NCBI GenBank assembly: GCA_038276395.1
Contig: JBBQAA010000044.1
Location: 187-64,186, forward strand
Length of the DNA stretch: 64,000 nt
Source of the DNA: Solirubrobacterales bacterium
GTDB taxonomy: Bacteria > Actinomycetota > Thermoleophilia > Solirubrobacterales > Solirubrobacteraceae
Direction of reading: 5' to 3'
Shown: positions 1 through 64,000 of the stretch, piece after piece
Numbering within the stretch: the stretch's first letter is position 1
How the letters are laid out: each line of letters begins with the position of its first letter
Translations under genes and position numbers: made by a program
The notes under the pieces: model-generated
What the model was told of the DNA's origin: nothing
Seen by the model: the letters and a program-made list of their open reading frames with translations, nothing else
Databases searched by the model: none

Positions 1-664
1 CCTGGCCGAGCAGCTCTCGGGCTGGGTGGCGGAGGGCATCCCGCGGGTGAAGATGAAGCTCGGGCGCGACCCGGCGGCCGACCCGGAGCGCCTGCGCGTC
101 GCGCGCGAGGCGATCGGGGAGGGCGTCCCGCTGATGGTCGACGCCAACGGCGCCTTTCATCCCGACCGCGCGCTCGAGCACGCCGAGCGCTACGCCGAGT
201 TCGGCGTCGACTGGTTCGAGGAGCCCGTCTCCTCCGACGACGTCGCGGGGCTCCGCCGCGTGCGCGACGGCGCCCCGGCGGGAATGGCGATCACCGCGGG
301 GGAGTACGCCTGGAGCCGCTTCGACGCCGCGCGCCTGCTCGACGCGGGCGCGGTCGATGTGCTGCAGGCCGATGTCACCCGCTGCGGCGGCCCGACCGAG
401 CTCGCCCGCATCGACGCGCTCGCCCGGACGCACAACCGCCCGTTCTCCGCGCACTGCGCGCCCGCGCTGACCGCCCACGCGGGCTGCGCCATGGACAGCC
501 TCGTCCACCTCGAGTACTTCCACGACCACGTGCGCCTCGAGGGGATGCTCCTCGACGGCCGCCCGGAGCTCGCCGCCGGCGCGCTGTGGCCGGACCCGAG
601 CCGGCCGGGCAACGGCCTCGGGCTCCGCCGCGCCGACGCCGAGCGCTACCGCGTCTCGCCGTGA
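1..664 (+). CDS. Enolase-superfamily enzyme (mandelate racemase/muconate lactonizing family), C-terminal part; 5' end lies outside the window
   Basis: The ORF frame is open to the window edge. The translation has KMKLG, VDANGA, WFEEP, ITAGE and DVLQAD segments typical of the MR/MLE TIM-barrel. Confidence 0.8.
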   Translation, partial: LAEQLSGWVAEGIPRVKMKLGRDPAADPERLRVAREAIGEGVPLMVDANGAFHPDRALEHAERYAEFGVDWFEEPVSSDDVAGLRRVRDGAPAGMAITAGEYAWSRFDAARLLDAGAVDVLQADVTRCGGPTELARIDALARTHNRPFSAHCAPALTAHAGCAMDSLVHLEYFHDHVRLEGMLLDGRPELAAGALWPDPSRPGNGLGLRRADAERYRVSP

Positions 665-1128
665 GCGCGAGCGAGCCGGGCGAGTTTCGCCACCACCTCA
701 GGACCTCGGGCTCGGAGAGCGCGGGGCCCTACGGGTACTCGCTCACCGTGTGGGGAACGGGCACCGTGGGGATCGACGAGCTGGGCAAGCCGGGGGTCGT
801 CCAGGTGCTGCTGCTCGTCGCCGGCGCCGTCGCCGCCTTCGTGCTCGTCGAGGCGGCCGCCTACGGCACCCTCCGCCCGCACCGCGGGGAGCGGCCCGAG
901 CCCCCGCGGGCGCTGTGGGGCAACGCCCACTGGCTCGCCGCCGGCGGGGCGATCGCGCTCGCGTGGGTCGTCGATCGCGTGCTCGGTACGGGCGTGGCCT
1001 GGCCGCTCGCCGGCTTCGCGGCGACGGCCGCGTTCCTGCTGCTCCAGCCCGTCGAGGCGCTGCTCGCCGAGCGCGCCGAGGGTCTCCAGGCTGACCGCTC
1101 GGGGGAGAGCCCGAGCCGAGCGGAGTAG
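661..1128 (+). CDS. Hypothetical integral membrane protein
   Basis: The GTG at 661 overlaps the upstream TGA (GTGA). The translation has several hydrophobic helices. I recognise no family. Confidence 0.45.
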   Translation: MSASEPGEFRHHLRTSGSESAGPYGYSLTVWGTGTVGIDELGKPGVVQVLLLVAGAVAAFVLVEAAAYGTLRPHRGERPEPPRALWGNAHWLAAGGAIALAWVVDRVLGTGVAWPLAGFAATAAFLLLQPVEALLAERAEGLQADRSGESPSRAE

Positions 1129-1141
1129 GGACGCCGGCGAC

Positions 1142-1756
1142 GTGAGCTCGCTGCGCCTGCTGCTGCCCTCGGGGCGGGGACTGCTTCTGCTCGATCTCGT
1201 GCTGCTGGCCTGGGTCATCCTGTGGATCGCGCTCGGCCTCGCCATCGAACGCGAGGTGCGCGGGCTGCGCCAGGTCTCGGGGACGGTCTATCGCGTCGGG
1301 CTCGCCGTGGAGGACACCGGGTCGGTGCTCTCCGCCCTGTCCTCGCTGCCGCTCGTCGGCAGCCGGGTCACGCGCGCCGCCCAGCGCGTCGAGGCCGCGG
1401 GCCGGAGCGCCGTGAGCTCGAGCCGGGCGAGCCGCCGCAGCGCCGGGCGCCTCTCCTGGCTCCTCGCCCTGGCCATCGCCGTCATCCCCTCCGTCCCCAT
1501 CCTCGGCCTCTACGCCCCCCTGCGGCTGGCGACGATACGCGAGCGCCGGAGCCTGCGCGGGCTGCTCGCGCGGCCGATGGATCCGGTCGAGCTCGACCGC
1601 GCGCTCGCCCATCGCGCCCTGCACACGCTGCCCTACCGCAGGGTCCTGGCCGTCAGCGCCGACCCGTGGGCCGACGTCGTCGCGGGGCGCTACGCGGACC
1701 TCGCCGCGGCGGAGCTCGCGCGCGCGGGGCTCACGCGGCCCTCCCGGCCGGCGTGA
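1142..1756 (+). CDS. Hypothetical membrane protein
   Basis: 204-aa ORF with an N-terminal TM pair and a central TM. Its stop overlaps the MMPL start (GTGA), which suggests co-translation. Confidence 0.5.
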   Translation: MSSLRLLLPSGRGLLLLDLVLLAWVILWIALGLAIEREVRGLRQVSGTVYRVGLAVEDTGSVLSALSSLPLVGSRVTRAAQRVEAAGRSAVSSSRASRRSAGRLSWLLALAIAVIPSVPILGLYAPLRLATIRERRSLRGLLARPMDPVELDRALAHRALHTLPYRRVLAVSADPWADVVAGRYADLAAAELARAGLTRPSRPA

Positions 1757-3978
1757 GCGGCCCGCACGGCTCCCGGCGGGCGCGCGCGATCGTCCGCGGG
1801 CGCTGGCCGATCGTGCTCGGCTGGCTCGCCGTCGCGGTGACGGTCGCGCTCACGCTGCCCTCGATCGAGGAGGCGGGATCGGGCGCGCTCGGCTCGCTCG
1901 TGGACCCCCACGCCGACGCCATCAAGGCCGAGCTCGCCTCGAAGACCGAGTTCGGCTTCCCGCTCCTCGCGCGCACGCTCGTCGTCGAGCGCGATCCGCA
2001 CGGGCTCTCGGCCCGGCGCCAGGCGGCCAGCGTGCGCCGCGCGTTCGCGGCGACCCGCCACCAGCTGCCAGGCGTGCAGCCCGTCGCCGCCGCCCTGCCC
2101 ATGAGCAACGTCCTCGGCCGCCCGCCGTTCTCCCGCGAGCGCTCGACAACGGCGCTGACCTACCTGTTCTTCCGGCCCGACGTCGGCGCGCGGCGCCGCC
2201 TGGACGCCGGGGAGCGCTACATATCGCGCTACGTGCGCCCGCCGCGCGGCGTGTTCGCCGGGGTCACGGGGCAGGCGCCGGCCCGGGCCGAGCAGTCGCA
2301 GATCGTCCGCGACCATCTCCCGCTCGTCGAGCTCCTGACCTTCCTGCTCGTGGCCGGCGCCGTCGGCCTGCGCTTCCGCTCCTTCGGCGCCCCGGCGGTG
2401 ACCATCGCCGCCGTTGCCGTGGCCTACGTGGTGACGGTCCACGTCGTGGCGGCGATCGGCAAGGCGGTGGGGGTCTCCGTCCCCCAGGAGGTCCAGCCGG
2501 TCATCGTCGTGCTCCTGTTCGGTGTCGTCACCGACTACGCGGTGTTCTTCCTCTCGCGCTTCCGCGCCCTCCTGGGCGAGGGGATCGAGCGCCGCGAGGC
2601 CGCCGCGCGGGCCTCCGCGGAGCTGACGCCGATCGTGTTCACCGCCGGGGTCACGGTGGCGGCGGCGACGAGCACGCTGCTCGTCGCCGAGCTCGACTTC
2701 TTCCGTACCTTCGGCCCGGGGCTCGCGCTCGCGGTGCTCATCGGGATGATCGTCGCGCTCACGCTCGTACCCGCGCTGCTGGCACTGCTCGGCGCCGCCG
2801 TCTTCTGGCCCCGGCGCCCGGGCCGCGAGCTCGCCCCGAGCCAGGCGCGGGAGGAGACGGAGTCGGTGGTGCACGACCGCCCGCAGCGCACCCGCGCCGT
2901 GCGCTTCGCCTGCGGCCGCCCGCGGCCCGCCGTGCTCGGCTGCCTGGCCCTCCTCCTGGCCGCCGCCACCGGCGTCTTCCGGCTCGCGCTGAGCGACCCC
3001 GTGATCCGCGGCCTGCCGGCCGGCAACCCGGTCCGCCAGGCCTACTTCCAGGCCGCGCGCGGCTTCGCACCGGGCGCGCTCTCCCCCACCGTGCTCGTCG
3101 TCTCGGCGCCCGGGGTCACCGCCCACCGGGCGGCGCTGGCGCGGCTCCAGCGCGCGCTCGGGCGTCGGAGCGGGATCGCGCTCGCGCTCGGGCCCGCGCA
3201 GCAGCCGGTGCGCGGCGTGCGCCTCGGGGCCACGCTCTCGCGCACCGGCGACGCCGCGCGCTACTTCCTCGTCCTGCGCGCCGACCCGCTGGGGGCGCGG
3301 GCGATCGGGATCGTGCGCCGGCTCCAGCGCGCGCTGCCGGGGATGCTGCGCCGCGCCGGGCTCCCCGCGGACGTCCAGACCGGCCTGGCCGGGGACACCG
3401 CGCTCTCCGCCGAGACGATCGACAAGACCAACGGCGACCTCGGGCGGATCGCGCCGATCGCGCTCCTCGTCATCTTCCTCATCCTCGCCATCTACCTCCG
3501 CGCCCTGTTCGCGCCCGTCTACCTCGTGCTCGTCAGCGTGCTCGCCTTCACGTCCGGGCTCGGCGTGGCCACCTACCTCTTCCAGGACGTCCTCGGCTAC
3601 GACGGCGTCACCTACTACGTCCCGTTCGTCGTCGCCGTCCTGCTCGTCTCCCTCGGCTCGGACTACAATGTCTTCCTCGTCGGGCGCGTATGGGCGGCGG
3701 CGCGGCGACGGCCGCTCGCGGAGGCGATCCCCGACGCCGCCTCGCGCGCCTCCTCGGCCATCACGCTCGCGGGGCTCGTGCTGGCGGGCTCCTTCGCTCT
3801 GCTCGCGGTGGTGCCCGATCGCGCCTTCGGGGAGATCGCGGTGACGATGGCCGTCGGCCTCCTGCTCGACGCGTTCGTCGTCCGCACCGTGCTCGTGCCG
3901 GCGATCATGACCCTCGCGGGCCCGCGCAGCGGCTGGCCGGGGAGCCGGCTCGCACGGGACCCGGCGCCGGCGGCGTAG
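1753..3978 (+). CDS. MMPL-family (RND superfamily) membrane transporter
   Basis: About 741 aa from the GTG at 1753. There are two blocks of 5-6 TM helices separated by soluble loops, with the typical MMPL motif GSDYNVFLVGR. The ORF-track start at 1222 is an upstream Arg-rich extension and is rejected. Confidence 0.85.
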   Translation: MSGPHGSRRARAIVRGRWPIVLGWLAVAVTVALTLPSIEEAGSGALGSLVDPHADAIKAELASKTEFGFPLLARTLVVERDPHGLSARRQAASVRRAFAATRHQLPGVQPVAAALPMSNVLGRPPFSRERSTTALTYLFFRPDVGARRRLDAGERYISRYVRPPRGVFAGVTGQAPARAEQSQIVRDHLPLVELLTFLLVAGAVGLRFRSFGAPAVTIAAVAVAYVVTVHVVAAIGKAVGVSVPQEVQPVIVVLLFGVVTDYAVFFLSRFRALLGEGIERREAAARASAELTPIVFTAGVTVAAATSTLLVAELDFFRTFGPGLALAVLIGMIVALTLVPALLALLGAAVFWPRRPGRELAPSQAREETESVVHDRPQRTRAVRFACGRPRPAVLGCLALLLAAATGVFRLALSDPVIRGLPAGNPVRQAYFQAARGFAPGALSPTVLVVSAPGVTAHRAALARLQRALGRRSGIALALGPAQQPVRGVRLGATLSRTGDAARYFLVLRADPLGARAIGIVRRLQRALPGMLRRAGLPADVQTGLAGDTALSAETIDKTNGDLGRIAPIALLVIFLILAIYLRALFAPVYLVLVSVLAFTSGLGVATYLFQDVLGYDGVTYYVPFVVAVLLVSLGSDYNVFLVGRVWAAARRRPLAEAIPDAASRASSAITLAGLVLAGSFALLAVVPDRAFGEIAVTMAVGLLLDAFVVRTVLVPAIMTLAGPRSGWPGSRLARDPAPAA

Positions 3979-4753
3979 GGGCGACCCTAGGGCGCGGCCG
4001 GCCGTTGCCCTCCGCGCCGGTGGCGGCGAGGGCGCCCATCTCCGTCAGCTCGGTGGGCGGGCCGCCGGTCAGGAGCCAGGTCTCGTCCTCCCGGAGCACG
4101 AGCCCCCGCTCGGAGAGCCGGGAGAGCGCGGTGGTCACCGACGGGCGCCGCGCGGCGACGAGCTCGGCGAGCGTCGAGTGCGGCAGGCGCAGGTGCAGGC
4201 GGATGCCGTCCGGGCCCACCCGCCCCCAGCGGCCCGCGAGCTGCCAGAGGAGCATGTGGAGCCGGATCTCGAGCCGCGGCTGGTGGATGATCGAGATGAG
4301 GATCGCCAGATGCCGTGAGCGCTTCAGCGCGCGCTCGACGATCCGTCCCGTGACCTCCGGGTAGTGGGCCAGGCGGACGAGCAGCGGCACGTCCAGCACC
4401 GCCAGGCGGCAATCGCTGAGCACCCGCCACGCCGCCTCGGGGGCGAGCGTGGGCTCGTCGTCCTCGCCCTGCCACGGCCGCAGGAGGTCGCCGCTGCCGA
4501 GCAGCTCCGCCCCGTAGCGGCCCCCGAGGCCCACCCGGCGCAGCAGCAGGCCGTCGAGCACGAGGAATCCCGCCCCCCGCTCGTGCGGCGGCCGCGGCAG
4601 GAGCCGGCCGTCGGCCAAGCGCTTCGCGTCCTGGGCGCCGAGGCGCATGACGCGGACCGGCAGCGCCTGCTCCGCGACGGCGAGGCGGGCGGGATCGAGG
4701 TCCCGGCCGAGGTCCGGATCCTCGCTCAGCAGCTGGCCGGTCTCCCCCCGCAT
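3905..4753 (-). CDS. Crp/Fnr-family transcriptional regulator
   Basis: The central part is cNMP-binding-like. The C-terminal HTH segment is HSTLAELVAARRPSVTTALSRLSERGLV. The 3' end overlaps the convergent MMPL gene by 74 nt. Confidence 0.75.
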   Translation of the reverse strand: MRGETGQLLSEDPDLGRDLDPARLAVAEQALPVRVMRLGAQDAKRLADGRLLPRPPHERGAGFLVLDGLLLRRVGLGGRYGAELLGSGDLLRPWQGEDDEPTLAPEAAWRVLSDCRLAVLDVPLLVRLAHYPEVTGRIVERALKRSRHLAILISIIHQPRLEIRLHMLLWQLAGRWGRVGPDGIRLHLRLPHSTLAELVAARRPSVTTALSRLSERGLVLREDETWLLTGGPPTELTEMGALAATGAEGNGRPRPRVAPTPPAPGPVRAGSPASRCAGPRGS

Positions 4754-4774
4754 GGTCGGGAGGCTATACCGCGC

Positions 4775-4805
4775 AACCTGAGAGGGGTCAGACCCCTCTC
4801 AGGTT
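4775..4805. repeat. Perfect inverted repeat, 15-bp arms around one central base (AACCTGAGAGGGGTC a GACCCCTCTCAGGTT)
   Basis: Read directly from the sequence. It lies in the 67-nt gap between the ferritin-like gene stop (4821) and the Crp/Fnr gene start (4753). It could be a terminator hairpin or an operator. Confidence 0.7.
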
Positions 4806-4820
4806 CGCGGGACGGTTCTC

Positions 4821-5492
4821 CTACCCCCTGATGAAGTGGAGGCTCTTCACGTCGGAGAGGACGCGGTGCATCGACTTCGGCTTGTCGAAGGCGCCGTTCG
4901 GCGTGATGCCGAGCGGGCCGCCGACGCGGCCGCGAATGAGCCCGAACGCGGAAGCGTGGCGGGCCTCGATCGTGAGGATCGAGATCGCGGCCTTGAGGTA
5001 GTCCTCATTCTTGATCCGCGGGCCCTGGCCCGAGTAGGCGGCGACGCCCTCGTTCTCGAGCACGAAGGCCGTGTTCAGGAACTTCAGCCGGTTGTAGGTC
5101 GTGCCGCGGAAGTTGAACCGCGGCTTCTTGACGGCCTTGCTGCCGAGCGCCTTGCGCAGGAACTTGACGTGGGCGTCCTCGTGGCGCCGGACGACGTTGG
5201 CGAGGTTGTAGCTCCGGCCGTGAAGTCCGGCGTGCCTGACGCCCTCGTTGTAGAACGCGGCCTCGAGGTACTCGAGCGTGAGCGCGAAGTTGAGGATGTC
5301 GACGTCGCTCGAGCCCGTCGCCGAGGCGAGTCCGGGCAGGGCCATGCCGCCGGCGACGATCGTGCCGCCGAAGACCCCGGCCTTACGCAGGAAGGCGGAA
5401 CGCGTGTCGCTGTCGACTCGCTCGGCCGCCTCGCGGATCGCACCGTCAACGTCGAGCTGGTCGAGCGTCAGACCTTCAGAGATGCTGGACAT
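4821..5492 (-). CDS. Ferritin-like domain protein (Ferritin_2/DUF-type), probably exported
   Basis: LNFALTLEYLEAAFY ... HEDAHVKFL ... EGVAAY ... IEARHA is the di-iron ferritin-like pattern. The N-terminus has a Tat-like TRSAFLRKAG plus a hydrophobic stretch, with RS in place of RR. Confidence 0.75.
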   Translation of the reverse strand: MSSISEGLTLDQLDVDGAIREAAERVDSDTRSAFLRKAGVFGGTIVAGGMALPGLASATGSSDVDILNFALTLEYLEAAFYNEGVRHAGLHGRSYNLANVVRRHEDAHVKFLRKALGSKAVKKPRFNFRGTTYNRLKFLNTAFVLENEGVAAYSGQGPRIKNEDYLKAAISILTIEARHASAFGLIRGRVGGPLGITPNGAFDKPKSMHRVLSDVKSLHFIRG

Positions 5493-5697
5493 GAAGTCTC
5501 CTCTTGCTCCGGCCGGAGACGCGACGACGCCGCGCCCGGGCCGGGTTGTGTCGGTCTAAAGAACTTGCGCTAGAACCCTCCGGCCGGATCAACCGCCAAC
5601 GCGCCAGGAGGACAGCGGCGGAGCGGACGCGCCAAGTGTCCTCGTTGGCCCCGCCGGGCCCCAGGCGGCTGGGACACTCGATAGCGTCGCCGGACGG

Positions 5698-6528
5698 ATG
5701 CGCACTCGGCCCTTCGCCCAGGTCGACGTCTTCGGCGCCACGCCGCACGCGGGTAACCCCGTGGCGGTCGTGCTCGACGGGGAGGGCCTCGACACGGAGA
5801 CCATGCGGCGCTTCGCTCGCTGGACGAACCTCTCCGAGACGACCTTCGTGCTGCCCGCGGAGGCGCCGGGAGCGAGCTACCGGGTCCGGATCTTCACCCC
5901 GACGACCGAGCTGCCCTTCGCCGGACATCCGACGCTCGGCACGTGCCACGCGTGGCGCGAGGCGGCAGGGGGCGCCGCCGGTCCGGGCCCCTACATCCAG
6001 GAGTGCGGCGCCGGCCTCGTCCGGATCCGCCCCACCCCGGCCGGGCTCGCCTTCGCCGCCCCGCCGCTCCTCCGGTCCGGAGAGGTCGCCGCGGATCTGC
6101 TTGCGGACATCGCCCGCGCGCTCGGCCTCTCCCCCGGCGAGATCCTCGACGCCCAGTGGGTCGACAACGGCCCCGGCTGGGTCGCCGTGCTCCTCGAGGA
6201 CCCCGCGCGGGTGCTTGCCCTCCGCCCCGCCGATCTCGACCTCGACCTCGGCGTCGCCGCACTGCATCCTCCGGGCGAGGAGGTGGCGCTCGAGGTGCGG
6301 GCCTTCCCCAAGGACGGCACGCTCGTCGAGGACCCGGTCACCGGCAGCCTGAACGCCTCCCTGGCCGAGTGGCTCCTGCGCACGCGGCGCCTCGCGGCCC
6401 CCTACGTCGCCCGCCAGGGCACGGCGCTCGGCCGCGCGGGACGGGTCCACGTCGATCGCGACCCGGACGGGACGGTCTGGGTCGCGGGCGCGACCCGCAC
6501 CCTCCTCGAGGGCGACGCGCTCCTCTGA
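5698..6528 (+). CDS. PhzF-family isomerase
   Basis: FAQVDVFG...GNPVAVV...NLSETTFV...IFTP..ELPFAGHPTLG are classic PhzF motifs. Confidence 0.85.
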   Translation: MRTRPFAQVDVFGATPHAGNPVAVVLDGEGLDTETMRRFARWTNLSETTFVLPAEAPGASYRVRIFTPTTELPFAGHPTLGTCHAWREAAGGAAGPGPYIQECGAGLVRIRPTPAGLAFAAPPLLRSGEVAADLLADIARALGLSPGEILDAQWVDNGPGWVAVLLEDPARVLALRPADLDLDLGVAALHPPGEEVALEVRAFPKDGTLVEDPVTGSLNASLAEWLLRTRRLAAPYVARQGTALGRAGRVHVDRDPDGTVWVAGATRTLLEGDALL

Positions 6529-6601
6529 GCGCCGGGCCGCAGTCAGGGCGCTGACCCGGCGGACCGCCGCGCCGCGCGCTCGGGTAGCTTGCGGCCTGAC
6601 C

Positions 6602-7651
6602 GTGCCCGAGCTCCGGCGATCTGCGCGAGGCCCGACCCGAGCGGCGTATCCCCACGCCCGGCGGCTCGCCGTCCCCCTCACCGCGCTGGCGCTCCTCGCC
6701 GGAGGCTGCGGCAACTCGCCCTCCACGCTGCGCCCCCACTCCCGTCCCGCCCGGGAGATCGCCGACCTGTGGTGGTGGATGCTCGCCGCGGCGGCGGTCG
6801 TGTTCCTCGGCGCGATCGTCATGCTCGCGCTCTCGTGGTGGCGCCGCGGGCGCCCGGGCCTGCCGGTGTTCGGCGACCGCGACGACATCGCCCGCCGCCT
6901 CGTCGTGCTCTTCGGCGTGCTCGTCCCGCTCGTCGTGCTGATCGCCCTCTTCGTCGTCGCCGACGCGCTCGTGGTCAAGGACACCGGCGCGCCGGCGCGC
7001 GGCTCCACGGCGATGACGATCGAGGTGACCGGCCGCCAGTGGTTCTGGACCGTCCGCTACCCCGGCACCCGCGCCATCACCGCCAACGAGATCCACATCC
7101 CGGCGAACACGCGCATCAACATCGTCGCCCGGACCGCCGACGTCATCCACTCCTTCTGGGTTCCGCAGCTCAACCGCAAGATCGACATGATCCCCGGCCT
7201 GTCCAACCGAGTGCTGCTCTACGCCAACCAGATCGGGCGCTACCGCGGCCAGTGCTCTGAGTTCTGCGGGCTCGAGCACGCGAACATGGCCTTCGACGTC
7301 GACGCGGAGACGCCCGCCGCCTTCCGCGCCTGGCTGCACCGCGAGGCCGCACCCGCCACCCCGCCCGCGACCCCGGCGCAGAAGGCGGGCGCGGACGTCT
7401 TCATGAACGATCAGTGCGCGAGCTGCCACACGATCCGCGGCACCTCTGCGCGCGGGCTCGTCGGCCCCGACCTGACGCACCTGGGCAGCCGGCGGACCCT
7501 GGCCGCGCTGACGATCCCCAACCGCCTGAGCGAGCTGCGCGAGTGGATCAGGGATCCGCAGCACGTGAAGCCGGGGAACAAGATGCCGGGGCTGAACCTC
7601 GCACCCCGCGACCTCGACGCGGTCGCCCGCTACCTCGAGGGGCTGAAGTAG
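6602..7651 (+). CDS. ctaC: Cytochrome c oxidase subunit II with fused C-terminal cytochrome c domain (caa3 type); lipoprotein signal
   Basis: CuA motif HSFWVP...CSEFCGLEHANM. C-terminal CASCH heme c motif plus KMPG. Lipobox LLAGGC. Confidence 0.9.
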   Translation: MPELRRSARGPTRAAYPHARRLAVPLTALALLAGGCGNSPSTLRPHSRPAREIADLWWWMLAAAAVVFLGAIVMLALSWWRRGRPGLPVFGDRDDIARRLVVLFGVLVPLVVLIALFVVADALVVKDTGAPARGSTAMTIEVTGRQWFWTVRYPGTRAITANEIHIPANTRINIVARTADVIHSFWVPQLNRKIDMIPGLSNRVLLYANQIGRYRGQCSEFCGLEHANMAFDVDAETPAAFRAWLHREAAPATPPATPAQKAGADVFMNDQCASCHTIRGTSARGLVGPDLTHLGSRRTLAALTIPNRLSELREWIRDPQHVKPGNKMPGLNLAPRDLDAVARYLEGLK

Positions 7652-9556
7652 GTGTCGACCGCCGCCAGCCCCGGCGCGCGCCTGCACCGCGGACGCCTCG
7701 ACCGCGTGTGGACCGAGCGCCCGGGCGTCCTCGGCTGGCTGACGACGACCGACCACAAGAAGATCGCCGCGCTCTACCTGTTCACCTCGCTCCTGTTCTT
7801 CGGCGCGGGCGGCGTCGAGGCGCTGCTCATCCGCACGCAGCTCATCGGCCCCGGCCTCCACGTGCTGAGCCCGGCGGCCTACGACCAGGTCTTCACGATG
7901 CACGGGATCACGATGATCTTCCTCTTCGTGATCCCGATGACCACGGGCGCGTTCGGGAACTACCTCGTCCCGCTGATGATCGGCGCGCGGGACATGGCCT
8001 TCCCGCGCCTGAACGCGTTCTCGTTCTGGGCCTACGCCGCCTCGGGGATCTTCCTCTACATCGGGCTCGCCGCCGGGGTCGGGCCCAACGCCGGCTGGTT
8101 CAACTACGTGCCGCTCGCCTCGAAGGCGTTCTCCCCCGGGCACAACATCGACTTCTACGCGCTCGGGCTCATCCTCAACGGGATCTCCTCGACCGCGGCG
8201 GCGATCAACTTTATCGTCACGATCTTCAAGCTGCGCGCGCCGGGCATGTCGCTGAACCGCATGCCGCTGTTCTGCTACGCCTTCCTCGCCGTCTCCTTCG
8301 CGCTCGTCTTCGCGCTGCCCGCGCTGACGCTCTGCCTCGTCCTGCTCGAGCTCGACCGCATGCTCGGGTTCCACTTCTACGACGTGGCCCAAGGCGGCCT
8401 GCCGCTGCTCTGGCAGCACCTGTTCTGGATCTTCGGCCACCCCGAGGTCTACATCATCATCCTGCCCGCATTCGGCATCGCCACGTCGATCATCCCCACC
8501 TTCGCGCGCCGGCGCATGGTCGCCTTCCCGCTCGTCGCCCTGGGGGAGGTCCTCGTCGCCTTCCTCGGCTTCGGCGTGTGGGCCCACCACATGTTCGCCG
8601 TCGGTCTCTCGACGATCGCCACGATCTACTTCGCCGCGGCCAGCCTCATCATCGTCATCCCGAGCGGCATGCAGCTGTTCGCCTGGATCATCACGATCCT
8701 CACGGGGAAGCCGGTCTTCAAGACGCCGTTGCTCTTCATCATCGGGTTCATCGTCTTCTTCATCATCGGCGGGCTGACGGGGATCATGGTCGCCGCCATC
8801 CCGTTCGACCAGCAGGTGACCGACACCTACTTCATCGTCGCCCACTTCCACTTCGTGATCTTCGGCGCGGCGGTCTTCCCGATCCTCGGCGGCCTCTACT
8901 ACTGGTTCCCCAAGGTCACGGGCCGGATGTACCACGAGCGGGCGGGCAAGATCTCCTTCTGGATCACGTTCGCGGGCACGACGCTCACGTTCTTCCCCAT
9001 GCATATCGTCGGGCTACTCGGGATGCCCCGGCGCCAGTGGACCTACCACTCCGGGCTCGGCTGGGACATCTACAACCTGCTCGAGTCGCTCGGCTCCTAC
9101 CTGCTGACGGCGGGGCTGCTGCTCATCGCCGCGAACCTCATCTACAGCCGCTTCCGGGGTGCCCCGGCGGGGCCGGACCCCTGGGGCGGCGACACCCTCG
9201 AGTGGTCGACGACCTCCCCGCCGCCGGCCTACAACTACGCCGTCATCCCCAAGGTCTCGAGCCCCTACGCCATGTGGGACAAGGAGGACCGGGAGGAGGA
9301 CGCCCGCCGGCTCGAGCGCGGCGAGCGCGTGCTCGAGGGCGGCCACGAGACCCCGGCGAGCACCGTGCTCGACGCCGAGTGGGACGAGACCCTGGACATG
9401 GTCTCGGACTCTCCCCACCCCATCCTGCTCGCGCTCGCGCTCGCGCTCAGCTTCGGCGCGCGGCTCCTCGGGCACTGGACGCTCGCGCTCGGCCTGCTGG
9501 CGCTCGGCGCGCTCGTGCTCTTCTCCTGGCACTCTGTCGAGCCCGAGGAGGGCTAG
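7652..9556 (+). CDS. ctaD: Cytochrome c oxidase subunit I (A-type heme-copper oxidase) with C-terminal two-helix extension
   Basis: WFFGHPEVYIIILPAFG and HHMF motifs, 12 core TM helices. An extra roughly 90 aa ends in two further hydrophobic helices. Confidence 0.95.
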   Translation: MSTAASPGARLHRGRLDRVWTERPGVLGWLTTTDHKKIAALYLFTSLLFFGAGGVEALLIRTQLIGPGLHVLSPAAYDQVFTMHGITMIFLFVIPMTTGAFGNYLVPLMIGARDMAFPRLNAFSFWAYAASGIFLYIGLAAGVGPNAGWFNYVPLASKAFSPGHNIDFYALGLILNGISSTAAAINFIVTIFKLRAPGMSLNRMPLFCYAFLAVSFALVFALPALTLCLVLLELDRMLGFHFYDVAQGGLPLLWQHLFWIFGHPEVYIIILPAFGIATSIIPTFARRRMVAFPLVALGEVLVAFLGFGVWAHHMFAVGLSTIATIYFAAASLIIVIPSGMQLFAWIITILTGKPVFKTPLLFIIGFIVFFIIGGLTGIMVAAIPFDQQVTDTYFIVAHFHFVIFGAAVFPILGGLYYWFPKVTGRMYHERAGKISFWITFAGTTLTFFPMHIVGLLGMPRRQWTYHSGLGWDIYNLLESLGSYLLTAGLLLIAANLIYSRFRGAPAGPDPWGGDTLEWSTTSPPPAYNYAVIPKVSSPYAMWDKEDREEDARRLERGERVLEGGHETPASTVLDAEWDETLDMVSDSPHPILLALALALSFGARLLGHWTLALGLLALGALVLFSWHSVEPEEG

Positions 9557-10144
9557 GTGAGCGCCTCCGCGAACCTCCCCGCCGCGCTGCGCCGCTCCCC
9601 CCCCCGCGGCTGGTGGGGTGCGCTGCTGCTCGTGGCCACGGAGACGATGCTCTTCGCGGGGCTGATCGCCACCTACCTCTACCTGGAGTTCTCCTCCAAG
9701 CGCTGGCCGCCGCTCGGGGTCGAGAAGCCGAGCGTGGCGCTCCCGCTCATCCTGACCGGCGTGCTCGTGCTCACCGCCGTCCCGGTGTTCCGGGCGGCCG
9801 GCGCCGGGCTCCGCGGCCGGCTCGGGGAGGCGACCGGGATGCTGGCGCTCGCCTTCGCCCTCCAGGCGGGGTACCTGGCCGTGCAGATCATCCTCTACCG
9901 CTCGGATCTTCACAAGTTCAGCCCCAAGGGCTCGGCCTACGGCTCGATCTACTTCACCATGCTGGCCGTCGACCACGCCCACGTGATCGTCGGGCTGCTG
10001 CTCGACCTCGGCCTGCTCTACCGCCTGCGCCACGGGCTCTCGCGCTACCGCGTCAACGCCCTCCGCGTGGTCGCGCTCTACTGGGCCTTCGTCGGCCTCG
10101 CCAGCATCGCCGTCGTCTTCACCCAGGTGTCGCCGTCGCTGTGA
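9557..10144 (+). CDS. ctaE: Cytochrome c oxidase subunit III, short 5-TM form
   Basis: 195 aa with five predicted helices. YFTMLAVDHAHVIVG is the typical subunit III segment. The start abuts the ctaD stop. Confidence 0.85.
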   Translation: MSASANLPAALRRSPPRGWWGALLLVATETMLFAGLIATYLYLEFSSKRWPPLGVEKPSVALPLILTGVLVLTAVPVFRAAGAGLRGRLGEATGMLALAFALQAGYLAVQIILYRSDLHKFSPKGSAYGSIYFTMLAVDHAHVIVGLLLDLGLLYRLRHGLSRYRVNALRVVALYWAFVGLASIAVVFTQVSPSL

Positions 10145-10533
10145 GAGCGGTCCCGGTCATCCGCCGCGCTCCCCTGGCCGCCCGGATGTGGTTCGGCCTC
10201 GCCGGCGCGCCGCTCGCGTGGGCGGCACAGCACGCGGCGGGCGTCATGTTCACCCAGGCCGACTGCGCCAACTCGACCAAGACCGGCGGCTTCCCCTTCG
10301 ACCGCTGGGCGATCGTCATGACCGCCGTCACCGCGACCCTGGCGCTGCTCGCGCTGCTGTGCGCGCTCGACGTACGGGCCGAGACGGGAGACGCCGACTA
10401 TCACTCCGCGCCGCCGCAGGGCCGCACGAACTTCCTGGCCACGATCGGAACGGCCGTCGCGCCGCTGTTCCTCATCCTCATCCTCATGAGCGGGATCGCC
10501 GCCGTGCTCATGGTCGCGTGCCAGCAGTCATGA
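10141..10533 (+). CDS. Small 3-TM membrane protein of unknown function inside the cta-qcr operon
   Basis: The GTG at 10141 overlaps the ctaE TGA, and there is an alternative ATG at 10186. Its stop overlaps the qcrC ATG (ATGA). The gene is hidden inside the long ORF-track entry 7414..10533. Confidence 0.5.
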   Translation: MRAVPVIRRAPLAARMWFGLAGAPLAWAAQHAAGVMFTQADCANSTKTGGFPFDRWAIVMTAVTATLALLALLCALDVRAETGDADYHSAPPQGRTNFLATIGTAVAPLFLILILMSGIAAVLMVACQQS

Positions 10534-11327
10534 GGGCGCGGGTCTACACCCTCGTCGCGCTCCTCGCGGCCTCGCTCGTGCTCGTCTCGCTCGCGCGGGG
10601 ACAGTCCCCGGTGGGGATCGTCCGCCCTGCGAGCGAGCGGGGACTCGGCCTGCGCGAGCTCGGCTCGCAGCTCTTCGCGGGCAACTGCTCGACCTGCCAC
10701 GGCATCGCCGGCCGCGGCGTCTACCCACCGAACGCGCAGCAGGGCACGGGGAACGTCCGCGGCCTCGGGCCGCCGCTGGTCGGCGTGGGCGCCCAGGCCA
10801 CCGACTTCTACCTGCGGACCGGCTACATGCCGCTCGAGCGCGCGGACGAGCAGCCGAGCCGCCATCGCGTGCTCTTCACCGAGCACGAGATCCGCGCGCT
10901 CGTGGCCTACGTCGCCTCGCTGCACGGCGGCCCCCCGATCCCCCATCCCGTGCCGTCGGCGGGGCGGCTCTCCGAGGGACTCCAGGTCTTCACCCAGAAC
11001 TGCGCGGGGTGCCACCAGGTCGTCGCCCAGGGCGGCGTGGTCACCGGAGCGAAGGTGCCGTCGTTGACCCCGGCCACGACCACGCAGATCGCCGAGGCCG
11101 TGCGCATCGGGCCCTACCTCATGCCGCAGTTCTCCGCGAAGCAGATCTCCCCCCGGGAGCTCGACTCGCTGATCGCCTACGTCAAGCGCTCCCAGCACCC
11201 GGACGACCGCGGCGGCTGGGGCATCGGCAACATCGGCCCGGTGCCCGAGGGGATGGTGACCTGGCTCATCGCCGCGGTCGCGCTCGTGGCGACGTGCATG
11301 GCCATCGGGGAGCGGGCGAAGCGATGA
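10530..11327 (+). CDS. qcrC: Diheme cytochrome c subunit of menaquinol-cytochrome c reductase
   Basis: Signal/TM at the N-terminus, two CxxCH motifs (CSTCH, CAGCH) and a C-terminal TM anchor. The order is the actinobacterial qcrCAB order. Confidence 0.85.
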   Translation: MRARVYTLVALLAASLVLVSLARGQSPVGIVRPASERGLGLRELGSQLFAGNCSTCHGIAGRGVYPPNAQQGTGNVRGLGPPLVGVGAQATDFYLRTGYMPLERADEQPSRHRVLFTEHEIRALVAYVASLHGGPPIPHPVPSAGRLSEGLQVFTQNCAGCHQVVAQGGVVTGAKVPSLTPATTTQIAEAVRIGPYLMPQFSAKQISPRELDSLIAYVKRSQHPDDRGGWGIGNIGPVPEGMVTWLIAAVALVATCMAIGERAKR

Positions 11328-12334
11328 GCCGCCTGCCCAAGTGGCTGATCGCCCTGCTCACGCTGGCCCTCTGGCGGCGGGGGAAGGCGGAGGGATCAGA
11401 GCAGGAGGACGGGGACGGCCGGATCGTGCCGGAGGGCTCGGCCGATCGCCGCGCGGAGAGCTGGGTCATCGCCCTCCTCTTCGCCGCCGCGCTGTGCGCC
11501 GCGGGGTTCGTCGTCGTCTACGCGGCGGACGGCCTTGGCAACCGCACGCAGCTCTTCGGGATCGCCCTCGCCGTCTGCTTCGCGCTGATCGCCGTGGCCC
11601 TCATCATCGTGGCCCGGCACCTGATCGTCACCGAGCACCTGGAGGAGGACTACCCGGAGCCGGGCGGGGACCCGGAGGAGCAGGAGGCGGTGGCGGAGGT
11701 CATCAGGGAGAGCGGCAGCCGCTTCACGCGCAAGAAGCTCCTGCTCGCCGCGGGCGGCACGGCGGCCGGGGCGGTCTCCGCGGCCGCCGCGGCGCCCGTC
11801 CTCTCGCTCGGCCCGCTGCTCGACACGAGCCGCCTCCAGGAGACGCCCTGGCACCGCGGGCGCGGGCTCGTCGACGACTCAGGGCGGGCCCTGCTCGCCG
11901 ACGACATCGAGACCGAGACCTTCTACACCGCCTACCCCGAGGGGGCGACGGAGGAGGAGAAGGACCAGATCGGCGCGCCGCTCGTCGTCGTCCGCCTCGA
12001 CCCGTCGGCGCTGCGCCTGCCCCCCGAGCGCGCGCGCTGGGCGCCGGGCGGGATCCTTGCCTTCTCGAAGATCTGCACGCACGCCAGCTGCGCCGTCGCG
12101 CTCTACCGCAAGCCGCTCTACGCGCCGACGGAGCCGCGGCCGGCGCTCGTCTGCCCCTGCCACTACTCGACCTTCGACCCGGCCACCGGCGGCCAGGTCA
12201 TCTTCGGCCCCGCGGGCCGCCCCCTCCCCCAGCTCCCGCTCACCGTCGACGGCGGGCTGCTGCGCGCCGGCGGCCCGTTCTCGGCCGGCGTCGGGCCGGG
12301 CTGGTGGGGCGTGCGCCGGAAGCGGAGCATCTGA
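11324..12334 (+). CDS. qcrA: Rieske iron-sulfur subunit of menaquinol-cytochrome c reductase
   Basis: N-terminal TM helices. Rieske motifs CTHASC and CPCHYS. ATGA overlap with qcrC. Confidence 0.9.
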   Translation: MSRLPKWLIALLTLALWRRGKAEGSEQEDGDGRIVPEGSADRRAESWVIALLFAAALCAAGFVVVYAADGLGNRTQLFGIALAVCFALIAVALIIVARHLIVTEHLEEDYPEPGGDPEEQEAVAEVIRESGSRFTRKKLLLAAGGTAAGAVSAAAAAPVLSLGPLLDTSRLQETPWHRGRGLVDDSGRALLADDIETETFYTAYPEGATEEEKDQIGAPLVVVRLDPSALRLPPERARWAPGGILAFSKICTHASCAVALYRKPLYAPTEPRPALVCPCHYSTFDPATGGQVIFGPAGRPLPQLPLTVDGGLLRAGGPFSAGVGPGWWGVRRKRSI

Positions 12335-13695
12335 TGCTCCGCAAGGCCGTCACCTTCCTCGACGAGCGCTCGGGCGCCGCGCCGCTCCTGAAGAAGGGCC
12401 TGCGCTACGTCTTCCCCGACCACTGGTCCTTCCTGCTCGGCGAGGTCGCGCTCTACGCCTTCATCGTGCTCGTGGGGACGGGCATCTACCTGACGCTGTT
12501 CTTCGAGCCGAGTCTGGCCAAGACGACCTACCACGGCGTCTACGCGCCGCTCCAGGGCGCGCGGATGAGCGAGGCCTACAGGTCGGTGGTGGACATCTCC
12601 TTCACGCACAAGGCGGGCCTCGTCATCCGCCAGACCCACCACTGGGCGGCCAACGTCTTCGTCGCGGCGATCGTCATGCACGTCATGCGGATCTTCTTCA
12701 CGGGCGCGTTCCGCAGGCCGCGCGAGCTGACCTGGCTCGTGGGCGTCGTCATGCTCTTCGCCGCGCTGCTCGAGGGCTACCTCGGCTACTCGATGGTCGA
12801 CGACCTGCTCTCGGGGATGGGCCTCGCCATCGGCTACGGCGTGGCCACCTCGATCCCGTTCATCGGGGGCAACGCCGCGCTCGGGATCTGGGGCGCGCCC
12901 TACCCGGGCGCGCACACCTTCGAGTCGCGCCTGTACATCGCTCACGTGCTGATCTTCCCCGTGATCATCGGCGGGCTGATCGGGCTGCATCTCGCGCTGG
13001 TCGCCGCCCGCCACCACACGCAGTTCAAGACCTCGGCGAAGCAGACCGAGCGGCGCCTGCACGGCGTGCCGTCCTTTCCCGGCCAGTTGCCGCGCTCGCT
13101 CGGACTGCTGTTCGCCGTGGCCGCGGTCCTGTTCGCGCTCGGCGGGCTCGTGCAGATCAACCCGATCTGGCAGTGGGGGCCCTACAAGACGGCGCTGGCC
13201 ACGAACGGCGCGCAGCCCGACTGGTACCTCGGCTGGCTGATCGGCGCCCTACGCCTGATGCCGGGATTCGACGTCACCGTGGGGAGCTACACGGTCGTCC
13301 CGAACCCGTTCTGGGGCGGGATCCTCTTCCCCACGATCGTGCTCGTCGCGCTGCTCTTCTGGCCGTGGGTGGAGAAGCGCCTGACCGGCGACCGAGCCTG
13401 GCACAACCTGCTCGACCGCCCGCGCGACTCGCCCCGGCGCACGGCGTTCGGCGTCGCTTTCTTCTTCTGGGTCGTGATCGTCTTCGCCGCGGGCACGCTC
13501 GACCGCTCGACGGTGTTCTTCGGGCTCTCCTACAACCTCCAGGTGTGGATCTTTCGCGGACTCGTGTTCGTGGGACCGCCCGTGGTCTACGTGATCACGC
13601 GGCGCTTCTGCGTCGCGCTCCAGCGCGCGGAGGAGGTCGAGGCGGTCCGGGAGGCGGCCGAGGCGGAGGTCGAGGCGGCGGCGGTCACGTCCTGA
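12334..13695 (+). CDS. qcrB: Cytochrome b subunit of menaquinol-cytochrome c reductase
   Basis: The ATG at 12334 overlaps the qcrA TGA by 1 nt. The translation has the cytochrome b N- and C-terminal domain pattern (RQTHHWAANVF, multiple TM helices). Confidence 0.9.
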   Translation: MLRKAVTFLDERSGAAPLLKKGLRYVFPDHWSFLLGEVALYAFIVLVGTGIYLTLFFEPSLAKTTYHGVYAPLQGARMSEAYRSVVDISFTHKAGLVIRQTHHWAANVFVAAIVMHVMRIFFTGAFRRPRELTWLVGVVMLFAALLEGYLGYSMVDDLLSGMGLAIGYGVATSIPFIGGNAALGIWGAPYPGAHTFESRLYIAHVLIFPVIIGGLIGLHLALVAARHHTQFKTSAKQTERRLHGVPSFPGQLPRSLGLLFAVAAVLFALGGLVQINPIWQWGPYKTALATNGAQPDWYLGWLIGALRLMPGFDVTVGSYTVVPNPFWGGILFPTIVLVALLFWPWVEKRLTGDRAWHNLLDRPRDSPRRTAFGVAFFFWVVIVFAAGTLDRSTVFFGLSYNLQVWIFRGLVFVGPPVVYVITRRFCVALQRAEEVEAVREAAEAEVEAAAVTS

Positions 13696-14515
13696 GGCGG
13701 CGCGCGGAGGCCGCCCTCGACGCGCGGCGCGCCCGTGCCGGGTCATGCCCGGCCTCCTGCCAGACCTGACGGCGCTCCGCCTCGGCCGTCCAGCGCAGGA
13801 AGAGCGCGGCGAAGGCGATGACCGTGACGATCCCGCCCTCGGTGAACATGATCGCGCCGCCGATGACCTGATCGGCGTGGGGAGAGACGCCGGCCAGCAG
13901 TTCCCCGGCCGCGTAGCGCGGATAGAACACGTGCGCCGACCAGATGAAGACGCTGCCGAGGATCGCCCCGGCGAAGCGCACGACGAGCACGTAGGCGGCC
14001 TTCGGCCCGGCGCCGAACCACGCCGGGCCGGGCAGCGGCTCGGCCACCGCGGCCCACATGAGCGCCCCCGTGAGGAAGAACAGCTCGTGCTCGAGCGCGT
14101 GCACCGCGCCGTGGGCCAGCGCTCCCTGGTAGAGCACGGGCAGGTGCCAGAGGTAGAGGTTGACGGTCCAGAGCGGGAGCGCGACGAGCGGGTGGGCGAG
14201 GACGCGCAGGCGCCGCAGGGGCGCCGGGCGCAACAGCGGCCGCAGGAGCGGGCCTGAGAGCCCGAGGACGATGGCGAAGGGCGCGAGGTCGCCGAGCATG
14301 AGGTGCTGGACCATGTGGACCCAGAAGAGCCGCGTCTCCCCCAGCGTGTCGACGGGCGTGGCCAGCGCGCCGAGCAGGAGCAGGATGCCGGCCGTGAACC
14401 AGGCGATCTTGGCCCGCGTCACCGGCCGGCCGCGCGCCCGCAGCGTGCGCGCCCGCCGCGCGTAGACGAGCGCGAGCAGGGCCACGGGCGCGAGCTGGAG
14501 CGGCTCGAAGCGCAT
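13685..14515 (-). CDS. ctaG: Cytochrome c oxidase assembly factor, caa3_CtaG family
   Basis: Polytopic membrane protein with WVHMVQHLMLGDLAP and ALEHELFF segments typical of Bacillus-type CtaG. It is convergent with qcrB and overlaps it by 11 nt. Confidence 0.8.
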   Translation of the reverse strand: MRFEPLQLAPVALLALVYARRARTLRARGRPVTRAKIAWFTAGILLLLGALATPVDTLGETRLFWVHMVQHLMLGDLAPFAIVLGLSGPLLRPLLRPAPLRRLRVLAHPLVALPLWTVNLYLWHLPVLYQGALAHGAVHALEHELFFLTGALMWAAVAEPLPGPAWFGAGPKAAYVLVVRFAGAILGSVFIWSAHVFYPRYAAGELLAGVSPHADQVIGGAIMFTEGGIVTVIAFAALFLRWTAEAERRQVWQEAGHDPARARRASRAASARRLRT

Positions 14516-14542
14516 CGTCCTCAGTATCGCGCGTGCGCGAGG

Positions 14543-15136
14543 TCAGCTCGCCAGCGCGTTGACGAGCGCGCGCCAGCCTGCGCGCAGGCGCTCCTCCGGC
14601 CAGTCGAGCTCGCGGTGGAGGTGGAGATGGAGCCCCGGCGCGAGCGCGCCGAGCAGCGCGTGAGCGGTGAACTCGGGATCGAGCGCCGGCGCGGCACCGC
14701 GGACGAGCAGCGCCAGGTGCGTGGCGTGGAAGCCGTAGGGACCCCGGCCACCGAGCCGCGGCCCGCCCGCGGCGGCCACGAGATCGCCGCGGCGGCCGAG
14801 CAGGTCGAGGTAGCCCTCGCCGAAGGCGACGAGCCGCTCACGCGGCGGCGCGCCCGGGCCGAGCGGCGGCGCCCCGGAGATGATGGCGTCCTGGAACTCC
14901 CGCGCCTCCTCGTCGAGCAGTGCGAGCGCGAGCCCCTCGCGGTCGCCGAAGCGGCGGTACAGCGTGCCCGCCCCGACCCCGGCCGCGGCGGCGACGTCCT
15001 GCACGGTGATCGCCTCGATTCCGTGCCGCTCGATCAGGCCCACGGCGGCGGCGAGGATCCGCTCCCGGTTACGCGCCGCGTCGGCGCGCTCGGCGGTCGG
15101 AGCCTCGGAGTTGGCCAGGGGTAGCTCGAAGGCCAC
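14543..15136 (-). CDS. TetR-family transcriptional regulator
   Basis: N-terminal HTH RERILAAAVGLIERHGIEAITVQDVAAAAGVGAGTLYRRF. Confidence 0.85.
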   Translation of the reverse strand: MAFELPLANSEAPTAERADAARNRERILAAAVGLIERHGIEAITVQDVAAAAGVGAGTLYRRFGDREGLALALLDEEAREFQDAIISGAPPLGPGAPPRERLVAFGEGYLDLLGRRGDLVAAAGGPRLGGRGPYGFHATHLALLVRGAAPALDPEFTAHALLGALAPGLHLHLHRELDWPEERLRAGWRALVNALAS

Positions 15137-15144
15137 CCCTCAGA

Positions 15145-15699
15145 TCATGCCGCCTGCTCGACCGGCGCGGCGATCTCGCGCACGAGGTCGGCGGTGAGGC
15201 CGGCGAGGCGGGTGGCCAGCTCCGGGTCGGCCAGCGACCCTTCCGCCGCGAAGGCCGTGTCGGCCATCCCCACGGGCAGCTCGCCGTCGAGCGGGCGCGC
15301 GCCGCTCGCCTTGAGCGCCTTGCGCACCTCGGCCTGGGCCCACACCGCCCCGAAGAGCCCGGTGCTGGCGCCGACGACGAGCACGGGCTTGTCGCGCAGG
15401 ACGTTCTCCGGAAACGGGCGCGAGGCCCAGTCGAGCGCGTTCTTCAGCGCGCCCGGGACCGAGGCGTTGTACTCCGGGGTGGCGATGAGGAGGCCGTCCG
15501 CCGCCGCGATCTCGGCGAGGAGCGCGGCCACAGGCGGGGGTGGGTCGCGCTCCTCGTCCTCGTCGAAGGCGGGGATCCCGGCCAGGCCCTCCCACGCCGC
15601 GAACTCGACGCCCACCGGGAGCGCCGCGCCCGCCGCCGCGAGCAGCTTCCGGTTATGCGAGCCGCGCCGCAGCGAGCCGGCCAGGCCGAGGATCCGCAT
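15145..15699 (-). CDS. NADPH-dependent FMN reductase family protein
   Basis: MRILGLAGSLRRGSHNRKLL...ATPEYNASVPGALKNALDW. The internal ATG at 15699 was chosen; the ORF-track start at 15891 adds an Arg-rich extension. Confidence 0.85.
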   Translation of the reverse strand: MRILGLAGSLRRGSHNRKLLAAAGAALPVGVEFAAWEGLAGIPAFDEDEERDPPPPVAALLAEIAAADGLLIATPEYNASVPGALKNALDWASRPFPENVLRDKPVLVVGASTGLFGAVWAQAEVRKALKASGARPLDGELPVGMADTAFAAEGSLADPELATRLAGLTADLVREIAAPVEQAA

Positions 15700-15707
15700 C
15701 GTGGTGC

Positions 15708-16250
15708 CTACGCGGCGTCCGTGGCCAGGAGCGAGAGCTCGATCGTCAGCGTGACCTCGTGGGCCAGCGCCTTGCCGCCCGAGGGGAGCGGCGCGTTCCA
15801 GTTCATCTCCCACTGGGTGCGGTCGATCTGGGCCTCGAGGTGCAGGTGCCCGCGCGTGTTGCCGAAGGCGTCGGCCTCGGGCGCCCGCCACTCGCCGGCG
15901 GCCTCGACGGGGTGCGTGATCCCCTTGATCGTCAGCTCGCCCGCCACGGTGGCCCGGCCGCCCTCGGCGAGGTCGAGGGTCGTCGAGCGGAAGGTCACCT
16001 CGGGGTGGCTCTCGGCGTCGAAGAACTCGGGCGAGAGCACGTGAGCGCGGAACTGCTCGGGCGCGCGGATGGAGATCGACTCGACCTTGGCGGTGCCGGT
16101 GAGGACGCCGTCTGAGAGCGAGGCCTCGACGTCCTCGAGTGTGCCGCGATAGACCGAGACGCCCTGGTAGCGCACGGAGAAGCCGAAGCTCGAGTGGACG
16201 GGATCGGCGGCGTAGGAGCCGGCGAGAGGGGCGTCGGTGGTGGCGCTCAT
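15708..16250 (-). CDS. YceI-family polyisoprenoid-binding protein
   Basis: Y..DP.HS...F.V.......G.F, FFD...P...F and G.LT..G.T are all characteristic of YceI. Confidence 0.9.
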   Translation of the reverse strand: MSATTDAPLAGSYAADPVHSSFGFSVRYQGVSVYRGTLEDVEASLSDGVLTGTAKVESISIRAPEQFRAHVLSPEFFDAESHPEVTFRSTTLDLAEGGRATVAGELTIKGITHPVEAAGEWRAPEADAFGNTRGHLHLEAQIDRTQWEMNWNAPLPSGGKALAHEVTLTIELSLLATDAA

Positions 16251-16276
16251 GGGTTGGGACCTCCGGGTGGTGATGG

Positions 16277-16301
16277 CTTAAGCGGAGCAGGTTCCGCTTA
16301 G
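16277..16301 (-). terminator. Low-GC hairpin (TAAGCGGA n6 TCCGCTTA) immediately 3' of the hydrolase gene
   Basis: The 8-9 bp stem starts 3 nt after the stop at 16304. There is no U-tract, so its terminator function is uncertain. It could equally be an operator for yceI. Confidence 0.3.
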
Positions 16302-16303
16302 CC

Positions 16304-17116
16304 TCAGTCTACCACGGAAGGTTGCCCGCGCAATCTTTTTTCCCCGGGCCGCCGCCGCGCCCCGGCGAGGGTCACCGCGGCCACCGCGTCCGGATCGTCG
16401 GTCATCGGGATGTGGCCGCAGTCGCGGAGGACGAGCTCCCGTGCGGGGAACGGCAGCGCGACCCGCCCCACAAGGCGATCGCGCTCGCACCAGGCGACGG
16501 TGACCGGCACGCGCACGCGACCGGCGGCAGTGAAGCGGCCCGAGCGCATCTCCGCGTTGGCGGCCTCGAAGCCCGGGGCCTCCGCGTAGGCGCGGAGCAT
16601 CCGCGACGCCTCCTCGTCGGTCATCCGCTCGGGGTGGGCGACCGTGGCGGCGAGCGCCAGCCGCCGCCCCGGGCGCGTCGAGAGCAGCCCCACGAGCCCG
16701 GGAACCGACGAGATGATGGCGTGGGCGGTGAGCGCCGGCTTCGGGCGCAGCGGCTGCGGCCAGAGGCCGGCGGGCGCGATCGCGGTGACGGAGCCCGCGG
16801 CGCCGAGCGCCGCCAGCTCGAGGGCGACCCAGCCGCCGAGCGAGTTCCCGGCGACGTCCGGCCGCTCGACGCCGAGCGCCTCCAGCGCCCCGGCCACCGC
16901 CCCCGCGAGCGCCGCGGGCGTCGGCGGCACGCCCTCGGGCAGGCAGGGCGAGCGCCCGAAGCCGGGCAGGTCGACGGCGATCACGTCGCGCTCGGCGGCG
17001 AGCGCGGGCAGCACCGGCAGCCACGCCCCCCACTCCCCGCCGAGGCCGTGGAGGAGGAGCAGCGGCGCGCCCGATCCCCGGCGCTCGGCGTGGATCCCGT
17101 TAGCGTGCTCGCCCAT
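16304..17116 (-). CDS. Alpha/beta-fold hydrolase
   Basis: LLLLHGLGG and the nucleophile elbow GNSLGG. The start was chosen at ATG 17116 (MGEHANG...). Confidence 0.8.
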   Translation of the reverse strand: MGEHANGIHAERRGSGAPLLLLHGLGGEWGAWLPVLPALAAERDVIAVDLPGFGRSPCLPEGVPPTPAALAGAVAGALEALGVERPDVAGNSLGGWVALELAALGAAGSVTAIAPAGLWPQPLRPKPALTAHAIISSVPGLVGLLSTRPGRRLALAATVAHPERMTDEEASRMLRAYAEAPGFEAANAEMRSGRFTAAGRVRVPVTVAWCERDRLVGRVALPFPARELVLRDCGHIPMTDDPDAVAAVTLAGARRRPGEKRLRGQPSVVD

Positions 17117-17906
17117 GGACCTCACCGGAGCCACCGTTCTCGTCACCGGCGCCAACCGCGGCATGGGCGCCTCGTTCGCGCAGGAGCTGGCCAAGCGTCC
17201 CGGCACGACGATCCTCGTCGGCGCTCGCGACCCGGAGGACTACGAGCCCTTCCCCCTCCCCGACGGGGGCGCCGACGCGGTCCGCGCGGTCCACGTCGAC
17301 CTCGCCGCGCGCGAGACGATCGAGGAGACCGCCCGCGGCCTTGCGGGCGAGCGGATCGACGTGCTCGTCAACAACGCGGGGCTCATGACCGGGGGGCTCA
17401 TCGAGGAGCAGAACCTCGACGAGATCTACGCGCTCTTCCAGGTCAACCTCGTCGGCCTCATCCAGCTCACGCGTGCGCTCCTGCCGCCGATGGTCGCCCG
17501 CGGCCGCGGCATGATCGTCAACAACGCCTCGATCTCGGGCTACGCCCACCTCCCCTCGGCCACGACCTACGCGGCCTCCAAGGCGGGCGTCGTGGCCTTC
17601 AGCGACGCGCTCCGCCGCGAGCTGCGCGGCACCGGCGTCGGCGTCCTGCACCTCGTCACGCCGGGCGTCGAGACCGAGATGCTCTCGGCCACGGAGGAGA
17701 CCTACGCCAAGCACATGGACACCTCGGGCTGGACGTCGGTGCCCGCCGAGGAGTGGGCGCAGAAGGTGGTCGGGGCGATCGAGTCCGGCGCCGGCGTGCT
17801 CCGGCCCGGCGGAAAGCTCGAGTTCGCCCGGCTCGCCTCGCGCGGGCCGGCGATCCTGCTCGACCTGATCTCCCGCCAGATGTTCTCCCGCGCCCCGCGG
17901 GACTGA
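17115..17906 (+). CDS. Short-chain dehydrogenase/reductase (SDR)
   Basis: TGANRGMG cofactor motif, NNAG, and Y..SK catalytic motif (YAASKAG). Confidence 0.9.
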   Translation: MDLTGATVLVTGANRGMGASFAQELAKRPGTTILVGARDPEDYEPFPLPDGGADAVRAVHVDLAARETIEETARGLAGERIDVLVNNAGLMTGGLIEEQNLDEIYALFQVNLVGLIQLTRALLPPMVARGRGMIVNNASISGYAHLPSATTYAASKAGVVAFSDALRRELRGTGVGVLHLVTPGVETEMLSATEETYAKHMDTSGWTSVPAEEWAQKVVGAIESGAGVLRPGGKLEFARLASRGPAILLDLISRQMFSRAPRD

Positions 17907-17926
17907 GCGCCCGGCGCGACGGGGGC

Positions 17927-19168
17927 TCACGCCGCCGCGGTGGCGGCGGCCGGCGCGGCGGCGAGCTGCGAGCGGCGATGGAACGCGGGCTTGGCCAGCA
18001 GGAGCTGGACGTCGCCGATCCGCCGCTCGGCGAAGCCCGCCTCGCAGTAGGCCAGGTACATGCGCCACAGGCGGCGGAAGCGCTCGTCGTAGCCGAGCTG
18101 CTCGAGCCGCGCCGTGCTGGCGTCCACGTTCCGCCGCCACTCCTGCAGGGTGAGGACGTAGTCGCCGGTCAGGTCCTCGAGGTCGAGCACGTGCATGTCC
18201 GTGCGCCGCGCGAGGTTGCGGGAGATGATCTCCATCGAGGGCAGGCAGCCGCCGGGGAAGATGTAGGTGCGGATGAACGAGCGCGTGGCCTTCTCGGCGT
18301 GGAAGGCGCGGTCGTCGATCGTGATCGCCTGCAGGAGCATCGCGCCGTCCGGGCGCAGGAGCCGCGAGCAGGTGCGGAAGAACGTGCCGAAGTGCCGCCA
18401 GCCGACGGCCTCGATCATCTCGATCGAGACGAGCTTGTCGTAGCGGCCGGTGAGGCGCCGGTAGTCCTCGAGCAGGACGGTCACACGATCCTCGAGACCC
18501 GCCTCCCGGATCCGCGCGACCGCGCGGTCGCGCTGCTCGCGGGAGATCGTCGTCGTCGTCACGCGGCAGCCGTACTGGGCGGCGGCGTGGATCGCCATCG
18601 AGCCCCAGCCCGTGCCGATCTCGAGCAGGTGGTCGGACGGCCGCAGCTCGAGCTTCTCGCAGATGGCGTCGAGCTTCGCCCGCTGGGCCTCCTCGAGGGT
18701 CATATCCCGCCGCTCGTACTTCGCGGCGGAGTACATCAGCGAGGGGTCGAGCATCAGCTCGTAGAGATCGTTGCCGAGGTCGTAGTGGTGGGCGATCTGG
18801 CGGCGGGACCGGGCCTCGGTGTTCTGGCGGATCCGTCCCGTGAGCGCGCGCCACGGGCCGAGCACGGGCCACCAGGCGTCGCGGATGTGGTCGAAGCGGT
18901 GGGCGTTGCGCGCGGCGATCCGCACGAGCGGGACGAGGTCGGGGCTCGCCCACAGGCCGTCGGCGTAGGCGCCGCCGAGGCCGCGGGAGCCGCGCAGGAG
19001 GGCGAGCCAGAAGCGCCCGTCGCGGACCTCGAGCACGCCGTGCAGCGGGGCGTTCTCGTCCTGGGCGCCGAGGCGCGCGCGGCGGCCCCCTTCGCGCAGC
19101 TCGATCGCGCCGCCGCGCGTGCGGCGGAGCAGGGCGAAACCGAGGCGACGGGCGAGGGTGAGGGTCAC
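17927..19168 (-). CDS. cfa: Cyclopropane-fatty-acyl-phospholipid synthase family methyltransferase
   Basis: HYDLGNDLYELMLD, the SAM motif LLEIGTGWG, and FPGG.LPS. The GTG at 19168 overlaps the upstream TGA. Confidence 0.9.
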   Translation of the reverse strand: MTLTLARRLGFALLRRTRGGAIELREGGRRARLGAQDENAPLHGVLEVRDGRFWLALLRGSRGLGGAYADGLWASPDLVPLVRIAARNAHRFDHIRDAWWPVLGPWRALTGRIRQNTEARSRRQIAHHYDLGNDLYELMLDPSLMYSAAKYERRDMTLEEAQRAKLDAICEKLELRPSDHLLEIGTGWGSMAIHAAAQYGCRVTTTTISREQRDRAVARIREAGLEDRVTVLLEDYRRLTGRYDKLVSIEMIEAVGWRHFGTFFRTCSRLLRPDGAMLLQAITIDDRAFHAEKATRSFIRTYIFPGGCLPSMEIISRNLARRTDMHVLDLEDLTGDYVLTLQEWRRNVDASTARLEQLGYDERFRRLWRMYLAYCEAGFAERRIGDVQLLLAKPAFHRRSQLAAAPAAATAAA

Positions 19169-19938
19169 GAGGAGGCGGCGGCGCGGTCGGGATGGGGGAA
19201 GTACTTGACGCCCTTCAGCTTCAGCCGCGCCGCCTGCCCGTAGATCCGGGCGGTGGCGCGCAGCGTGGGGGCCGGGTATCTCAGTAATACGCGGGTGAGC
19301 GCGGCGCGGTTCAGCTCGCGGCGCCGGAGCGACAGCGTGGCGTCGAAGACCTTCTCCCCCGCGCGGCGGTTCTCGATCCTCGCCACGAGCCGCTCCCCGG
19401 GCACGTCGAGGCGCCACTCGTAGGTGTGGTCCATCCCGAGAAACGGCGAGACGTGCAGCACCTTCTCGAAGGTCTCGCGCACGCTTTCCCCCGCCTCCGC
19501 CGGCTCTGAGACGTCGAGCACGTAGGCGTGGCGCTCGCCCCACGGGGTGTTCGTGACCTCGGCGACGACGGCCTCGAGGCGCTCGCCGTCGCGCGCGAAG
19601 CAGTAGTAGAAGGACACCGGGTTGAAGCAGTGGCCGAAGGTGCGGAGGTTCGTCAGCAGGCGGATCGGGCCCGTGGGGCGGGCGCCCCCGCGCTCCTCGA
19701 CGAGGTCGCGCACCGCGTGGGCGAGCGGCGTCCGCGGATCCCCCAGGTAGTCGGCGCGGCGGAAGTAGGCGAGGTTCCGTCGCCGGGCCGACCACAGCGG
19801 GTGGACGTCGAGCGCGCCCGGCAGCTCGGTCAGGTCGAGGTAGAGCATCGACTGCGGGTAGCGGAAGGCGTGGGGCACCGAGCCGTGGCGTCGATGGGCC
19901 ACCGTCCCCTCGTAGACCGCGCTACGCAGCGGCCTCAC
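19165..19938 (-). CDS. DUF1365-family protein
   Basis: Y.G.V.H.R......H.F.Y......LDL.EL and FGHCFNPVSFYYCF, in the conserved position between the amine oxidase and the CFA synthase. GTGA overlap at the start. Confidence 0.8.
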   Translation of the reverse strand: MRPLRSAVYEGTVAHRRHGSVPHAFRYPQSMLYLDLTELPGALDVHPLWSARRRNLAYFRRADYLGDPRTPLAHAVRDLVEERGGARPTGPIRLLTNLRTFGHCFNPVSFYYCFARDGERLEAVVAEVTNTPWGERHAYVLDVSEPAEAGESVRETFEKVLHVSPFLGMDHTYEWRLDVPGERLVARIENRRAGEKVFDATLSLRRRELNRAALTRVLLRYPAPTLRATARIYGQAARLKLKGVKYFPHPDRAAASS

Positions 19939-21176
19939 AGCTTGACCCCGAAGCGCTCGGCCACGCGGGCGCCCGAGACGACGCCGTCCTCGTGGAATCC
20001 CGAGCCCCACCAGGCGCCGCAGTAGTGGGTGCGGTTGACCCCGGAGATCTCGGCGTGGCGGGCCTGGGCGGCGACGCCCGCGGGCGTGAAGACGGGGTGG
20101 GCGTAGGGGATCGTGCGGATGATCCGCGCCGGGTCGATCCACTCGCTCAGGTTGAGGGTCACGCAGAACTCGACGGGCGCGTCGAGGCGCTGCAGCGTGT
20201 TCATGTGGTAGGTCACGGTGGATTTCGCAATCGGCTCCTCGAGCAGGTGGAAGTTCCACGAGGACCACGTGGCGCGGCGCCGCGGGAGAAGGCTCCGGTC
20301 GGTGTGGAGCACCGCCTCGTTTCGCGCGTAGGGCACGGCGGCGAGGAGCTCGCGCTCGGCGTCGGTCGGGTCGGCCAGCATGGCCAGCGCCTCGTCGGCG
20401 TGGGCGGCGATCACCACCTCATCGAAGCGCTCGGCCTCCCCCCCGCGCGGCGTGAGCGTGACGCCCTCGGGGTCCCGGGCGATGCGCTCGACGGGGGTCC
20501 CCAGGCGGATCCGCCCGGCGAAGGGCTCGGTCAGCTTCTCGACGTAGCGCTTCGAGCCGCCGATGACCGTGCTCCACTGCGGCCGGTTCGTCAGCGAGAG
20601 CATCCCGTGGTTGGCGAAGAACTCGCACAGGAAGCGCGCGGGGAAGCTCCACATCTGCCGCGGGTCGGCCGACCACACCGCCGAGGCCTGGGGCACGAGC
20701 AGCCGATCGATGAACGGCCGCGAGAACCGCCGCGCCTGGAGGAAGTCGCCGAGCGAGGTCGTGGTGTCCTCGCTCGCCAGCAGCCGGCGCGCCTCGGCGT
20801 TGAAGCGGCGGTACTCGAGGAGCATGCGCAGGAACCACGGGCGCAGGAGGTTCTCCCGCTGGGCGAAGAGGCCCCGCGGGGTGCCGGCGTACTCGAGCTC
20901 CCCGTCCTCGGTGGAGACCGAGAAGGACATCTCGGTCGGCTGCGTGGGGACGCCGAGCGCGGCCATCAGCCGGTCGAAGGTCGGGTAGTTGCGGTCGTTG
21001 CACACGATGAAGCCGGTGTCGACGTCCCAGGTGCCGTCCTCCCGCTCGACGCGGACCGTGTTCGTGTGGCCCCCCGGGTAGGCGTTGGCCTCAAAGACGG
21101 TGATGTCGTGCTCGGGGTGGAGGGCGTGGGCCACGGTCAGCCCGGACACGCCGGCCCCGGCGATCGCGATGCGCAT
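19935..21176 (-). CDS. FAD-dependent oxidoreductase (amine-oxidase-like)
   Basis: MRIAIAGAGVSGL dinucleotide-binding motif...GGHT. Conserved partner of DUF1365 and CFA synthase. Confidence 0.85.
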   Translation of the reverse strand: MRIAIAGAGVSGLTVAHALHPEHDITVFEANAYPGGHTNTVRVEREDGTWDVDTGFIVCNDRNYPTFDRLMAALGVPTQPTEMSFSVSTEDGELEYAGTPRGLFAQRENLLRPWFLRMLLEYRRFNAEARRLLASEDTTTSLGDFLQARRFSRPFIDRLLVPQASAVWSADPRQMWSFPARFLCEFFANHGMLSLTNRPQWSTVIGGSKRYVEKLTEPFAGRIRLGTPVERIARDPEGVTLTPRGGEAERFDEVVIAAHADEALAMLADPTDAERELLAAVPYARNEAVLHTDRSLLPRRRATWSSWNFHLLEEPIAKSTVTYHMNTLQRLDAPVEFCVTLNLSEWIDPARIIRTIPYAHPVFTPAGVAAQARHAEISGVNRTHYCGAWWGSGFHEDGVVSGARVAERFGVKL

Positions 21177-21236
21177 GCTGTAAGTGTGTTCGATTCCGTG
21201 GCGAAGCACGGATCAATCCGGTAACTTCGCCCGAGC

Positions 21237-22469
21237 GTGTCCGCCGAGCCCATCTCCCTGCACTCCCTCCACGTCGCCGAGGCCGAGAACTGGGAGGACG
21301 GCCCGCCCCACGCCCTGTTCAAGGAGCTGCGCGCGCGCTGCCCGATCCACTGGTCCGACGGCTTCACGGAGTTCCCCGAGGAGGACGGCTACTGGTCCGT
21401 CACCCGGGCGGAGGACGTGAAGACGGTCTCGCTCGACTGGGAGACCTACTCCTCCTACCACGGGATCACGGCGATCACCCACGCCGTCCTGCCGCTCGAG
21501 CTGACCCGGGCCATGTTCATCGGGATGGATCCGCCCAAGCACGACCGCCTCAAAGCCCTCTTCCAGCGCGGCTTCACGCCGCGGCGGATCGCCGAGCACG
21601 AGGCGACGATCCGGGAGATCACGTGCGGCGTGCTCGAACGCCTGGCCCGGCGGGAGACCGCCGACCTCGTCCCCGAGATCGCCCAGCCCGTCGTCTCCCG
21701 CGTCATCGGGTCGTTCATGGGGATCCCGCCCGAGGACGACGCCGTCTGGGCGCGGCTCATGAACTCGCTGCTCGGCGCGGGCGACGAGGAGCTGAACCCG
21801 GCGGGCGCCGAGTCGCTCAGGGACAACGAGATCCCCGAGATGTTCGAGCGCTGCCACGCGCTGATCGCCGCGCGCCGCGAGACCCCGACGCACGACCTGA
21901 CGAGCGTGCTCGTCCACGCCGAGGTCGACGGCGAGCGGCTGACCGACGACGAGATCGTCATGGGGTTCGTCCTGCTCGTCGCCGCCGGGAACGACTCGAC
22001 GAAGGCGACCTACTCCTCCGGGATGCGCGCACTGCTGGAGGACCCGGAGCAGTGGGCGCTCCTGCGCGAGGACCCGTCGCTGGCCCCCGACGTGGTCGAG
22101 GAGGCGCTGCGGATGTTCCCCGCCTTCTCCCACTTCCGGCGCACCGCGACCCGGGACACCGAGCTCTCCGGCCAGCCGATCCGGGAGGGCGAGAAAGTAG
22201 TGCTGTGGTACGCGTCCTCCAACCGCGACGAGTCCCGCTACGAGGACCCGGACGTCTTCGATCTTCGCCGCCGCGCCGAGCACCAGGCCTTCGGCGCGGG
22301 CGGCCGCCACTTCTGCCTCGGCACGGCGCTGGCCCGGCTCGAGCTGCGGATCCTCTTCGAGGAGACCGTCCGCCGGTTCCCCGAGATGTCGCTCGCGGGC
22401 GCGCCCCGCTACTCGGTCTCAGCCTTCGCCTCCCAGCTCACGCGCCTGCCCGTCGCCCTCGGCGGCTGA
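21237..22469 (+). CDS. Cytochrome P450
   Basis: Heme-binding loop FGAGGRHFCLGTALAR, an AGNDST I-helix motif, and EE.LR. Confidence 0.9.
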   Translation: MSAEPISLHSLHVAEAENWEDGPPHALFKELRARCPIHWSDGFTEFPEEDGYWSVTRAEDVKTVSLDWETYSSYHGITAITHAVLPLELTRAMFIGMDPPKHDRLKALFQRGFTPRRIAEHEATIREITCGVLERLARRETADLVPEIAQPVVSRVIGSFMGIPPEDDAVWARLMNSLLGAGDEELNPAGAESLRDNEIPEMFERCHALIAARRETPTHDLTSVLVHAEVDGERLTDDEIVMGFVLLVAAGNDSTKATYSSGMRALLEDPEQWALLREDPSLAPDVVEEALRMFPAFSHFRRTATRDTELSGQPIREGEKVVLWYASSNRDESRYEDPDVFDLRRRAEHQAFGAGGRHFCLGTALARLELRILFEETVRRFPEMSLAGAPRYSVSAFASQLTRLPVALGG

Positions 22470-22580
22470 GACCGCATCCCGGTCAGGTCGCGCGGCGGCG
22501 GAGCGCGGCCCAGGCCAGGAGGCCCGCGAGCGCGGCGCCACGCTCGAAGCGATCCGGGAGACGGCGTCCGGCCAGTGACA

Positions 22581-23507
22581 CTAGGCCGCGAGTAGCTTCG
22601 CGCCCGCCGGCGTGCGCCGCGCGGCGACGAGCGTGAGCGTCTCGAGCATCGCGCGCGTGGCCGGGGAGCGGCGGGAGGCCTCCGTCGTGGCGGCGAGGAT
22701 CCGGCGGACGGGCGCCGGCCCCGTCAGCGAGCGCACGACGATGTCGTCGCGCACGTTGACGAGCGCGAGGTCGGGGATGAGCGCGACCCCGACTCCGGCG
22801 GCGACGAAGCCCTGGATCGCGTTGTAGTCGTCGGACTCGTAGGCCACGTGGGGCTCGAAGCCCGCGGCGCGGCACGCCTCGAGGTAGACGAAGCGGTCGG
22901 GGCAGGCCCCGGTCGAGCCGAGCATCCAGTGCTCGGCGGCGAGGTCGGCGAGGCGGACCCGCGCGCGCTCGGCCATGCGGTGCTCGCGCGGCAGCACGAC
23001 GTACATCGGGTCGTCGATCAGGTGAGTGAGCAGAACCTCCTCCTCGCCCCCGCCCTCCCCCTCGATCGTCAGCGCGAGGTCGAACGCGCCCGCCCTCAGG
23101 CCGGCCACGGCCTCGGCGGGCTCCTCCATCGCCAGCTCCACCTCGACGCCGGGGTGGCGGCGACGGAACTCGGCCACGGCGGCGGGGACGAGCGTTGCGC
23201 CCGCACTCGGGAACGAGGCCAGGCGGACGCGGCCGCCCCGCAGGCCGGCGATCGCCTCGAGCTCGGCCTCGGCGGCGGAGAGCCGGGCGAGGATCGCGTC
23301 CGCGTGGCGCACGAGGGCGGCGCCGGCGTCCGTCAGCCGGATGCCGCGCGCGCCGCGCTCGACGAGGCGGGCGCCGGCTTCGCGCTCGAGGCCCGCGACC
23401 TGCTGGGAGACCGCGGACTGTGTGTAGCCGAGAGCCTCGGCGGCGGCGGAGAAGGAGCCCCGCTCAGCGACCTCTTGGAGGACGCGCATCTTGCGGACGT
23501 CGAGCAT
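22581..23507 (-). CDS. LysR-family transcriptional regulator
   Basis: N-terminal HTH MRVLQEVAERGSFSAAAEALGYTQSAVSQQVAGLE plus a substrate-binding domain. Confidence 0.9.
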   Translation of the reverse strand: MLDVRKMRVLQEVAERGSFSAAAEALGYTQSAVSQQVAGLEREAGARLVERGARGIRLTDAGAALVRHADAILARLSAAEAELEAIAGLRGGRVRLASFPSAGATLVPAAVAEFRRRHPGVEVELAMEEPAEAVAGLRAGAFDLALTIEGEGGGEEEVLLTHLIDDPMYVVLPREHRMAERARVRLADLAAEHWMLGSTGACPDRFVYLEACRAAGFEPHVAYESDDYNAIQGFVAAGVGVALIPDLALVNVRDDIVVRSLTGPAPVRRILAATTEASRRSPATRAMLETLTLVAARRTPAGAKLLAA

Positions 23508-23536
23508 TAGCTGAGCTTATCGCATTCGTGAAAAAG

Positions 23537-23548
23537 GTTCATTTGAAC
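23537..23548. promoter_or_regulatory. GTTCA-TT-TGAAC inverted repeat in an AT-rich divergent promoter region (possible LysR box)
   Basis: It lies in the only AT-rich stretch (about 23510-23550) between lysR (start 23507) and the downstream operon (start 23611). Confidence 0.3.
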
Positions 23549-23610
23549 TTATGCCTGGTCCTTGCCAGGATGCCAGGGCAGCTTCCCCACCGATCCGAGA
23601 GGAGGTCACC

Positions 23611-23910
23611 ATGACCCAGACCGAGAGCATCACCATCCGCCGTGCCCGGGAGGACGACGCGGACGCGCTCGCGCGCCTCGCCGTGCTCGACTCGCAGGCG
23701 CCGCTGACCGGCGCGGTGATCCTCGCCGAGGAGGACGACTGCGTGCGCGCCGCGGTGTCGCTGAGCGACGGCGCCGTCGTCGCCGACCCCTTCCACCGCA
23801 CGCTCTCGCTCGTCGAGCTGCTGCGCCTGCGCGCCGGGCGGCTCGGCGGCGAGGTCGACCTGCGCCGCGGCGCGCGCGGCACACTGCGCGCATGGGCCGA
23901 GCCGCGCTGA
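23611..23910 (+). CDS. Hypothetical small protein (99 aa)
   Basis: The ATG at 23611 is preceded by GAGAGGAGG. The earlier ATG at 23551 lacks an SD. The gene is followed closely by the EamA gene. Confidence 0.5.
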   Translation: MTQTESITIRRAREDDADALARLAVLDSQAPLTGAVILAEEDDCVRAAVSLSDGAVVADPFHRTLSLVELLRLRAGRLGGEVDLRRGARGTLRAWAEPR

Positions 23911-23920
23911 GCGTCAGACC

Positions 23921-24829
23921 GTGAGAGCCGGGGAGCCTCCGCCCTGGCAGCTCGCGCTGGGGCTCGGGACGATCTACTTCGTCTGGGGCTCGACCTACGT
24001 GGCGATCCGCGTGATGGTCGAGACCGTGCCCCCGCTGGTCGGAGCCGGCGTGCGCTTCGCGCTCGCCGGCTCCGTCATGCTGCTGATCCTGCGCGACCGC
24101 GTGCGCGTGCCGCGGCGGGAGATCGCCGCCGCGGGCGTCATCGGCCTCGGCCTCTGCTTCGGCGGCAACGCGCTCGTGACGCTGGCCGAGCGGAAGGTCC
24201 CCTCGAGCCTCGCCGCGCTCCTGCTCGCCTCGATCCCGCTGTGGGTCGTCGTCTACCGGGCGCTGGCCGGCGAGCGCGTCTCCCGCGGCACGGTCCTCGG
24301 CGTCGTCGCCGGGTTCGTCGGCGTTGCCGCCCTCCTGCTGCCGGGCACGCGCCCGCACGGCGTCCCGCTCAGCTACGCCCTGCTCGCGCTGCTCGCCGCC
24401 GCGCTGTGGGCAGCGGCCACCTACGGCTCGACGCGGCTGCCGGTCCCGCGCGACCCGCTCGTCTCCGCCGCCTGGCAGATGTTCCTCGGCGGCCTCGTCA
24501 TCTGCCTCGCCGCGGTCCTCTCGGGTGAGCTCGGCGGCCTGCACGCCTCAGCCCTCTCGGCGCGCTCGCTGCTCGCCTTCGCCTACCTCGCCGTCGTCGG
24601 CTCGGTCGTCGCGTTCTCCACCTTCGCCTGGCTGCTCGGCCACGCCCCGGTGTCCCTCGTGGCGACCTACGCCTACGTCAACCCGATCGTCGCGGTGCTC
24701 CTCGGCGCGCTGATCCTCGGGGAGCGCCTGACTCTCGCGACGACCGCCGGGGCGGCCGTCATCGTCCTCTCCGTGGCGTGGACGGTGACGAGCGCGGCCC
24801 GCGCGCGGCGCGCGATGGCCGCGGCGTAG
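23921..24829 (+). CDS. EamA/DMT-family transporter
   Basis: Ten predicted TM helices in two EamA repeats (WGSTYVAIR ...). Confidence 0.85.
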   Translation: MRAGEPPPWQLALGLGTIYFVWGSTYVAIRVMVETVPPLVGAGVRFALAGSVMLLILRDRVRVPRREIAAAGVIGLGLCFGGNALVTLAERKVPSSLAALLLASIPLWVVVYRALAGERVSRGTVLGVVAGFVGVAALLLPGTRPHGVPLSYALLALLAAALWAAATYGSTRLPVPRDPLVSAAWQMFLGGLVICLAAVLSGELGGLHASALSARSLLAFAYLAVVGSVVAFSTFAWLLGHAPVSLVATYAYVNPIVAVLLGALILGERLTLATTAGAAVIVLSVAWTVTSAARARRAMAAA

Positions 24830-24873
24830 ACGGTCGCTTCCACGGCCGCCCCCGCGGCTGGCACACTGCGCGG

Positions 24874-25863
24874 GTGAGCAGCGCCCCCTTCACCTGGCGG
24901 GACGGTCGGCGTACCGTCGTCTTCGGGCCGGACGCGCTCGAGGCCGCGGCCGGGCTCCTCGACGGCCCGTATGTCGTCGTGACGACGCCCCGGGGCCGGC
25001 GCGCCGCCGAGCGAGTGGTGGCCGGCGCCGCGGCCGTGCACGAGCTCGAGCCCGGCCGGGTGGACGAGCTGGCCGGCGCCCTCCTCTCCGAGATCGCGGA
25101 CGGCGCCCTCGTCGTCGGCCTCGGCGGCGGCCGGGTCATCGACACCGCCAAGGCCCTCGCCGCGGCGCGGCGCGGACGCGCGGCGGCGATCCCGACGACG
25201 CTCTCGGGCGCGGAGATGACGGGCATCCACCGCCCCGCCGCCGGCGCTCCGCAGGGAACCGGGTTCGCCCGGCCCGCGATCGTCCTCAACGACCCCGCCC
25301 TGTGCGCCTCCCAGCCCGCTCCCGCGCTCGCCGCCTCGGCCGGCAACGCGCTCGGCCACGCGCTCGAGGGCCCGCTCGCGCCGGGCCGGAACCCCGTGGC
25401 GACGCTCGCCGCCGAGGAGGCCGCGCGTCTCCTCACGGGCGCCTGGGAGGATCCCACCGCCCCCGACCGCCCGGCGCTGGCACTTGGCGCGCTGCTCGCG
25501 GGCTACGTGATCGACGCGACGGGCTACGGCCTGCACCACGTCCTCTCCCAGACGCTCGTGCGCTTCGGCGGCGCGGGGCACGGGCCGGCCAACACGGCGC
25601 TCCTGCCCCACACGACCGCCGCGCTGCGCGCCCGCGCGCCCGAGCGGGTCGCCGCGCTCGACGCCGCCCTGGCCGAGGACGTGGAGGACGCCGCCGCCCG
25701 CCTCGCCGACCTCGCGGGCGCGCGGCGCCTGCGCGACCTCGGCGTCGAGCAGGACGCCCTCGCGGGCTGTGCCGAGCGGGCCGCCGAGCGGCCGGAGCTC
25801 GACGCGATCCCGCCCCGCCCGGACGCGGAGGAGATCGCGCGGATCTACGCGGAGGCGTGGTGA
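24874..25863 (+). CDS. Iron-containing alcohol dehydrogenase family protein (maleylacetate-reductase-like)
   Basis: GLGGGRVIDTAKA, PTTLSGAEMT and H....H segments. Start chosen at GTG 24874. Confidence 0.75.
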   Translation: MSSAPFTWRDGRRTVVFGPDALEAAAGLLDGPYVVVTTPRGRRAAERVVAGAAAVHELEPGRVDELAGALLSEIADGALVVGLGGGRVIDTAKALAAARRGRAAAIPTTLSGAEMTGIHRPAAGAPQGTGFARPAIVLNDPALCASQPAPALAASAGNALGHALEGPLAPGRNPVATLAAEEAARLLTGAWEDPTAPDRPALALGALLAGYVIDATGYGLHHVLSQTLVRFGGAGHGPANTALLPHTTAALRARAPERVAALDAALAEDVEDAAARLADLAGARRLRDLGVEQDALAGCAERAAERPELDAIPPRPDAEEIARIYAEAW

Positions 25864-26603
25864 GGGGCCGCGCACTGCTCGCGCTCGCGCTGCTCGGTCT
25901 AGCGGGCTGCGGCTCCTCGGCCCCTCGCGCCGGCGCGCCCGTCACGCAGCCGGCGCCGGCGCCGGCCCGGCGAGCGGCAGCGACGGCTCCGCGACCGGCG
26001 GCAAGGCCCCCGCGCCCCGCCCGCTCGCACGGGCGCGTGGCGCCGCTTCCTCCCCCGGTGGCCGACCCGAGGCCCGCGGCCGCGGCGCCCTCCGGCAGCG
26101 TCTCCCCTGGGGCCCCCTCCGACGCCGAGGTCAAGCAGGAGCTGCGCCAGGCGCTCGGCCTGAAGCACGGGGCGAGCGAGCGCCAGCTCGTGGACCTCGC
26201 CGAGCTCACGCCCGCCGGCCTCGCGGTGGCGCCGCCGAGCGCGCCGCCCGCCGTCGACGCCGTCATCAGCGCCGGTAACCGCGTGGCGCGAGCGCCCTAC
26301 GTCTACGGCGGCGGCCATGGCACGTGGATCGACTCGGCCTACGACTGCTCGGGCTCGGTCTCCTTCGCGCTCGTCAACGCCGGGCTCGTGCGCAGCCAGC
26401 TCGACTCGACGGCCTTCGAGCACTGGGGGCGCCCGGGGCCCGGCCGCTGGATCACGGTCTACGCGAACGCGGGCCACGCCTGGATGGTCGTCGCGGGCGT
26501 CCGCTTCGACACGAGCGGCCGCGCCGGGCCGCGCGGCTCGCGCTGGCAGCCGCAGACGCGCGGCACCGGCGGGTTCGTGGCCCGGCACCCGGTCGGGCTC
26601 TAG
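25860..26603 (+). CDS. Lipoprotein with NlpC/P60-like (C40) C-terminal domain
   Basis: Lipobox LLGLAGC, a Pro/Ala-rich linker, then YVYGGGHG...YDCSGSVSFAL...GHAWMVV. The GTG overlaps the upstream TGA. Confidence 0.65.
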   Translation: MRGRALLALALLGLAGCGSSAPRAGAPVTQPAPAPARRAAATAPRPAARPPRPARSHGRVAPLPPPVADPRPAAAAPSGSVSPGAPSDAEVKQELRQALGLKHGASERQLVDLAELTPAGLAVAPPSAPPAVDAVISAGNRVARAPYVYGGGHGTWIDSAYDCSGSVSFALVNAGLVRSQLDSTAFEHWGRPGPGRWITVYANAGHAWMVVAGVRFDTSGRAGPRGSRWQPQTRGTGGFVARHPVGL

Positions 26604-26612
26604 CCGATCCCA

Positions 26613-26837
26613 GTGGGAAGCGAGCTGGCCATCCGCGGCGGGGCGATCCGTCTCGGGCAGCTCCTGAAGCTCGCGGGCTGGATCGAGACCGGTGGCGAGG
26701 CGCGCGGGTTCCTCGCCGCCCACGAGGTCCGCGTCAACGGGGAGCCGGAGACGCGGCGGGGCCGTCAGCTCCGGGCGGGCGACGAGGTCGCCTGCGCGGC
26801 GGAGGTGCTGCGGCTCACCGAACTGGGCCCGTCGTGA
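26613..26837 (+). CDS. S4-domain RNA-binding protein (YbcJ-like)
   Basis: 74 aa: IRLGQLLKLAGWIETGGEARGFLAAHEVRVNGEPETRRGRQLRAGDEV. Confidence 0.7.
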   Translation: MGSELAIRGGAIRLGQLLKLAGWIETGGEARGFLAAHEVRVNGEPETRRGRQLRAGDEVACAAEVLRLTELGPS

Positions 26838-27136
26838 GCGCCCGGCGGCGGCGCGGGCTGACGGCGGGCGCGGTCCTCGGGCTCATCCTCGCTGGCGGGC
26901 TTCTGGCCGCGCTCTCTGGCGGCTCGGTGGCGCTCGCCGCGGCCGGCTACGGGGTGGCGGGGATCGGCGGCGTCCTCGCCGTCTCCGCCCTGTTCTACGA
27001 GATCGGCCGCGGGGAGGACGAGCAGCGCGTGACAGAGCGCGCGGCGCGCCCCGAGCCGGCCTCCCCTACCGCTCCCGTACGTCCGTCACCGCCACGAGGC
27101 CGGCGTCCCGCACGGCCTTCTCGCCCACGCCGGTGA
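26834..27136 (+). CDS. Hypothetical small membrane protein
   Basis: GTGA overlap with the S4 gene. Two hydrophobic helices. The tail overlaps the convergent cyclase gene. Weak support. Confidence 0.35.
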   Translation: MSARRRRGLTAGAVLGLILAGGLLAALSGGSVALAAAGYGVAGIGGVLAVSALFYEIGRGEDEQRVTERAARPEPASPTAPVRPSPPRGRRPARPSRPRR

Positions 27137-28214
27137 GCTCTGAGAGCGCGCGGTAGGCGAGCGCCGCCGAGTCAAGCCCGAGCGCGCGGGCGTCCTCGGG
27201 GTCGAGGTGCTCGACGAGCGGCTTGGAGGCGAGCACGGCGCCGTCGCGCGCGGTCTCCTGGATGCGGGCGCCCTCGTTGACCTCGTCGCCGAGCGCCGTC
27301 ACCTCGAGGCGGCCGTCGGTGACGATCTGGCCCATGTAGAGGGTCCCGCCCCAGTGCACCCCGACGTTCAGACAGAGATCCCCGACGCCCGCCTCGGCGC
27401 CCGCGGCCTGGGCGGAGGAGGCCATCCGGCGGGCGGCGGCGATCGCGCCGCGCGCGGCGCCCGAGGCGCTCTCGAGATCGTCGGTGAGGAAGAAGGCCGT
27501 GACGCCATCCCCCGCGTGCTTGCCGACGATCCCGCCGTGCTCGACGATCGTCGCGTCCATGACCGTCGAGAGGCTCTGGAGCAGGCGGAAGTAGGCGGCG
27601 CTCGAGAGCCGCCGGGACAGCGTGCCCGACGCCTGCAGGTCGGCGAAGAGGACGGCGGCCTCGCGGCGGCCGGGGGCGGCGATCTTTGCCATCCGCTCGA
27701 ACAGGGTCGGGTCGCCGCGGGCCACCAGGGCGAGGAGCGAGGCGGGCAGCGAGGAGCCGTAGAGGTAGACGGTGCCGAACTCCTCGCCGTCCCGCCCGCG
27801 CGGGCGCAGGCCGAAGTAGCGGATGCGCCCGACCGGCGCCCAGTGGATGAGCGAGGTCCAGGCCGGGAAGTGGAGCGGCTCGGCCTCGCGCGCGATCGCC
27901 TGGATCTCCGGCGCGTCGGTCAGCGCCACGAGCCCGTCGCGTCCGTCGGGCGTGCCGGCCAGCATGTGCGGGATGTTCTCGCGCATCCAGCCGAGCTGCA
28001 CCTCGGGCGGGATGTAGCGGGCGCGCAGCTCCATCCGCCGGGTCTCGAGGATGTGGCGGCCGAGGCCGAGCTCCTCGTCCTCCGGGTCGCCGAGCAGGCG
28101 GCGGAACTGGCTCGAGACCCAGACGAGCGTCCAATCGGGGGCGCACAGCTCCGCGGCCCAGCCCGTGTGTTCGAGCTGCTCGGCCATCGCGGCGAGCCGC
28201 GGGTGGATCTCCAC
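27066..28214 (-). CDS. Class III adenylate/guanylate cyclase with N-terminal sensor-like domain
   Basis: AAVLFADLQASGTLS...GGIVGKHAGDGVTAFF...GVHWGGTLYMG...LGDEVNEGARI. Confidence 0.85.
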   Translation of the reverse strand: MEIHPRLAAMAEQLEHTGWAAELCAPDWTLVWVSSQFRRLLGDPEDEELGLGRHILETRRMELRARYIPPEVQLGWMRENIPHMLAGTPDGRDGLVALTDAPEIQAIAREAEPLHFPAWTSLIHWAPVGRIRYFGLRPRGRDGEEFGTVYLYGSSLPASLLALVARGDPTLFERMAKIAAPGRREAAVLFADLQASGTLSRRLSSAAYFRLLQSLSTVMDATIVEHGGIVGKHAGDGVTAFFLTDDLESASGAARGAIAAARRMASSAQAAGAEAGVGDLCLNVGVHWGGTLYMGQIVTDGRLEVTALGDEVNEGARIQETARDGAVLASKPLVEHLDPEDARALGLDSAALAYRALSELTGVGEKAVRDAGLVAVTDVRER

Positions 28215-28217
28215 GCG

Positions 28218-28448
28218 CTACGCGGAGATCTTGAGCAGGATGATCGTGTTGACCGCGAAGGCGATCGCGAAGCCCACGGTCCAGCGGTTCAGGTTCCGCT
28301 CCACGAGCGAGCCGCCGCCGAGCGGTCCCTGCCCCGAGCCGACGCCGAAGGCGCCCGAGAGACCGGCGTCCTTCCCCGAGTGCATGAGCACGAGGAAGAT
28401 GAGCACGAAGGCGATGATCACCTGCGCGACGGAGAGGACGAGCTCCAT
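28218..28448 (-). CDS. secG: Preprotein translocase subunit SecG
   Basis: 76 aa, two TM helices, LMHSGKDAGLSGAFG motif. Confidence 0.9.
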   Translation of the reverse strand: MELVLSVAQVIIAFVLIFLVLMHSGKDAGLSGAFGVGSGQGPLGGGSLVERNLNRWTVGFAIAFAVNTIILLKISA

Positions 28449-28462
28449 GGCGAACAGGATAC

Positions 28463-28756
28463 CTACGGGGCGGGTGGCGGCGCCCCCCGCGCGCGATCGA
28501 GACGGCGAAGGATCTCCACCGCCTCCGCGCGCAGCGCCCGGTCGGTTGCGCGGTAGTCCGCCTCCTCCATCTTCCCCGTGCGGAAGTCGAGCTCGAGCTC
28601 GCGGATCTCGCGGTACTTCGCCTCGCGCGCGGCGTCGAGGTCGGCCTCCTCAGCTGAGCGCGTGGCCTCGGCCTGCGCGGCGCGGCCGGGGCGCAGCGGG
28701 CCGGCGAGGATCCACACCGCGGCCGCGAGGACCGCGAGGATGACGACGAACTGCAC
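28463..28756 (-). CDS. Small membrane-anchored helical protein, resembles the N-terminal module of CcmI
   Basis: N-terminal TM, then the charged helix ...YREIRELELDFRTGKMEEADY...ILRRL. This resembles the CcmI pattern Y..QL.EL..D...G.I. The assignment is from memory only. Confidence 0.45.
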   Translation of the reverse strand: MQFVVILAVLAAAVWILAGPLRPGRAAQAEATRSAEEADLDAAREAKYREIRELELDFRTGKMEEADYRATDRALRAEAVEILRRLDRARGAPPPAP

Positions 28757-29270
28757 CCCTCGAAGGCTAGATGCACCCGGGGTCCGGGCGCGCGCCGGAG
28801 GGGTCGGGGCCGCGCCCGGGGAGTTTGCGAGCCGCGCCGGCGGGGGGAAGGAGAGCGAGGACCCGCGGCGGCGCCGAGGCGCGCGGAGGTCTCGGCGCCG
28901 CGGACTGCCGCATCTTGGCGCCTGGGGGGCTACTACTCAACACTCGGCGCGGCCGGCGCTCCCCCTCGCTCGAAACTTGATGCGGGGTGGTCTCGGCCGT
29001 GGGCCGGGGGGTGCGCGGCGCCCGCCGCACTCAGGGACCGTCCCCGCCGGGGGGTGGGCTGCATCCCGTGACTCCAGGGCGCGAATTGCCGCCCACCCCT
29101 GGCGCACGCCCGCCTCGGACCCGCCGAGCACCGACCGTCGAGTCGAACCCACTACAGGGAGCCGAAGCTGCGACAGCCCGTACCCCGGCCGCCCGGCATC
29201 CCCTTCCGCATCCTCCTTCTCCCAGCCCGTCCCGCCCGCTCCCGCCGGCCCCATGCGCCGACGCCCCCCA

Positions 29271-31490
29271 TTAGGTGCCGGCCGTGCGGGCGCTCGCCAC
29301 GTCGGCGAGCTCACGCCCGAGCCGCGCCCGGTAGCCGGCGGCGGCGCGGCGCGGAGCGCCCCGCGGCGCCGGCCACAGCGCGAGCAGGCCCCCGAGGAAG
29401 ACGACGATCCCGCCGAGCCAGATCCACGAGACCATCGGGGAGACGATGAGGTGGAAATTGGCCGCCCACGGATGCGTGACCCACGTCCGCGCGAGCCCGC
29501 CGACGACGGCGTTCCGCGCGTCCACGAAGGCCGTGAGCTGGCGGGGCGAGCGCACGACCCGCGTGGCCGCCTGGAACTGGCGGTCGCGAAAGGCGAGCTG
29601 GCGCTGGAGCGGGCCAAGCGAGACGTCGATGTCCACCCACTTGTCGCGGGTGAACCCGGCTTGCAGCCCGACCTCGCTCGTGGGTTCGCCGGTGAAGAAC
29701 CGCGACACGGGCGCCTGGAAGGGGCCGAGGGTCGTGTCGGGATAGAAGCCGCGGGTCGTGCGCAGCCGCGTGACGTGGCCGCCGCGGGCCAGGTCGAGCA
29801 CGGCGCCGAGGGAGATCTTCTCGCTCCCGACCGCGGCCGTCGGGCGCACGAAGGTCACGGTGTAGCCGTCGATCCGTGTGTGCTGGCCGGGCTTCAGCGA
29901 GACCTCGGAGGTGTGCTGGAAGGCCGAGGAGGCGGCGACGCCGACGAACAGCAGCGCCATCCCCGCATGCACGGTGTAGCCGCCGTAGCGGCGGCGGTTG
30001 CGCCGCACGAGGGAGAGGAGCGCCGCCGGCGGCGCCTCTCCGCTCATGGCCCGGCGCGCGCGCGTGCCGCGCACGAGCTCCTGCGCCACGCCGCCGAGGA
30101 CGACCGCAGCGAGGCCGAACATGATGAGCGCGAGCGGCTTGCGGCCCGCGTCCGTCCCCACCACGAGGAGCACGAGCGTCGCGACCCCGATCCCCACCGG
30201 GACGGCGAGCGAGCGCCGCGCGCTGGCCCACGTCGCCCGGCGCCAGGCGAGCAGCGGGCCAACGCCGGCGAGCAGCACGAGCAGGAGCGCGAAGGGCACC
30301 GTGTAGCGGTCAAACCACGGCGGCCCGAGCGAGTGGCGCGTACCCGTCAGCGCCTCGGAGATGAGCGGGAAGAAGGTCCCCCACCAGATCGCGAAGGCGA
30401 GGCCGGCGAGCACGAGGTTCTGCACGAGGAAGATCGCCTCGCGCGAGACGAGCGACTCGAGCCGGTAGTCCGTGCGCAGCGAGGCCCGGCGCGAGACGAC
30501 GAGGTAGACCGACCCCCCGATCATCAGCCCGAGCAGGATGAGGAACGGCGCGCCGAGCGTCGAGGCGCCGAAGGCGTGGATCGAGTCGAGGATCCCCGAG
30601 CGCACGAGGAACGTCCCCATGATCGCGAGGATGCCCGTCGTCAGCACGAGCGAGGCGTTCCACACCTTGAGCATCCCGCGCTTCTCCTGGACCATGATGG
30701 AGTGGATGAACGCCGTGCCCGTGAGCCAGGGCAGCAGCGAGGCGTTCTCGACGGCGTCCCAGCCCCAGTAGCCGCCCCAGCCGAGCTCGGTGTAGCTCCA
30801 GCGCGCGCCGAGCAGGATCCCGATGCCGAGGAAGAACCAGGCGGCCAGCGCGAAGCGGCGGGTGGCGCGGATCCACTCGGCGCCGACCTGGCGGGTGACG
30901 AGCGCGCCCACGGCGAAGGCGAAGGGCACGGCGAACAGCGTGTAGCCCGAGTAGAGCATCGGCGGGTGGAACATCATCGACGGGTGGCGGAGCAGCGGGT
31001 TCAGGCCCGTGCCGTCGGAGGCGGCCGCGGCGAGCTGCGCGAAGGGCTGGGCGGCGAAGACGAGCAGGCCGAGGAAGAACACCGAGAAGGCGAGCAGGAC
31101 GGCGGTGGCGATCGGCGCGATCTCCTTGAGGCGGCGCCCGACGGTGATGAGCGCGACGCTCGACCACACCGACAGGAGCCACACCCACAGCAGCAGCGAG
31201 CCCTCCTGCGAGGACCACGCGGCGGTCGCCTTGTAGAACGTCGGCGTCGTCAGGCTCGAGTGGGAGGCCACGATCGCGAAAGAGAAGTCCGAGCGCAGGA
31301 AGGCGATCTCGAGGATCGCGAAGGCGAGCGTCAGCAGGCCGGCGAGGACCCACACGGCGCGGCGGCCGGAGGCGGCCCAGGCCGCGCCGCGGCCCGTGAC
31401 GCCGAGGCGGGCGCCGGCGAGGCACGCGCCGATGCCGTAGAGCGAGCAGGCCAGCGCCAGGATGAGGAGCGCCCGGCCCGTCGTGGCCAC
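29271..31490 (-). CDS. ccmF: Cytochrome c-type biogenesis heme lyase CcmF
   Basis: 739 aa, polytopic, with the WWD-type region WGGYWGWDAVEN and conserved His-containing helices. The GTG start is 1 nt after the ccmE stop. Confidence 0.9.
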   Translation of the reverse strand: MATTGRALLILALACSLYGIGACLAGARLGVTGRGAAWAASGRRAVWVLAGLLTLAFAILEIAFLRSDFSFAIVASHSSLTTPTFYKATAAWSSQEGSLLLWVWLLSVWSSVALITVGRRLKEIAPIATAVLLAFSVFFLGLLVFAAQPFAQLAAAASDGTGLNPLLRHPSMMFHPPMLYSGYTLFAVPFAFAVGALVTRQVGAEWIRATRRFALAAWFFLGIGILLGARWSYTELGWGGYWGWDAVENASLLPWLTGTAFIHSIMVQEKRGMLKVWNASLVLTTGILAIMGTFLVRSGILDSIHAFGASTLGAPFLILLGLMIGGSVYLVVSRRASLRTDYRLESLVSREAIFLVQNLVLAGLAFAIWWGTFFPLISEALTGTRHSLGPPWFDRYTVPFALLLVLLAGVGPLLAWRRATWASARRSLAVPVGIGVATLVLLVVGTDAGRKPLALIMFGLAAVVLGGVAQELVRGTRARRAMSGEAPPAALLSLVRRNRRRYGGYTVHAGMALLFVGVAASSAFQHTSEVSLKPGQHTRIDGYTVTFVRPTAAVGSEKISLGAVLDLARGGHVTRLRTTRGFYPDTTLGPFQAPVSRFFTGEPTSEVGLQAGFTRDKWVDIDVSLGPLQRQLAFRDRQFQAATRVVRSPRQLTAFVDARNAVVGGLARTWVTHPWAANFHLIVSPMVSWIWLGGIVVFLGGLLALWPAPRGAPRRAAAGYRARLGRELADVASARTAGT

Positions 31491-31491
31491 G

Positions 31492-31899
31492 TCAGTACGC
31501 CTTGGGCGGCGCGGCCTTGAACTTCGACGGGCACTTCGTCGTCAGCGAGTCGGGTGCGCCGACGAAGCGGTCGCCCTCCCTGCGCACCTGCACGATGACC
31601 TCGCGCCCGACGCGGAAGGGGTCGGGTACCTCGCCCGTGTAGGAGACGGGCACCGAGGCCGAGCCCTTCCGGTCCTGCACCGAGAAGAGCAGCGTCCGCC
31701 CCTCCTGATGCACCGAGCCCGCGGCCACCCTGCCGGTCAGCTCGTAGCTGCGGCCCGGGAGCGCCGAGGCGGCGAGCTCACTCGGGGTCTTGGCCTCGGT
31801 CGAGGCGGTGAAGCTCGTGTAGATGAGCGCGCCGGCGAGCAGGAGCGCAGCCGTGAGGGCGACGCCGAGGCGAAGCGTGCGCTTGCGGGCGGGGTCCAT
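31492..31899 (-). CDS. ccmE: Heme chaperone CcmE, Cys-type variant (CPSKF in place of HxxxY)
   Basis: N-terminal TM anchor, OB-fold pattern (Y.LTG.V..GSV......F.V.D.......V.Y.G..PD.F......V), and C-terminal KCPSKF encoded at 31519..31533. Confidence 0.85.
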   Translation of the reverse strand: MDPARKRTLRLGVALTAALLLAGALIYTSFTASTEAKTPSELAASALPGRSYELTGRVAAGSVHQEGRTLLFSVQDRKGSASVPVSYTGEVPDPFRVGREVIVQVRREGDRFVGAPDSLTTKCPSKFKAAPPKAY

Positions 31900-32024
31900 C
31901 GCGTCCGGATTGTATGGCGGGAGGCGGCCCGGCACGGCGCTTCCGCGCGCCGTATGAAATCGAGATGAACTCCGTGCCGAAACGCGCAACTCCGGGCAGG
32001 GAGTGGAGTTCAGGGATAGAAGCC

Positions 32025-32252
32025 ATGCCCATGCCCGCCCTTCGCACCCGCGCCCGCCGCCGCGCCACGCCGGCCCGGCGCATCCACACGATCGCCGTCC
32101 CCGAGCCGCCCCGCTCGGAGGTCGATCGCCACCGCCGCGCCGGCGGTCCCGAGGACGTCGCCCTCTACACCTGCGGCTGCGGCTGCTCCTTCTCCGCCGC
32201 GGTCTCGGCGACCGTCGGCTGCCCGCGCTGCGGCTCAGACCAGGCCTGGTAG
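32025..32252 (+). CDS. Hypothetical zinc-ribbon-like small protein
   Basis: 75 aa ending YTCGCGCSF...GCPRCGSDQAW (four-Cys ribbon). The N-terminus is Arg-rich. Support is weak. Confidence 0.35.
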   Translation: MPMPALRTRARRRATPARRIHTIAVPEPPRSEVDRHRRAGGPEDVALYTCGCGCSFSAAVSATVGCPRCGSDQAW

Positions 32253-32320
32253 CGGGCCGCGTCCCCACCGGCCACGCCTCGCTCGGCTCGGCTCGGCTCG
32301 GCGCGAGCCCGAAGCCGCCT

Positions 32321-33325
32321 TCAGGCCTCGGCCACCTGCAGCACGAGCTTGCCGGTGTTGGCGCCCTCGAAGAGCTGCAGGAGCGTGGCGGGGAAGGCCT
32401 CGATGCCACCCTCCACGACGTCCTCGCGGGCGACGAGCCGGCCCTCCTGCATCCAGCCGCCGATCTCCTTGGCGGCCTGGCCGTAGCGCTCGGCGAAGTC
32501 GAAGACGACGAAGCCCTCCATGCGGGCGCGGTTGACCAGCAGCGAGAGGTAGTTCGCGGGCCCGGCCGGCGGCTCCTCCGCGTTGTAGATCGAGATCGCG
32601 CCGCAGATCGCCACGCGCGCGCCCTGGCCCAGGCGCGCCAGGGCGGCATCGAGGATCTCGCCGCCCACGTTGTCGAAGTAGACGTCGAGCCGCGGCTGCT
32701 CGCGCAGCGCCGCGCCCACGTCGCCCGCCTTGTAGTCGATCGCGGCGTCGAAGCCGAGCTCGCGCAGCCAGGCGCACTTCTCCTCGCCGCCGGCGATCCC
32801 GATGACCGTGCAGCCCTTGATCTTCGCGATCTGGCCGGCGACGCTCCCCACCGCTCCGGCCGCGCCGGAGATGAGCACGGTGTCGCCCTCCTTCGCCGCG
32901 GCCACGTCGAGCAGGCCGAAGTAGGCGGTCATGCCGGTCATTCCCAGCGCGCCCAGGTACGCGGGCAGGGGCGCGAGATCCGGGTCCACCTTCCGCGCCT
33001 CCTTGCCCGAGACCGTCGCGTACTCCTGCACGCCGAAGATCCCGGTCACGTGGTCGCCCTCGGCGAGCTGCGGATGGCGCGAGGCGACGACGCGGCCGAC
33101 CGAGCCCGCGCGCATCACGTCCCCGATCCCCACCGGCTCGATGTAGGAGCGCCCCTCGTTCATCCACCCGCGCATCGCGGGGTCGAGGGAGAGATAGAGC
33201 GCCTGGACGACGGCCTCCCCCTCGCCCGGGTCGGCGACGGGCTCCTCGGTCTGCTCCCAGTCGGAGTCCTTGGGCAGGCCCTGAGGGCGGGCGGCGAGGC
33301 GGATCTGGTGGTTGGTGGCGTCCAT
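32321..33325 (-). CDS. NADP-dependent oxidoreductase, MDR superfamily (YncB/CurA/PTGR-like)
   Basis: LYLSLDPAMRG...GMTGMTAY.GL...G.TVLISGAAGAVGS.AGQIAK..G. Start at ATG 33325. Confidence 0.85.
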   Translation of the reverse strand: MDATNHQIRLAARPQGLPKDSDWEQTEEPVADPGEGEAVVQALYLSLDPAMRGWMNEGRSYIEPVGIGDVMRAGSVGRVVASRHPQLAEGDHVTGIFGVQEYATVSGKEARKVDPDLAPLPAYLGALGMTGMTAYFGLLDVAAAKEGDTVLISGAAGAVGSVAGQIAKIKGCTVIGIAGGEEKCAWLRELGFDAAIDYKAGDVGAALREQPRLDVYFDNVGGEILDAALARLGQGARVAICGAISIYNAEEPPAGPANYLSLLVNRARMEGFVVFDFAERYGQAAKEIGGWMQEGRLVAREDVVEGGIEAFPATLLQLFEGANTGKLVLQVAEA

Positions 33326-33400
33326 GCGGGCCGACGGTACACCCCGGGCGGGCGCGCCGGGTTCGTGAGGGGAACCCCCGCGGCGGGTAGTCCCGCTCCC

Positions 33401-33616
33401 ATGGCCGCCAAGGATCTGAGGAGAGGCGACCGCGTCGAGTGGCAGAGCCACGGCTCGACCGCGGTCGGCAGAGTCGAGAAGAAGATCACCTCGGAGACCG
33501 AGGAGGCGGGCCGGAAGGTCAAGGCCTCCGAGACGGAGCCGCAGTACAAGGTGCGCTCGGAGAAGTCCGGCGGCGACGCCGCGCACCGGCCCGCGGCGCT
33601 TGAGCGCAAGCACTGA
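33401..33616 (+). CDS. DUF2945-family (Tudor-like) small protein
   Basis: GDRVEWQSHGSTAVGRVEKKIT....G..VKAS...P.Y.V.S.KSG..A.H. Confidence 0.7.
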   Translation: MAAKDLRRGDRVEWQSHGSTAVGRVEKKITSETEEAGRKVKASETEPQYKVRSEKSGGDAAHRPAALERKH

Positions 33617-33797
33617 GTTCGAGGCCCGCCCGCCCCCGCTGACGGGGAGAGAGAGTGCGCCAGCGGGAGCGGAACGGCGCCGGCGACCGCAGTTCCGGCG
33701 ACGCGCTCCCACGCCGTGACTCGAGCGGGCGAGCTCTGGGGTCGTCGACATCCTCGCGGCCCGTGGCCCTCGCGGCTATCGACCGGCGGGCGGAGAT

Positions 33798-34952
33798 CTA
33801 GGTCGTCGTACTGGACCGGCGGTCCAGCACGCCCGCGGTGAACTCCCCCGCCAGCTCGCCGGCGAGCAGCCGCAGGTCGTCGAGGGCCTCGGCGCGCTCG
33901 CGCTGGCGCCGGGAGCCCGGGCGTTCGCCGAGCTCGCCCGCGAGCTCGAGCTCGGTCAGGCAGCCGAGCTCCTCGGCGTGCGGGCGCGCCGCCTCGATGA
34001 GCGCCTCGAGCTGCTCGGTGGCGGGCACCCGGCAGCGCCCTTCGGGATCGAGGAACCGGCCCTCCATCCCGTCGCGGGCGGCGATGAAGCGGTTCTCGAC
34101 GAGCGCCTCGGGGGAGGCGAGCAGCGCGTCGGAGACGTAGCCCTCCTCGAGCTCCAGCCGCGCGACCGACTGGATGAGCGCGCACAGCCCCGCGGTGTCG
34201 GCGACCGAGGTCTGGGCGTCCATGATCCGGATCTCGATCGTGCCGAAGCGCGGCTGGGGGCGGACGTCCCACCACAGGAAGGTCGGCTCGAGGAAGGCCT
34301 GGCAGTCGATCAGCAGCCTCACGGCGTCCACCCACCCGGCGTAGGAGGAGAACGGCCGCGGGATCCCCACCCGCGGGAAGGCCTGAAAGAGCGGCGTGCG
34401 GGAGGAGGCGAGGCCCGAGTCCCGGCCCTGCCAGTAGGGGGAGTTGGCCGAGAGGGCGAGCAGGAGCGGCAGGTGCCCGCGTAGGCGGTTGTAGAGGCGA
34501 ATGGCGTCCCCGGCCTCCGCGACCCCGACGTGGACGTGCAGGGCGAAGGTCGGCTCGCGGCGGGCCAGCTCGCGCATGTCGCGGTAGACGAGCTGGTAGC
34601 GGTCCCCCGAGGAGACCCGGGTGTCCTCCCACACCGCGCAGGGATGCGTGCCCGCGGCGGCGGCGAAGAGCCCGTGGGCGTTCAGCGCCTGGGCCAGCCG
34701 CGCCCGCAGGTCGCGCAGATCCCCCGCCACGGCGGCGACGCTACGGCCGGGCCGCGTGGCGAGCTCGAGCGCCGAGCCGTGGGTCTCGGCGGTGAGCGAG
34801 CCCGCGACGAGCTCCGGGACCTGGGCGAAGGCGCGCTCGGCGTCCTGCTCGAGCGACCAGTCCTCGGGGTCGACGACCATGACCTCCTCCTCGATCCCCA
34901 GCGTGTAGGGCTCGGAGGGGACCCACTCCGTCCACGCGCGGGACGGGCTCAC
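33798..34952 (-). CDS. Carboxylate-amine ligase, GCS2/YbdK family
   Basis: TLGIEEEVMVVD...ETHGSALELAT...ALHVHVGV...ANSPYW.G.D.G..S.R. The GTG at 34952 overlaps the upstream TGA. Confidence 0.85.
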   Translation of the reverse strand: MSPSRAWTEWVPSEPYTLGIEEEVMVVDPEDWSLEQDAERAFAQVPELVAGSLTAETHGSALELATRPGRSVAAVAGDLRDLRARLAQALNAHGLFAAAAGTHPCAVWEDTRVSSGDRYQLVYRDMRELARREPTFALHVHVGVAEAGDAIRLYNRLRGHLPLLLALSANSPYWQGRDSGLASSRTPLFQAFPRVGIPRPFSSYAGWVDAVRLLIDCQAFLEPTFLWWDVRPQPRFGTIEIRIMDAQTSVADTAGLCALIQSVARLELEEGYVSDALLASPEALVENRFIAARDGMEGRFLDPEGRCRVPATEQLEALIEAARPHAEELGCLTELELAGELGERPGSRRQRERAEALDDLRLLAGELAGEFTAGVLDRRSSTTT

Positions 34953-36346
34953 GCCAGCACCCAGGTGTCCTTGCCCCCGCCGCGCTGGGAGGAGTTGACG
35001 ACGAGCGCGCCCTCCCCGAGGGCGACCCGGGTGAGGCCCCCGGGCGGGACGCGGACGCCGGCCGGGCCGGCGAACGCGTAGGGCCGGAGGTCGACGTGGC
35101 GGGGCGCGAGGACGCCGCCCGCCACCACCGTCGGGCAGCGGGAGAGCGCGATCGTCGGCTGGGCGACCCAGCGCTCCGGCGCCTTCCGGATGCGCTCCGC
35201 GGCGGCGTCCACGTCCGCCGCCGTGGCGTGGGCGCAGACGACGACCCCGTAGCCGCCGTGCCCCTCGCGCGGCTTGACGACGAGCTCGGGCAGGCGCTCG
35301 AGCGCCTCCTGGAGGCACGCGGGGTCGGTGAGGTCGTAGGTCGAGACCGAGGCGAGGAGCGGCTCCTCCTCCAGGTACAGGCGCACGAGCTCCTCGACGT
35401 GGGCGTGGATCGCCTTGTCGTCGGCCACGCCCGTGCCGTAGCCGTTGACGATCCCGAGGCGCCCCGCGAACCAGGGCTCGAGCACGAGCGCGCCGATCGG
35501 TGTAGGCGTTCCGTCCACGGCGAAGGCGCGGTCCTCGTCGGTGCGCCGGTAGACGACGTCGACGGGCGTTCGCCGGCCATCCTCGCCGCGGAGGAACAGC
35601 TCCTCCCCCCGCCGCTCGAGCTCCGCGACCGTCACCAGGGGGACCCCGAGGGCGCGCGCGGCACGGGTGTGCTCGAAGTAGGCCGAGTTGCCCGGGCCGT
35701 CGGTCAGGACGACCGCGGCGGGCTCCTCCACTCCGAGCGGCGCGGCGGCGCGGATCGCCTCGGCCAAGCCGGCCAGGGAGCCGGCGCCGAAGTCGCGCTC
35801 GGGCAGGGGGAGCTCCTCGGCCAGGGCGCTGCGCGCGGCGGCGGCGTAGGCGTAGCCCGAGGGGGTGCGCACGTTGTCCTCGAGCACGAGGAAGGCCCCG
35901 CCGTCGCCGCGGACGATGTCGAGCCCGGCGACGCCGATCAGCGGCGCGTCGGGCACCCGGCCCCTCAGCCCGGGCTCGTAGCCGGCCGCGGTCTCGATTG
36001 CCGCCTCGGGCACGACGCCCTCGGCCACGCACCGGCGCTCACCGTAGGCGTCGTGGACGAAGGCCTCGAGCGCGTGCACGCGCTGGGCGACCCCGGCGGC
36101 GAGGCCGTCCCACTCCGGGGCGGTCAGGAGCCGCGGCACCGGGTCGACGACGAACGGCGCGCCGGTCTCACGGGAGCCGAAGACGACCCCGCGCTCGGCC
36201 AGCCGGGCGCCGACCCGCGCGTGCACGCGCTCGAGCCCCAGCTCCTCTAGCCGCGCGAGCACCGGCGCGTAGTGGGGACGGGGCTCGCCGGGCGCGGAGA
36301 ACGCCTCGTCGTAGCCGTCGGTGAAGGGGGCGAGGGAGGAGGCCAT
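34949..36346 (-). CDS. Circularly permuted type 2 ATP-grasp protein
   Basis: 465 aa with the characteristic YDE....G..RPHY..........L and LVVKP..G.GG.G....... pattern of the CP_ATPgrasp_2 family. Confidence 0.85.
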   Translation of the reverse strand: MASSLAPFTDGYDEAFSAPGEPRPHYAPVLARLEELGLERVHARVGARLAERGVVFGSRETGAPFVVDPVPRLLTAPEWDGLAAGVAQRVHALEAFVHDAYGERRCVAEGVVPEAAIETAAGYEPGLRGRVPDAPLIGVAGLDIVRGDGGAFLVLEDNVRTPSGYAYAAAARSALAEELPLPERDFGAGSLAGLAEAIRAAAPLGVEEPAAVVLTDGPGNSAYFEHTRAARALGVPLVTVAELERRGEELFLRGEDGRRTPVDVVYRRTDEDRAFAVDGTPTPIGALVLEPWFAGRLGIVNGYGTGVADDKAIHAHVEELVRLYLEEEPLLASVSTYDLTDPACLQEALERLPELVVKPREGHGGYGVVVCAHATAADVDAAAERIRKAPERWVAQPTIALSRCPTVVAGGVLAPRHVDLRPYAFAGPAGVRVPPGGLTRVALGEGALVVNSSQRGGGKDTWVLA

Positions 36347-36414
36347 GCGCGCAGCCGAACCTCAGAAGCCTTCCCCGTTGGCGCGTTCGGCACCCCTCGC
36401 CGGCGCGCGAGCGC

Positions 36415-37233
36415 TCAGCTCGCGAGCAGATCCGCGGAGCGTGGCCCGGGGCTCGCCGCCCGCTCCCGCGCGGCGGCGACGAACGCCTGGAAGAGCCCGA
36501 GCTGATCCGAGCGCTCGGAGGCCAGCGACTCCGCGTGCCACTGCACCCCGACGACGAAGCGCCCGTCGCCGTCCTCGAGCCCCTCGATCGTCCCGTCCGG
36601 CGCCCACGCCACCGGGCGCAGCCCCGCGCCGAGCCGGGCGGTGGCCTGGTGGTGGTAGGAGTTCACGCGGACCTCGGAGTCGCCGAGCATCCCCGCCAGC
36701 CGGCTCTCGGGATCGAGCGTGACGTCGTGGCACGCCGTCACCCCCTTCTCGGCACTGCGGTGCTCGACGGCCTCGCCGACGAGCTCGGGGAGGTGCTGGT
36801 GCAGCGTGCCGCCGCGCGCGACATTGAGGATCTGCAGCCCGCGGCAGATCGCCAGGACGGGAATCCCGGCGTGGTCCGCGCCGCGCACGAGCGCGAGCTC
36901 GAACTGGTCGAGGCCGGGGAAGGTCGGGCCGAGCTCGGCGTGGGGATCGGCGCCGTAGCAAGCGGGGTCGAGATCCGGGCCGCCCGAGAGGCAGACGCCG
37001 TCGACCCGCGCGAGGATCGAGGCCAGGGCGACCGCGCCGAGCGGCGGCACGACGACCGGGGTCCCCCCGGCGTCCTGCACGGCCTGCAGGTAGCGCAGCC
37101 CGAGCACCATCTCCCGCCGCGGCGGCTCGCCCCGGGCGATCGCCTGCGCGGGTGTGACATCGCGGATCTCCGAGGTGGAGACGGCGATGAGGGGCGCGCT
37201 GCGGTCGGACGGGACTTCGGCCACAAAGGACAT
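36415..37233 (-). CDS. Class I glutamine amidotransferase / peptidase C26 (gamma-glutamyl hydrolase, PuuD-like)
   Basis: Nucleophile elbow LAICRGLQILNVARGGTL and the VNSYHHQA His motif. Confidence 0.85.
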   Translation of the reverse strand: MSFVAEVPSDRSAPLIAVSTSEIRDVTPAQAIARGEPPRREMVLGLRYLQAVQDAGGTPVVVPPLGAVALASILARVDGVCLSGGPDLDPACYGADPHAELGPTFPGLDQFELALVRGADHAGIPVLAICRGLQILNVARGGTLHQHLPELVGEAVEHRSAEKGVTACHDVTLDPESRLAGMLGDSEVRVNSYHHQATARLGAGLRPVAWAPDGTIEGLEDGDGRFVVGVQWHAESLASERSDQLGLFQAFVAAARERAASPGPRSADLLAS

Positions 37234-37236
37234 TCT

Positions 37237-37458
37237 CTACCCCGCGGCGGCGGCATCCACGGTTCCGGTGAGTCGAAGGCCCGCACCGGCCTGCTCGGCG
37301 ACGAGGAGCTGGCGCGCGACGATCTCCGCGGCGGCGGGTGTCGGGGCGAGCACGCGGTAGGTCCCGCTCTGTGTCGCGGACGCGGCGGGGGCGGTGGGGG
37401 CGGCGCCGACAAAGGAGCCGGTGGCCTGGACGCGGAGGTAGGTCATGACCGGGAGCAT
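37237..37458 (-). CDS. Small Ala-rich protein (69-73 aa) ending ...VDAAAAG, first gene of the amidoligase operon
   Basis: The ORF shows high third-position GC when read codon by codon. Its stop is 3 nt before the amidotransferase ATG. I recognise no family. Confidence 0.4.
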   Translation of the reverse strand: MLPVMTYLRVQATGSFVGAAPTAPAASATQSGTYRVLAPTPAAAEIVARQLLVAEQAGAGLRLTGTVDAAAAG

Positions 37459-37667
37459 TCCCGCCGGCCGGGTCAGGCCGGTTGTCCCGGGGGCCCATAT
37501 TCGGAAGCCCCCGCCCCGCCCGCCGGTCGAGGTCCGCCGGGGAGGGCACGGCTGCGCTCAGCGCTCACCCGCCGTCCCGGTCGTCGCCCGGCCAGGAGGA
37601 AGGAGATCCCGCCCCGCCCACGCTGAAACTGGGCCGGACGGCGGGGAACCGGGCCGGATGGGGATCG

Positions 37668-37800
37668 TCGGTTCGTTGCTCTCGCGCGACCGGAAGACGC
37701 GATGCGAACAAACCCTCGGCCAGGCGATCGTTTCGTTGATACGGCAGCTGAGCGCCGCGCGAAGTCGACAAACCGACGCGCCCGCGGCGACGCCCCGGAG
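37668..37800. repeat. Imperfect repeat element, copy A (inverted relative to copy B)
   Basis: Its reverse complement shares the blocks CGTCGGTTTGT, CGCGGCGC, TCAACGAAACG, TCGCCnGGC and TTTGT with 39595..39680. The 28-nt spacing between the first and third blocks is identical in both copies. Confidence 0.5.
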
Positions 37801-37815
37801 CCTGCCCTTCGAGGC

Positions 37816-38940
37816 TCAGAAGACGACGACCTGTCGCACCGCCTGCGCCTCGCGCAGGCGGTCGAAGCCCTCGTTCAGGTCTTCCAGGGCGAGCCGGTGG
37901 GTGAGCAGGGCCTCGACCGGCAGCCGCCCCTCGGCGTGCAGCGCCACGAAGCGCGGCAGGTCTACCGAGGGCACGCAGGAACCGAGGTAGGAGCCGCGGA
38001 GCGTCCGCTCCTCGGCCACGAGCGAGACGGCGGGGATCGAGAGCATCCGCTCGGGGTGCGGCAACCCGACGGTGACCGTCGTGCCGCCGCGGCACGTGGC
38101 GGCGTAGGCCTCGGCCAGGACCTTCTCGCTGCCGACCGTCTCGATCGCCTTCTCCGCCCCGCCGCCCGTCAGCTCGCGGATCCGCGCGACAGCCTCCGGC
38201 CCGGCGGGCACGGCGTGGGTGGCGCCGAGCGTCCGGGCGAGCGCCAGCTTCTCCGGGACGACGTCGACGGCCACGAGCGGGTCGGCGCCCGCGAGCCGCG
38301 CGCCGATCACGGCGGCCAGGCCGACGCCGCCGAGCCCGAACACCGCCACCGACTCCCCGAGCTCGACGTGCGCGGAGTGCAGCGCGGCGCCGACGCCGGT
38401 GAGGACGGCGCAGCCGAACAGGGCGGCGAGCTCCCACGGCAGCTCGGGCGGCACCTTGACCGCCGAGCGAGCGGAGACGACGACGGCCTCGGCGAAGGCG
38501 GAGACGCCCAGGTGGTGGTGCAGCTCGGGATCCCCTTCCGATCCCCAGCGGCGCTCGCCGGAGAGCAGCGTCCCGGCCGCGTTGGCCGCCGCGCCGGGCT
38601 CGCACAGCGCCGGGCGCCCGCGGCGGCACGGCTCGCATTCGCCGCAGGCGGGCACGAACGCGAGGACGATGTGGTCCCCGGGGGCGAAGCCGCTGACGCC
38701 CTCCCCCACCTCGTCGACCTCCCCGGCCGCCTCGTGGCCGAGCACCATGGGCATGACCCGCGGGCGCGAGCCGTCGATGACCGAGAGGTCGGAGTGGCAG
38801 AGCCCCGCGGCGCGCACGCGAACGAGCAGCTCGCCCGGGCCGGGCGGGGCCAGCTCGAGCTCCTCGACCTGCAGCGGGCGCGACTCCGCGTAGGGGGCGG
38901 GCAGCCCCATCTCACGCAGGACCGCGCCGCGGACCCTCAC
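37816..38940 (-). CDS. Zinc-dependent alcohol dehydrogenase (MDR family)
   Basis: GLCHSD....G......P.VLGHEAAGEV, the structural zinc motif CGECEPCRRGRPALC, and GLGGVGL. GTGA overlap with the thioesterase stop. Confidence 0.85.
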   Translation of the reverse strand: MRVRGAVLREMGLPAPYAESRPLQVEELELAPPGPGELLVRVRAAGLCHSDLSVIDGSRPRVMPMVLGHEAAGEVDEVGEGVSGFAPGDHIVLAFVPACGECEPCRRGRPALCEPGAAANAAGTLLSGERRWGSEGDPELHHHLGVSAFAEAVVVSARSAVKVPPELPWELAALFGCAVLTGVGAALHSAHVELGESVAVFGLGGVGLAAVIGARLAGADPLVAVDVVPEKLALARTLGATHAVPAGPEAVARIRELTGGGAEKAIETVGSEKVLAEAYAATCRGGTTVTVGLPHPERMLSIPAVSLVAEERTLRGSYLGSCVPSVDLPRFVALHAEGRLPVEALLTHRLALEDLNEGFDRLREAQAVRQVVVF

Positions 38941-39374
38941 GCTCTTCCCTCCCCGGCGACCACGAGGCGCTCGAGACAGGCGCGGATCGGCGCGGGGATC
39001 TCCACCGGCCGGCGCGACTCCCGGCCGACGAAGACGTGCACGAACCAGCCGGTGCACGCCACCCCCTCGGCGTCCACCCGGGCGAGCGCCAGCTCGTAGC
39101 GCACGCTCGAGCGCCCGAGCCGCCCCACCCGCAGGGCCCCGAGGACCGGCTCGGGGAAGGCCAGCGGCCCCTTGAACTCGCAGTGGGACTCCACGCAGAG
39201 GCCGATCACCTCGCCGCGATGGATGTCGAGCCCACCCTCAGCGATCAGCCAGGCGTTGATGAGCGTGTCGAAGTGCGAGTAGTACTCGACGTTGTTGACG
39301 TGGCCGTAGACGTCGTTGTCCTTCCAGCGCGTCTGCAGCTCGCGGACATGCGGGTAGGCGGCGAGCGCGCTCAT
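38937..39374 (-). CDS. Acyl-CoA thioesterase, hotdog fold (YbgC/4HBT-like)
   Basis: V....DND.YGHVNNVEYYSHFD is typical of 4HBT thioesterases. Start at ATG 39374. Confidence 0.8.
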   Translation of the reverse strand: MSALAAYPHVRELQTRWKDNDVYGHVNNVEYYSHFDTLINAWLIAEGGLDIHRGEVIGLCVESHCEFKGPLAFPEPVLGALRVGRLGRSSVRYELALARVDAEGVACTGWFVHVFVGRESRRPVEIPAPIRACLERLVVAGEGRA

Positions 39375-39587
39375 GCCGGCGCGGACGGTAGTGACCGGGA
39401 GTCGAGGAAGGCCCTCCGGGCACCCGCGCCAGGCTCCCCCCGGTCGCCGGCGTCGCGGAGCTGCTCGCGAGCTGACGGAGGTCTCGCGTTGGCCTTCGAG
39501 CGGGAGAACCCGAGGCTCGGCTCCGGCGCTCCGCCGGCCCAGTGGGGCTGGCGAGTTGGATGTCTGGGGTGGGTCGGGGCTGCATTT

Positions 39588-39740
39588 CTCCCGCCGTCGG
39601 TTTGTTGCGCCGACGCGGCGCCGGGGCGTGAGGTCAACGAAACGCTCGCCCGGCAACCGCTTTGTCGACGACGTCGCCACGGGCGGAGCGGATGTGACAA
39701 AGCGACGCCCGTTTCCGGCGGGACGCCGCGCTCTCCTGTG
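39588..39740. repeat. Imperfect repeat element, copy B, with extra internal ACAAA(G/C)C motifs
   Basis: See copy A. It lies in the 466-nt thioesterase/tatA intergenic region and contains the hairpin CGTCGG n9 CCGACG. Confidence 0.5.
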
Positions 39741-39840
39741 CCTGGCCTCTCCCGGAGAACGGCGCGTGGCGGGGCGGGGAAACGGAAGCGCGGGGCGGAA
39801 CGGGTGTGTGAACCTCCTTCCCGGGTATCCTTTCCTGCGT

Positions 39841-40113
39841 ATGGGCCTCGGCCTCGAGAACCCGCTTCATCTCCTGATCATCGCGGTCATCGTGCTGCTC
39901 GTCTTCGGCCCGAAGCGCCTGCCCGAGGCGGGCAAGTCGCTCGGCAAGGGGATCCGCCAGTTCCGCGACGCGATCACCGGCGGGGACGACGACGAGGACG
40001 AGAAGCGCCCGCAGGTCACGCCCGCCGCCGAGGCCCCGGCCGCGCCCGAGGCGGACGCCGCGCCCGAGCCCGCCGCGTCCTCGCCCGAGCGCGAGACGAC
40101 CAAGTCGCCGTAG
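39841..40113 (+). CDS. tatA: Twin-arginine translocase subunit TatA/E
   Basis: LLIIAVIVLLVFGPKRLPEAGKSLGKGIRQFRDA followed by an acidic tail. Confidence 0.9.
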   Translation: MGLGLENPLHLLIIAVIVLLVFGPKRLPEAGKSLGKGIRQFRDAITGGDDDEDEKRPQVTPAAEAPAAPEADAAPEPAASSPERETTKSP

Positions 40114-40200
40114 CGGGGGCGCGGAGCCCAACGACGGTCGCGTTCCGTGCGGTCGCCAGAGGCCTGGGAAGGTGGAAGGGAACCCGCGCTCGCGGCCTGC

Positions 40201-40237
40201 CCGCAGTTGAGGGCGTCAGAGGACCACAAGTGCGGGA
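40201..40237 (+). repeat. 37-nt hairpin element, copy 1 (CCGCAGTTGAGGGCGTCAGAGGACCACAAGTGCGGGA)
   Basis: Read directly from the sequence. 9-nt terminal arms (8/9 pairing) close a 19-nt loop. Confidence 0.85.
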
Positions 40238-40272
40238 ACGATCGCCGCGACGGCGTCCGGCGCGGGCGATCT

Positions 40273-40309
40273 CCGCAGTTGAGGGCGCCAGCGGACCATA
40301 AGTGCGGGA
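40273..40309 (+). repeat. 37-nt hairpin element, copy 2 (34/37 identical to copy 1)
   Basis: It sits 72 nt downstream of copy 1, with a 35-nt spacer between them. Confidence 0.85.
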
Positions 40310-40400
40310 GCCGCCGCGCCGCTCGCGGCGAATTGCGTCGCGGGCGCGGTGGATCCCGGGCGCGGCGCCGAGCGCCAGCATCGCCCGGCGCCGCTCCGGC

Positions 40401-41114
40401 TCACTTGGAGACCCTGACCGCCTCGGGCTCGGAGGTCACCGCGCCCGCCTTCCTGGCGACGAGCACGATCCGTCCCGCGCGGCGGAGGTGGAAGCGCACG
40501 CGCCCGCGGCCGTCCGTACGGCCGACCCGGCGCCTGCCCGAATACACAGCGGCGCCGCGCACGGGGCTCGCCTTTCCGCTCGGGCTGTAGACGACGATGT
40601 GGGCCGTCAGGCAGTGGTTCCGGCGCGCCTTGCGCCGGACCCGCAGGCCGAGCGGCAGGAACGGCTTGTTCGCGCACGCCTGCTTGACCGTGTCGTAGTC
40701 GCAGCGGTCGACGAAGAACAGCACGTCGTCGCCGGGCCGGAGTTCGGTCGTGCAGGCGCCGGCGCTCGCCGCCCGGTGGTTGACCCAGAACGCCCAGTAG
40801 TCGGGCGAGCCCGGGTGCGTCTCGCCCCGGATCGTCGAGACGAAGTAGCCGAGCCCGTCGGAGTACTTCGCGCCCCAGGCGCCGTGCGTGGCGACCTGCA
40901 GCGCGCCGCCGCCGGAGGTGCCGGAGCAGGTGTGGGCGGGGTTGCCGTCCTTGGTGAACGACGCGCGCTGCGTCCTGACGGTCCGCTCGGAGACGAGCGT
41001 CTTCTTCTGGCCTTCGACGCGGATGTGCACCCGGGCCGGCGCCGCCAGCGCGGGTGAGGCCGCCGCCAGCAGGAGGAGTGTGCCCGCGAGCGGGCCGAGG
41101 ATTCGGGACTTCAT
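40401..41114 (-). CDS. Secreted DUF4430-domain (transcobalamin-like) protein
   Basis: Signal peptide MKSRILGPLAGTLLLLAAASPALA. DUF4430-like core ...GYFVSTIRG......YWAFWVNH.......ELRPGDDVLFF. A cobalamin riboswitch lies directly upstream. Confidence 0.7.
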   Translation of the reverse strand: MKSRILGPLAGTLLLLAAASPALAAPARVHIRVEGQKKTLVSERTVRTQRASFTKDGNPAHTCSGTSGGGALQVATHGAWGAKYSDGLGYFVSTIRGETHPGSPDYWAFWVNHRAASAGACTTELRPGDDVLFFVDRCDYDTVKQACANKPFLPLGLRVRRKARRNHCLTAHIVVYSPSGKASPVRGAAVYSGRRRVGRTDGRGRVRFHLRRAGRIVLVARKAGAVTSEPEAVRVSK

Positions 41115-41144
41115 GGGAGAGCCACCCTTTCCACGAGGGATATC

Positions 41145-41315
41145 GGCTTGCGGCCGGCGGGAGGTCTCCTGACTTCCGGCTTTGACCCGGCGCACCTTCC
41201 CAGGGCCGCGACGACCCCAGTGGCTGCTCTCGCACGCGCCGGGCCGTGTCCGGTCACAGTGGCGGGTCCGTGCCGGTGTCTCACCGGCTTCCCTGACCGT
41301 CGGCCCTAACGCGGC
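41145..41315 (-). promoter_or_regulatory. Cobalamin (B12) riboswitch
   Basis: The minus strand reads GGCCGACGGTCAGGGAAGCCGGTGAGACACCGGCACGGACCCGCCACTGTGACCGG ... GCAGCCACTGGGG ... CCTGGGAAGG ... GAAGTCAGGAGACCTCCCGCCGGCC. It has the conserved AGGGAA / GGTGA / CCCGCCACTGT / GCCACTG core and a B12 box (AGTCAGGAGACC). The closing helix pairs GGCCGACGG with CCGCCGGCC. The element ends about 35 nt before the ATG. Confidence 0.8.
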
Positions 41316-41426
41316 GGATCGTACCGCGCCCGCGGGCCGCGCGAACGAGTTGGTCCCGGATCCATTCGGAAAGCGAGGGAATCGGGGGCCGGCTCGCGGC
41401 GCGCAGCGCGCGGCGTGCGCCGCGGC

Positions 41427-42201
41427 TCAGGCCAGGCCGGCGGCGCGCAGGTCGCCACGCAGGCGCTCCGCGCGCGTCTCGCTGCGGGCGACGACGGCCA
41501 CGGCGCGCACCCGACCGCCGCGCACGACGTAGGCGAAGCGCGCGCCGCGGGCGCCGCGGCGCCCGAGCCAGAGGCCCCGCCCGAGCGAGGTGGCGCGGCC
41601 CCGCAGCGAGGAGGCCCGGGCGCCGGGCGCGATCCCGCCCGCGCGGTGCCCGGCCGCGGTCGAGCCGACGAGCCCGATCCGCCCGGCCGGCGTGAAGGCG
41701 GCGGCCACGCGGCGGCCCGCCGCGCCGGTGACGCAGTAGCGGTAGGAGCGCCCGGGCCGGGAGTCGGGCTGGTCGGCGCGCAGGAGCGCCGCGCGCGGGT
41801 CGGCGCCGAGGCGAAGCCCGGCGAAGCCGGCCGCCGTGAGCGCCCCCGTGCGGCGCGGCAGGCGAACGCCGGGACGCCCTGGGCCCGCTCCCACATCTCG
41901 AGGTAGGACTCCGCGCCGTGGAACATGTCGGACATGAGCGGCATGCCGCCGATGAGCTGGAGGTCGTTCAGCCAGTCGGCGTACATGCCGTAGTTGCCAC
42001 GAGCCGCTGGGCCTGCTGGGCGTAGAGCTCGTAGCAGCCGCCGGCCACGCTGTAGGCGTCGGCCGGCCGGCGCACCGCCGAGACCCCCACCGGGTCCGCG
42101 GCCCCCGAGGCGCCGAGCAGCGGCGAGGCTGAGCGCGGCGAGCGCCCCGAGCGCGGGGATGATCGCGCCGAGCCGGGTGGACGTCCTTCTCCCCGGGCCA
42201 C
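41427..42201 (-). pseudogene. Frameshifted gene for a secreted protein (at least three frame changes)
   Basis: Coherent pieces lie in different frames: the signal-like TRLGAIIPALGALAALSLAAA; LLGASGAADP...YSVAGGCYELYAQQAQRLV; NYGMYADWLNDLQLIGGMPLMSDMFHGAESYLEMWERAQG; and a C-terminal domain ...YRYCVTGAAGRRV...FAYVVRGGRVRAVAVV. Confidence 0.5.
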
Positions 42202-42300
42202 TCTAACCGTTACCCCGGCTTGAGGTCAAAAGGGAACGACGCGACTCCCAACCCTGCGCTCCACGGTGCCGCCCGAAGAAACGTGGCGGTGCGGCCGGGC

Positions 42301-44556
42301 TCAGCCGACCGTCGCGATCGCCACCACCGCCTGGCCGAAGGCGATCCCGCCGTCGTTGGGCGGCAGGCGGACGGGACGGAGGGTCCGCAGGCCGCGTTCC
42401 TCGAGCGCCGCCGTCGTCAGCTCGAGCAGCACCCGGTTCTGAAAGACGCCGCCGGAGAGGACGACGGTGGCGATCCCGTGCTGCTCGCAGAGCGCCGCGC
42501 ACGCCGCCGCCGTCCCCGCCGCGAGGCCGCGGTGAAAGCGCGCGCTGACCGTCCCGGCCGCCGCCCCGGCCCGGACGTCGGCGGCCACGGCGTCGACCGC
42601 CTCGCGCGGGTCGAGCACCCCCTCCTCGAAGCGCACGGGGTAGGCGCCCCGCACACCGGGGTCGAAGGCGGCCTCGAGCTCGGCCGCGGCCTGCCCCTCG
42701 TAGCTCTGCACGCCCCGCACGCCGGCGAGCGCGGCGATCGCGTCGAACAGGCGGCCCATGCTCGTCGTCACCGGGGCCGACACGCCGCCGCGCGCCATGC
42801 GGGCCACGACCTCCCAGGTCCCGGGATCGACCTCGAGACCCCGGGGGATCGGCGGCGGCGCCTCCTCCTCCCGGGTCGCCACGAGCCACGCGCAGGCCAT
42901 CCGCCAGGGCTCGCGCGCGGCGCGGTCGCCGCCCGGGAGCCGCACGGGCCACAGATGCCCGGCGCGCACGCAGCCTGCGAGGTCGCCGACGAGGAGCTCT
43001 CCGCCCCACACCGTTCCGTCCGTCCCGTAGCCCGTCCCGTCGAAGATCGCGCCGAGCGCCGGGCCCGCGTGTCCGTGCTCGGCGAGCACGGCGGCGAGGT
43101 GCGCGTGGTGGTGCTGGACGGCCACGAGCTCCGCGCCCTCCCGCTCCCGCGCGTAGCGCGTGGAGAGGTAGTCGGGATGGAGGTCGCAGGCCACGAGCTC
43201 GGGCGCGACGGCGAACAGCCGCTCGAAGTGCGCGATCCCGGCGGCGAAGGCGGTGAGCGTCTCGACGTTGGCGAGGTCCCCGATGTGGTGGGAGACCCAC
43301 GCGTGCTCCCCCCGCGCCAGGCAGAAGGCGGACTTGAGCTCCGCGCCGCAGGCGAGGAGCGGCCGCGGCGCGGGTGCCGCCAGGCGCAGGACCCCCGGCA
43401 CGTACCCGCGCGAGCGGCGCAGGAGCACCGGCCCCGTCGCGGTCGAGCGCACGACCGAGTCGTCGGTGCGCGTGGCGATCGGCCGGTCGTGCACGAGGAA
43501 GGCGTCGGCGATCTGGGCGAGACGCGCTCGCGCGTCCTCGTCGTTGTAGGCGATCGGCTCGTCGGAGACGTTGCCGCTCGTCAGGACGAGCGGCACGGCG
43601 GCGTCCGCCACGAGCAGGTGGTGCAGTGGCGTATAGGGCAGCATCACGCCGAGGTCAGAGGAGCGGGGCGCGACGGAGGGCGCGACCGGCGCATCTCGCC
43701 GGCGCCGGGCGAGCACGATCGGGCGCTCGCGGCCGGCCAGGAGCGCCTCGTCGCCGGGCCGCAGCTCGACGAGCGCACGCGCCGCGGCAAGGTCGGCGGC
43801 GAGGAGCGCGAAGGGGCGGTCCTCCCGGTGCTTGCGCGCCCTGAGCGCCGCCACCGCGCGCTCGTCGCCGGCGCGGCAGGCGAGGTGGTAGCCGCCGAGG
43901 CCCTTGACGGCGAGGATTCTCCCCGCGCGCAGGAGCGCGGCCGCCGTGGCGACCGCGTCGGGCGCGTCCCCGAGCGGGAGCTCCGCGCCGTCCGGGGCGA
44001 GGAGCCGCGCCCGCGGGCCGCAGGCCGGGCAGGCGTTCGGCTGGGCGTGGAAGCGGCGGTTCCCCGGATCCTCGTACTCGGCCCGGCAGGCGTCGCACAT
44101 CGGAAAGCCCGCCATCGTCGTGCGCGGGCGGTCGTAGGGCACGCCGGTGACGATCGTGAAGCGCGGCCCGCAGTTCGTGCAGTTGACGAACGGGTAGCGA
44201 AAGCGGCGATCGGCGGGGTCGGCGAGCTCGGCCAGACAGTCCGCGCACGTGGCCGCGTCGGGCGCCACCGGCGCGTCGGGGTCCCCGGCGCTCGCGCTGC
44301 CCGCGATCGCGAATCCCTCCTCCCCGGTGGGCGGCAGCTCCTCGGCGCGCACGCCCTCGACGACGGCGAGCGGCGGCGCGTCGGCGGCCAGGCGCCGCAG
44401 CAGCTCGTCGAGCGCCCCGGGCGCGCCCTCCGCCTCCAGAAGCACGCCCCGCGCGTCGTTCCCGACCCACCCCGCGAGCCCGAGCTCTCCGGCCAGGCGA
44501 TGCACGAAGGGCCTGAAGCCGACGCCCTGTACCGTCCCCTCGACGCGCACGCGCAC
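42301..44556 (-). CDS. hypF: [NiFe]-hydrogenase maturation carbamoyltransferase HypF
   Basis: Acylphosphatase domain (VQGVGFRPFV), two CxxC-x18-CxxC zinc fingers, and YrdC-like and Kae1-like domains. 751 aa. Confidence 0.95.
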   Translation of the reverse strand: MRVRVEGTVQGVGFRPFVHRLAGELGLAGWVGNDARGVLLEAEGAPGALDELLRRLAADAPPLAVVEGVRAEELPPTGEEGFAIAGSASAGDPDAPVAPDAATCADCLAELADPADRRFRYPFVNCTNCGPRFTIVTGVPYDRPRTTMAGFPMCDACRAEYEDPGNRRFHAQPNACPACGPRARLLAPDGAELPLGDAPDAVATAAALLRAGRILAVKGLGGYHLACRAGDERAVAALRARKHREDRPFALLAADLAAARALVELRPGDEALLAGRERPIVLARRRRDAPVAPSVAPRSSDLGVMLPYTPLHHLLVADAAVPLVLTSGNVSDEPIAYNDEDARARLAQIADAFLVHDRPIATRTDDSVVRSTATGPVLLRRSRGYVPGVLRLAAPAPRPLLACGAELKSAFCLARGEHAWVSHHIGDLANVETLTAFAAGIAHFERLFAVAPELVACDLHPDYLSTRYAREREGAELVAVQHHHAHLAAVLAEHGHAGPALGAIFDGTGYGTDGTVWGGELLVGDLAGCVRAGHLWPVRLPGGDRAAREPWRMACAWLVATREEEAPPPIPRGLEVDPGTWEVVARMARGGVSAPVTTSMGRLFDAIAALAGVRGVQSYEGQAAAELEAAFDPGVRGAYPVRFEEGVLDPREAVDAVAADVRAGAAAGTVSARFHRGLAAGTAAACAALCEQHGIATVVLSGGVFQNRVLLELTTAALEERGLRTLRPVRLPPNDGGIAFGQAVVAIATVG

Positions 44557-44615
44557 GCGCCGCGGGAGGTCCCGAGCGGAGTCCGGACCCCGGGCGCCGC
44601 GCGCGTGCGCCGAGC

Positions 44616-45860
44616 TCAGGCCGGGGCCTCGATCAGCTCCCGCAGCACGTGCCAGGCCCCGGCCTGCGCCTCCTGGATGCGCGGGATGTGCTGCGAGCGG
44701 GAGACGACGACATGGTCGGCCAGCCCCTCGGCGGCGATCGCCCCGCCGTCGTACCCGACGAAGGCGACGCTCGTGATGCCCCGGCGCCGCGCCTCGGCCA
44801 GCGCCGCCAGGACGTTCTCCGAGCCGCCGCTAGTGGAGAAGGCGACGAGCGCGTCGCCGGCGCGGCCGTGGGCGATGACCTGGCGGGAGAAGACGGAGGC
44901 GATCCCGACGTCGTTGGCGATGGCGGTGAGGATCGCGGCGTCCTCGGTCAGGTCGAGGACGCGCCGCGCGGGCCAGCCCCGCTCGCCCGGGGGCCAGCGC
45001 AGGTCGGCGGCGGCGTCCATCGCGTCGGTGGCCGAGCCGCCGTTCCCGAGCACGAGCAGCGCGCCGCCCGCGTCGAGCCGTGCCCGCAGCTCGGCGGCGG
45101 CGGCGCCGAGCGCGCCCGCACCGTCGCGGAGCGTCTGCGCGCGCAGCTCGCCGATCTCCGCCGCCTTCATCGCCACCGACGCCTCGACGTCGGCGAGCAC
45201 GGCGTCGAGGTCGGTCTCGGTCTCGGAGAGGAAGGGATAGAGGAAGCTCGAGGCACCCGAGTCGTGGGTGGCGCGCTCGGCCCGGCCGGCGAGGAGGCCC
45301 GGGTGGTCGAGGAAGACGTGCACGTGCTCCCACAGCAGGTGGTAGAGCGTCTCCGTCAGCTCCTGGCGCACGAACGGGTCGGGATCGGCGGGCGCGAAGG
45401 CCCAGGTCCCGCAGTCGAGGGCGTCAGAGGACCACAACTGCGGGGACCGGCGCTCGGCCGACCCGAGCGCCACCGTCAGGCACCCGCGCTCGCGAGCGCG
45501 CGCGAGGGCGCTCTCGGCACCCTCCCCGAAGCCCATGACGATGTCCTGCGGCTCGGCGGCGAGCGCGACCTGGCGCTCGATCTCGCCCCCCTCGGCCGCC
45601 AGGCCGAGGGCGGGTAGCGCGCGCTTGCCGACGATGACGGGATGGACAAACTCGACGGCCACGTGGCGCGCGTCGGAGCGCTCGGCGGGGGTGGCGCCGA
45701 AGGCGACGAGCCGCCCGCCGCGCGCGAAGCGCTCGGCCATCCGGTGGCAGAGCCGCGCGATCCGCGGGGCCTCCTCGGCGAAGAACTCCTCGTTGGCCTC
45801 CGTGCGGTGCTCGGCGAGCGCCGGCAGCCGCGCCGGGCCGGCGGCCGCCGGGCTCCTCAC
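44616..45860 (-). CDS. Tandem SIS-domain (GmhA/phosphoheptose-isomerase-like) protein of the hydrogenase cluster
   Basis: The C-terminal half reads LVLGNGGSATDA...AFSTSGGSENV......G..SVAFVGYDGG......D..VVV.S..IPRIQE. The N-terminal half is a degenerate SIS domain. The GTG at 45860 overlaps the hypB TGA. Confidence 0.8.
   Translation of the reverse strand: MRSPAAAGPARLPALAEHRTEANEEFFAEEAPRIARLCHRMAERFARGGRLVAFGATPAERSDARHVAVEFVHPVIVGKRALPALGLAAEGGEIERQVALAAEPQDIVMGFGEGAESALARARERGCLTVALGSAERRSPQLWSSDALDCGTWAFAPADPDPFVRQELTETLYHLLWEHVHVFLDHPGLLAGRAERATHDSGASSFLYPFLSETETDLDAVLADVEASVAMKAAEIGELRAQTLRDGAGALGAAAAELRARLDAGGALLVLGNGGSATDAMDAAADLRWPPGERGWPARRVLDLTEDAAILTAIANDVGIASVFSRQVIAHGRAGDALVAFSTSGGSENVLAALAEARRRGITSVAFVGYDGGAIAAEGLADHVVVSRSQHIPRIQEAQAGAWHVLRELIEAPA
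45409..45445 (+). repeat. 37-nt hairpin element, copy 3 (34/37 identical to copy 1), embedded in frame in the SIS gene
   Basis: CCGCAGTCGAGGGCGTCAGAGGACCACAACTGCGGGG. It encodes PQLWSSDALDCG on the minus strand, using the rare codons TTG and TCT. Confidence 0.85.
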
Positions 45861-46537
45861 GCCGGCGCCCCCTCCCGGCTCGCGGCCCGCTCGAACCAGG
45901 CGGCGAGCTCGTCCGTCCCCTCCCCGGTGCGCGCGCTCACGAGCATGTGCGGGACGCCGGGGTGCACCGCGTCCAGGTGGTAGAGGAACTTCTCGACGTC
46001 GTAGTCGAGGTGGGGCAGGAGGTCTGACTTGTTGAGCACGACGAGCTCGCACGCGCGGAACATCAGCGGGTACTTCGCGGGCTTGTCCTCCCCCTCGGTG
46101 ACCGAGGAGACCATGATCCGGCGGTCCTCCCCGATGCGGAACTCGGCCGGGCAGACGAGGTTGCCGACGTTCTCCACGACGAGCAGATCGATGTCGGAGA
46201 GCGGGAGGTCGGGGATCGCCGAGCGCACCATGTTGGCGTCGAGGTGGCACTCGCCGCCGAAGCCGTTCTCGGTGTTGAGCTGGACGACGGGGACGTGCAC
46301 GGCGGCGAGCCGGTCGGCGTCCATCGAGCCCTGCACGTCGCCCTCGAGCACGCCCGGGCGCACGCCCTGCAGGCGGGGCAGCACGCGCTCGAGCAGCGTC
46401 GTCTTGCCCGCCCCCGGGGCGCTCATGACGTTCACGACGGCCACATCGTGGCGGTCGAAGTCGGCCCGGTTGGCCTCCGCGATCGTCGTGTTGGCGTCGA
46501 GCGCGTCCTCCAGGACCTTGACCTTCACGCGATGCAT
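45857..46537 (-). CDS. hypB: Hydrogenase nickel-incorporation GTPase HypB
   Basis: P-loop SAPGAGKTTLLE, the CHLDA metal site, and NKSDLL. Confidence 0.95.
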   Translation of the reverse strand: MHRVKVKVLEDALDANTTIAEANRADFDRHDVAVVNVMSAPGAGKTTLLERVLPRLQGVRPGVLEGDVQGSMDADRLAAVHVPVVQLNTENGFGGECHLDANMVRSAIPDLPLSDIDLLVVENVGNLVCPAEFRIGEDRRIMVSSVTEGEDKPAKYPLMFRACELVVLNKSDLLPHLDYDVEKFLYHLDAVHPGVPHMLVSARTGEGTDELAAWFERAASREGAPA

Positions 46538-46553
46538 GGCGCTTCTCTCTCGG

Positions 46554-46682
46554 TCACATGTCCCTCACCTTCAGATAGCGGCGGAGCTCGGGCAGCTGCG
46601 CGGCCACACCGGCGGCCACGGCGGCGACGAGCGCGGCCAGGGCGAGCAGCTGTGCGGCGGGGGTGATGCGGATGTCGCTCAT
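46554..46682 (-). CDS. 42-aa single-TM micro-protein (MSDIRITPAAQLLALAALVAAVAAGVAAQLPELRRYLKVRDM)
   Basis: It is below the ORF-track length cutoff. Its ATG overlaps the upstream TGA (ATGA at 46679-46682). Third-position GC is high. It ends 16 nt before hypB. Confidence 0.5.
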   Translation of the reverse strand: MSDIRITPAAQLLALAALVAAVAAGVAAQLPELRRYLKVRDM

Positions 46683-47506
46683 GGGGCGGTCTCCTCTCCT
46701 GCGGTTGACGGTACGAGATCCTCGAGCACGCTCTCCACGAGCCTCACGGCTTCGTCGAGAGCGGCCGCCACGGGCGGGCTGAGCTCGACCAGCGGATCGG
46801 CGGCCTCGATGTCGGGGACGGTCTGCGGCTCGCAGCCGACGACGAGCGTGCGCCGCTCCGGGGCGCCGAGCCTGCGGGCCAGGAGCAGGACGCTCACGGG
46901 GTTCATGGCGTGGGCCTCGACGGCGACCGCGCCCTCCTCGATCTCGGGCTCGATCACGTAGAGCGTCCCCGGCGGCTCGCCGCGGGGCACAGCGTCGAGC
47001 AGCACCGCGGCGTCCCAGTCGCCGCCCGCCAGGTCGTAGGCCAGGTCCATCCCGCGGATGCCGTAGTCGACGACCTCGACGCCGGCGGGCAGCGGGTGCT
47101 TGGCGAGGCGCCGCGCGAGCTCCGGGCCGAAGCCGTCGTCGCCGAGGAAGATGTTCCCGATGCCGGCGAGGAGCACGCGGTTCGCCGCGGCGGCGCCCGG
47201 CGGCTGCTCGGCCAGGGGCTCGACCTCCTCGGGCGCGTAGAAGAAGCGGTGGCCGGGTTGGCGGAGCTCGCCGAGGTCACGGCCCGGGTCGTCCTCGAGC
47301 ACGACCGTGAGCAGGTGGCCGCGGCCGTCGACGTCCTCCTCGATCCCCTCGACGACGGCGACCTGCCCGGCGAGCGCGACGTCGAAGATGTCCTTGTGGT
47401 CGCGCGGGCGGAGCACCACCCGGGAGCCCCGGCCGATGGCCATCCCGCCGACCTCGATCGTGCGCGGGGCGCGGCCGCCGAGCGTGGCCCAGCCGTCGGC
47501 GCTCAC
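46679..47506 (-). CDS. Hydrogenase maturation endopeptidase (HybD/HupD-like) with an about 100-aa N-terminal extra domain
   Basis: The C-terminal 170 aa read VLLAGIGNIFLGDDGFG......DYG.......L........LDAV...G.PG......HA, the protease pattern. The N-terminal part is unassigned. Confidence 0.8.
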   Translation of the reverse strand: MSADGWATLGGRAPRTIEVGGMAIGRGSRVVLRPRDHKDIFDVALAGQVAVVEGIEEDVDGRGHLLTVVLEDDPGRDLGELRQPGHRFFYAPEEVEPLAEQPPGAAAANRVLLAGIGNIFLGDDGFGPELARRLAKHPLPAGVEVVDYGIRGMDLAYDLAGGDWDAAVLLDAVPRGEPPGTLYVIEPEIEEGAVAVEAHAMNPVSVLLLARRLGAPERRTLVVGCEPQTVPDIEAADPLVELSPPVAAALDEAVRLVESVLEDLVPSTAGEETAP

Positions 47507-48492
47507 GAGGCGCGCACCTGGAGGTCGCGGATCGCGCCGTTCAGGCGCAGGAGCTCGTCGTTCGTGAGCGCCTCCGTGCGCTCGAGGATCTCCCGCGCCC
47601 GCGGGTCGGAGTCGCGCATGTCCCGGCGCTCCTCCTCGGTCATGGCGAGGATCGAGAGCGTCAGGAGCTGGTCGACCTCGCCACCGTCAAACAGGTCGCC
47701 GGGGCTCTCGGGCGCGATCCGCGGGTGGTCCTCGAGGATGATCGGCGAGGAGAGGACCGTGTGGCGCTCACACGACTCCCCCACGAGGACGGGCCAGGTG
47801 CGCAGGTTGCGGCACGCCTGCGCCGCCGCGCGAAGGTGCTCCGGCGGGTCGGTGAGGGAGACGAAGGCGCCGTCGCGGGCCCTGAGCACGGTGTGGGTGG
47901 AGCAGAACGTCCGCCGCATGGCCTCCGCGCGCTCCTCCCCCTCCCACTTGGTGGCGTTGGCGATCTCGACGACGAGGCGCAGCACGCCGTCCCCGGCCGG
48001 GGCGAGTGCCGCGGTGACGCTGCCGTCGAGACCCTCCCAGCGGCGGCGGACGCGCCCCTGCTTGCGTCCCTCCTCGTCGCGTAGCGCCTCGGACTCCTCT
48101 CCCGCGGCCACCGCGATCGCGGCCGATTCGGGCCGCCCGGCGCGCACCGCCGGGAGCGAGACCTCGCGCTCGCGCGCCTCGTCCCAGGGCACGTGGCGCT
48201 CGCCGGCCACCGTCAGCTCGTCCACGGGCTCGCCGCCGGCGAGCACGTCGCGGGCGACGACGTGCAGGAAGCGCACGTCGACGTCGACCTCGGTCTCAGG
48301 ACCGCCCTCGAGGAGGCACTCCGTGCGCATGCCGGCGGGATCGTCGGGATGGCGGCGCTCCCAGCCCGGCGGGTGCACGCCGCCGAAGGTCCAGCGCTGC
48401 TGGTTCTTCAGCGCCGAGCGCCGGTAGGGCCAGAGGATGTAGCCCTCGTAGAGGACGGCGTCGGCGATCGCCCGGACGGGGTCGGCGCTCAT
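47503..48492 (-). CDS. Conserved hypothetical protein of Hhy-type hydrogenase clusters (329 aa)
   Basis: Translationally coupled at both ends (ATGA and GTGA). I recognise no catalytic motif. Confidence 0.6.
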   Translation of the reverse strand: MSADPVRAIADAVLYEGYILWPYRRSALKNQQRWTFGGVHPPGWERRHPDDPAGMRTECLLEGGPETEVDVDVRFLHVVARDVLAGGEPVDELTVAGERHVPWDEAREREVSLPAVRAGRPESAAIAVAAGEESEALRDEEGRKQGRVRRRWEGLDGSVTAALAPAGDGVLRLVVEIANATKWEGEERAEAMRRTFCSTHTVLRARDGAFVSLTDPPEHLRAAAQACRNLRTWPVLVGESCERHTVLSSPIILEDHPRIAPESPGDLFDGGEVDQLLTLSILAMTEEERRDMRDSDPRAREILERTEALTNDELLRLNGAIRDLQVRAS

Positions 48493-49181
48493 GTCGAGCG
48501 GTCCCGCTCGCGGGCGGTGAGGAGCGCGTCGAGCGTGGCGTCCCAGCTCGCCAGGGTGTTGGCCGCGCGGTAGGCGCGCAGGCGCTCGAACACGTCGGCG
48601 CCGACCCGCAGCCAAGCGCTCCCCGCGAAGTGCATGTCCATCGCCTCGCGCCAGACGGCGACCGGCATCCGGTAGGCGGCCTCGCTCGTCCAGGGGATGA
48701 GCGCCGCCCGCATGCTCCCAGCCGGGTCGTCGTAGAAGATCGTCCCGTTGAACGTGAGCTCGAGCGGCGCCTCTCCTCCCTCGAGCCCGTAGAGGTACTT
48801 CGCGGCCGAGACCTCGAAGTCGTAGGTGCACGGGACCGCGAGCTCGACCTCGGTGGCGTCCGCGAAGGCGGGCACGACGACGCTCTGCCGGGTCCACAGC
48901 AGGCTCTGGAGGTTCCGCCCCCAGTCCTCCGGGGCGCCGAAGAGCTCGACGAGACGGACCCGCTCGGCGTCGTCGTAGGCCCGGCGGGCGGCGGCGATCC
49001 GGATCTGCGCGTGCAGGGAGATCGAGCGGATCGGCCCGCCGCCCACCCGCTCCACGCGCAGGCGGAAGGCCACCGTCGGCCCCGCCGCGAAGCGCACGGC
49101 CTCGGCTCCGAGGATGGAGAACGCCAGCGCCGGCGCGCTGTCGGGCGCCGCGAGCGGCGCGGTGGCGGGCCCGAGGCTCAC
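48489..49181 (-). CDS. Conserved hypothetical protein of Hhy-type clusters (possibly DUF6084)
   Basis: 230 aa, coupled to its neighbours. The DUF number is from memory and unverified. Confidence 0.6.
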   Translation of the reverse strand: MSLGPATAPLAAPDSAPALAFSILGAEAVRFAAGPTVAFRLRVERVGGGPIRSISLHAQIRIAAARRAYDDAERVRLVELFGAPEDWGRNLQSLLWTRQSVVVPAFADATEVELAVPCTYDFEVSAAKYLYGLEGGEAPLELTFNGTIFYDDPAGSMRAALIPWTSEAAYRMPVAVWREAMDMHFAGSAWLRVGADVFERLRAYRAANTLASWDATLDALLTARERDRST

Positions 49182-49394
49182 CTACGCCGGCGACAGGTTG
49201 GGCATCGAGGGGTCGATCGGCTCGTGCGCCTTGGCGTTAACGCCGGTCGAGCGCTCGGCCGTCGACTTCCCGCCCGGCTTGTGCCCGACCTGCTTCTCGT
49301 AGTTGCCCTTGGTGTTGCCCGACTTGTTCCCGGCCACGTGGGTCGGGGCGTCGTGCTCGACGTCGGCCTTGCCCTGCTTCAGGTAGTCCGTCAC
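49182..49394 (-). CDS. 70-aa hydrophilic Lys/Gly/His-rich protein, probably disordered
   Basis: VTDYLKQGKADVEHDAPTHVAGNKSGNTKGNYEKQVGHKPGGKSTAERSTGVNAKAHEPIDPSMPNLSPA. GTGA overlap upstream. Its stop abuts the next start. Confidence 0.5.
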   Translation of the reverse strand: MTDYLKQGKADVEHDAPTHVAGNKSGNTKGNYEKQVGHKPGGKSTAERSTGVNAKAHEPIDPSMPNLSPA

Positions 49395-50083
49395 GGCTCT
49401 TCCCTTCCGCGCCCGCGTGCGGGCGTCGCTCGCTCGTTCAACGACAAAAAGAATCGGTCGATCTCCTCCCAGACCTCCGCCCCGCCGCTCAGGCCATGCC
49501 AGCGGGTGCGCATGAGCCCGACGAGGGCGTAGCACTCGTCGAGGCCGACGAGCCAGTGCTCGCGGGCGCCGCGCGCGCGGTTGACGAGCAGGGCCTCGAC
49601 GTCCTGCTCCAGCTCCGCGAGCACGGGGTTCGCGGCCACGAGCGCCGCCCAGGTGCCGAGCTCGAGCTGGGACTCCGTGGCACCCATCGGGCCCGGGTAG
49701 AAGGCGACGACGCGACCGGCGGGCGTGGCGTGGAAGAAGAAGGACATGTCGACGGGGATGGCCAGCGAGGCCCAGGCGAGGTCGTCCATGACGAAGCCAT
49801 CGAGGCGCAGCCGCCGGTCGGGGATGAGCCGGAAGTGCCCGCCGCCCGCCTCCTTGCGGTCGAAGAGGATGCGGCAGGCCTGACAGGTGCACTTCAGCTC
49901 GCGGCTCTCCACGTCGACGAGGTGGCGGTGCTCCGGCGGGAGGAGCTCCCCGCACAGGTCGCAGCGCTCCTCGGCCGCAGGGGTGGGAGCGCCCGCCGGG
50001 ACCTCCGCCGGAGACGGCACCGCGCCGCCGCGGGCGGCGAGGCGCCGCAGGCGCGGGGAGGCGAGGCCGCCGGGGGCGGGCAT
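49391..50083 (-). CDS. Conserved hypothetical Cys-motif protein of Hhy clusters (possibly DUF5947)
   Basis: ERCDLCGE...KCTCQACRILF is a four-Cys motif, followed by a conserved domain. The DUF number is from memory. Confidence 0.6.
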   Translation of the reverse strand: MPAPGGLASPRLRRLAARGGAVPSPAEVPAGAPTPAAEERCDLCGELLPPEHRHLVDVESRELKCTCQACRILFDRKEAGGGHFRLIPDRRLRLDGFVMDDLAWASLAIPVDMSFFFHATPAGRVVAFYPGPMGATESQLELGTWAALVAANPVLAELEQDVEALLVNRARGAREHWLVGLDECYALVGLMRTRWHGLSGGAEVWEEIDRFFLSLNERATPARGRGREEP

Positions 50084-50087
50084 GGAG

Positions 50088-50963
50088 CTAGGCCGCCGCC
50101 CCCGCGGCGACCTTCACGAGCCCGGCCTCGCTCTCGAGGAGCGGCACCGGCTCGAGGTAGAGCTGGGGGAGGTCGAGCCCCCGCCCGGCGCGGCGCGCGT
50201 CGAAGCGGGTGGCGCAGGACGGGCAGGCGAGCTCCGCGTCTGAGAGCTTCGCTCCGTCGAGAGAGGCCTCGCACGACGGGCAGCGGGCGTGGTAGGCGTA
50301 GAGGCTCGCGCCCACGCGCGCGAACAGCAGCGACTCCCCGGCGACCTCGCGGACGAGCGTGCCCCCGTGGGCGAGCTCGGGCAGGCCGCCGGCGGTCGCC
50401 CAGCCGTCCCCGGCCGGGGCGCGGGCGGGCCTCGCCGCCCCCTGGCCGTCCATGACCGTGAGCTGGATGAGCCCGGCGTCGGGCGCCGGCTCGGCGGCGC
50501 CCTCGGCCTCGATGGCCTCGACGTCGGGCGCCGCCTCGTGGATCGCCTTCTCCACGGCGAGCTTCAGGGTCATCGCCGAGGACGGGCAGCCCTCGCAGCT
50601 CCCCTGGAGCCGCAGGCGGACGACGCCTTCCTCGATCCCCGCGAGCTCGACCCCGCCGCCGTGGGAGGCGAGGTAGGGGCGGACCCCGTCGAGTGCGGTC
50701 TCGACCCGCTGCTCGAGCGGGACCGGATGCAGGCCGTGGAGCAGGAGCAGGTGGCCGACGAGGTCGTCCTCCGCCACCTCCTCGAGCACCCCCGGCGCAC
50801 TCGCCCGCACCCGCCCGGCGAGGCGCTCGAGCCCCTCGCCGTAGAGCTCGAGCAGGACCTGCGCGACCTCGGTCGCCTTCTCCCGCGCCACCGGGTCGGG
50901 GAGGGCCTCGACCTCCTCGAGCAGGCCCTCGATCCGTCCGATCAGCGTGCCGGCGTCGTCCAC
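50088..50963 (-). CDS. HhyE-like putative iron-sulfur protein: NifU C-terminal-like domain fused to a Rieske-fold-like four-Cys domain
   Basis: NifU-like V.P.L..HGG.VEL......V.L.L.GSCEGCPSS..TLK. C-terminal CPSC x18 CPSC. Start taken at GTG 50963. Confidence 0.75.
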   Translation of the reverse strand: MDDAGTLIGRIEGLLEEVEALPDPVAREKATEVAQVLLELYGEGLERLAGRVRASAPGVLEEVAEDDLVGHLLLLHGLHPVPLEQRVETALDGVRPYLASHGGGVELAGIEEGVVRLRLQGSCEGCPSSAMTLKLAVEKAIHEAAPDVEAIEAEGAAEPAPDAGLIQLTVMDGQGAARPARAPAGDGWATAGGLPELAHGGTLVREVAGESLLFARVGASLYAYHARCPSCEASLDGAKLSDAELACPSCATRFDARRAGRGLDLPQLYLEPVPLLESEAGLVKVAAGAAA

Positions 50964-50968
50964 GCCGT

Positions 50969-52756
50969 TTACCCGTGCTCCCCGAACATCGGGGAGTGCA
51001 CCTTCTTCAGCGTCTTGCCGTTGCCGAGGTACATGTGCACGCCGCAGGGCAGGCACGGGTCGAAGGAGCGGACGGCCCGCATGATGTCGATGCCGCGGAA
51101 GTCGTCCGGCCCGTTCTCCTCGAAGATCGGCTGGCCCATCACCGCGTCCTCGTAGGGCCCCGGCGTGCCGTAGGAGTCCGTTGGGCTCCCGTTCCACGGC
51201 GTCGGCGGATAGGGGTGGTAGTTGGCGATCTTCCCCTCCCGGATGACCAGGTGGTGGGAGAGCACGCCGCGCACCGCCTCGTGGAAGCCGCAGCCGATGG
51301 CCTCGTCCGGGACCTCGAAGGCCTCGAAGACCTTCGTGTTGCCCGAGCGCACCTCCTGAAGCGCCTGCTCGACGAAGTGCATCGCCATCGCCGCCGCGTA
51401 GGCCACGAAGTAGATCCGCGCGCGGTCGCGCTCGATCGCATTCGACCACTTGGGGATCTCCCACTCGAGGGTCTGCTCCTCGGTGTTCGGCGTCGCCGGC
51501 AGGTTGATGAGGACGCTGTGCCCGGTCGACTTGACGTAGGGCGTGTCGACCTTGCCGGCCAGCGCCGTGGCCCACAGCCGGGCGAGCGCGCCGCCGCCGG
51601 TGTCGAGCGCGAGGTAGTCCCCCGTGCGCTTGTCGTACCAGCGCGGGCTCATGACCCAGGAGTAGTTCCCGCCGTCGAGCTCGCGCTTCTGCGGGCGCGG
51701 CAGCGTCGTCTGGTTCCACGGGTGGCGCTTGTCCACCGGGTTCCCGAGCGGGTCCTTGGGGACGAAGGTCTCCTCGTTCTGCCAGTCCTCGTAGTAGGAG
51801 GAGCCGAGCAGGATGCGGATCCCGAGGTTGATCTCGACGAGGTTCGTGGTCACGAGCTCGCCGTCGACGATGACGCCGGGGGTGACGAACATCTCGTTGC
51901 CCCAGCTCTCCATGTTGCGGTAGTCGTAGTCGACGTGCTCGGGGTTGTTGAACGCCCCCCAGCAGCCGAGCAGGATGCGCCGCCGCCCGACCTCCTCGTA
52001 GCCCGGCAGGGCCTCGTAGAAGAAGTCGAACACGTCGTCGTTCATCGCCACGGCCTTCTTGATGAAGTCGAAGCAGCGCAGCAGGCGGGCCAGGTAGTCG
52101 GTGAACAGCGTGGGCGTGGCCACCGTCCCCACGCCGCCGGGGTAGACCGTGGACGGGTGCACGTGGCGCCCCTCCATGAGGCAGATCATCTCGCGCCCGA
52201 TCCGGCTCATCTGGAGGGCTTCCTTGTACGTCTCCCCCACGAACGGGTTGTAGGAGCGCATGATGTCGGCGATCGTCTTGTAGCCGTGCGTTCCGGCGTG
52301 GGGCGCGTCGGCCTTCTCCGCCTTCGCAAGGACGCTCGGGTTCGTCGCCTTGACCATCTGCTCGCAGAAGTCCACGAACACCAGGTTGTCCTGGAAGATG
52401 ATGTGGTCGAAGATGTACTCCGCCGCCTCGCCGAGGTTGATGATCCACTCGCCGAGCGCCGGCGTCTTGACGCCGTAGGCCATGTTCTGCGCGTAGACCG
52501 AGCAGACGGCGTGGTTGTCGCCGCAGATCCCGCAGATGCGGCTCGTGATGAAGTGGGAGTCCCGCGGGTCCTTCCCCTTCATGAAGACGCTGTAGCCGCG
52601 GAACAGCGACGACGTCGCCTTGCACGACATGACCTCGGAGTTGTCGAAGTCGATCTTCGTGTAGATGCCGAGGTTGCCGACGATCCGCGTGATCGGATCC
52701 CACGACATGTCGACGATGTTGCCGCTCTCCGGCTTGACCTTCTCGCGTGTGGCCAT
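50969..52756 (-). CDS. hhyL: [NiFe]-hydrogenase large subunit, group 1h (Hhy, high-affinity type)
   Basis: N-terminal TSRICGICGDNH and C-terminal SFDPCLPCGVHMY metal-binding motifs. 595 aa. Good SD (AAGGAGAGAG). Confidence 0.95.
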   Translation of the reverse strand: MATREKVKPESGNIVDMSWDPITRIVGNLGIYTKIDFDNSEVMSCKATSSLFRGYSVFMKGKDPRDSHFITSRICGICGDNHAVCSVYAQNMAYGVKTPALGEWIINLGEAAEYIFDHIIFQDNLVFVDFCEQMVKATNPSVLAKAEKADAPHAGTHGYKTIADIMRSYNPFVGETYKEALQMSRIGREMICLMEGRHVHPSTVYPGGVGTVATPTLFTDYLARLLRCFDFIKKAVAMNDDVFDFFYEALPGYEEVGRRRILLGCWGAFNNPEHVDYDYRNMESWGNEMFVTPGVIVDGELVTTNLVEINLGIRILLGSSYYEDWQNEETFVPKDPLGNPVDKRHPWNQTTLPRPQKRELDGGNYSWVMSPRWYDKRTGDYLALDTGGGALARLWATALAGKVDTPYVKSTGHSVLINLPATPNTEEQTLEWEIPKWSNAIERDRARIYFVAYAAAMAMHFVEQALQEVRSGNTKVFEAFEVPDEAIGCGFHEAVRGVLSHHLVIREGKIANYHPYPPTPWNGSPTDSYGTPGPYEDAVMGQPIFEENGPDDFRGIDIMRAVRSFDPCLPCGVHMYLGNGKTLKKVHSPMFGEHG

Positions 52757-52777
52757 TTCTCTCTCCTTGCTCTCAGG

Positions 52778-53830
52778 TCAGCCGCGGCGGTTGCCCCAGC
52801 GGGTGTCGGCACCCGTCGTGAGCTCGTTTCGGTTGTGACGCCACTTGGGCTCTTTGTTCATCGTCTTGTTGGTGATCCCCCGCAGCTTGCGGATGACCGG
52901 GCCGTAGGTCCCCGCCATCGCCGAGGAGATCGTCCCGCCGGGGGGCGCGTCCATGAAGGGCATGAACTTGTCGGGGAAGCCCGGCATCGTGCAGCCGATG
53001 CAGATCCCGCCCACGTTCGGGCAGCCACCGATGCCGGCCATCCAGCCCCGCTTCGGCACGTTGCAGTTGACGACCGGGCCCCAGCACCCGATCTTCACCT
53101 GGCACTTCGGCGAGTTGTAGTCCTTGGCGAAGTCGCCCTGCTCGTAGTAGCCCGCGCGGTCACAGCCCTCGTGCACGGTCTTCCCGAAGATCCACTGGGG
53201 GCGGAGCGCCTCGTCGAGGGGGATCGTCGGCGCGAGGCCGGCCGCCTGGTAGAGCAGCCAGACGAGCGTCTCCATGAAGTTCTCCGGCTGCACGGGGCAG
53301 CCGGGGACGTTGACGATCGGGAGGCCGCCGGCGGAGCGGAAGTCCCAGCCCAGGTAGTCGGCCAGGCCCATGCAGCCGGTCGGGTTGCCGGCCATGGCAT
53401 GGATGCCGCCGTAGGTCGCGCAGGTGCCGATGGCGACGACGCCCCACGCCTTGGGCGCGAGCCGGTCGAGCCACCAGTTGAGCGTCAGCGGCTCGCCGGT
53501 GGCGAGGTCGTTGCCGAACGAGGTCCAGTATCCCTCGCCGTTGATGTTCTCGTTGGGGATCGAGCCCTCGATGACGAGCACGAAGGGGAGCTCGTTCGTC
53601 CCCTCCGCCGCGGCCCGGAAGGGGGCGAGGAACTCCTCGCCGCCTTGCGTCGGCGAGAGCACCTTGTTGTGGAGGTTGACCTTGGGCAGGCCGGGGATCG
53701 CCCCCAGCAGCACATCCTCGATGCTCGGCTGGCCGGCGGCGGTGATCGAAATCGTGTCGCCGTCGCAGCTCATCCCCTCCGAGATCCACAGGATGTCAAC
53801 CTCGTCGACGCCGCTGGCCGTTGCGCTCAT
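52778..53830 (-). CDS. hhyS: [NiFe]-hydrogenase small subunit, group 1h, no Tat signal
   Basis: It starts MSATASGVDEVDILWISEGMSCDGD (Asp-containing proximal-cluster motif) and carries further Cys clusters GTCATYGG, GCPVQP and CIGC. The ORF-track start at 53977 is rejected. The chosen start has a GGAGG SD and an ATGA overlap with hypA. Confidence 0.9.
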   Translation of the reverse strand: MSATASGVDEVDILWISEGMSCDGDTISITAAGQPSIEDVLLGAIPGLPKVNLHNKVLSPTQGGEEFLAPFRAAAEGTNELPFVLVIEGSIPNENINGEGYWTSFGNDLATGEPLTLNWWLDRLAPKAWGVVAIGTCATYGGIHAMAGNPTGCMGLADYLGWDFRSAGGLPIVNVPGCPVQPENFMETLVWLLYQAAGLAPTIPLDEALRPQWIFGKTVHEGCDRAGYYEQGDFAKDYNSPKCQVKIGCWGPVVNCNVPKRGWMAGIGGCPNVGGICIGCTMPGFPDKFMPFMDAPPGGTISSAMAGTYGPVIRKLRGITNKTMNKEPKWRHNRNELTTGADTRWGNRRG

Positions 53831-54198
53831 CTCATGCCTCCACTCACCATCGGTTGGGGCTCGAGCTCGTCCAGCTCGAGCGATTCGACCAGGAGCTCCT
53901 CGCCCCGGGTCACCTCTACGTCCAGGCCTCCGCACGCCCCGCAGACGAGGGGGAAGCCCGGCAGGCTCCCCTCCCACCCGCAGCGCTCACAGCGCCCTCC
54001 CGCCTCCACGATCCGCAGCTCCAGCTCCGCCCCCGCCAGCGGCGTGTCCATGCTCACGAGCTCGAAGGAGAAAGCGAGCGAGTCGGGCACGACCTGCCGC
54101 AGGTGCCCGACCGCGACCTCGATCTTCGCCACCCGCCGGCCGTCCGCGTGCCGCAGGGCGACCTGCGCGATGGCCTCGGCGATGGCGAGCTCGTGCAT
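53827..54198 (-). CDS. hypA: Hydrogenase nickel-insertion protein HypA
   Basis: MHE N-terminus, and zinc motifs CERCG and CGACG. Confidence 0.9.
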   Translation of the reverse strand: MHELAIAEAIAQVALRHADGRRVAKIEVAVGHLRQVVPDSLAFSFELVSMDTPLAGAELELRIVEAGGRCERCGWEGSLPGFPLVCGACGGLDVEVTRGEELLVESLELDELEPQPMVSGGMR

Positions 54199-55313
54199 CA
54201 GCAGATCCGCGGCAGGGGGTCGCCAACGAGTTGATCCATCACGCGGCGGCCGCCGAAGGCCGTCTCCACGAGCACCATCCCGGGCGGCTCGCGCTTGACC
54301 TCGCCGAACTCCACCGCCGCCTCGAAGCCGGGCACGGCGCGCAGGGCGGCGAGCGCGTCGGCCGCCGCCTCCGGTGCCACCGCGGCCACGAACTGGCCCT
54401 CGTTGGCCACGTACATCGGGTCGATCCCGAGGATCTCGGCCGCGCCGGCCACGGCGGGCCGCACGGGCACGTCGCCCTCGCGCACGACCATCGCCACCTC
54501 GGAGGCGCGCGCGAGCTCGTTCAGCACCGAGGCGACGCCGCCGCGGGTCGCGTCGCGCACGCAGTGGAGGTTCTCCCCGGCCGCGTCGAGCAGCGCGTCC
54601 ACGGCGGGCCACACCGGGCGGGTGTCCGACTCGATGTCGGACTCCAGGCCGAGGTCGCCGCGGGCGAGCATGATCGCCGTGCCGTGGTCGCCGATCGGCC
54701 CGGAGACGAGCAGGCGGTCGCCGGGTGTGAGCGCGCTCGGCGCCAGGCGCGCGCGCACGTCGCGGGCGCCGACGCCGGTGGTGCAGACGAACATCCCGTC
54801 CGCGTGGCCGCGCTCGACGACCTTGGTGTCGCCGGCCACGATCTCCACCCCCGCCGCCGCCGCCGCCGCCGCGATCGCCCCGACCTCGGCACGCAGCACA
54901 TCCGAGTCGAGGCCCTCCTCGAGGATCAGCGACAGCGTGAGCGCGAGCGGGCGGGCGCCGGAGACGGCGAGATCGTTCGCCGTGCCGTTGACGGCGAGCT
55001 CGCCGATTGACCCGCCGGGGAAGACGAGCGGCGTGACGACGAAGGAGTCGGTGGTCATCGCCAGCGCGACGCCGTCCACGGTGACCGCGCCCGCGTCGGC
55101 CATCTCGGCCAGGCCGCCGGAGGAGAGCGCCGGGACGAGCAGGCCCTCGATCAGCGTCTGGGTCGCCTTGCCCCCGGCGCCGTGGGACATCGTGATCTGC
55201 GGCTCGCGGAAGCGCGCGCGCTTGGCCCGCGCGGTCTCGATGATCCCGAGGATCTTCGCCTCGCGCCCTGTCGGGGGCGGGGCGGGGACGGTCCGCGGCG
55301 TCTCGGTGGCCAC
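54198..55313 (-). CDS. hypE: Hydrogenase maturation protein HypE
   Basis: AIR-synthase-like fold (HGAGG, DSFVV.P..FPGG.IG) and the C-terminal PRIC motif. GTG at 55313. Confidence 0.9.
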   Translation of the reverse strand: MATETPRTVPAPPPTGREAKILGIIETARAKRARFREPQITMSHGAGGKATQTLIEGLLVPALSSGGLAEMADAGAVTVDGVALAMTTDSFVVTPLVFPGGSIGELAVNGTANDLAVSGARPLALTLSLILEEGLDSDVLRAEVGAIAAAAAAAGVEIVAGDTKVVERGHADGMFVCTTGVGARDVRARLAPSALTPGDRLLVSGPIGDHGTAIMLARGDLGLESDIESDTRPVWPAVDALLDAAGENLHCVRDATRGGVASVLNELARASEVAMVVREGDVPVRPAVAGAAEILGIDPMYVANEGQFVAAVAPEAAADALAALRAVPGFEAAVEFGEVKREPPGMVLVETAFGGRRVMDQLVGDPLPRIC

Positions 55314-56428
55314 TACACCACCTCCCGCTCGCGGGCGAAGCGGCCGTAGTTGTAGTAGGCGGCGCAGGCGCCCTCCGGGGAGACCATGCACGTGCCGATC
55401 GCGTGCTCCGGCGTGCAGGCGGTGCCGAAGACCTTGCACTCCCAGGGCTTGATCACGCCCTTGAGCACCTCGCCGCACTGGCACGCCTTGGGGTCGGCGA
55501 CGCGCACGCCCGGCACCGAGTAGCGCACCTCGGCGTCGAAGTCGGCGTAGGCGTCGGAGAGCCGGAGCCCCGACTGGGAGATGAACCCGAGCCCGCGCCA
55601 CTCGAAGTGCGGGCGCACGGCGAAGACCTCGGCCATGACCTCGAGCGCGCGCAGGTTGCCCTCCTGGGGCACGACCCGCTTGTACTGGTTCTCGACCTCG
55701 CACCGCCCCTCGGCGATCTGCTTGAGGATCATGTGGATCGACTGGAGGATGTCGAGCGGCTCGAAGCCCGAGACGACGACCGGGCGGCCGTACTGGGCGG
55801 GGATGAAGCCGAGCGGCCGGGCCCCGACCACGGTGCACACGTGCCCCGGGCCGACGAAGCCGTCGAGCCGCAGGTCGGGCGATTCGAGCAGCGCGCGCAG
55901 CGGCGGCACGATCGTCACGTGGTTGCACATGCAGAGGAAGTTCGTGACCCCCTCGGCGCGGGCGCGCTTGAGCGTCAGCGCGGTCGACGGCGCCGTCGTC
56001 TCGAAGCCGATCGCGTAGAAGATGACGTCGCGCTCGGGGTTCGCCTTGGCGATCCGCAGCGCGTCGAGCGGCGAGTAGACCATCCGCACGTCGGCGCCCG
56101 AGGCCTTGGCGTCGAGCAGCGTGCGCTCCGAGCCCGGCACGCGCATCATGTCCCCGAAGCAGGTGAAGATGACGCCCGGCTGCTCGGCCAGGGCGATGGC
56201 GTCGTCGACCCGGCCCATGGGGATGACGCACACCGGGCAGCCGGGACCGTGGACGAGCTCGACGTTGGCCGGGAGCAGGTCGTCGATCCCGTACTTGTAG
56301 ATCGAGTGTGTGTGGCCGCCACACACCTCCATGACCTTGTAGTGGCGCCCGGGCTCGACGGTGGCGAGGATCTCCCCCGCGAGCGCGCGGCCGAGCTCGG
56401 CGTCGCGGTACTCGTCGACGTATCTCAC
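55313..56428 (-). CDS. hypD: Hydrogenase maturation protein HypD
   Basis: EVCGGHTH, GPGCPVCV and FETT motifs, with C-terminal Cys motifs. GTGA overlap upstream. Confidence 0.95.
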   Translation of the reverse strand: MRYVDEYRDAELGRALAGEILATVEPGRHYKVMEVCGGHTHSIYKYGIDDLLPANVELVHGPGCPVCVIPMGRVDDAIALAEQPGVIFTCFGDMMRVPGSERTLLDAKASGADVRMVYSPLDALRIAKANPERDVIFYAIGFETTAPSTALTLKRARAEGVTNFLCMCNHVTIVPPLRALLESPDLRLDGFVGPGHVCTVVGARPLGFIPAQYGRPVVVSGFEPLDILQSIHMILKQIAEGRCEVENQYKRVVPQEGNLRALEVMAEVFAVRPHFEWRGLGFISQSGLRLSDAYADFDAEVRYSVPGVRVADPKACQCGEVLKGVIKPWECKVFGTACTPEHAIGTCMVSPEGACAAYYNYGRFAREREVV

Positions 56429-56670
56429 GCCAGGGCTCCGACGCGCTGGAGCGCGACCCCGGCGTGGACGAGGACCTCGTCGCCCACGCCCGCGTCGACG
56501 AGCGCGATCTCCACCGACGAGCGTGTGCCCTCGGCGGTCTCGCACAGCGCGAGGCCTCGGTCCGCATCGATCGCCACGACGCGCATCGGCACGGCCTCGT
56601 CGCTGCACGTGATGCAGTGGTCGAGCGCGCACTCGGCACCGACGGGGGCGAGCGGCTCGGCCGGCGGCAT
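56425..56670 (-). CDS. HypC/HupF-family paralogue with N-terminal extension (Cys not at position 2)
   Basis: MPPAEPLAPVGAECALDHCITCSDEAVPMRVV...GDEVLVHAGVAL. The HypC OB-fold pattern is preceded by about 18 extra residues. Confidence 0.7.
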   Translation of the reverse strand: MPPAEPLAPVGAECALDHCITCSDEAVPMRVVAIDADRGLALCETAEGTRSSVEIALVDAGVGDEVLVHAGVALQRVGALA

Positions 56671-56951
56671 CACTCGATGACGCTCGCCTTCAGCTCCTCG
56701 AGCTCCTGCTCGTAGTCCTGGCCCATTCCCTGGAGCATGCGCAGCGTCGAGCGCGCCTCCTCCTCGTCCACTTTCGAGAGGGCGAAGCCGACGTGGATGA
56801 GGACCCAGTCGCCCTCCTCGATGCCGCCGCCGGGGTCGGAGTCGAGCAGGCCCACGTTGACCGTGCGGCGGACGCCCGCGACATCGACCTGCGCCAACCG
56901 TCGCTCGTCGTCGATGATCTCCAGGACCTGGCCCGGAATGGCCAAGCACAT
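56670..56951 (-). CDS. hypC: Hydrogenase assembly chaperone HypC
   Basis: MCLAIPGQVLEI...GDWVLIHVGFAL. SD is GGAGGGAGG. Confidence 0.9.
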   Translation of the reverse strand: MCLAIPGQVLEIIDDERRLAQVDVAGVRRTVNVGLLDSDPGGGIEEGDWVLIHVGFALSKVDEEEARSTLRMLQGMGQDYEQELEELKASVIE

Positions 56952-56977
56952 TGCGGGCCTCCCTCCGCCGGGTCGGA

Positions 56978-57006
56978 GGTATAGCGCGGACTGCCCGGCC
57001 GCGCAA
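56978..57006 (-). promoter_or_regulatory. Possible promoter of the hyp-hhy operon (TTGCGC-17 nt-TATACC)
   Basis: Read on the minus strand, about 27 nt upstream of the hypC ATG. It matches sigma-70-like hexamers only partly. Confidence 0.2.
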
Positions 57007-57021
57007 CCCTGCCGCGGAAAC

Positions 57022-58012
57022 CTAGAGCGCTCTGGCGTGCTTGCGCTCGTACATCGCCCGGTCGGCGGCGACGAAGGCGGCGTCCGGATCGGAGTGCTCC
57101 GCGTCCAGCCCGGCGAGGCCCCAGCTCGCGCGCAGCGGCGCGCCGCGGCCGGGGAGACGTGCAGGAGCAGGGCGGCGAACTCGTCGCCGCCGATCCGGGC
57201 GAGCATGTCGCTCGTGCGCAGCGCCGCCCGCATCGCCCCCGCCGCGCGGCGGAGGGCGCGGTCGCCCGCCTGGTGGCCCTCCGCGTCGTTGGTCGCCTTG
57301 AAGCCGTCGAGATCGAGGACGAGCAGCGCCGCCTGCTCGCCGTAGCGCTCGCAGCGGCGCGCCTGCTGGGCGAGCTCGGCCTCGAAGCTCCGGCGGTTCC
57401 ACAGGCCGGTCAGCGGGTCGGTGTCGGCCAGGTGCCGTAGCCGCTGCTCGAGCGACTTGCGCTCGGAGATGTCCTGGATCTGGGCGACGAAGTGGAGGGG
57501 CTCCCCGGCGCCGTCGCGCACGAGCGAGACCGCGAGCTGGAGCGACACGCCTCGCGCTCGGCGAGCGCCGCCGCGGCCTCCCGCTCGCGCGTGACCTCCC
57601 GGGCGACGGCGAGGACGCCGGGGATGACGCCCTCGTCCTCGGGGAGCGGGCAGAACCGGATCGTGAAAGTGCGTCCCGCGGTCAGCTCCGCCTCCCCGGT
57701 GCTCTCCTGCCCCGCGAGGGCGGCCTCGTAGGCGGCGAGTAGATCGAGCCGTCCGGCGGGGCGGAGGTAGGCGCGCGCGTCCTGGCCCTCGAGCTCGGCG
57801 GAGGAGAACGGCAGCGTGTCGAGCGCGGGCCCGTCGGCGAGCACGAAGCGCAGGGCGCGATCGGTCATGAACCCGATCGTCTCGGGCAGGGCGCGGGCCA
57901 GCAGGCGGTAGCCCTCGATCGTGGCCGGAAGCCCGCTCGGCGCCTCGGGCGGGGCGACCGCGCTCGGCTCGTGCTTCGGAGAGTCGGCTCCCGCGCCCAT
58001 TCGACCGTTCAT
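57022..58012 (-). pseudogene. PAS-GGDEF diguanylate cyclase gene disrupted by two frame changes and internal deletions
   Basis: The PAS part is in one frame (…TFTIRFCPLPEDEGVIPGVLAVAREVTRERE). The PAS tail plus GGDEF core is in a second (…HFVAQIQDISERK…DPLTGLWNRR…LDLDGFKATNDAEGHQAGD…RIGGDEFA). The GGDEF tail is in a third (…ADRAMYERKHA). Confidence 0.6.
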
Positions 58013-58046
58013 CGGCCCGATCGTCCACCCAGGTTGAGCGGCGGTG

Positions 58047-58769
58047 TCAATCCGTTGCCGCACTTTGCGCGGAGAGCAGGGCGGCCAGGGAGCGGCCGCT
58101 CAGGACCGAGTGCGGCTGCTCGGCGACCACGTCCGATCCCGGTCGCGCCGCCTCGTCCCGGCGCTTGACGAGCAGCCACCGAGGCTTCGGGCCCGCGCCG
58201 GTGCGCTGCAGCGCGAAGCCGCCGCGGAGCTTCTCCCCGTGCAGCACGAAGACGGCGTGCCCGCGCGCGAGCGCCTCGGGCCAGGGCACGCGCCCGCCCT
58301 GCTCGTAGTGTCCGCGATCCCAGACGATCACCCCGCCGCCGGCGGTCGGGCCCTCGAAATCGTTGTGGGCGAGCGAGTGGTCCTCGACCTGGACCGCCAG
58401 CCGCTTGACCGCGGGGTCGAGAGAGGGCCCCTTGGGCACCGCCCACGAGCGCATTTCGCCGTCGACCTCGAGGCGCACGTCGAAGTGGTGGGCGGTGGCG
58501 GCGTGCTCCTGGACGACGAAGACCCCCGCCGGCACCCCGCGAATCGCGAACTGCTCGTGGCCCTCTGGCTTCGCCGCTGCGACGGTGGCCCCGGGCAGGT
58601 CCCCGGCGAGCGCCTCGAGCGCACGCGGCTCCCCCTCCGCGTGGAACTCGAAGCCTCCCCCCGCCGTGGCCCGGACCCAGCCACGCAGCCCGAGCGCCAG
58701 GGCCCACTCGGTGAGCACGACGGCCGGCGGACCCGCCGCGGCCCTCACCCGGATCGCGCGCACAGGCAT
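58047..58769 (-). CDS. DNA ligase D 3'-phosphoesterase (LigD-PE) domain protein with a short N-terminal acylphosphatase-like segment
   Basis: FVVQEHAATAHHFDVRLE.DG...SWAVPKGPS.DP..KRLAV.VEDH......FEG...GGV.VWD.G.Y......F.LHGEKLRG.FAL. Confidence 0.75.
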   Translation of the reverse strand: MPVRAIRVRAAAGPPAVVLTEWALALGLRGWVRATAGGGFEFHAEGEPRALEALAGDLPGATVAAAKPEGHEQFAIRGVPAGVFVVQEHAATAHHFDVRLEVDGEMRSWAVPKGPSLDPAVKRLAVQVEDHSLAHNDFEGPTAGGGVIVWDRGHYEQGGRVPWPEALARGHAVFVLHGEKLRGGFALQRTGAGPKPRWLLVKRRDEAARPGSDVVAEQPHSVLSGRSLAALLSAQSAATD

Positions 58770-58877
58770 CCCCCGGGGTCCTGACACCGCCGTGAAAGAT
58801 TTCGCCGCTTCGGGACATCTCTCAGGGTTCTCAGGGTATGTGGGCAATAAGTTGTCGGCACGACCCATGGCACAGAA

Positions 58878-59921
58878 GTGACAGCCCTCACAACCATTCG
58901 TAACCGCCTGAGCGCGGGTAGGGAACGCCCCTGGCCGGTTTCCCGCCTGACGATGCTCGTCGTCGGCGGCGCCTTCCTGGCCGCAGCGATCTCGCTGCTC
59001 TGGGGAGCAAAGCTCCAGGCCGACCCGCAGGGATGGATGCGCTGGGGCAAGGAGCTGGCGGCCGGTGGCGGGGCCTTCGACACGACCTACTATCCGTCCT
59101 GGAAGCCGCTGCCGGTCCTCTTCACCGTGCCGCTCAGCTTCGCCCAGGGCGCCGGACCGGCCCTGTGGCTCGTCGTCCTGCGCGCGAGCGCCCTACTCGC
59201 GCTGGCGCTCCTCTTCCGCCTGGCCCGGGACCTCGGCGGGACCCTGGCCGGCGTCGTGGCCACGGTCTCCCTCTGCGCCGTCCCCGGCTGGGCCTCGCTG
59301 TCCTTCGGGGGCCACATCGAGCCGCTCCTGCTCCTGCTGCTCCTGCTCGCCGTCGAGCGCCACCGTGCCGGACGGCCCCTGCACGCGCTGGCCCTCGGCG
59401 TGCTCGTCGCCCTCGGCCGGGAGGAGGCCGCCATCTTCCTCGGGATCTACGGGATCGCCGTCGTGCGGGAGGACCGGCGGCTCTTGCCCTACGTCCTCGC
59501 CGCAGTGGCCCTCATCCCCCTGGCCTGGTTCGGCGGCGACTGGCTCGGGTCGGGCGACCCGCTGCGCGGCTCGACCTTGGCCAAGAACGCCACGGACACG
59601 ATCCGCCAGGCCTACCTCGGCAGCCCCCGACCCGTGCAGGCGGCAAACCAGGCGTTCGCGCTCTTCGTCCTGCCCGTCTGGCTCGCCGCCGCCTACGGCC
59701 TGACCGCCGCCTTGCGCCGCCGCCACACGCTGCTCCTGTGGCTGGCGTGGATCGGCGGGGCGTGGCTCGCCTTCGACGTCCTCATCACCCTCTTCGGCTA
59801 TCCCGCCGAAACCCGGTTCATGCTGCCCGCCGCGGGGCTCCTGGCCATCGTCGCGGGCGTCGGTGCGCAGCGGCTCACGGACTCGACACGGCGCTTCCTC
59901 TCACCCGGCGCGTTCGGCTGA
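58878..59921 (+). CDS. Polytopic membrane protein, possibly a GT-C-fold glycosyltransferase
   Basis: 347 aa with more than 8 predicted helices. I see no diagnostic motif. Confidence 0.5.
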   Translation: MTALTTIRNRLSAGRERPWPVSRLTMLVVGGAFLAAAISLLWGAKLQADPQGWMRWGKELAAGGGAFDTTYYPSWKPLPVLFTVPLSFAQGAGPALWLVVLRASALLALALLFRLARDLGGTLAGVVATVSLCAVPGWASLSFGGHIEPLLLLLLLLAVERHRAGRPLHALALGVLVALGREEAAIFLGIYGIAVVREDRRLLPYVLAAVALIPLAWFGGDWLGSGDPLRGSTLAKNATDTIRQAYLGSPRPVQAANQAFALFVLPVWLAAAYGLTAALRRRHTLLLWLAWIGGAWLAFDVLITLFGYPAETRFMLPAAGLLAIVAGVGAQRLTDSTRRFLSPGAFG

Positions 59922-61269
59922 GAAGCGTCGCGCCGCCGAGCCCCGAGCGGCCGGCGGCGACGAGGACGGTGATGAGCGCCGCGAGGTAGGCGAGCTGGCC
60001 GAGCAGGCGGTCCCCGTGGAGCAGGACCTCGAAGAACTGCACGTAGCCCGCGGCGGCGACGGCCAGCCAGCGGGCCTGGCCGGACAGCGCCGCGAGGGCG
60101 GCGAGCGAGAGCGCGTACCACGGCTGCACGGGGGTCGCGATGAGCAGCAGTGCGCCGAGCAGGAGGGCGGCCGTGGCCTCGGGCCGCGAGCGGGCGCGGG
60201 CGCTGCGCAGGACCCCCGCGACGACGAGCGCGAGCAGGGCGGCGGCGATGACCTGGGCGGTCGTGCCGGTGATCCCCACGAGGTCGAGCAGGCGGAAGCG
60301 ACTCCCGCGCGAGTACCCCTCCTCCTGTAGGTAGTCGGGTAGGTAGCCGAGCACCTTGACGCCGACCGAGAGCACGTGGGGCACGTAGGCGATGACGACG
60401 ACGGCCGCCCACGCGAGGATCCCGCGGCGGCGGTCGCGCCCCACCCACAGCGGGAGGAGCAGCGCGGGGTAGAGCTTCACGAGGGTCGCGACCCCGAGCA
60501 CGGCGCCCGCGAGCCCCGGGCGGCGGCGCAGCAGCGCCAGCGCTCCGAGCACGGTGAGCGCGGCCAGGCCGTCGACGTGGCCGTTCTGCGTGGCCTCGAG
60601 CACCGCGACCGGACTCCAGGCGTAGAGCACGAGGAGGCGCGGGTCGCGCCGCTGGCTGCGCAGGAGGGCGAGCAGGACGGCGAGCAGCGCGAGGTCGAGG
60701 AGCAGCCCGGCGATCTGCCACGAGCGCTCCCGGCCGGAGGACCCGGCCGCCGTGGTGACGGCCACGAACCACGCCTGCGCGACGGGCGGGTAGATCGTCC
60801 GCGCGTCGCGGCGGTCGATGAGGGTGCAGCCGGGCGGCTTGAGCTGTGCGGCGCAGCCCGCCGGCCCCGGCCAGAGCCAGGGGTCGCGCAGCCTGGCGAG
60901 CCGCGGGGAGTCCGGCGGGTAGCGGTAGGGATCGATCCCGGCGGCCTGGACGCGGCCGTCCCACGCGTAGCGCTCGAGGTCGCGGGAGAGCCGCGGGGAG
61001 TCGGCCAGCGCCGCGAGGCGCATGGCCACGGCGAGCACGAGCACGAGGATCACCGCGGGCCGCCGGGGCGCGCGCAGCACGCACGCGGCCGCGACGGCGA
61101 AGAGCGGCCACCAGACGGCCACGGGCCAGGCGGACCCCCAGCCGTCCTGGCCGAGGATCGGCCCGGTCGACTCGATCAGCGCGACGGCGACACACGCCGC
61201 CCCGCTCACCGCGGCGGCGATGAAGAACCGCGTCTCGCGGGTACCGGGAAGGCGGGCGGACGGTCCCAT
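59875..61269 (-). CDS. DUF2029/GT87-like polyprenol-phosphate-mannose-dependent glycosyltransferase
   Basis: Polytopic. Y.W....AG..PY.Y.P......R.......YPP.AQ and LVK.YPALLLP are typical of the family. Confidence 0.6.
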   Translation of the reverse strand: MGPSARLPGTRETRFFIAAAVSGAACVAVALIESTGPILGQDGWGSAWPVAVWWPLFAVAAACVLRAPRRPAVILVLVLAVAMRLAALADSPRLSRDLERYAWDGRVQAAGIDPYRYPPDSPRLARLRDPWLWPGPAGCAAQLKPPGCTLIDRRDARTIYPPVAQAWFVAVTTAAGSSGRERSWQIAGLLLDLALLAVLLALLRSQRRDPRLLVLYAWSPVAVLEATQNGHVDGLAALTVLGALALLRRRPGLAGAVLGVATLVKLYPALLLPLWVGRDRRRGILAWAAVVVIAYVPHVLSVGVKVLGYLPDYLQEEGYSRGSRFRLLDLVGITGTTAQVIAAALLALVVAGVLRSARARSRPEATAALLLGALLLIATPVQPWYALSLAALAALSGQARWLAVAAAGYVQFFEVLLHGDRLLGQLAYLAALITVLVAAGRSGLGGATLLSRTRRVRGSAVSSP

Positions 61270-61339
61270 GCGCCGGGCACGCTAGGCCGCCAACCGTTAC
61301 GGCAGGATGAAGCCGCATGGAGGCGAGGAGCCCCGAGGT

Positions 61340-61475
61340 GCCGGTGCGCGTGGTCTTCGGCGGCCTTCAGCACATCTCGTGGATCACGAGCGTCTACCTC
61401 CTCGCCAGACCGGGGTCACGCCATCTACGGGAAGCTCGGAGGCTCTACGAGCCCAAGCGCATTCTGGCGGTCGTC
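61340..61475 (+). pseudogene. Remnant of an MFS transporter N-terminus (frameshifted, truncated)
   Basis: LQHISWITSVYLLA, then IYGKLGG in another frame, then LYEPKRIL. This matches the conserved MFS drug-exporter segment W....Y.L.......GKL.D.YGRKR. Confidence 0.35.
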
Positions 61476-61633
61476 GCGCAGCTCGAACAGGAGTGCCTGG
61501 TCGAGCGCTCGGGCGGCGTGATGTAGGACGGGTCGGACGGAACGTGGTTCCGGCCACCGCGGCGCTCATCATCGTCGGCTCGTTCCAAGGAGTCGATGAG
61601 ATAGGAGGCCGTCGATGGCCGGAGCAGAGAGGA

Positions 61634-62057
61634 TGACGATCGAGGAGGTCGTCCGGAAGGTGCTGGCAGAGGAGCCTGTGGACGTGATCCGGGACTCGGT
61701 GCGGGCGGTCGCCGCTGAGCTGATGAGGTCGAGGTCTCCCGGCTGATCGGTGCCGGGCACGGCGAGCGAACCGAGGATCGGGCGACGCATCGCAATGGCT
61801 ATCGGCCGCGGCGGTGGGACACGCGGGCGGGGGAGATCGAGTTGCAGATCCCCAAGCTCCGGCAGGGGAGCTATTTCCCGGGGTTCCTGACTCCGCGCAA
61901 GCGCTCGGAGCAGGCGCTCGTGAGGGTGGTCCAGTGCGGGGTCTCGACCCGCCGGATCGATCAGCTCGTCGAGAGCCTCGGCCTGAGGATCTCCACCACT
62001 GCGGCCGCGCGCCGCGGAATAAGGGGGCGCTACGCGGTTCGACCCTCCGTGGGTTGA
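61634..62057 (+). mobile_element. IS256-family (Mutator-type) transposase remnant: N-terminal about 140 aa only, one frameshift
   Basis: MTIEEVVRKVLAEEPVDVIRDSVRAVAAELM / EVSRLIGAGHGERTEDRATHRNGYRPRRWDTRAGEIELQIPKLRQGSYFPGFLTPRKRSEQALVRVV..GVSTRRIDQLVESLGL. It then diverges and stops. The DDE domain is absent. Confidence 0.7.
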
Positions 62058-62372
62058 GGAGATCGTGGCGGTCATGCGAGCCGTCGGCGCTTCGCTTGAT
62101 GGCGGCTCGGCGCGGCTCGATCATCGTGAGGTGCGGAGGGGGCGGCAAGCGCCGCGAGGTCGGGATGGACGGCCGCACGGATTCGAGCGCTTCGGCCCCG
62201 ACACGAACCTGGGTCGACGCGAACACCCGAGCACAAGCCCTAGCGGCGCGCCTGCGAGCGCGCTACGCGACGACAGCCCGCCAACCCTCGATTTACGTGA
62301 GGGTTCGATCGTCGTCCCATCAACTCCATCTTCGAATCGCCCATTGCGCCACGTCGGTCAGGGGGCGTTTCG

Positions 62373-62864
62373 TCAGGGGCTGGCGGAGGGTGCGGTCGGT
62401 GGCCGCGGTCGCTGGCCGCGGATGGTGTCGGTGTCGTTCAGCTTCACGAGCAGCTCGCGTAGCTGCGCGAACTGCTCTGGTCCGAGTTCTGTTTCGAGGT
62501 CGGCTTCGATCTTGCGGACGGCCTCGCGGATGGTCTGCGCGACCGCAAATCCCCGTTTGGTGAAGTAGATCCGTTTGGATCGCTGGTCGGCGGGGTCGTC
62601 CTCGCGAGTGAGATAGTCGAGCTGTTCGAGTTGTCCGAGGAGGTAGCCCATAGCCTGCCTGGTCATTCCGGCGCCGGCGGCACAGTCGGAGGGGCGCCGG
62701 CCGTCGGGGGGCGGGTAGCGGAAGACGGCGAAGTGCGCGGGCACGATGTCGGTGAAGCCGGCGTCGTGGAGGTCGGCGACCATCCGGGCGCGGATCGTGT
62801 CGAGCGGTGCTCGAAGGAGTGCGCCGATCAGCGGCGGTCCGATGGGGGACTCGAAGTCGTTCAT
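62373..62864 (-). CDS. MarR-family transcriptional regulator
   Basis: Winged-helix segment ...AAGAGMTRQAMGYLLGQLEQLDYLTREDDPADQRSKRIYFTKRG. ATG at 62864. Confidence 0.85.
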   Translation of the reverse strand: MNDFESPIGPPLIGALLRAPLDTIRARMVADLHDAGFTDIVPAHFAVFRYPPPDGRRPSDCAAGAGMTRQAMGYLLGQLEQLDYLTREDDPADQRSKRIYFTKRGFAVAQTIREAVRKIEADLETELGPEQFAQLRELLVKLNDTDTIRGQRPRPPTAPSASP

Positions 62865-62865
62865 A

Positions 62866-62920
62866 AAGTCGCTTGACAATATCAGAGCGAGCGACTACGG
62901 TTGTCAAATCGCTTGACAAT
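62866..62920. promoter_or_regulatory. Probable MarR operator: direct repeat AA(G/A)TCGCTTGACAAT x2 plus the inverted TTGTCAA
   Basis: The copies are at 62866..62880 and 62906..62920 (14/15 identical), with TTGTCAA at 62901..62907. They lie in the 88-nt divergent region between marR and the cupin gene. Confidence 0.45.
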
Positions 62921-62952
62921 CTACGATCCCGTTCAGCGGGAAAGGAAGCCAG

Positions 62953-63414
62953 ATGCCATCAGCTTCTAAGACAACGATTCAGCTAGGTTCGCTGCGAATC
63001 GACTTCCTCGTCGAGGCGGGCGATTCCAACGGGAGCGTCACGATCTTCGAGTGCTTCGTCCCGGTCGGCGCGAGGGTGCCTGTGGCTCACAGTCACGACG
63101 GCTTCGAGGAGACCGCCTACGTCCTCGAGGGCACCTGTACATGGACGATCGACGGCGAGACAGGTGAGAGCGGACCCGGTGAGTCGGTGTGCATACGCCG
63201 CGGGCAAGTCCATGGATTCGAGAATCGCGGCGAAGAGGACGTGAGGTTCCTCGCGATCGCGACACCCGGGGTGTTCGGCCCCGCCTACTTCCAGGATCTG
63301 GCGGACATCCTCGCCGACGCCAACGGCAGCCCGCCCGACCCGGCGGCGATCGGCGCCGTGATGCGACGCCACGGACTCACCCCAGCCCAGCCATCCGCGG
63401 CCGCAGACGTATGA
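62953..63414 (+). CDS. Cupin-domain protein
   Basis: P.H.H...E..YVLEG.......G and G..V.I..G..H.F.N cupin motifs. SD is GGAAAGGAAG. Confidence 0.8.
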   Translation: MPSASKTTIQLGSLRIDFLVEAGDSNGSVTIFECFVPVGARVPVAHSHDGFEETAYVLEGTCTWTIDGETGESGPGESVCIRRGQVHGFENRGEEDVRFLAIATPGVFGPAYFQDLADILADANGSPPDPAAIGAVMRRHGLTPAQPSAAADV

Positions 63415-63495
63415 CGAGTTCGGGCCATCGATGCCCTGGCCAAGACCTCGTCGCGCTCAGCCCGGCGCCTGAGGTTAGATCCCCTCTTCAGGAGA

Positions 63496-63714
63496 ATGGG
63501 CCCGAGGGGTCGCCTCCACCACTCCAGCCTCACGTCCCTGTTCGGTGAGGGGTCGGACCTTCGCGTCAGTGAGATCTGGGAATCGGAGGACGCCTGGCAG
63601 CAGGCGTGCGACGGCGGCCTGAAGGCCGCGCTGTCCACGGCTGGCCTTGAGCTTCCAGAGCCCGACAAGTTCCCGGTCCACGAGGTCTGGGGCAGCCGCG
63701 TGGCGGACGCATAG
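63496..63714 (+). pseudogene. Probable N-terminally truncated remnant of a small alpha/beta (ABM/Dabb-like) protein
   Basis: ...LRVSEIWESEDAWQQ......L......G...P....PVHEVW resembles the C-terminal two-thirds of about 100-aa proteins of that fold. Weak support. Confidence 0.25.
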
Positions 63715-63865
63715 CTCAAAGAGCGACTGAGCCGAGGCGGGCGCGCAGCATCGGGCGATCCGCGCTGCAGTCGCGCTTGCGCTTTGGACTGCCATGAAAG
63801 GAGGGTCTCCTTGCTGAGACGCTCTGCGTGTTGATCGACGAAGCGAGCGAAGGAGGCCCGCTCAC

Positions 63866-64000
63866 ATGTTGCATGCTGGTTTGGATCTCAGTCGCAAGCG
63901 GCTGGACGTCTGCTTGCTCAGCGACGAGGGAGAGGTGCTCGGCGAGTTCGCCGTTCCGCCTGATGCCGATGGGCTGCGTGGCTTGGCGCGGCGATTGGGG
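63866..64000 (+). mobile_element. IS110-family transposase, N-terminal 45 aa (continues beyond the window)
   Basis: MLHAGLDLSRKRLDVCLLSDEGEVLGEFAVPPDADGLRGLARRLG is the typical DEDD_Tnp_IS110 start. SD is GAAGGAGG. Confidence 0.7.

Follow-up and report, generated by a model that had tools for sequence, protein, structure and literature searches.

The system known as NAGGN, after the osmolyte N-acetylglutaminylglutamine amide, is encoded by a trio of genes, namely those for the amidotransferase AsnO (TIGR03104), the GNAT/ligase protein Ngg and an M42-type peptidase, as represented by PA3459-PA3461 of P. aeruginosa and by asnO-ngg of S. meliloti. A second arrangement, in which a circularly permuted (CP) ATP-grasp ligase is encoded along with an alpha-E and a transglutaminase-like protein, was reportedly recognised by Iyer et al. 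in 2009. In NAGGN operons, AsnO and a ligase are combined with a peptidase that presumably keeps the pool in balance (PMC8070244, PMC5563000), and CP ATP-grasp ligases are widespread, with operons, some of which include Anbu, that are without an experimentally confirmed role (PMC6376114). Two further systems invite comparison: the gamma-glutamyl-polyamine (Puu/Spu) pathway, with its ligase PuuA and its C26 hydrolase PuuD/SpuA, and pupylation (Pup, PafA, Dop), the enzymes PafA and Dop being members of the same carboxylate-amine ligase superfamily as GCS2 proteins (PMC7947786).

Layout of the operon

The window, that is, the whole 64-kb stretch of DNA analysed here, derives from a soil actinobacterium. 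It contains four minus-strand genes which encode, in the direction of transcription, a 69-residue protein, a Peptidase_C26 hydrolase, a CP ATP-grasp ligase and a GCS2/YbdK-family ligase (Table 1). The co-orientation and the two tight junctions described in the earlier note are confirmed: the TAG stop codon of the small gene (37237-37239) is followed by AGA and then by the ATG of the C26 gene at 37233, which leaves a 3-nt gap and places both genes in the same frame, and the GTG start codon of the GCS2 gene shares four nucleotides (GTGA) with the TGA stop codon of the ATP-grasp gene. The four genes form a real operon, which is bounded by a convergent Hva1_TUDOR gene (33401-33616, plus strand). 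PADLOC, a collection of anti-phage defence models, yielded no family match for any of the four proteins.

Table 1. Features of the operon and of its leader, with window coordinates.
Feature	Coordinates	Strand	Evidence
Small protein gene, 69 aa	37237..37446	-	GC3, homologs, dN/dS, AlphaFold2 model; MTYLRVQATGSF...LRLTGTVDAAAAG
Peptidase C26 / class I glutamine-amidotransferase-type hydrolase, 272 aa, gamma-glutamyl hydrolase type	36415..37233	-	PF07722
Circularly permuted (CP) type 2 ATP-grasp ligase, 465 aa	34949..36346	-	PF14403
GCS2/YbdK-family carboxylate-amine ligase, 384 aa, last gene of the operon	33798..34952	-	PF04107, TIGR02050
Conserved 5'-leader block upstream of the small gene (candidate promoter or operator)	37478..37535	-	Motifs recurring in 8 loci

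Upstream of the small gene, the motifs CCT(C/G)GAC ... AT(A/C/T)(C/T)T(C/G/T)GG are present in all loci that carry this gene (8/8), and the intergenic DNA around them has diverged between loci. The leader block gave no match in a sigma-70 consensus scan and belongs to no Rfam family; it may represent a promoter or an operator.

The enzymes and their conserved partners

Profile checks (PF14403, PF04107 and PF07722) confirm the identities previously assigned to all three enzymes. The ATP-grasp protein matches PF14403 over profile positions 1-374 of 374 (E 1.9e-100, 336.9 bits), has 3N6X as its nearest solved structure (E 4e-92) and matches no NCBIfam family. In a Pfam scan at E <= 0.01, the GCS2 protein matches PF04107 alone (E 2.4e-52, 178.5 bits) and exhibits no Pup-ligase (PafA/Dop) match; it exceeds the cutoff of the YbdK-family model TIGR02050 (247.6 bits versus 176.4) and aligns to YbdK structure 1R8G (E 1e-51). 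The C26 protein matches PF07722 (E 8.9e-60; 202.6 bits versus a gathering score of 20.5), and its nearest solved structures are 3FIJ (aligned over 214 residues), 7D4R and PuuD (6VTV). Both the C26 and the GCS2 protein score below every equivalog cutoff of NCBIfam. In class I amidotransferases, the catalytic histidine follows an H-x-E rule. The two motifs on which attention had first been focused are indeed present in the C26 protein, with Cys130 in LAICRG and His194-195 in SYHHQ, but it is His233, along with Glu235 in QWHAE, that fits this rule, and the catalytic residue is thus more probably His233 than a histidine of SYHHQ.

Relatives of the ATP-grasp protein at 49-71% identity are all of the Solirubrobacterales type, and they define a clade that is set apart by its partners. 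Using tblastn with four alpha-E (PF04168) proteins as queries (the identity of one query being confirmed by Pfam), alpha-E was detected in 0/16 loci of this clade versus 148/152 loci of ~40%-identical relatives, and the entire 64-kb window yielded no alpha-E homolog. Likewise, a Pfam scan that covered the genes of the operon and the gene on either side of it revealed no transglutaminase domain, and neither this domain nor Anbu was encountered in the genes scanned. The absence of both usual partners, as noted earlier, is thus borne out within these scopes. Hence, the locus shares with the CP ATP-grasp/alpha-E/transglutaminase-like operon a homologous ligase (PF14403/PF04174), whereas the clade to which it belongs pairs this ligase with C26, GCS2 and sometimes AsnO. 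Specifically, C26 and/or GCS2 adjoin the ATP-grasp gene in 10 of 14 independent clade loci, and do so in the varying orders C26-A-G, A-C26-G, A-C26, A-G and C26-AsnO-A-G (A, ATP-grasp; G, GCS2). Since the linkage outlasts rearrangement of gene order, the enzymes probably share a function. Lone clade members devoid of cluster partners are found at L001, L081, L083 and L168.

In four relatives (L082, L164, L167 and L174), the cluster also contains AsnO. These copies score 941-952 bits (669 bits for one truncated copy) on TIGR03104, the equivalog model for N-acetylglutaminylglutamine amidotransferase, and thus lie above its cutoff of 570; all four (4/4) retain the nucleophile Cys2. The cluster resembles NAGGN in its logic, with one or more ATP-dependent ligases encoded in a single operon along with an amidotransferase and a hydrolase, which in NAGGN serve a small glutamine peptide amide, and AsnO itself recurs in these relatives above the equivalog cutoff. 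Because the 64 kb of the window hold no AsnO homolog, the link to NAGGN rests on the relatives. Moreover, the present cluster differs from NAGGN in that (i) the CP ATP-grasp and GCS2 ligases stand in place of Ngg, no GNAT/Ngg homolog being found within the cluster, (ii) a C26 cysteine hydrolase is found where NAGGN has an M42 metallopeptidase, and (iii) in the window, AsnO is missing and a small orphan protein is added.

The same enzymes might instead serve gamma-glutamylation of amines, as in Puu/Spu-like polyamine catabolism or detoxification, or the production of a low-molecular-weight thiol based on gamma-Glu-Cys. In that case, GCS2 would make a gamma-glutamyl amide, the ATP-grasp protein would act like glutathione or glutathionylspermidine synthetase, and C26 would remove the gamma-glutamyl group. 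The pairing of a carboxylate-amine ligase with a C26 gamma-glutamyl hydrolase is in fact shared with Puu/Spu, and PuuD and a 7D4R-type amidotransferase are among the nearest solved homologs of C26; the lone clade member at L081 adjoins an aminotransferase and a spermine-synthase-like gene. However, C26 attains 110.6 bits on the PuuD equivalog model NF008471 (cutoff 266), and the GCS2 protein, while matching glutamate-cysteine ligase models, reaches 302.9 bits on the best of these equivalogs, NF010043, where the cutoff is 409. Although 3N6X was deposited as a 'putative glutathionylspermidine synthase', this name is a structural-genomics label and not the result of an assay. In addition, the ligase is of the GCS2 and not of the glutamine-synthetase type, and the genes beside the cluster include no conserved PuuA-type glutamine-synthetase-like ligase, amine oxidase or aldehyde dehydrogenase. 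Finally, the partner that recurs is the AsnO equivalog, and this speaks for amide chemistry on glutamine peptides. An amine or thiol route appears rather unlikely.

The 69-residue protein

The small ORF reads 73 residues from ATG 37458 and 69 residues from ATG 37446, and only the latter start (MTYL...) is conserved in relatives; the encoded protein ends in ...VDAAAAG. The ORF has a GC3 of 0.89 and is also called as a gene in an independent assembly. The genome has a GC content of ~74% and abounds in spurious long ORFs, the protein has no match in Pfam, NCBIfam or PADLOC, and some ATP-grasp genes of the clade stand alone, so that one may ask if this ORF arose by chance from the high GC content, or if the four genes are neighbours by coincidence and do not work together. 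Such an explanation is, however, largely refuted and must be regarded as very improbable: substitutions between relatives occur mainly at third codon positions, a one-codon indel is in frame, dN/dS is 0.17-0.33 and similar to that of the adjacent C26 gene, ~17 homologous protein clusters exist (homologs P0121-P0141), the AlphaFold2 model is confident (pLDDT 92), the enzymes are linked across several gene orders, and gene junctions take the form of overlaps or of 3-nt gaps. The small ORF is a genuine, conserved gene under purifying selection, and its product founds a new orphan family with a range confined to Solirubrobacterales-type genomes.

In six other contigs, the small gene lies directly before C26, at a distance of 0-3 nt, and it precedes C26 whatever follows the latter, be it ATP-grasp as in the window or AsnO as in L164 and L174. 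In a neighbour-joining tree, the C26 genes with a small partner constitute one clade. On the other hand, the enzyme cluster is found in shuffled orders in at least seven relatives without a recognisable small gene; in L082, L085, L086, L088 and L167 either the space for it is lacking or the HMM gives no match. The small ORF is a real conserved gene coupled to C26, but it is missing in Conexibacter and other enzyme-bearing relatives; for the more distant relatives, the lack of conservation that the earlier note had named as grounds for refutation does apply. Conversely, L170-L173, which represent one lineage that lost C26, keep the small gene without C26 or the ligases, and its outlasting of C26 in this lineage speaks against a role as partner of C26.

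The earlier note had favoured a tagging system resembling that of Pup or ubiquitin, with a free C-terminal Gly on the small protein, and LysW-like carriers or scaffold peptides may be considered along with it. The small gene, being genuine, maintained by purifying selection and closely coupled to the gene for the first enzyme, is consistent with such a system, as is the architecture of the family, in which a conserved N-terminal core is followed by a variable C-terminal tail; Gly is the last residue in 9/18 family members and in 6/6 of those encoded directly before C26. As in pupylation, a small protein is encoded beside ligase and hydrolase genes, and there is precedent for ribosomal peptides whose C-terminal carboxylate is modified by enzymes resembling asparagine synthetase (PMC13060819). 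However, a conserved C-terminus is not found: the last residue of other family members is A, P, V, S or L, Gly-Gly occurs in only one, and even the close pairs P0128/P0134 and P0135/P0137 have different C-termini. Where Gly is conserved, this can be explained at the nucleotide level, because the terminal GGG codon falls within the purine-rich ribosome-binding stretch of C26. The end AAAAG also differs from the Gly-Gly-Gln/Glu of Pup and from the strict Gly-Gly of ubiquitin-like proteins, ThiS and MoaD.

The predicted structure argues in the same direction. AlphaFold2 yields a compact beta-beta-alpha-beta fold in which residues 57-68 are part of a beta-strand (pLDDT 90 over the last block), so that the C-terminus would not form a free tail, and the protein would be folded, unlike the disordered Pup tag. 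When this model was compared with the PDB by Foldseek, nothing matched at E <= 0.001 (lowest E 0.48), and no beta-grasp protein such as ubiquitin, ThiS or MoaD is among the matches listed. The enzymes likewise do not fit: GCS2 matches only PF04107/YbdK models and is thus YbdK-like and not Pup-ligase-like, and Pfam detects no E1-like enzyme (ThiF/MoeB-type domain) in the operon. With the cluster and the small gene each occurring alone, the latter being dispensable for the former, tagging or carriage by the small protein is unlikely. Quite unlikely, too, is its more specific variant, according to which the 69-residue protein would be a ribosomal scaffold or carrier whose C-terminal carboxylate is extended with amino acids by CP ATP-grasp and/or GCS2, amidated by AsnO in relatives and released by C26; if true, this would constitute an ATP-grasp-based counterpart of LysW/PEARL-type carrier-peptide biosynthesis and provide the first substrate assigned to a CP ATP-grasp ligase.

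A conceptual analogy, and only that, can be drawn with PurS-PurQ, where a protein of ~70-85 residues is encoded beside an enzyme with the class I glutamine-amidotransferase fold. PurS structure 2ZW2 is among the weak Foldseek matches, but with an E of 5.8 and a probability of 0.25 it falls short of significance, and sequence similarity is absent.

A possible route for a glutamate/glutamine-type peptide

Based on the evidence collected, we suggest, with a probability of about 0.5, that the enzymes of the operon use ATP to synthesise, and hydrolysis to turn over, a small soluble peptide or amide of the glutamate/glutamine type, and that it represents a non-canonical relative of NAGGN. This is close to what had been put forward as an alternative to tagging, namely that a small gamma-glutamyl amide or peptide is both made and recycled by these enzymes, and it is the reading that the evidence favours. 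GCS2 and the alpha-E-less CP ATP-grasp protein would each form one amide bond via an acyl-phosphate intermediate. In relatives, the product would then be amidated by the cluster-encoded AsnO-type amidotransferase, the gene for which might have been lost from the window's cluster or be encoded elsewhere. C26 would remove a gamma-glutamyl or amide group in order to recycle the compound or balance its pool. The 69-residue protein is a genuine addition specific to one sub-lineage; its gene would be translationally coupled to C26, and the protein is most likely an accessory, stabilising or regulatory partner of this hydrolase and not a ligase substrate. The data establish what the genes are, that their linkage is conserved, how the clade is structured, and that the small gene is coding and where it occurs, whereas the substrates, the sequence of reactions, the physiological role and the function of the small protein are inferred.

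The ATP-grasp clade represented in the window has exchanged alpha-E for partners of better-understood chemistry, that is, a hydrolase of the gamma-glutamyl type, a ligase of the YbdK type and the amidotransferase of NAGGN, the last of these in relatives. This provides concrete, testable candidate substrates for a CP ATP-grasp ligase, namely Glu/Gln peptides and their amides. The 69-residue protein, in turn, represents a new orphan family with a confidently predicted fold, coupled to a C26 hydrolase. Finally, the finding suggests the use of ligases not orthologous to Ngg for producing a NAGGN-like compound in Solirubrobacterales.

Operon layout and enzyme families

The four co-oriented genes and the junctions between them that the earlier note had described were confirmed from the sequence of the window, the GC content of which is ~74%. 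The small ORF ends in GGG-TAG and is followed by AGA and the ATG of the Peptidase_C26 hydrolase gene (C26), 68 nt lie between the C26 stop and the start of the circularly permuted (CP) ATP-grasp gene, and the GTG of the YbdK-family ligase gene (GCS2) overlaps the TGA of the ATP-grasp gene. The Hva1_TUDOR gene on the far side of GCS2 occupies the gap before an NADPH-dependent oxidoreductase gene. The top NCBIfam models for the zinc alcohol dehydrogenase upstream (NDMA-dependent alcohol dehydrogenase and S-(hydroxymethyl)mycothiol dehydrogenase) are both below cutoff; such a gene also adjoins in the related loci L163 and L165, and its adjacency probably reflects local synteny only. PADLOC yielded no defence-system link for the operon proteins.

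Features in and around the operon (positions in the window)
Feature	Coordinates	Strand	Description
NADPH-dependent oxidoreductase	32321-33325	minus	
Hva1_TUDOR (PF11160) gene	33401-33616	plus	71 aa; convergent with GCS2, bounds operon
GCS2	33798-34952	minus	384 aa; Pfam GCS2, E 2.4e-52
CP ATP-grasp	34949-36346	minus	465 aa; Pfam CP_ATPgrasp_2, E 1.9e-100
C26	36415-37233	minus	272 aa; Pfam Peptidase_C26, E 8.9e-60
Small ORF, from second ATG	37237-37446	minus	no Pfam family
Small ORF, from first ATG	37237-37458	minus	no Pfam family
Leader blocks	~37478-37535	minus	
Zinc alcohol dehydrogenase	37816-38937	minus	upstream neighbour of operon

GCS2 exceeds the YbdK-family cutoff (NCBIfam TIGR02050, 247.6 vs 176.4) and aligns to YbdK, the solved structure nearest to the ATP-grasp protein is 3N6X, which bears a structural-genomics label only, and PuuD is found among the nearest solved homologs of C26. 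A Puu-like gamma-glutamylation of amines, or a gamma-Glu-Cys thiol pathway, would draw on these families and nevertheless seems rather unlikely: no NCBIfam equivalog model reaches its cutoff for the operon enzymes, C26 remaining under that for PuuD (110.6 vs 266) and GCS2 under that for glutamate-cysteine ligase (303 vs 409). As to the catalytic histidine of C26, the SYHHQ motif singled out previously is indeed present, but the protein also carries QWHAE; because the catalytic His of class I amidotransferases follows an H-x-E rule, His233 of the latter motif is, as judged from the sequence, more likely the catalytic residue.

The small gene and its coupling to C26

Several lines of sequence evidence identify the small ORF as a real gene: (i) its GC content is 0.89 at third and 0.62 at second codon positions, (ii) a 69-aa protein was called from it in an independent assembly, (iii) a word-indexed search revealed three homologs (96%, 80% and 80% identity), each with a C26 gene directly downstream, (iv) pairwise differences between relatives concentrate at third positions (e.g., 9 at the first, 5 at the second and 22 at the third), and (v) dN/dS is 0.17-0.33, with dN not above that of the adjoining C26 gene. 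In the DNA alignment of the gene and its relatives, the second ATG (MTYL...) alone is conserved as start, one length difference amounts to a single whole codon, and the DNA 5' of the gene has diverged except for short blocks. A chance ORF, or an accidental adjacency of the four genes, is highly improbable. Profile searches of 1.84 billion representative proteins and then of a 5.8-billion set assembled a family of 17 protein clusters (67-109 aa), one of which is annotated as a Solirubrobacteraceae MAG protein. Its members were recovered through protein databases only; a tblastn search of 162 related loci, in which the small protein served as query, gave no match.

The blocks kept in the otherwise diverged leader, CCT(C/G)GAC ... 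AT(A/C/T)(C/T)T(C/G/T)GG, also precede the small gene in L164-L166, L169, L170, L174 and L175, including loci that have lost C26, and may represent a promoter or operator. The sigma-70 consensus scan returned no promoter and Rfam no RNA family, for these blocks as elsewhere, and the lone terminator-like match falls outside the operon, at chance level.

Wherever C26 follows, the small gene lies 0-3 nt upstream of it regardless of which gene comes next (ATP-grasp in the window, an AsnB-like gene in L164 and L174), and in a neighbour-joining tree the C26 proteins that come with a small protein group as a single clade. By gene order and phylogeny, C26 is thus what the small protein is partnered with, and the small protein seems to have been gained a single time, in that branch of the cluster where C26 comes first. 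The small gene is found without C26 in L170-L173, flanked there by an arylsulfotransferase gene (divergent) and a lyase gene (convergent), and in L175 the 93 nt between small gene and contig end contain no start of C26 either. In the remoter members of the family (L169, L170-L172 and L174), the small gene has a divergent arylsulfotransferase (ASST) gene as its immediate upstream neighbour, in place of the window's zinc alcohol dehydrogenase.

The small ORF is not an N-terminal piece of C26: alignments of C26 homologs begin at the homologs' own N-termini and do not include it. No fused or multidomain small-protein homolog turned up in either profile search, and the zero count of fusions among the 1.84 billion representative proteins likewise speaks against a C26 fragment. 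C26 is in frame with the small gene in five of six loci (window 37233-37446 (-), L164, L165, L166, L169 and L174), TAG and 0-3 nt lying between them, so that stop readthrough would yield a fusion of the two proteins. We set this aside, since in L174 the spacing is 1 nt and the frame is broken.

Was the small protein a tag? The earlier note had favoured Pup- or ubiquitin-like tagging through a C-terminal Gly, which is present in 9 of 18 family members (once as GG); the last residue of the other nine is A, P, V, S or L. The conserved core (MTYLVxVxGxF - loop - YRvxAL.PxAAxxAAxQLLxAE.A.AGLRPAGP) is followed by a variable tail, and the near-identical pairs P0128/P0134 and P0135/P0137 diverge exactly there. 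An AlphaFold2 model from 4 sequences reached a pLDDT of 66 only and gave nothing usable in a fold search; from the 18-sequence alignment we obtained a model with pLDDT 92 and pTM 0.78, predicting beta(2-14), beta(24-34), alpha(37-54) and beta(57-68). Its last ten-residue block has a pLDDT of 90, and the C-terminus is therefore modelled within a strand rather than as a free tail. Foldseek with this model of the small protein alone found nothing significant in the PDB (best E 0.48), with no ubiquitin, ThiS or MoaD entry among the matches listed, which argues against a ubiquitin-like fold. In all six small genes preceding C26 (window 37237-37245 (-), L164, L165, L166, L169, L174) the terminal codon is GGG, which has a share of 35% among the Gly codons of the genes in the window and here sits in the purine-rich stretch just 5' of the C26 start (ribosome-binding site); a constraint at the nucleotide level could therefore explain part of the terminal Gly conservation. 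With GCS2 matching YbdK models only and no E1-like enzyme present, a role as carrier or tag is improbable.

A distinct ATP-grasp clade and its partners

An alpha-E gene is present in 148 of 152 loci with ~40%-identical ATP-grasp relatives, whereas none of the 16 loci of the clade at 49-71% identity, window included, has one. The lack of alpha-E (PF04168) noticed earlier is thus borne out, and on this basis the sequences place the clade apart from the usual family. Its members all trace to Solirubrobacteraceae, Conexibacter or Thermoleophilaceae-type sources. For the usual operon (ATP-grasp, alpha-E, transglutaminase-like, Anbu), no role is confirmed by experiment (PMC6376114), and full-text searches of the CP ATP-grasp literature gave no functional study of the clade.

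Gene order in the clade varies: C26 - ATP-grasp - GCS2 (L084), ATP-grasp - C26 - GCS2 (L085, L088), ATP-grasp - C26 (L086, L087), ATP-grasp - GCS2 (L089), C26 - AsnB-like - ATP-grasp - TPP enzyme - cyclase (L082, Conexibacter sp. JD483), the same with GCS2 after ATP-grasp (L167, Conexibacter sp. CPCC 206217), and ATP-grasp alone (L001, L081, L083, L168). That the enzymes remain linked in 10 of the 14 independent loci despite such varied orders provides good comparative evidence that the three work together. Suggestive neighbours of the lone ATP-grasp gene are two divergent GNAT acetyltransferases in L168 (5928-6917 (-)) and, in L081 (4566-9837), a class III aminotransferase together with a spermine-synthase-like gene.

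A small ORF does not always precede the trio: neither tblastn nor the family HMM on six-frame translations matched in these loci, and L082, L086 and L167 have no space for it. Judged by these searches, the small gene is not obligatory in the cluster. The best non-member match of the HMM, an ORF in L084 (4751-4999 (+), 138 nt upstream of C26; E 0.48 over 22,661 fragments, 3e-5 as single target), is missing the conserved start, ends in ...LADGQ, and may be a degenerate copy.

Likeness to NAGGN synthesis and proposed role

The most informative partner for the chemistry of the cluster is the AsnB-like gene. Within the clusters of L082, L164, L167 and L174 it scores 941-952 bits (a truncated copy 669) on TIGR03104, the equivalog model of N-acetylglutaminylglutamine amidotransferase (AsnO; cutoff 570), far higher than on the generic asparagine synthase model, and Cys2, the nucleophile, is kept in 4/4 copies. 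In the characterised route to N-acetylglutaminylglutamine amide (NAGGN), Ngg attaches an acetyl group to one glutamine and joins this to another, AsnO amidates the dipeptide, and an operon peptidase is thought to balance the pool (PMC8070244, PMC5563000). In the Solirubrobacterales the cluster is laid out alike, with AsnO in relatives, but CP ATP-grasp and GCS2 ligases in place of Ngg and the cysteine hydrolase C26 in place of an M42 peptidase. AsnO is absent from the entire 64 kb window; since the window and L084 lie on the C26 tree amid the AsnO-bearing clusters L164, L174, L082 and L167, its loss in the window's lineage is the parsimonious reading. In both Conexibacter loci (L167, 9718-12280; L082, 7451-10081) a TPP-dependent enzyme (best models sulfoacetaldehyde acetyltransferase and acetolactate synthase, below cutoff) and then a PF04199 cyclase follow the cluster, and may belong to the same pathway.

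It is thus tempting to propose, with a probability of roughly one half, that the cluster builds and turns over a small Glu/Gln-type compound, the small protein acting on or with C26. GCS2 and ATP-grasp would each act on a small Glu/Gln-type substrate to form one amide bond, AsnO, where present, would amidate the product, and C26 would hydrolyse a gamma-glutamyl or amide bond and thereby turn the compound over; the small protein would be produced together with C26, its probable target or working partner. While the individual enzyme families and the ligase/amidotransferase/hydrolase design are already known, what is new is (i) a CP ATP-grasp clade devoid of alpha-E and partnered with C26, GCS2 and AsnO, (ii) the apparent replacement of Ngg by non-orthologous ligases, and (iii) an orphan small protein, confidently folded in prediction, that is coupled to C26.
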